In this document: in pieces, positions 1 through 20,000 of the stretch | Layout: the number at the start of each line of letters is the position of its first letter | How positions within the stretch are numbered: position 1 is the first letter of the stretch | NCBI RefSeq assembly: GCF_004010195.1 | Contig: NC_057756.1 | Coordinates: 9,045,952 to 9,065,951, forward strand | Origin: Chiloscyllium plagiosum | Taxonomy: Eukaryota | Direction: 5' to 3' | Length of the DNA: 20,000 nucleotides | Made by a program: the position numbers and the translations under genes | Notes under the pieces: model-generated | Database searches by the model: none | What the model saw: the letters and a program-made list of their open reading frames with translations, nothing else | Told to the model about the DNA's origin: nothing

Positions 1-401
1 CCACAGATTGGAAAACTCCAAATGTAATCCCAGCTCCATGTTATTTTACATTCATATTTCATTCTCACCTTGTTTAAACCCTAATATTAATGAAAGGAGA
101 GAGAAAACAGGGAACTACAGACCTGTTAGCCTGTCATCAGTTATAGGTAGAATACTAGAATTTATTAGAAACAATGTGATTACTAGGTGTTTAAAAATTA
201 ACTGTCTGATTGGGCAGAGTGAATCCTTCTTCTATAAAGGGGAAACCACGTTTGATAAACGTGATTGAGTTTTTTTGAGGATGTTTGTAGCAGCGTGAAT
301 AAGATGGACAGTGGACCTGATGTATTTTAATTTTCAGAAGTCTTTTGTTAAAGTGCCACACAGGAGGTTGGTGAACAACATTAAAACGGATGCCGCTGGA
401 G
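1..401 (+). mobile_element. CR1-clade LINE ORF2 (RT) relic, left part of the host element
   Basis: Translates to DWKTPNVIP ... KTGNYRPVSLSSVIGRILE ... VDLMYFNFQKSFVKVPHRRLV, matching CR1 RT motifs (NYRPVSLTS, YLDFxKAFDKVPH), with frameshifts. Confidence 0.9.
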
Positions 402-404
402 ATT

Positions 405-415
405 CAAGATGGCGG
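405..415 (+). promoter_or_regulatory. YY1-type motif at the L1 5' end (internal promoter element)
   Basis: CAAGATGGCGG lies within the first bases of the L1, matching the YY1 consensus and its known position in vertebrate L1 5' UTRs. Confidence 0.6.
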
Positions 416-569
416 CAGTCTGAAAAGTCTGCTGTGTTGGGTTGTGTGCCATACCCCGGGCAGGGTGGGCTCCTACCTCAACCCCCCACCCCCACATTAG
501 CCACCCCTGAGGAAGATTTTTAGTATAAAGCAGGTACAGCACCTAAATTAGGATTTGGAGGCTCTGGAT

Positions 570-1437
570 ATGAAACGAAGACGTCCAAAGGAAGGAGAGC
601 TAGGGGAGTGCAGCAGGCAGAGCACTCCCCTGCTGTGTTGGGTGCACCCGCAGCTGCTGCCTCAACTCCCATGGCAGCGCCTTTAAGTTCAGTGGAGCAG
701 CAGCATCTACTCGGGGAGTTCGCAAAACTCCATGAAAAAATCAAAAAAGCACTGGAGCCGATTACTGCCACACTGACAAAGGATAAGCAAGAGATCCGGG
801 CGTTGGATCGGCACGTGGAAGCAGTCAAGCAAAGGACTGCGGCCTCGGAGACCCCGATGGTGAGCTCTGAGGGGCGGCTCCGAACCTTGGAAGGCCAGGT
901 TCGGGCCTTGCTGGAACAAGTAGACGACCTCGAAAATTGAGGTCGGAGAAAAAATTTACAGGTCGCAGTTCTTCCGGAGAGTGAGGAGGGTGAGAATCTG
1001 GCTGAATTTCTTGAGAGGTGGCTCCTGGATTTGCTGGGGCTGGAGATTGTGTTGGGCTGGTTGAGTGTGGAGTGGGCCCAACGGATCGCGATACACAGGT
1101 CCGGGTCAGATTTGCACCCCACCCCGCCCAGTCCTAGTGCGACTCCAGCACTATAAAGAAAAGCAGTTAATAATAGAAACGTCCAGAAGACTGGGAAGAG
1201 ATCCAAAGGGCTTTGGTATATAAAGGTTCAAGGATAATGATTTTGCAAGACTTTTCTTGGGCCATAATTAAGAAAAGGAAGACTTTTGATGATGTAAAGA
1301 AAAAAATTAAGAGACTTGAATATTCAGTATTCTCTGAGGTACCTGACAATGCTACAGTTTAATTATGGGGGGGGGGGGTCTGTCTACAACTTTGACTTGG
1401 CAGATAAAGCAAAGAATTTTTTAACTCTCTGAAATAA
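570..1437 (+). pseudogene. L1 ORF1p relic (coiled coil + RRM + CTD)
   Basis: Heptad region ...RLRTLEGQVRALLEQVDDLEN*GRRKNLQVAVLPESEEGENLAEFLERWL ... RPVLVRLQHYKEKQLII ... IMILQDFSWAIIKKRKTFDDVKKKLRDLNIQYSLRY. TGA at 938-940 (probable CGA decay) plus frameshifts. The start position is approximate. Confidence 0.88.
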
Positions 1438-1862
1438 TAGATTTGACCGAGGGGGAAAGAGAAAAAGATGTGTGCGGACAATGGCATAATCTTTTTTTTT
1501 ATCTTCTCTTTCTTCGTTCTTTTCCCTTTTGTGGTCTCTTGCCTTATAGATGTGGTAGTGCTTTGGTGTAAAATCTGGTTTGTTTCATATTATATCTGTT
1601 TGGTAGTCATCTGTTGTTTTACTGTTCTGTTTTTCTGGGCGAAGGGTGGTTACTTCTTTGACGTAAAGACATGTGAGGTTGTGATATGGAGGGGGAGGGG
1701 AGGGCGTCCATTGTTAACTTGCAGGAGCATAAATAACATGTCTTTTTCATTGGCTGTGTTTGGGGGTGTGGCCTTAACTGGAAGGTGCCAGGGTGGCTGT
1801 AAGGTTGGGAGTGAATGCCCCCTATGGGTGAGAGGGGAGATCGCAGGCTATAGTAGGCAGTC

Positions 1863-2020
1863 ATGGCTAGTGATCTGTTCAGATGGTGCACCTGGAAAAT
1901 AAAGGGGAGCCACTCCCCCATTAATAGGAGAAAGGTGCTTTCAAACATAGGAAAGAAAGCGTTGACATTGCGCTGTTGCAAGAGACACATTTCACCAATA
2001 AGGAACATCTGAAGTTACAG
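1863..2020 (+). pseudogene. L1 ORF2 N-terminus (APE-type endonuclease), truncated
   Basis: MASDLFRWCTWKIKGSHSPINRRKVLS/RKESVDIALLQETHFTNKEHLKLQ contains the SWNVxG-like and LQETH motifs. Confidence 0.88.
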
Positions 2021-2376
2021 CATAGAGTCATAGAGATGTACAGCATAGAAACAGATCCCTCGGTCCAACCCGTCCATGCCAACCAGATATCCCAACCCAA
2101 TCTAGGCCCATTTGCCAGCACCTGGCCCATATGCAAGAAAACCCTTCCTATTCATATACCCATCCAGGTGCCTTTTAACTGTTTCAATTGTACCAGCCTC
2201 CAATACTTCCTCTGGCAGCTCATTACATACACGTACCACCCTCTGCATGAAATGTTTGCCCCTTAGGTCCCTTTTATATCTTTCCCCTCTCACCCTGAGC
2301 CTATGCCCTCTAGTTATGGACTCCCCCACCCCAAGGAAAAGACTTTGTCTATTTATCCTATCTGTGCCCCTCATGA
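2021..2376 (-). mobile_element. CR1 3' end fragment inserted in L1 ORF2
   Basis: Minus strand reads TRGHRLRVRGERYKRDLRGKHFMQRVVRVCNELPEEV, then a 3' UTR ending in (CTCTATGA)n. Same family as 18305-19150. Confidence 0.9.
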
Positions 2377-2826
2377 CCAGACAGGTTTCATCAAGAGCTG
2401 CAGCTCCTCCAACAACATCAGATGGTGTTGAATATAGTGCAGATATGTCAGCAGAGATTGATTCTGGGCTGGGTGCTCTCCCTGGATGCAGAAACGGCTT
2501 TTGTTCAGGTGGAATGGTCGTATCTCTTTGCTGTTCGAGATTGTTTTGGTCTGAGAGGGGCCTTTGCCAGATGGGTGGCAGTGTTACGTAGTGATCCCAA
2601 GGTGGCAGTTATCATGAATGGGGTCAAATCGAGCAACTTTAGTGTGGGGAGGGGCAGCCGACAGGGGTGTCCCCTGTCACCGCTGCTGTTTACTTTGGTC
2701 ACTGAACTGTTGGCCAAGGCCATCCGAAAGGACCCTGAAATAGGTGGGAATTGGGGAACACAAAATTACTCTTTATGCGGATATGTCCTTCTGTTTTTGG
2801 CTAATCCGGCAAAGTCTATACCTAGC
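2375..2826 (+). pseudogene. L1 ORF2 reverse transcriptase core relic
   Basis: DQTGFIK ... SLDAETAFVQVEWSYLF ... GRGSRQGCPLSPLLF ... KITLYAD/VLLFL, with frameshifts. Confidence 0.9.
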
Positions 2827-2991
2827 TAAAACAAAAAGTTAACTTCATACATGCACAGAAATTAATGCTTCTGTGTAGCACAATTAAAAAGGATCAGTAA
2901 AGTATGTGATAAAATCCCTTTTGGTATATTTCTGAACATTTGGTAGTATGCGATGAGGTGCTGTGGAGCTATTTAATATTGATAGGTTACT

Positions 2992-3082
2992 AATGGGACT
3001 AGATTGGGTTGGGATATCCGGTCGGCATGGACGGGTTGGACCGAAGGGTCTGTTTCCATGCTGTACATCTCTGTGACTCTAT
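2992..3082 (+). mobile_element. Short CR1 3' tail
   Basis: Near reverse complement of 2021-2105 (GGCATGGACGGGTTGGACCGAAGGGTCTGTTTCCATGCTGTACATCTCTGTGACTCTAT). Confidence 0.88.
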
Positions 3083-3375
3083 CAAGCCATACTGACCTTG
3101 AGTCCTTACGCACCCATTCACCCATACATGACAGCAGTATGCCTGTTTGGTATCTCTTCAGATCTGGGAGTTCCACCCCTTCATATCCTGCGGAAGTTGC
3201 ACCTTGGTAAATTTAATTAGGGGGCACCTCCTGCACCAAATAAATGATCCAAGCCCACTGACAAATCTCCACAGCACCTGTTTGGGTAATGACAACAGGA
3301 GCATCCTCATGGGATATAATAACCAAGGAAGAACATCCATTTTAATCAAGGTTATATGGCCTAGCGTGATATGAG
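3083..3375 (-). pseudogene. Inverted internal segment of L1 ORF2 (post-RT region)
   Basis: Minus strand reads LGHITLIKMDVLPWLLYPMRML...SFIWCRRCPLIKFTKVQLP / ELPDLKRYQ...VWLD, typical of the L1 GRIxLIKMxxLP...GGLxLP region but opposite in orientation to the rest of the L1. Confidence 0.85.
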
Positions 3376-3989
3376 TTCAGCTAGCTGGACGGCAGGTGTT
3401 GAAGACAACAAACACGCTGGTCTCCTGAACTTTTCCAATCGTAACTTCATATCGTCTCCAGCCAGAACATAAGCAAGTGGGTTAATGATGCTGTTCAAAC
3501 TGGCCATGACCCTGGCCACTTGGTAACCCAGATAAATATTTTTGAATGCACTGGCCCTGGAGTTGGAAATACCTCGAGATCAGGTTGGCGTTTCTCAGGA
3601 CATGGTAAGGAGCGAAGCAAAGGGATAACAAGAAAGTGACAATCAGCATGAGCTGAAGGCAGCTATCTGGCAAGCCTTGCTCCACGTTCTTACTGTGGAT
3701 CAGAACATCACAACGGGGCTGTAACAGCCAACAATGATGGGGAAAGGGAGGAAGAAAGTGATCACAGCCATGTACTCCCGCGTCTCCCTTATCGTAACAC
3801 CGTCGTAGCGTTCAGTGCCATTGAGATCGGCCTTGGTTAAATTTGGATCGGCCAAGGTTTGGGCTAGAACCAGCCCTCGGACCAGAACGCTGATGAGCAG
3901 TGAGTGGTGGCGATTCCAGCTGCCCAGCACCTTCATGGGGTGTACTGTGCCCAGGTACCGTTGCACACTGATACAAGTGAGGAATCCAA
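3376..3989 (-). pseudogene. P2RY1-like: P2Y purinoceptor 1-like class A GPCR fragment (TM3 to C-terminal tail), frameshifted
   Basis: Three frames join as GFLTCISVQRYLGTVHPMKVLG...FFLPFPIIVGCY / LIHSKNVEQ...CLQLMLIVTFLLSLCFAPYHVLRNANL / NIYLGYQVARVMASLNSIINPLAYVLAGDD. These are the P2Y TM3 FLTCISxxRY, TM6 CFxPYHxxR and TM7 YQVxRxxASLNSxxNPxxY motifs. Frameshifts near 3703 and 3540; TM1-TM2 absent. The exact subtype is uncertain. Confidence 0.85.
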
Positions 3990-5040
3990 GCCTCGCAGGT
4001 GAGATGTCCCCTCATCAACTTACTGTTGATGGATAAGATGAGATCTGTGGCTGAGCACTGTGAGAGCCCGATTGGCATAAATCAGGTGAAAACATGGAGG
4101 ATAATGTGGCAGGGTGAGGGCAATTTGCTTAAGGCTTCGCTGTTTACCCCATTTGGGGGAGCCCCAGGGGTCAATGGACTCCAGCTTCAGAGCATGGAAG
4201 GGTAAGGGAATCTCCTGACTGGGAGATTTATTCGAGGGAGAGATCTTGATGTCTTTCAACCAATTAAGTCAGAAATATAGAATTCCTAATAGGGACCTTT
4301 TCCGATACTTCCAGGTTAGGGATCATAGACAGAAGAAGACTACACCCTTCGCCCAGCCATACAAGTCAGTTATAGAGAGGAATACTTTGATGTGGGAGCA
4401 TCTCTTGGTTAGTACCATATATTACCTACAGAGAGGGAATGCCTTGGGGGATATGGAGAGACTCCAGGGATCTGGAATCAGGAGTTAGGGGGAAGAAATC
4501 TCATTGGAAGCATGGGAGGATATATAGGGGAAATGTAAAGGAAATTTCTATGTGCAATAAGGCATAAGCGATGCAATTCAAGATCCTTCACAGGGCCCAT
4601 ATGGCGCCAGAGAGGTTAGCAAAGTTTAACAGGACACCCCCCACCCAGATCTTCTCCGAAATGCCCCGAATATAAAATCAGCATAGGCACCCTCACACAT
4701 TGCTTTTGGTCCTGTTACAAGATTTGCAGATACTGGGCTGCCATAGTGAATGAGCTGGAGAAGATCCTGGGGAATTGAAGTTAAGGAGGATCCGGTATCC
4801 CTTCTTTTGGGATTACCGAATCTGTCCTCTCTGGATGAGCACAGGAGAGGTTATTTAACATTCTTACACACTGTGTGGGGAAGAACATTGCAATGAATTG
4901 GATGTTAGAAAATCCTCCAGGTCTTGTGGGGTGACGCACACTTGTGATGGTGCACCTCCCCCATGGTGCAGCATAGAACAGAAATGGCAGCATAGATACA
5001 GACCTATCGGTGGATCTGATTAGGCTTTTATATATAGCTG
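3984..5040 (+). pseudogene. L1 ORF2 C-terminal relic including the Cys/His (zf-RVT-like) region
   Basis: IQASQVRCPLINLLL...GDLFEGEILMSFNQLSQKYRIPNRDLFRYFQVRD...MQFKILHRAHMAPERL...KCPEYKISIGTLTHCFWSCYKICRYW. The end coordinate is approximate. Confidence 0.88.
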
Positions 5041-5421
5041 CGAAGGCCGTATATGGTGGTCCGAGGGCCCCGGGGGTAGGGAAGGGGGGAGACCTAGTAA
5101 ACGTGGGCATAAATAACTGTTGCTCCCATGGATGGGAGCTTCAGTGCAGGTGCGATAAGTGGAGCAATGCAATGTAGTGCAATGTAATGTAATTTAATTT
5201 TATTGGATTGTAATTTAGTTTAATACAATTTCATTTAATTTGAGTTTATTTTAATTTGGGGTGTTAAGTTAAGTAAATATGAGACGATTGTACCTTGAAG
5301 AGTAGTAGGCAGATTATTGTTAACGTTATGAAAATGTGATATTATATCTACTTTTCTGTACTTCTGTACTTTTATAACTTTTCGGTTCTTTTTGTAAAGG
5401 AGTATATATATATATATAAAT

Positions 5422-6300
5422 AAATGCATGACACTAGAGGTAAGATATGAGTAATGTTTGAGGATTGGTTAGTGGGCTGAAAGCAGAGAGATAGAATAAA
5501 TGGTGGGCAGCACAGTGGCACAGTGGTTAGCACTGCTGCCTCACAGTGCCAGAGACCCGGGTTCAATTCTCGCCTCAGGCGACTGTGTGGATTTTGCACT
5601 TTCTTCTCATGTCTGCTTGGGTTTCCTCTGGGTGCTCTGGTTTCCTCCCACAGTCCAAAAATGTGCAGGTGAGGTGAATTGGCCATGCTAAATTTCCCGT
5701 AGTATTAGGTGAAGGGGTAAATGTAGGGGAATGAGTCCGGGTGTATTGCGCTTCGGTGGTCGGTGTGGACTTGTTGGGCCGAAGGGCATGTTTCCACACT
5801 GTAAGTAATCTAATCACAAAAAAATGGATAATTGTCAGGCTGTGTCCGGTGGGGATTAGTAAGGATCAATGTTTAGGCCCCTGCACATCACAATCTACAT
5901 CAATGTTTTGATGTGAGAACAATTGTATTATTTCCCAAGCATGTACATGAGGCAAAACTTGATGGGAATATGAGTTGTGAGCAAGACGTAAAGGCACAGC
6001 AGAGAGATGTAGTCGGTTTGAGTGAGTCGACAAGAGCCTGAGAGATAGAATATAGTGTTGACAAGTATGAAGTTGTCCCCTTTGATAGGAGGGTCAGCAG
6101 TGTAGAATATTTGTAAATTGGTGAGAGATTAGAAAGTGTTGACATCTAAAGGTATGCAGGTGTTCTCGTTAGTGAGTCACTGGAAGCTAACATACTGGTG
6201 CATCAATGGATATGGGAGTACTGCAGGAAAATGGCCATGATCTCAATGAATGGAGGAGCAGTCTGGATGGGCCAAATGGCCTACTCTTGCACCTTTTCAC
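5422..6300 (+). mobile_element. CR1 relic, right part of the host element (interrupted by SINE 5505-5817)
   Basis: Resumes with HDTRGK...EDWLVG*KQRDRING. After the SINE come degenerate QGS/IYIN/ISK..KLxG motifs, then a jump to a CR1-type tail (GATCTCAATGAATGGAGGAGCAG...GGCCTACTC). Confidence 0.8.
5505..5817 (+). mobile_element. HE1-type tRNA-derived SINE (V-SINE), full length
   Basis: Pol III A box TGGCACAGTGG (5516-5526), B box GGTTCAATTCT (5560-5570), V-domain-like GGGTTTCCTCTGGGTGCTCTGGTTTCCTCCCACA, and a CR1-like tail ending in AATCT repeats. Confidence 0.9.
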
Positions 6301-6590
6301 GTCCTTATTTCACAGCTAGAATGGATTTAATATAAAGTTAGTTTTGTGGGATTCAGTGGAAGCCCACAGGACAAGCAAGGGTTAAATTAGACTTGATTAG
6401 ACCAGGGTTGAGTCCTCAGCAGTTACTTTCAGGGCAAGAACAGTGGCCTTGTATTGCTAACTGGGGAAGTGGTCATAGAGGGAATGGGGGATCTTTAAAA
6501 TGATTGAAGCACTTAGGCAAACAGCAAGGGGTAACTGCAGAGATCAGTTTCAAATGCCCTTGCTATAGAAATTGACATTGCTTTGGAATT

Positions 6591-6788
6591 CTGGATTAGT
6601 GGTGCTGGAAGAGCACAGCAGTTCAGGCAGCATCCAAGGAGCAGCGAAATCGATGTTTTGGGCAAAAGCCCTTCTTTGCCCGAAACGTCGATTTCACTGC
6701 TCCTTGGATGCTGCCTGAACTGCTGTGCTCTTCCAGCACCATTAATCCAGAATCTGGTTTCCAGCATCTGCAGTCATTGTTTTTACCT
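6591..6788. mobile_element. Fold-back Penelope-like terminal-repeat insertion (family A) with the hammerhead centre deleted
   Basis: About 75-bp inverted arms (6591-~6665 vs ~6675-6749). Flanking direct repeat CATTGCTTT(G/A)GAATT at 6576-6590 and 6789-6803. Confidence 0.75.
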
Positions 6789-6945
6789 CATTGCTTTAGA
6801 ATTGACATTCCTATAGAAATTAACTTTGCGAGAGAAATTGACATTGTGAGAGACTTGACAAATACAGTTACACCCAAACCACAGAAACCACAAGAGTATA
6901 AGAATGTGAGCCATGATCCAACAGAGAAATCTGCCTTTTAACATC

Positions 6946-7455
6946 AGAGGAAGGGTCCTGGGGAAGGGTTACACCTGAAACGTCAAATTATCCACCTCCT
7001 GGTGCTGCCTGCCTTGCTGTGTTGCCCCAGCCTGCTGCCTGTCCCTCCTGATGCTGCCTGGCTTGCTGTGTTCTCCTAGGGAAGGGTCCTGGGGAAGGGT
7101 TACACCTGAAACGTCAAATTATCCACCTCCTGGTGCTGCCTGCCTTGCTGTGTTGCCCCAGCCTCCTGCCTGTCCCTCCTGATGCTGCCTGGCTTGCTGT
7201 ATTTTTCCAGCCTCCTGCCTGTTCCTCCTGATGCTGCCTGGCTTGCTGTGTTCTCCTAGCCTCCTGCTTGTCCCTCCTGATGCTGCCTGGCTTGCTGCAT
7301 TTTTCCAGCCTCCTGCCTGTCCAACCTGATGCTGCCTGGCTTTCTGTGATCTTCCAGCCTCCTGCCCGTCCCTCCTGGTGCTGCCTGGCTTGCTGTGTTC
7401 TTCCAGCCTCCTGCCTGGGGCTATTTCAGATCCTAGCATTTGCAGTTTTTTTTGT
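6946..7455 (+). repeat. PLE-derived minisatellite (~49-bp units) with a 131-bp higher-order duplication
   Basis: About 8 copies of CCTCCTGATGCTGCCTGGCTTGCTGTGTTCTTCCAGCCTCCTGCCTGTC. The block starting 6949 repeats at 7080. An exact 11-bp direct repeat CTTTTAACATC flanks it (6935-6945, 7456-7466). Confidence 0.85.
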
Positions 7456-7770
7456 CTTTTAACATCTAAGCAGCAGCCTTGCACCATCAATGTAGTTGTC
7501 TCGTTTTTGCAATTGTACCATCCATGTAACTGCCACACTTCTGCAATAAAGAATACATTGTGTAGTTCCCGTCCCCGGTTTTTCCTATTCCCAGGGGAAA
7601 CGAGTACCGAACAGTAACTTTAACTGCAAACTTCATGTCAGTGGGAAAACTGAGTTAGTCTTTTTACATTAACTGTTAGACCTGGTGTATTTGACCCCGC
7701 AGTGAAATCAAGCATTTGAATAATCATCTGACAATACTGAATGGGATGTGTTGGCCATGATCAAAATGAG

Positions 7771-7869
7771 GCAGTAGAGGGAACTGCAGATGCTAGAGAT
7801 TAGGGTCAAGATTAGAGTGGGGCTGCCTGACCTGCTGTGCCTTTGCAGCACCACTCTAATCTTGACCAG
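7771..7869. mobile_element. 99-bp mini fold-back PLE family A insertion
   Basis: Perfect 17-bp inverted repeat at 7804-7820 / 7851-7867. Exact 12-bp TSD GATCAAAATGAG at 7759-7770 and 7870-7881. Confidence 0.8.
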
Positions 7870-8218
7870 GATCAAAATGAGTCTTTTCGTCTATTGCAAG
7901 TGTCAGTCCCGAAATCTCCACTGACACCATTAAGGTGAAGTGTATAAACGTCCTCATCAGTGACCCTTCCCTCTGTGTGGTGTGTTGTTAAATTTTTCCA
8001 TTGATCGGCAGTTTTCATGTTTATACACAAAAGATTTTGATAAGATCTGGTCATTGGACGGGGCTAATCTGGCGTAGAATGTTGTCATTTTTTTTGGTGA
8101 AAACTGATTATTTTACCTTTGGTATCTATAGTGGCAAAAGAGAAACTAGGTCCCTATTATAGAAAGTGATGCTTGTAGATGGGCTGTGCAGATGAGGGTT
8201 TATTAACTATTTGACCTG

Positions 8219-8378
8219 AGGAGGCTGGTACAATTACAGCATTTAAAAGGCATCTCGATGGGTATATGAATAGGCCGGGTGCTGGCAGGTGGGACTAGAT
8301 TAGGTTGGGATATCAGGTTGGCATGGAGGAGTTGGACCGAAAGGTCTGTTTCCATGCTGTACATTTATGACTCCATGC
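8219..8378 (+). mobile_element. CR1 3' tail fragment
   Basis: GAGGCTGGTACAATTACAGCATTTAAAAGGCAT...GTTGGACCGAAAGGTCTGTTTCCATGCTGTACAT, same family as 2021-2376. Confidence 0.88.
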
Positions 8379-8399
8379 CAACGCAGTTTTAAAAAAAAC

Positions 8400-8960
8400 T
8401 ATGCTGGCCACACCCTGACGTTCTGGCTGGGAATTCATTCTGACGTTACTATCGTTCTTTGTGTGTGAACAGGAAGGCACAGTCTGTTTGGCATCACGTT
8501 TGAGTTCTCAATATCCATTTACTTGCCACCAAATACAATATTACAATGATATAATTTAAGATGGAAATTGGCTGATATAAAGGAAAAATGTAAATTGAAG
8601 AATTATTTAGAAATAACATCGAGTTGGATGTATTCAAAAATATTCACCTTTCGATAAATATTTCAATTGGCGGGAGTTATTATATTGACATCCACACGGT
8701 TTTGATGTATTCTGTTATTAGCCGGGTGGATTTCACAAACACATTTGTTGCTGTTATTTTTACAGATTGGATGTGAGAATTGAGAGGTGTAGATTTTACC
8801 TGAATAGCTCAGCTTCAGGAGAGACAGCTCAGAACTAATCCTACCCTTGTGGATTCTGGTTGTGAAATGTAGACTTTCACTTTACCTCCCTCTTAGTTAA
8901 GGGTTGGAACCAGGATCTAAAAATGTCCACTGTTTGAATTAAATTGAATGATCCAATTAG
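8400..8960 (+). repeat. Diverged duplicate segment, copy 1 (paralogue of ~16140-16720)
   Basis: Collinear shared blocks: CCACAC..CTGG..GGGAAT..ATTC.GA, GGAAAT.GGCTGAT, GAG.TGGATGTAT, ATAAATATTTC, CAG|A.TG..TGTGAGAATTGA.AGGT..AGATTTTACCTGAAT, GTGGATTCTG.TTGTGA, TTGAAT..TCCAATTA. Confidence 0.75.
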
Positions 8961-8982
8961 ATATTCTCCCCACCGCGTAATT

Positions 8983-10900
8983 TCATAGTAATAGGAGTAG
9001 GCCATTTGGCCCATCGGACCTGCTCCTCCATTCATTAAGATCATGGCTGATCTGTTCTCATCTATCCTGATGAAGAGCTTATGCTTGAATGTTGATTCTC
9101 CTGCTCCTCGGATGCTGTCTGACTGGCTGTGCTTTTCCAGCACCACACTCTTGACTCTGATCTCTCCATCGTCTCAGCTCCTGCTACCTGCATTTTGCCC
9201 GTAACCCTTAATTCCCCTACCATGCAAAAACCCATTCAACTGTGTTTTGAATATATTTAATGAAGCTGCCTCTATTGCTTCCTTGGGCAGGAAGTTCCAC
9301 TGATTCACTACTCTTTGGGAAAAGCAGTTCCTCCTCATCTCTGTCCTAAATCTACTCTCCCTAATCTTGAGGCCATGTCCCCTCATCCTAGTCTCACCCA
9401 CCAGTGAAAACAACCTGCCTGCCTCTATCTTATCTCTCCCTTTCATAATTTTCTGTTTCTAAAAGTACCCTCTCATTCTTCTAAACTTTAGCAAGTACAG
9501 TCCCAGGCAGCTCAACCTCTCCTCAATGGGTAACCCCCTCAACTCCGGAATTAACCTGGTGAAACCTCTCTGCACCGCCTCCAAAGCCAGTATATCCTTC
9601 CTTAAGTAAGGAGACCAGAACTGCACACACAATACTCCAGGTACTGCCTCACTAACTCCTTGTACAGAATGTCCCTGCTCTTAAATTCAATCCTTCTAGC
9701 AATGAAAACCAGTGTGCTGTTTGTCTTCAAATTTCTGCAAATTCACCTGCAAATCAAATTTCTGTGATTTATGTATGAGTACTCCTAAGTCCCTCTGCAC
9801 AACATCATGCTGCAATCTTTTACCATTTAAATAATACTCTGACCTACTATTTGTACTCCCAGAGTGGATAACCTCACATTTACCACCATTGTATTCCATC
9901 TGCCAGACCCTTGCCCACTCACGTAACCTATCTAAATCTCTCTGCAGACCCTCCACATCCTCTGCACAGTTTGCCTTTCCACTCAATTTAGTGTCATCAG
10001 CAAACCTGGATATGGTACACTCGCTTTCCTCTTCCAAGCCATTAAAAATAGGATGAACAGTTGTAGGCCCAACACCAACCTCTGTGGCACCCCACCCACC
10101 ACTGATGTCCAACAGAAAAACACCTATTTACCCCAACTCTCTATTTTCTATTGGTTAACCAATCCTCTCTCCATGCTAGTACATTCCCCACACTTCATGC
10201 ATTCTTATCTTATGGATGACACTTTTATGCGGCACCTTATTGAATGCCTTCTGGAAATCAAGTCTACAACATCTACCTGTTCCCCTCCAATCACCATGCT
10301 TGTTACATCCTCAAGAACTCCAGTAAGTTTGTCAAACACAACCTTCTCTTCTTGAATCCATGCTGCATCTGCCTGATGGAACCCTTTCCATCCAGGTGTC
10401 TCACTATTTCTTCATTAATGTTAGCCTTCAGTATTTTTCCAACTACAGATGTTCAACTGACTGGCCTATAATTACCTGCCTTTTATCTACACCCTTTTTT
10501 AAACAGCGGTGTAACATTCGCTGTCTTCCAGTCTGCTGGGACCTGCCCGGAGACAACTGAATTTTGGTAAATCACCACTAATGCACCTACTATCACTTCC
10601 ACCATTTCTTTCAGCATCCTGGACCAGGGGATCTATCTACCTTTTGACCCACAAGTTTGCTCAACACTACCCCTTTAGTGATAACAATTGAATCGAGGTC
10701 CTCACCTTCCATCGGATCCTTAATATCATTCTTTTGCAAGTTAGATACATCTTCCATTGTTAAGACCGACACAAAATATTCAAGGCCTTGGCCATTTCAG
10801 AATTACACAATGTTAAATCCCCTTTCTCATCCTGCAAGGGACCTACGTCCACTTTAGCCACTCTATTCCATTTTATATATTTATAACACATTTTCCTATC
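8983..10900 (-). mobile_element. CR1 LINE, 5'-truncated (RT to 3' tail)
   Basis: ISRFADDTKLSGKANCAEDVEGLQRDLDRLREWARVWQMEYNGGKCEVIH and TRMRGHGLKIRESRFRTEMRRNCFSQRVVNQWN. GNYRPVS region near 10460-10480; tail at ~8983-9060. The 5' boundary is approximate. Confidence 0.92.
9061..9170 (+). mobile_element. PLE family A terminal-repeat fragment with degenerate hammerhead, nested in the CR1 tail
   Basis: CTGATGA-A-GAGC-TTAT-GCTT-GAATGTT at 9067-9093, followed by the family A body GATGCTGTCTGACTGGCTGTGCTTTTCCAGCACCAC. Confidence 0.75.
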
Positions 10901-10939
10901 TATCTGTTTTCATATTCTGTGCTAACATGCATTCATAAT

Positions 10940-11488
10940 CTTGAATTTTGGGACGATTAAGAACGCAAGGGAGTACACTTTGGATGTAGGACCTGAGGAA
11001 GTACAGAGGAACTCAGGAATGTTGGTGTGAGTGTCCACAAACCTTTGAAGAAAGCCAGAGAGATAAATAGTGGGTTACAAGGCAAATGGATTCTTGCCTT
11101 TATGACTATAACCTTCAAGAGCAGGGAGGTGATGATGAAGACATACAGTATAAATATATTAATTCGGTAATGATTAGCCTACTGTGTGCAGTTCCAGTAT
11201 GTGATTGCACTAGTGGAGCTGTAGAGGAAATTAACCAGGACTTTGCCTGGGCTGGAGTAATTCAGATATGAAGAGAGACTTGATAGGCTGCAGTTATTCT
11301 CCTTAAAGCAAGAAGTCTGGGGGAGGGAGGAATCTGATTCAGGTGTAGGAAGTTCTGATAGGTCTAGACATGATAGATAGGGAGAAACATTTCCCCTTCG
11401 TGGGGAGGAGCGAGTGTTAATAACCAGGGAACGCAGTTTTAAAGTGAGGGGCAGGAGGGTATTTGAGGATTTTTTTTCATGTAGAGGA
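10940..11488 (+). mobile_element. Old CR1 C-terminal relic; its 3' end resumes at ~12737-12890 after the Rex1-type insertion
   Basis: Degenerate GVxVH, YCVQF, YEER, LIQV*EVLIGLD and TRERSFKVRGRR motifs; resumes with IWNSLP*RVVEVD at ~12743. Confidence 0.7.
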
Positions 11489-12735
11489 TTTGATTTAATT
11501 TATAGTCATGTGTACCTCAGTACAGTGAGAAGTTTTGATTACGAGCTGTACAGGCAGATCATAGTGAGCAAGAAGATGGAAATCATAGGGTGAGAGAAAA
11601 GAAAACTTGGACAGAAAAAGGCATGCAGCTTACACCTCACAGGAGGTGTGCGAGGCAGGATCAACCTTAACAAAGATCAGTACTACTTGAAGTTCGAGAG
11701 TCCATTTGTCAGTCTGATAACAGCAGGGAAGAAACTGTCCTTCAACCTGCTGGTGCGCGTGTTCAAGCTTCTGTATCTTCTGCCTGATGAGAAAGGAGAA
11801 CATTACAGGGGTGGGATGGGTCTTTGATGATATGGGCAGTCTTTCCGTGGCAACAAGAGGTATAAATGGAGTCAATGGATGGAAGGTTAGTTTCCGTGAT
11901 GGTCTGGGCTCTGCACATAACCTTCTGAAGTTTCATACAGTCTTGTTCAGAGCAGTTGCCACACCAGGCTGTGATGGAGCTGGACAGTACACTCTCAATG
12001 GGGCATCTGTAGAAGTCAGTGAGGGTCCTTATGGACAGGCCAGATTTCCCGAGGCTGCTAAGAAAGAAGCATTGTCGTGCCTTCTGGACCGTCACATCTA
12101 CATGGAAGGTCCAGGACAGACTGTTAGTTATCGTCACTCTGAGGGACTTAGGGGGAGGCAATGGCCTAGTGGTATCATCGCTAGACTGTTAATGCAGAGA
12201 CCCGGGTAATGTTCTGGGGACCAGGGTTTGAATCCCACCACGGCAGATGGTGGAATTTGAACTCAGTAAAATCTGGAACTAAGAGTCTAATGATGACCAT
12301 GAATCCATTGTTGATTGTTGGGAAAACCCATCTGGTTCACTAATGTCCTTTAGGGAAAGAAACTGCAATCCTTACCTGGTCTGGCCTACATGTGACTCCA
12401 GACACAGCAATGTGGTTAACTGTTAACCTACTCTGGGCAATTAGGGACGGGCAGCAAATGCTGCCCAGCCAGCAACACCCTCATCCCATGAGTGAAAAAA
12501 AGTTGACTCTCGACCTCCACTCCGTTTATGTAGATGTGGGTGTGTTCTCATCCTTTCTTTCTGAAGTCAATGTTCAGTTACTTAGGGGTTTTGCCGATAT
12601 TGAGATAGGGCTCGTTATTATTGCATCACATCAGCAAGCCCTCTATCTCCTGTTTGTATTCTAACTCATCATTGTTTGATATCCGTCCTACCACAGTGGT
12701 GCCATCTGCAAACTTGTAGATGGTGTTTGTTCAGT
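11489..12735 (-). mobile_element. Rex1/Babar-type LINE 3' fragment (interrupted by SINE 12151-12501)
   Basis: IYKFADGTTVVGRISNNDELEY...NIDFRK (12735-12505) and VTITNSLSWTFHV...LTDFYRCPIESVLSSSITAWCG...IIKDPSHP (12150-11770) are typical Rex1 motifs. Confidence 0.82.
12151..12501 (+). mobile_element. tRNA-derived SINE with a LINE-derived (CR1/L2 group) 3' tail
   Basis: A box TGGCCTAGTGG (12162-12172), B box GGTTTGAATCC (12225-12235), and tail GGGCAATTAGGGACGGGCAGCAAATGCTG...CATCCCATGAGTGAAAAAAA. Confidence 0.85.
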
Positions 12736-12890
12736 TGATGGTTATCTGGAACTCCCTGCCTTAAAGAGTGGTTGAGGTAGACACCTTCAAGGCTTAAGAA
12801 CTAATTATAAAAAGATCTGAAGTGTCATTGTATGTAGGGCAAGTGCTGCCAAATGGGTTTGGAATAGATAGATATTTGATGGTGGACAGA

Positions 12891-13721
12891 TTAGGGGCAG
12901 TCAGCATAAATTGTCCAAGGGAAATCATGCCTCATGAACTTGATTGAGTTTTTGAGGACTGATGAGGGCAGAGCAGTGGTCATGAACTATATGGACTTCA
13001 GTAAGGCTTTGAACAATGTTCCTGATGGAAGACTGGTTAGCAAGGTTAGATTACGTGGAATAAAGGGAGAACTAGCCAGTTGGTTAAAGCACTGGCTCAT
13101 GGATAGAAAACAGAAGGTGGTGGTGGAGGATTTCTGTGACTGGAGACCTGTGACCAGTGGAGTGCCACAAAGATTGGTCCCGGGTCCACTGTTTTTTGTC
13201 AGTTATATAAATGATTTGGATATGAACATGCGGTATGTGGTTAGTAAGTTTGTAGATGATACCAAAATTGGAGGTGTAGTGGACAGTGAAGGTTACCTAA
13301 GAGTACAATGGCATCTTGATCAGATGAATCAATGGGCTGAGTGGCAGATGGAGTTTAATTTGGACAAATGTGAGGTGCTGCGTTTTGGAAAGGCAAATCA
13401 GGGCAAGACTTGTACACTTAATGGTAAGGTCCTGGGGAGAGTTGCTGAACCAAGAGACCTTGGAGTTCATAGTTCCTTGAAAGTAGAGTCGCAGGTTGAT
13501 AGGATAGTGAAGAAAGTGTTTGGTAGCTTGCCTTTATTGATCAGTGCATATAGTATAGGAGTTGGGAGTTCATGGTGCGGCTGTTCAAGACATTGGTTAG
13601 GCCACTGTTGGGAGTACTGTGTGCAATTCTGGTATGCTGTGAAACTTGAAAGAGTTCAGAAAAGATTCACAAGGATGTTGCCAAGGTTGGAAGATTTGAG
13701 CTGTAAGGAGAGGTTGTACAG
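12891..13721 (+). mobile_element. CR1 ORF2 RT relic
   Basis: ORF 12934-13746 reads YMDFSKALNNVP...VTSGVPQRLVPGPLFFVSYINDLD...SKFVDDTKIGG...WQMEFNLDKCEVLRFG...YCVQFW...LERVQKRFTRM. Confidence 0.92.
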
Positions 13722-14515
13722 GATGGTACGGTGGCTCAGTGCTTAGCACTGTTGCCTCACAGCACCAGGGATCCAGGTTCAAATGACAACACCCTCAGAG
13801 CCCTCCACTATCACCTGATGAAGGAGCATCGCTCCTAAAGCTAGTGTGCTTCCAATGAAACCTGTTGGACTATAACCTGGTGGTGTGTGATTTTTAACTT
13901 TGTACCTTGAAGACATTCTCTTCCTCTCTCTACAAGAATCTCAGTGAGTCTCTCTCTCTCTCACTCACTCACTGCAACCCCCAGGTCATCTCCTTTGCTC
14001 CGAAGTTCTTCAACATGTACTGACCAGCTCAGCACCAGGAGTTGGGAGTTCATGTGCGGCTGTTCAAGACATTGGTTAGGCCACTGTTGGGAGTACTGTG
14101 TGCAATTCTGGTATGCTGTGAAACTTGAAAGAGTTCAGAAAAGATTCACAAGGATGTTGCCAAGACTGGAAGATTTGAGGTGTAGGGAGAGGTTGTACAG
14201 GATGGTACGGTGGCTCAGTGCTTAGCACTGTTGCCTCACAGCACCAGGGATCCAGGTTCAAATGACAACACCCTCAGAGCCCTCCATTATCACCTGATGA
14301 AGGAGCATCGCTCCTAAAGCTAGTGTGCTTCCAATGAAACCTGTTGGACTATAACCTGGTGGTGTGTGATTTTTAACTTTGTACCTTGAAGACATTCTCT
14401 TCCTCTCTCTACAAGAATCTCAGTGAGTCTCTCTCTCTCTCACTCACTCACTGCAACCCCCAGGTCATCTCCTTTGCTCCGAAGTTCTTCAACATGTACT
14501 GACCAGCTCAGCACC
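13557..14515 (+). repeat. Recent tandem duplication, 2 x ~480 bp, of a CR1 + SINE head + PLE chimera
   Basis: 13557-14036 and 14037-14515 are nearly identical, with only a handful of differences. Confidence 0.95.
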
Positions 14516-14750
14516 ACCCTCACTACCTGTCGGACCTGCCAATCTTCCTTCCCACATTTCCGCTCCACCCTCCTCTCCGACCTATCACCTTTACCCCACC
14601 TCCAGTCACCTATTGCACTCTTTGCTACCTTCTCCCCCCCCCCCCCCCCCCCCCTGCCTCATTCCCGATGAAGGGCATTTGCCCGAAACGTCGATTTTCC
14701 TGCTTCTCGGATGCTGCCTGACCTGCTGTGCTTTTCCAGCACCACTGTGA
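14516..14750 (+). mobile_element. PLE family A terminal repeat with pyrimidine-rich leader, poly-C tract and hammerhead variant
   Basis: ATTC-CCGATGA-A-GGGC-ATTT-GCCC-GAAAC-GTC-GATT at 14661-14696, then the family A body. Confidence 0.75.
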
Positions 14751-15202
14751 TCTTTGCTCTAAGACTGGTGACTCCGAACATGTTCTGGGTCAGTGATGAA
14801 TATTTACTGTTTGAGGAAATGAAGGGAGTCAGAATGGTGGGGGGGCGGGGGGGTGATCGGTTCTTTTCACCTTCGGACCGGGTTTTGTCTATTTCAGTAA
14901 ATGCCGCGTTCGGCTGGATTCAGACTTGGCCTGTTCAGTCAGCGACTGCGTAGTCCCGTTTGAACAGCGGGTTTAATTTAACAATAATCGGGTTATTTTA
15001 AACACTGTAGGGGATCCTGTGAGGTATGGAAAAAGTAAACACCCAAAAATTCCTTGCAACAAAATCCTTATTTATCTAAACGAAAAACTTCAAGCTAAAA
15101 AGGAATCTTATTTAAATTTGTAAACGATATTTCTGTTTCATGTTTTAAGAAATGACGCTAAGTAATTTATTTATCCGCGCACTTTGAACGGAATACCAAA
15201 TA

Positions 15203-15300
15203 ATTTTACTGCTCCTCGGATGCTGCCTGAATTGCTGTGCTCTTCCAGCACCACTAATCCCGAACCTGGTTTCCAGCATCTGCAGTCATTGTTTTTAACC
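15203..15300 (+). mobile_element. PLE family A 3' fragment without hammerhead
   Basis: Near-identical to 6691-6788. Confidence 0.8.
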
Positions 15301-15510
15301 TACCAATTGATTGCCGAATGTGTATTTGATTTTGGAAGAGTCCAAGGCAGTAGTAAACAGGCGGGTGGCGCTGGGTTCTCTGATTTTTTTTTGGTAACAG
15401 GAAATGTAAAACTGATGGCGCTAGTTTCAGCTGTAGATAGAAAATGGAGGTGGTGGATTGGGGGATTGTGCTTTACAAAGCAAATATATTTAATATAGAA
15501 TATAAAATAT

Positions 15511-15606
15511 CAAACAACCAGCTGATGAAGAAGCAGCGCTCCGAGAGATAGTGTTTCCAAATAAACCTGTTGGACTATAGCCTGATGTTATGTAATTTTT
15601 AACTTG
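15511..15606 (+). mobile_element. PLE family B terminal-repeat fragment with degenerate hammerhead
   Basis: CTGATGA-A-GAAGC-AGC-GCTCC-GAGAGATA-GTG starting at 15522, then AAATAAACCTGTTGGACTATAGCCTG as in 13815-13900. Confidence 0.75.
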
Positions 15607-15760
15607 ACAAAATATAGCTTTAACTGAAAACTCTATGTCAATCCGAAATAGAGATTATAACTGTCAAACACTCACTATTTGGACAATCTGATGTGTTTAA
15701 GCCTGTATTTGTACAGTGTCTCCTATATTTTAAATGCCTGAAATTTAATAAGATAGGGAG

Positions 15761-15893
15761 CCCTTCATTCCGGATGAAGGGCTTTTGCCCGAAACGTCGA
15801 TTTTCCTGCACCTCTGATGCTGCCTGAACTGCTGTGCTTTTCCCGCACCACTCCAATCTAGAATCTGACCTCTAGCATCTGCAGTGCTCACTT
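15761..15893 (+). mobile_element. PLE family A fragment with hammerhead variant
   Basis: ATTC-CGGATGA-A-GGGC-TTTT-GCCC-GAAAC-GTC-GATT at 15767-15802, then the family A body and CTAGCATCTGCAGT end. Confidence 0.78.
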
Positions 15894-16139
15894 ATGCCTA
15901 GCGTACATCTATATAACGTACATCTGTACACCATTACAAGTTTCACTGACGAATCGTGCCCTAATGGAGTCTGTAAACATTGGTTCCGCTTTGTTAAAGT
16001 CAGTTCTTTGGGTCGGTCTGAATTTAAACTCGAAGTCGGTAAGGTATTGAGAGAACTCACATTGGCGAATGTAGTGGGAAGGGGATATTTAAATGGAGTT
16101 TATCCAGGCGGCACATCATAACAGGTTCAGGTCTCGCTG

Positions 16140-16720
16140 CATTGACCACACTCCGTGGACTGGACGGGAATGAATTCCGAGCGGAATGTGAGGCTGAGAT
16201 TGTCCGACCCGAGTGATTATGTTACCGTTTAGATCTGAACCTGTATTTGGAAGACGCCAAGAATGATCTTTTTGATTATATAACGTACAAAGAAGGAAAT
16301 GGGCTGATTTTAAGCTGAAAGATTTAATTGGAGTGGTATTTGGAAACTATCACTGAGCTGGATGTATCTGAAGAATTCGGTGAGAGACCCTCTCCCCGGG
16401 ATCCCCTGTCTGTGCTTTATCTATAAATATTTCCCTTAATTGGAATCTGTTTGTATGAGCACGGCAAGATTTTTGGCAAGACCTGATCATTGGTCAGGAC
16501 GAATCTGCTGTCCGTTCTGATGCTGTTTTTGTCCAGACTGATTGTGAGAATTGACAGGTTGAGATTTTACCTGAATGAGTCTACTTCAGTGTAGAAAGCT
16601 GAGATTTTCAGAAGTGGATTCTGATTGTGATCTGAACATTTTTACTTTATTCAGTTGAGAGTGGGAAGCAAGCTAAAGAGATACCCAATGATTTATGTGA
16701 AAATTTGAATTCTCCAATTA
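16140..16720 (+). repeat. Diverged duplicate segment, copy 2 (paralogue of ~8400-8960), with exon-like splice signals
   Basis: Same collinear blocks as copy 1. Candidate acceptors end at 16232 and 16536; candidate donors start at 16039 and 16380. Confidence 0.7.
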
Positions 16721-16989
16721 AGCAATTTTACTCTTTTATACTCTCCATATTCCAGAGTCAATATTAACCGTTCCGTTCCGAAAAGAGAAATTTAGTGAGT
16801 GTATGGTTGAATTTAACTAACTTTTGGTGGGAAATGAACAATGGACAACTAAACAGTAAAATGTTCAATTTTATTTCAGAATTCCATTCAGCTGAACATT
16901 GTTTTAGACTGGCAGGAATGGTCAGATTATTCCCATTTATATCCTGTGCAAGGATTTATCAAATCCTAATCCAATATTTTGAATTGGAG

Positions 16990-17660
16990 CTGTCGATGTT
17001 GAATTGGGGTGGACAAGATTAAAAATTACACAACACCATAGATGGTTACATCTATAACCATAGGTTATAGCTGTAACAGGGTTATTTGGAAGCATTAGCT
17101 TTCCAGCTGCTGCCTCTTCATCATGGTTATGGAACATGACCATGCGACACAGAATCTATAGCAAAGGCGTGACAATGCCATGGAGTTGCAATGATATATT
17201 AATCTACATTAATTTTTTAAAAACCCACAACATCAGGTATTAATTCTTAAACAAATTTGGATTAAGTCTGTCGTCTTTTAGAATGGGATATGGTGGTTTG
17301 GGTTCTTCAGTATGCAAATCTCAGGACTCCTTCTAATTTATATTCTCCAGGTGGCATCAATTTATCTAACAATGTGTAATTTCAGCTCAGACTATGTGTG
17401 AAGGGAAAGACTTAACCAATGTTGAGTCAGTTCTATTTCTAAAGTGGGGCTGACAGAATCTTCCATGGATTTCTGCAGGTTTTGAGCAAAATAATTCTGC
17501 AAATACAAATTCACCCAATAAACGTCTGTGTGTGTGGATGCAATTCAGAGACACTGGGAGCGTAAATCCATGTAAGATTCTGTCAACCCCACTTTATAAA
17601 TAGAACTGACTCAACATTGGTACAGTTTTTAGCTTCACACGTGGAATGCACTGTCTGAGT
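16990..17660 (-). mobile_element. PLE family B relic with an inverted terminal segment
   Basis: 16990-17130 is the reverse complement of the family B repeat (degenerate hammerhead ATGATGA...GAAAGCTA on the minus strand). A 58-bp inverted repeat lies at 17415-17472 / 17564-17621. Assigning 17130-17660 to the same element is inference. Confidence 0.6.
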
Positions 17661-18876
17661 GTACTCATTTACAAACATTTATTTTGAATTCTGTTCATCA
17701 AAATATTTCAATTGCAACAAATTTCATTGAATGAAACTTTGCTTTGGAAATTTGGAAAATAAGCAGGTGTTGGTAGGTCATTGAGCTCATCAGTTCACGG
17801 TCCAACTGGATTTCCATTTAAACCTGTCGCTACTTAGGTATTTCTTCATGAACATCCCTCAGAGCAGATATATTGGGAGCGTTAGAGGGTTTCAACAATG
17901 GGGTTTTTTAAAGCAAATGATTAACATGTGTAACTTATTTTAAAAAATGGAACAAGGTAATAAATAAAGGGATAGTCACAGGAATACTTTTAATGTGGAT
18001 TTAGTTTGGTTTTGGAAGGTTTGACGGCTGCTGTCATTCTGGCAGTGGGCCTGACCCTTTAGTTAGTTGAATGAAAGTTTCAAGCCCAGTGTACAGATTG
18101 GGTTGGTGCCAACAGCCTCTCTGAGTCATTCCAACCCCGATTACACATCTCTGGGGGATAGTGCGCAGTTAATTGATGTTTGCAACGCTTGGGACCAGAG
18201 TACTCAGGTTTGCAAGAATAATAGCCAGACTTCAAGGTAAAGTTATAAAGAGAGATTGCACATAAATTATACCTAGAATTTGGAAGGTCAATAAGAGGTG
18301 ACAGAGAGTCATAGAGATGTATAGCATGGAAACAGACCCTTTGGTCCAACTCGTCCACACTGACCAGCTATCCTAACCTAATCTAGTTCCATTTGCCAGC
18401 ACTTGGCTCATATCCCTCAAAACCCTTCCTATTCATATAACCATCCAAGTGCCTTTTAAATGCTGTAATTGTACCAGCCTCCACCACTTCCTCTGGCAGC
18501 TCATTCCATACACGTACCACCCTCTATGTGAAAAAGTTGCCCCTTAAGCCCCTTTTATATATTTCCCCTCTCACCCTAAACATATGCCCTCTAGTTCTGG
18601 ACTCATCCACCTCGGGGAAAAGACCTTGTCTATTTATCCTGTCCATACCCCTCATGATTTTATAAACCTCTAAGGTTACCCCTCAGCCTCCAACGCTCCA
18701 GGGAAAACAGCCCGAGCCTATTCAACCTCTCCCTATAGCTCAAATCCTCCAACCCTGGCAACATCCTTGTAAATCTTTTCTCATCCTATCTACCCTCGAC
18801 TCCACTTTCAAGGAGCTATGAACCTGCACTCCAAGGTCTTTATTTAGCAACACTCCCTAGGACTTTACTATTAAGT

Positions 18877-19095
18877 AGGTAAAAACAATGACTGCAGATG
18901 CTGGAAACCAGATTCTGGATTAATGGTGCTGGAAAAACACAGCAGTTCAGGTGGCATCCGAGGAGCAGTAAAATCGACGTTTTGGGAAAAACACTTCATG
19001 GTTCCTGATGAAGGGCTTTTGCCCGAAACGTCGATTTTCCTGCTCCTCAGATGCTGCCTGAACTGCTGTGCTTTTCCAACACCACTCTTATCATC
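18877..19095. mobile_element. Fold-back PLE family A insertion with back-to-back hammerhead motifs
   Basis: Inverted arms ~18921-18999 / ~19008-19085. TSD-like TACTATTAAGT (18866-18876) / TACCATTCAGT (19096-19106) duplicates host CR1 sequence. Confidence 0.8.
19001..19036 (+). ncRNA. Minimal type-I hammerhead ribozyme motif, intact core
   Basis: CUGAUGA (19005-19011), extra A, stem II GGGC-UUUU-GCCC, GAAAC (19025-19029) and GUC cleavage triplet (19030-19032). Palindromic ACGU stem III; short imperfect stem I GUUC/GAUU. Confidence 0.75.
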
Positions 19096-19364
19096 TACCA
19101 TTCAGTGTATAAGTCCTGCCCTGATTTGCCTTTCCAAAATGCAGCTCCTCACATTCTGTGGTTGGAAATGCAGTATAAATGCAAGTCTTTTTCCTTTCTC
19201 AAGACTGTACCATTGAGGAAGCAATATTCTGTCAAATGTTGTTGTTGAATTTTTAAAATTAAACCCCTTAAAAATATTTTTTATATCTAATATTTATGCA
19301 CTTTAATCAAAGTGCAATTTTTCAATAGTCATTATAAATAATTTTTGAATTTGAAATTATTTTC

Positions 19365-19565
19365 AAAGTTAAAAATCACACAACACCAGGTTCTAGTCCA
19401 ACAGGTTTATTTGGAAACCCTATTTGAAATATTTACTTCACAACCATCTGTTGAAGGTGCAGTGCTCCGAAAGACAGTGCTTCAATTAAACCTGTTGGAC
19501 TATAGCCTGGTGTTGTAATTTTTGACTTTGTCCACCCCAGTCTAACACCGGCATCTCCAAACCAT
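19365..19565. mobile_element. Fold-back PLE family B insertion with degenerate hammerhead
   Basis: Inverted arms 19365-19416 / 19481-19529 enclose CTGTTGA-A-GGTGC-AGT-GCTCC-GAAAGACA-GTG (starting 19448). Confidence 0.75.
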
Positions 19566-19614
19566 TATTATTTATAAGACAATGTGTGCACTTGAACACC
19601 ATCAAATTCTTACA

Positions 19615-20000
19615 GTTAGGAAGCAGCTCATTCAGCCCAATTAAGTTCACACCAACCTCTTAGAGGATTCCACTCAGACCCATCTGTATACCTATAACCC
19701 TTCACTTTCCATGGCTAATCCACCTCTCACCTGCACATCCTTTGGACACTGTTAAATTTAGAATGGCCAATCCACCATGACCTGCACATTCCTGGGCACT
19801 ATGGTGAATTTAGCATGGGCAATCCACCCTGACCTACACACTCCTGGGGACTATGGTGAATTTAGCATGGCCAATCCACCCTGACCTGCACATTCCTGGG
19901 CACTATGGTGAATTTAGCATGGCCAATCACCCTGACCTGCACATCCCTGAGGACTATGGTGAATTTAGCATGGCCAATCACCCTGACCTGCACATCCCTG
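19615..20000 (-). repeat. HE1-type SINE 3' part expanded into a ~52-bp minisatellite (runs off the window)
   Basis: Units of ACTATGGTGAATTTAGCATGGCCAATCCACCCTGACCTGCACATTCCTGGGC start at 19798, 19850, 19902 and 19953, with older copies upstream. The unit is the reverse complement of SINE segment ~5661-5710. Confidence 0.88.

Follow-up and report, generated by a model that had tools for sequence, protein, structure and literature searches.

A P2Y1-like receptor fragment in an old, rearranged shark L1: possibly the remains of a CR1-tailed retrocopy

The host L1 and its insertion site

The 20-kb window (the whole stretch of DNA that was analyzed) is animal DNA rich in repeats. Its pieces between about 393 and 5420 are supported as a single full-length L1 that was inserted into one CR1 copy and that now also holds a fragment of a P2Y1-like receptor gene (Table 1). 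The ORF2 pieces of the window tile P0159, a full-length relative of 1265 aa, in tblastn searches. P0159 aligned with human L1 ORF2p over residues 7-1246 (E 2e-189) and with R2 at E 9e-22. Judged from these protein alignments, the host element is an L1-clade LINE with a predicted APE endonuclease and reverse transcriptase collinear with L1 ORF2p, an assignment that covers Tx1 and L1 alike within the clade. The ORF1 pieces are decayed, and a Pfam search with them yielded weak coiled-coil matches only, without any ORF1 family. A protein search with piece C gave no match among 13 candidates. We use the name CR1 on the assumption that the tail and a C-terminal motif identify the element; a PDB search for it returned no match.

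The L1 flanks match overlapping stretches of another CR1 copy of the window (Table 1), with an overlap of 18 positions. A degenerate target duplication of about 10 nt (7/10 bases matching, by eye) follows the TT/AAAA motif, and the L1 3' end is short and A-rich. Since the outer flanks are contiguous on one CR1 copy and the duplication lies at the outer ends, the 5' half and the 3' end are parts of the same full-length insertion, and the rearrangement lies within this insertion.

The separate CR1 fragment at 2021-2370 is a clean case of an antisense CR1 insertion with a large one-sided deletion of ORF2 (about 1.5 kb).

Table 1. Features of the rearranged L1 and its flanks, in positions of the window.
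Feature	Position	Strand	Basis
Host CR1-type copy, left flank	230..392	+	Matches 164-305 of another window CR1 copy; TT/AAAA motif, left duplication copy 383-392
L1 5' end and decayed ORF1 (coiled coil, later domains; several stops)	393..1430	+	Translation; 5' end approximate
ORF2 endonuclease start, residues 1-53	1863..2020	+	tblastn with P0159, P0162
Separate CR1 3' fragment, in place of ORF2 residues 54-561 (~1.5 kb)	2021..2370	-	85% identity over 356 nt to copy at 18302; gap size
ORF2 reverse transcriptase piece A, to residue ~717	2372..2826	+	Pfam RVT_1 E 2.6e-10; tblastn
AT-rich foreign segment, 165 nt	2827..2991	+	GC 31.5%; without window match; near single-copy depth; X11 contig 2 bridges 2826
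CR1 3' terminal 91 nt, octamer-like tail	2992..3082	+	86-92% identity to three other window copies; loose ends at 3078-3082
Inverted ORF2 piece B, residues ~803-900	3081..3373	-	tblastn; alignments of L1 contigs reach 3081
P2Y1-like receptor pseudogene fragment, residues ~121-333 of 342	3373..3989	-	Left edge 3373-3379; alignments of parent contigs extend to 3375-3379 and 3987
Resumed ORF2 piece C (from residue ~903), C-terminal region, 3' UTR	3990..5420	+	tblastn; L1-family joints restart at 3990
Right copy of degenerate duplication and continued host CR1	5421..5500	+	Matches 288-374 of reference CR1 copy

The P2Y1-like fragment and its parent gene

The first-pass annotation had read a P2Y1-like receptor on the minus strand, and homology searches bear this out. 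Identities were 150/202 to P0002 and 138/179 to P0003, with the three frame pieces aligned separately. The fragment runs from TM3 to near the C terminus of a 342-aa receptor and carries two frameshifts and an 18-nt (6-codon) deletion. Its closest named relatives are from carpet sharks. In-frame pieces, compared with P0002 and P0003, are 74-77% identical to the elasmobranch 342-aa genes annotated as "P2Y purinoceptor 1(-like)" (XP_072413115.1, XP_060691891.1, XP_043566253.1, XP_048406318.1). Unlike these genes, the fragment is without TM1-2 and the last codons and is frameshifted. Going by this likeness, the elasmobranch genes are the parent lineage of the fragment; the receptor name is the databases' own. 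Neither a poly-A tract nor a duplication is visible by eye around the fragment, in agreement with the earlier reading.

Within each bamboo-shark species, two P2Y1-like paralogues (P0002, P0277, P0275 versus P0281, P0006, P0280) are near-identical between TM2 and the second extracellular loop and different elsewhere, which suggests gene conversion in bamboo sharks. The read depth of the parent gene is also higher over this stretch.

Junctions of the rearranged region

Contigs from 4 of 24 sequencing runs (X2, X3, X11 and X18, from 4 studies) aligned to 2372-4400. Run X2 possibly belongs to the assembly's own study. The other three come from other studies, X11 and X18 from other organisms, and X3 is RNA by guess only. 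The positions and orientations of the junctions described below are shown by the sequence itself.

As previously noted, ORF2 on the plus strand stops near 2823-2826, which corresponds to residue 716-717 of full-length relatives, and an inverted ORF2 piece follows on the minus strand. By tblastn the inverted piece comprises residues 806-900 (3364 to 3081), and its start is probably near 3373. About 250 nt of ORF2 are missing between pieces A and B. The proposal that pieces B and C are adjacent in the L1 family also held, with residue 593 of P0158 falling at 3081 and residue 594 at 3984. L1 contigs link 3081 to 3990/3991 on opposite strands in at least nine contigs from two runs (X2, 3+1; X18, 5). 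Foreign DNA is indeed present after 2826, but its 91-nt CR1 3' end, which meets the inverted piece, had been missed. The CR1 tail and piece B overlap by 2 nt (3081-3082).

A 6-bp microhomology had been suggested at 3984-3989, where the L1 and the receptor were thought to share the same bases. We found instead that L1-family alignments restart at 3990, and that the column read as Q is E in 33/54 full-length relatives and Q in 1, so that this suggestion is not supported. After 3989 an additional G is present in one contig each from organisms B and C, and the in-frame "IQ" therefore probably results from a later loss of 1 base. We infer that the true overlap at the 3989 junction is probably 1-2 bases and that the L1 probably lost about 4-6 bases. 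At the left edge of the fragment (3373-3379), parent contigs reach 3379 or 3375, the closest L1 relatives fix the L1 side, and the orthologue P0278 has three identical residues.

The CR1 3' end and the 165-nt segment

The loose ends of other CR1 copies cluster at 3078-3082, mostly at 3082, in 4/4 runs, indicating that the junction is the natural terminus of the CR1 family. A LINE 3' end with a terminal octamer-like repeat is present at the 3' junction of the putative insertion. The tail resembles the octamer of bird CR1 described in PMC2612034, a paper that also notes that tail and target match. The chance that a random breakpoint falls at such a tail is about 0.2% (3 other ends per 20 kb, 16-nt window), or about 1% over four junctions. 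A hairpin in the CR1 tail was no more stable than shuffled sequences (z -0.94).

The 165-nt segment upstream of the tail (2827-2991) has no match elsewhere in the window. It is a candidate for the P2Y 3' end or 3' UTR. On the predicted strand, 2891-2923 aligned with the missing last P2Y codons with 7 mismatches in 33, a score equalled by 46/2000 shuffles and 3/170 real windows in a post hoc comparison with two columns added. The first, unanchored codon-match test of the segment gave about 12% (118/1000). When the test was anchored at 2828, 83/150 shuffles scored as high, and on this count we rejected the idea that the segment opens with the last P2Y codons at a hexamer common to both inversion joints; the hexamer occurs 7 times in the window (both strands). 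Two parent contigs have overhangs of 70 and 86 nt, for which the alignments listed gave no placement on the segment.

Base 2889 is covered by two contigs in X2 and X18, some having C for A. Since this may reflect a donor of the foreign segment present as a second copy, but equally alleles or contigs that overlap, we drew no conclusion from it.

Read support and copy number

The junction between piece B and the P2Y fragment was bridged in 4/4 runs, by contig 21 of X2 (1 difference in 716 nt), contig 26 of X3 (2/871), contig 5 of X11 (31/752) and contig 13 of X18 (25/492). Listed contigs bridged the junction between P2Y and piece C in X2, X3 and X11, and bridging is implied in X18. Three organisms thus have contigs that bridge a P2Y junction, and in two of them both junctions are bridged. 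Among the listed contigs, the 2826 junction was bridged in X11 only, none bridged 2992 or 3082, and none covered the whole stretch. The tail junctions are therefore taken from this assembly alone.

The depth of the P2Y bin equals the sum of one chimeric and one parent contig (14.5 = 5.62 + 8.85 in X2, 13.4 = 7.03 + 6.36 in X18). In the three large runs, the L1 bins had depths between several hundred and a few thousand, which is 60-100 times deeper. These figures bear on two ideas raised in the first-pass annotation, namely that the chimera could be a misassembly or a member of a gene-transducing L1 subfamily. The bridging contigs in all four runs and three organisms, with the left junction covered in four and the right in three, refute a misassembly of the P2Y junctions. 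A subfamily does not fit a single chimeric contig per run, among those listed, at the depth of the parent. Depth is not a copy number and the contig evidence extends to the listed contigs, which leaves some room for these ideas; we nevertheless consider both of them exceedingly improbable. A single copy of the chimera is supported, short of proof, given that depth is not a copy number and that contigs may hide rare copies.

Origin of the rearrangement

The earlier proposal that a segment of a cellular gene was captured inside this L1 is supported. Plain twin priming by this L1 is unlikely in the form proposed, because the duplication encloses the whole L1. Capture by a reverse transcriptase is plausible, and the junction beside the inverted piece points to CR1.

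Two observations bear on how this may have happened. A single break in the L1 has the natural CR1 3' terminus on one side and the 5'-cut end of P2Y on the other. If one inversion is undone, the P2Y fragment, a gap, the 165-nt segment and the CR1 tail lie on the same strand in the order of an RNA, so that four junctions are accounted for by two events. The reading that we favor, though tentatively, is that a CR1-tailed P2Y retrocopy was inserted antisense into the L1 and was later split by an inversion. It is possible, if short of probable, that the CR1 machinery reverse-transcribed a P2Y1-like coding mRNA and inserted it as a CR1-tailed chimera.

The sequence of events would be as follows. A CR1 copy would first have received the full-length L1, a step supported by the flanks. 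CR1 reverse transcriptase would then have primed at an ORF2 break, located between codon 900 and about codon 903, using a 2-nt match to the tail. It would have copied 91 nt of a CR1 3' end and then a P2Y1-like RNA, either through a template switch or from a CR1-tailed RNA. Copying would have ended in TM3 and left one antisense, 5'-truncated retrocopy, with about 4-6 target bases lost. Later, a single inversion may have flipped piece B together with the 3' part of the retrocopy, with one break in the L1 (about 250 nt lost) and a second one in the retrocopy, close to where the coding region ends. The predicted product has the order piece A, foreign 165 nt, CR1 tail, inverted B, inverted P2Y, piece C. 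Afterwards, the locus would have decayed and passed to at least three species without spreading. That a single RNA was copied, and that the events took this order, is our reconstruction. Further support comes from the low chance of a random breakpoint at a CR1 tail, from the post hoc codon match at 2891-2923 and from the second CR1 insertion in the same L1, which is also antisense, with its tail adjoining the L1 and a one-sided deletion, and there is a precedent in the 5'-truncated U6 pieces upstream of short L2 ends described for platypus in PMC4476161. Against this reading, CR1 is described as recognizing its own RNA, as rarely moving mRNAs and as limited in its range of RNAs (PMC5470649; SINE-LINE tail pairs in PMC3747384). 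The younger look of the tail (see below), the negative anchored codon test, the unplaced overhangs and the support of the tail junctions by this assembly alone also weigh against it.

A quite different and rather improbable route is a single complex double-strand-break repair in the resident L1, by microhomology-mediated end joining or serial template switching on copied DNA or cDNA. Piece B would have been flipped and the joints patched with P2Y, the 165-nt segment and CR1 cDNA, in which case P2Y may not have come through RNA. Indeed, neither poly-A nor duplication nor any known intron loss marks the fragment as a copy of RNA, the end of A and the start of B are only about 250 nt apart in ORF2, and the overlaps at the junctions are short. 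Yet this route requires two or three donors, and the position of the CR1 terminus exactly at the break is unexplained unless CR1 priming is added. The mismatch in age discussed below is unfavorable to it as well.

The rearrangement also has to be compared with twin priming. In that case the L1 would have been primed at 3082, the second primer would have switched from L1 RNA to P2Y mRNA, and the product would then have recombined with the resident L1. As in twin-primed, 5'-inverted L1 copies (PMC2912911, PMC11702581), the inverted piece ends next to the point of the consensus at which the sense 3' piece starts (3081 to 3990), few bases are lost, and the outer (5') joint has a 2-nt overlap. Neighboring internal breakpoints together with these features fit the signatures given in PMC11702581, and a form with a second RNA is described in PMC4476161. 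An inversion of DNA gives the same adjacency, however. Unlike in twin-primed L1 copies, the sense 5' half is still upstream, the duplication is found at the far ends of the complete element, so that it encloses the whole L1, and the outer joint is a CR1 terminus, the presence of which would be a coincidence (about 0.2%, see above). What follows the L1 3' end is the host CR1, resumed from 392, and not the flank of 3082, there is no TT/AAAA motif at 3082, and an extra recombination step is needed. We regard this route as very unlikely.

Age of the parts

Between the chimera and the orthologous locus, 4.1% (organism B) and 5.1% (organism C) of the positions differ, compared with 10-13% between the chimera and the parent contigs. 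The frameshift at 3705 is common to the chimeric contigs of all three organisms and absent from the parent contigs. Twelve sites set three bamboo-shark orthologues apart from the zebra/whale shark pair; of these, the fragment agrees with the trio at 5, with the pair at 5 and with neither at 2, some of these sites being less certain as they lie near the deletion. This split places the capture on the stem between the bamboo-shark trio and the zebra/whale shark pair.

The fragment deviates in 29/156 otherwise invariant columns, which implies a nucleotide change of about 8.7%. The L1 pieces differ from their paralogues by 14.5-17.3% pairwise, or about 8% per branch, as estimated from the 21 long paralogue pieces listed and bounded by an 80% cut-off. 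The CR1 tail has 2 private differences in 91 nt, and 5 against the majority of three other copies. Compared with an expectation of 8%, the Poisson probability for the tail is 0.024 with 2 changes, 0.068 with 3 and 0.27 with 5. The tail therefore looks younger than the P2Y fragment, and the comparison leans against an equal age. In X2, 16,387 of 74,318 aligned records were at least 95% alike, most of them probably from the CR1 tail repeat.

The younger-looking tail, the mixed outcome of the codon tests and the unplaced overhangs keep alive an alternative with two separate events, which we consider unlikely though worth weighing. The L1 reverse transcriptase would have switched from L1 RNA to P2Y mRNA and back at about the time when the L1 was inserted, leaving P2Y in sense orientation before B. 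A later CR1 insertion at the B-C site would have been repaired with an inversion of P2Y and B, and the repair would also have deleted sequence across the old left junction and gained the 165-nt segment as filler. This agrees with the common sense of P2Y and B and, besides the age of the tail, with the similar ages of the L1 and the P2Y fragment, the former subject to the bounds given above. For human cells, PMC11702581 reports insertions accompanied by inversions at their flanks and by templated filler. The alternative nevertheless requires a double switch, an inversion coupled to an insertion, a deletion across the old junction and an unrelated filler.

Comparison with known systems and significance

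If the CR1-tailed retrocopy is the correct reading, its nearest relatives are the chimeric retrocopies of stringent LINEs, for which Doucet et al. (2015, PMC4476161) describe U6-L2 in platypus, U6-L2/RTE in anole and one uncertain U6-CR1 case in turkey. Common to these and, on that reading, to the shark locus are a 5'-truncated piece of host RNA upstream of a short LINE 3' end, priming by a simple-repeat tail and little or no target duplication (PMC4476161). In contrast to them, the shark cargo would be a protein-coding mRNA, an inversion has split the insert, and the connection of the cargo with the tail is reconstructed. Law and Burns (2026, PMC13174262) describe 17 human mRNA-LINE-1 5' chimeras, in which the mRNA is 5' of a mostly near-full-length L1, in sense orientation in 15/17, and often ends at a splice donor. 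The shark locus resembles these in that a piece of a protein-coding mRNA would be joined to L1 in a fixed, old insertion; it differs in that the shark fragment is internal, mid-exon and inverted (PMC13174262).

A literature search, with most subscription papers outside its scope, found no report of this locus or of any CR1-tailed mRNA retrocopy. The sole locus from a metagenome scan (L001, 301 pattern matches) was dropped as an unrelated chance match.

The locus appears to be a one-off fossil in an old rearranged L1 common to three related sharks, and not a gene-carrying L1 family. The receptor piece is dead and has no evident function; it is old, apparently single-copy, and lies in a twice-invaded L1. 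As a single dead locus it is of use for marking a lineage, and it documents the scrambling of host sequence by nested LINEs. If the 165-nt segment is the P2Y 3' end, the locus would be a case of a stringent LINE (CR1) copying a coding mRNA, a capacity treated as limited in the review PMC5470649. It would then offer a natural example, open to dating, of one way in which gene retrocopies arise in CR1-rich genomes, and retrocopies with CR1 tails in place of poly-A would be worth screening for; the tail is very abundant in sharks.

Other features of the window

The window contains several further repeats. A 481-nt tandem duplication at 13557-14516 has 98.8% identity and covers several repeats; it is either very young or an assembly artefact. 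Tandem arrays are present at 6949-7417 (49-nt units, plus a 131-nt duplication) and at 19710-20000 (51-52-nt units). Members of a short repeat family form back-to-back inverted pairs at 6588-6753 and 18924-19084, which are near-palindromes (92% and 84%). Finally, a diverged 139-nt duplicate (73%) at 8746-8884 and 16518-16649 looks exon-like by eye and may mark two tandem copies of the 5' region of a host gene.

Follow-up and report, generated by a model that had tools for sequence, protein, structure and literature searches.

An intact minimal hammerhead core within a head-to-head insertion of an abundant, probably Penelope-like repeat in Chiloscyllium plagiosum

The stretch of Chiloscyllium plagiosum DNA analyzed in this study (20,000 nucleotides; referred to below as the window) carries on its + strand, at 19005-19032, the complete core of a minimal type-I hammerhead ribozyme. 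The question raised by this locus is whether an RNA transcribed from it could cleave itself, or whether the core is simply carried along by a repeat. To judge from the modelled RNA folds and the structure of the surrounding DNA, the copy at 19005-19032 is most likely an inert core carried by a very common repeat.

The motif agrees at every core position with the published consensus of the minimal hammerheads (min-HHRs) of Penelope-like elements (PLEs) (PMC4209133 Fig. S3). Each element of the core was located where the original prediction had placed it, from C3 (19005) to C17 (19032): CUGAUGA (19005-19011) is followed on the + strand by an extra A (19012), by stem II (19013-19024), in which GGGC (19013-16) and GCCC (19021-24) form four G-C pairs capped by a UUUU loop (19017-20), and by G12-A13-A14-A15.1 (19025-28). 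The helix-III stub, ACGU (19028-31), is palindromic at positions 15.2/16.2, and the cut site is predicted between 19032 and 19033. Helix I (19003-19034, + strand), which the original prediction left undescribed, comprises two base pairs, 19004-19033 (C-G) and 19003-19034 (U-A), followed by a U-U mismatch, and lies at the weak end of the published range, which includes 2-bp cases. The defining features of the class, i.e., the CUGANGA, GAAA and UH core strings, an extra base between A9 and G10.1, a G10.1-C11.1 pair and a helix II of at least 4 bp, are all present. These observations support the proposed classification of the motif as a minimal type-I hammerhead of a PLE-type repeat, with a palindromic helix III able to pair only in a dimer. 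The assumption that an additional A between A9 and G10.1 can be tolerated also has a precedent among natural hammerheads, namely that of the CChMVd plus strand (in the part of PMC3705267 considered here).

The original prediction had overlooked the context in which this motif resides, a head-to-head insertion of 219 bp (18877-19095) that has a tail on one side and is flanked by a target duplication of 11 bp. Both of its arms are copies of the same repeat (family A), which resembles a pLTR-like end module. The forward arm (19002-19095, + strand), in which the match to the family ends at approx. 19092, has no tail, and the inverted arm (18877-18999, - strand), which starts at the A6 position, carries a tail of approx. 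40 bp at its outer end (18877-18917, - strand). The two arms are separated by only 2 bases at the head-to-head junction (19000-19001). In the inverted arm C3-U4-G5 are absent and G12 has been changed to A, and its core is therefore dead. The left (18866-18876) and right (19096-19106) copies of the target-site duplication, both read on the + strand, are identical at 9 of 11 positions.

The insertion is hosted by a fragment of an older LINE (18783-19155, - strand), the flanks of which match the segment 13367-13505, which lies within the remnant of an ORF matched by Pfam RVT_1 (E 7.5e-10). The duplicated target is present only once in this related LINE (13416-13426), which indicates that the 219-bp unit represents a single insertion into the older element. 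Two further inverted pairs of family A were identified in the window (6588-6788 and 7771-7866), bordered by target duplications of approx. 12 bp. Head-to-head inverted pLTRs with a one-sided tail, found in all three family A pairs, and short target-site duplications are features of EN+ PLEs.

The arms of 18877-19095 look like members of different subfamilies, since they differ at the position corresponding to 19039 and by a 2-base indel preceding the tail; the arms of 6588-6788 and of 7771-7866 are of the same type. Elsewhere in the window, a family A copy (15759-15897) follows a 9-10-base mirror stub whose end coincides with the A6 position at which the inverted arm 18877-18999 starts, and the copy at 15203 starts near the cut site (at the equivalent of 19034-19038), with a start blurred by the target duplication. 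Among the joints listed, partner-arm starts at 19036-19058 were considered as a possible sign of cleaved templates, and were rejected because the smallest offset (33-34 bases, in three rows) resembles an artefact of the 31-letter words and because 14 rows lay beyond the listing.

The window also contains a second hammerhead-headed family (family B), represented by 13812-13905, 14291-14384, 15519-15605, 17013-17125 and 19364-19560, the last of which again consists of two inverted arms, one of them tailed. The cores of family B (at 13815, 14294, 15522, 19448 and, in reversed orientation, 17123) are all decayed; their layout comprises a 3-bp helix I (CAC/GUG), a stem II of 5 bp and the palindrome AGCU in place of ACGU. 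A third subfamily, with stem II GGGU/ACCU and a 3-nt loop, occupies 6945-7462, and in its body a stretch of 131 bp has been duplicated and one of 49 bp expanded in tandem, with a target duplication of approx. 10-12 bp surrounding the unit. Hammerhead-headed repeat units account for approx. 2.2 kb of the 20 kb window, with boundaries set by hand. Pieces of LINE, SINE-like and family B sequence are spanned by a 479-bp tandem duplication (13557-14516; 98.8%), which is either a recent event or an artefact of assembly, and a 52-bp tandem repeat (19710-20000) continues past the end of the window.

Three contig runs and one RNA single-cell run were aligned to 18996-19105 with a likeness cut of 80%. 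The matches in the contig runs are at the level of the family, the exact locus not being identified in them (best share of words 0.38). The numbers of matching records were 47,517, 40,461 and 72,449, respectively, and tens of thousands of records in all three runs indicate that family A is very abundant in the organisms concerned; the abundance proposed in the original prediction is supported (40,000-72,000 family matches per contig run). Joints between opposite strands that start at 19002-19003 were seen in all three.

The assignment of family A to the Penelope-like elements is probable. No ORF encoding an RT or GIY-YIG domain was detected beside family A among the 17 (of 84 listed) ORFs of the window that were scanned with Pfam, and the assignment therefore rests on architecture and motif. 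The scan of these 17 ORFs gave RVT_1 and 7tm_1 matches and no GIY-YIG; the 7tm_1 match (E 1.3e-4) belongs to a fragment of a rhodopsin-family GPCR extending over several frames (3361-4011, - strand), which looks like a pseudogene. Only one copy of family A in the window (14503-14760) extends upstream of the hammerhead. This upstream part, pyrimidine-rich and with a poly-C run, is probably the 3' region of the element, and its translation (14502-14747) had no relatives at E values up to 0.001. The upstream sequence of the copy at 14665 ends in CCTCA, as does the loose-end consensus in all four runs, and its extension indicates the existence of a longer source. The repeat types of the window would fit an elasmobranch, and Penelope is listed as present in the whale shark in the transposable-element literature. 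Within the literature searched on PLE hammerheads in sharks and elasmobranchs, a search that lay outside most subscription journals and the supplement of the retrozyme preprint, there was no account of family A.

We consider it highly probable that 18877-19095 is a 5'-truncated head-to-head insertion of the end module (pLTR plus tail) of a very abundant PLE family, in which the core has stayed intact by chance and is silent. By analogy with published work on PLEs, the GIY-YIG endonuclease of the element would nick the target, and the element's RT would then copy the RNA of the end module at both sides of the target, coming to a halt at the hammerhead's upstream edge. In the source element the hammerhead would probably be a weak self-cleaver, assisted by dimerization or by a protein and kept by selection, and the copies would decay after insertion. 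In read-through RNA of the + strand the antisense arm would come first, giving rise to a predicted long hairpin in which the core would be silent.

Several other explanations were weighed against this one. Instead of stubs of full elements, family A could be a non-autonomous, retrozyme- or SINE-like unit that replicates through a small RNA of its own, possibly circular or palindromic, and uses PLE enzymes in trans. The very high abundance of the family and the many arms that begin at the upstream edge of the motif are in line with such a unit, and non-LTR retrozymes, proposed to be derivatives of PLEs, have been described in one chondrichthyan genome (in the part of bioRxiv 10.64898/2026.07.22.740005 considered here). 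We nevertheless regard this as unlikely, since the head-to-tail tandem units with complete hammerheads that characterize retrozymes are absent from the window, the junctions vary among the three inverted pairs, unlike what an inherited palindromic master would produce, and a longer upstream source is present at 14503-14665.

The preferred reading, i.e., a silent copy of a PLE end module, was further examined by RNA folding, all results of which are equilibrium predictions. In the isolated motif stem II is formed with a pair probability of approx. 1.0, and the value for helix I is 0.03. The + strand of the whole insert is predicted to adopt one long hairpin (MFE -122.8 kcal/mol) with a stem II probability of 0, and forcing the hammerhead fold upon it costs +26.8 kcal/mol. 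In a growing + strand RNA the probability of stem II is already 0 when 19034 is reached, the antisense arm being predicted to cover the cleavage site together with stem II and GAAA before any pairing with a partner; in an RNA starting at the junction, stem II is kept (0.96-1.0). For two copies, the double-hammerhead fold (-13.3 kcal/mol) is approx. 15 kcal/mol worse than the best alternative dimer fold (-28.2 kcal/mol). The - strand carries only the dead core.

These predictions speak against the suggestion that this copy could cut a + strand transcript with the help of a second copy: the adjacent copy is antisense, the predicted hairpin sequesters the core and the double-hammerhead fold loses to its competitor. 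For the copy at 19005 to work as a ribozyme, pairing with another copy and cutting a host + strand transcript after 19032, the RNA would have to start at the junction and would also require a partner or a protein. The fully intact core and the retention of stem II in junction-started RNA are compatible with such activity, and partners do exist, since RNA of the family was found on both strands in the related single-cell run (2,511 of 12.96 million records, at the level of the family and not of the locus), where it looks like read-through of host transcripts. A PLE hammerhead of the anole has moreover been found to cleave with the help of a protein (PMC11167929, in part). Apart from the sequestration of the core by the antisense arm, the unfavourable double-hammerhead fold and the low probability of helix I even in isolation, what makes a working ribozyme here very improbable is the behaviour of related motifs: min-HHRs show no activity as monomers and weak activity as dimers or trimers (PMC4209133), and the anole hammerhead, according to the part of PMC11167929 considered here, cuts only with protein, is not needed for insertion in vitro and is represented by no RNA-seq reads that start or end at its cut site. 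No pile-up of RNA ends was seen along the stretch in the single-cell run (X21), a result that carries no weight here, since a fragmented poly(A) library would hardly show a 5'-OH end and the run is tied to the family and not to this species or locus.

The intactness of the core does not in itself call for a function at this locus. A fuzzy search of the window (up to 7 edits) recovered eight cores, one of which is intact. Given the rate of CpG decay at four key sites, approx. 48-59% of aligned sequence would be expected to escape, assuming independence of the sites, so that one intact core in eight requires no selection on the copy at 19005.

At the level of the family, the core and stems of the motif are conserved. 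The sister strings reported in the original prediction are present at their positions (GAGC/GCTT from 9075 and GGGT/ACCT from 6966, with loops TTTT, ATTT and TTAT). Their description as compensatory variants of stem II could not be upheld in that form. Each of the cited copies has one two-sided change, namely G-C to A-U at 9076/9085 (copy 9067) and C-G to U-A, accompanied by a 3-nt loop, in the 6958 subfamily. Each also has a CpG-type change of G-C to G-U in stem II, and both copies constitute weak evidence because their cores are broken. Two-sided changes of stem II did not reach 4% in any contig run (the 6958 subfamily may fall below the 80% cut), and changes of this kind were seen solely in decayed copies, when different subfamilies or families were compared.

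Variation of at least 4% in the contig runs is located at N7, in loop II, at CpG sites and in downstream bases. Among the changes listed at this level, none fell on the 16 constrained non-CpG sites of the motif, compared with three of the five free sites within it (Fisher p 0.0075) and with 11 of 45 positions downstream (p 0.052), values obtained from depth-weighted contig fractions at non-independent sites, with a site set fixed after the table had been seen. Positions 19003-19006 were omitted from this comparison as edge-biased, and a single T>A row, found in X4 as well as X6, is missing from the listing: it is probably 19089, a position that shows T>A in three arms of the window, and could be U16.1. 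Within these limits the depth fractions reveal conservation, not covariation. The sparing of core and stems by the variation of the family suggests that the motif has been kept by selection in the source elements.

The palindromic helix-III stub might also be thought of as an RNA-RNA docking signal, which would join two element RNAs on a dimeric RT-endonuclease so that the nicked strands are primed on separate templates. If true, this would explain both why head-to-head pairs meet at the hammerhead's upstream edge and why the arms of 18877-19095 look like different subfamilies. Such a role seems highly doubtful, because an interaction of 4 bp offers little strength, the window's two remaining pairs consist of arms of the same type, and Naiads, which lack hammerheads, also produce inverted copies (in the part of PMC8557442 considered here). 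Mixed-subfamily arms, if they prove common, would point to two RNA templates per insertion.

It remains to be considered whether the resemblance to a hammerhead could be fortuitous. Loose core strings alone are not above the chance level (1 match, compared with 2.59 expected; at least one in 152 of 200 shuffles). A helix-aware descriptor, composed of the core, a stem II of at least 4 bp, palindromic 15.2/16.2, UH and a helix I of at least 2 bp, matched once in the window and in 1 of 1,500 first-order Markov windows; when a helix I of at least 3 bp was demanded, the window gave no match. As a negative control, the descriptor was applied to 40 bacterial matches of the core strings, and none of the 40 conformed to it; these matches, from prokaryote genomes, are regarded as chance. 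No further copies of the motif were found in the viral contigs or the metagenome contigs scanned.

The covariance-model check envisaged in the original prediction was negative for the canonical Rfam hammerhead families, none of which matched the whole window at E values up to 5 or a 65-base piece at E values up to 10, the output consisting only of hairpin-driven miRNA matches below gathering scores. This silence may be due to the fact that the Rfam models expect a real helix III. That the resemblance to a hammerhead reflects mere coincidence within the repeat or a non-catalytic relic, as the lack of an Rfam match, the weak helix I and the spread of Naiad PLEs without canonical hammerheads (PMC8557442, in part) might imply, is scarcely credible in view of the single descriptor match in 1,500 simulations, the variation that spares constrained sites and the retention of the structure, with different letters, by family B.

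With the insertion at 18877-19095, a very abundant family, probably of cartilaginous fish, joins a class known since 2014. The insertion also illustrates that activity can hardly be judged from an intact core, since the ribozyme of a fold-back insertion can be silenced by the insertion itself. The wider question concerns the role of PLE hammerheads in the replication cycle, to which a single locus gives no answer; a genome with many copies in several families is good material in which to compare arm starts with the cut site and to determine the frequency of mixed-subfamily pairs.

Among known systems, the animal non-LTR retrozymes (bioRxiv 10.64898/2026.07.22.740005; PMC7229834), as far as the parts of these sources considered here extend, resemble family A in that a type-I hammerhead is located in a short repeat that is non-coding and linked to PLEs. 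In contrast to these retrozymes, which are defined by head-to-tail tandem hammerhead units, the present locus is an inverted pair with one intact core. In Poseidon PAc of the green anole (Frangieh 2024, PMC11167929, in part), as here, a pLTR hammerhead precedes the two RT start points by which the tail is delimited; the PAc ORF starts at stem II, an arrangement with a conserved frame that was not seen here, and cleavage, only predicted for the present motif, was assayed in that system. Units of EN+ PLEs (Arkhipova 2013, PMC3846280; Craig 2021, PMC8557442) likewise combine head-to-head pLTRs with a tail of 30-40 bp on one of the arms and with short target-site duplications, the latter of 8-10 bp compared with approx. 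11-12 bp in this study. Unlike the published units, in the portions of these reports considered, the insertion has no ORF between its arms, which look like different subfamilies.

The closest counterparts are the PLE min-HHRs, a class that was described in 2014 and that already took in fish PLEs as well as pairs on opposite strands (Cervera and de la Pena 2014, PMC4209133). They share with the motif CUGANGA with one extra base, the G10.1-C11.1 pair, GAAA, palindromic 15.2/16.2, the lack of a loop III, and UH, as well as a genomic distribution in thousands of dispersed single copies with nearby pairs on opposite strands. None of the 56 motifs read from Fig. S3 of PMC4209133 is from a cartilaginous fish. 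Helix I of the present motif (2 bp plus U-U) is shorter than in most of the motifs in that report, which have at least 3 bp, and is matched by a few with 2; the Nematostella (2) motif of the same figure has a layout nearly identical to that of 19005-19032.
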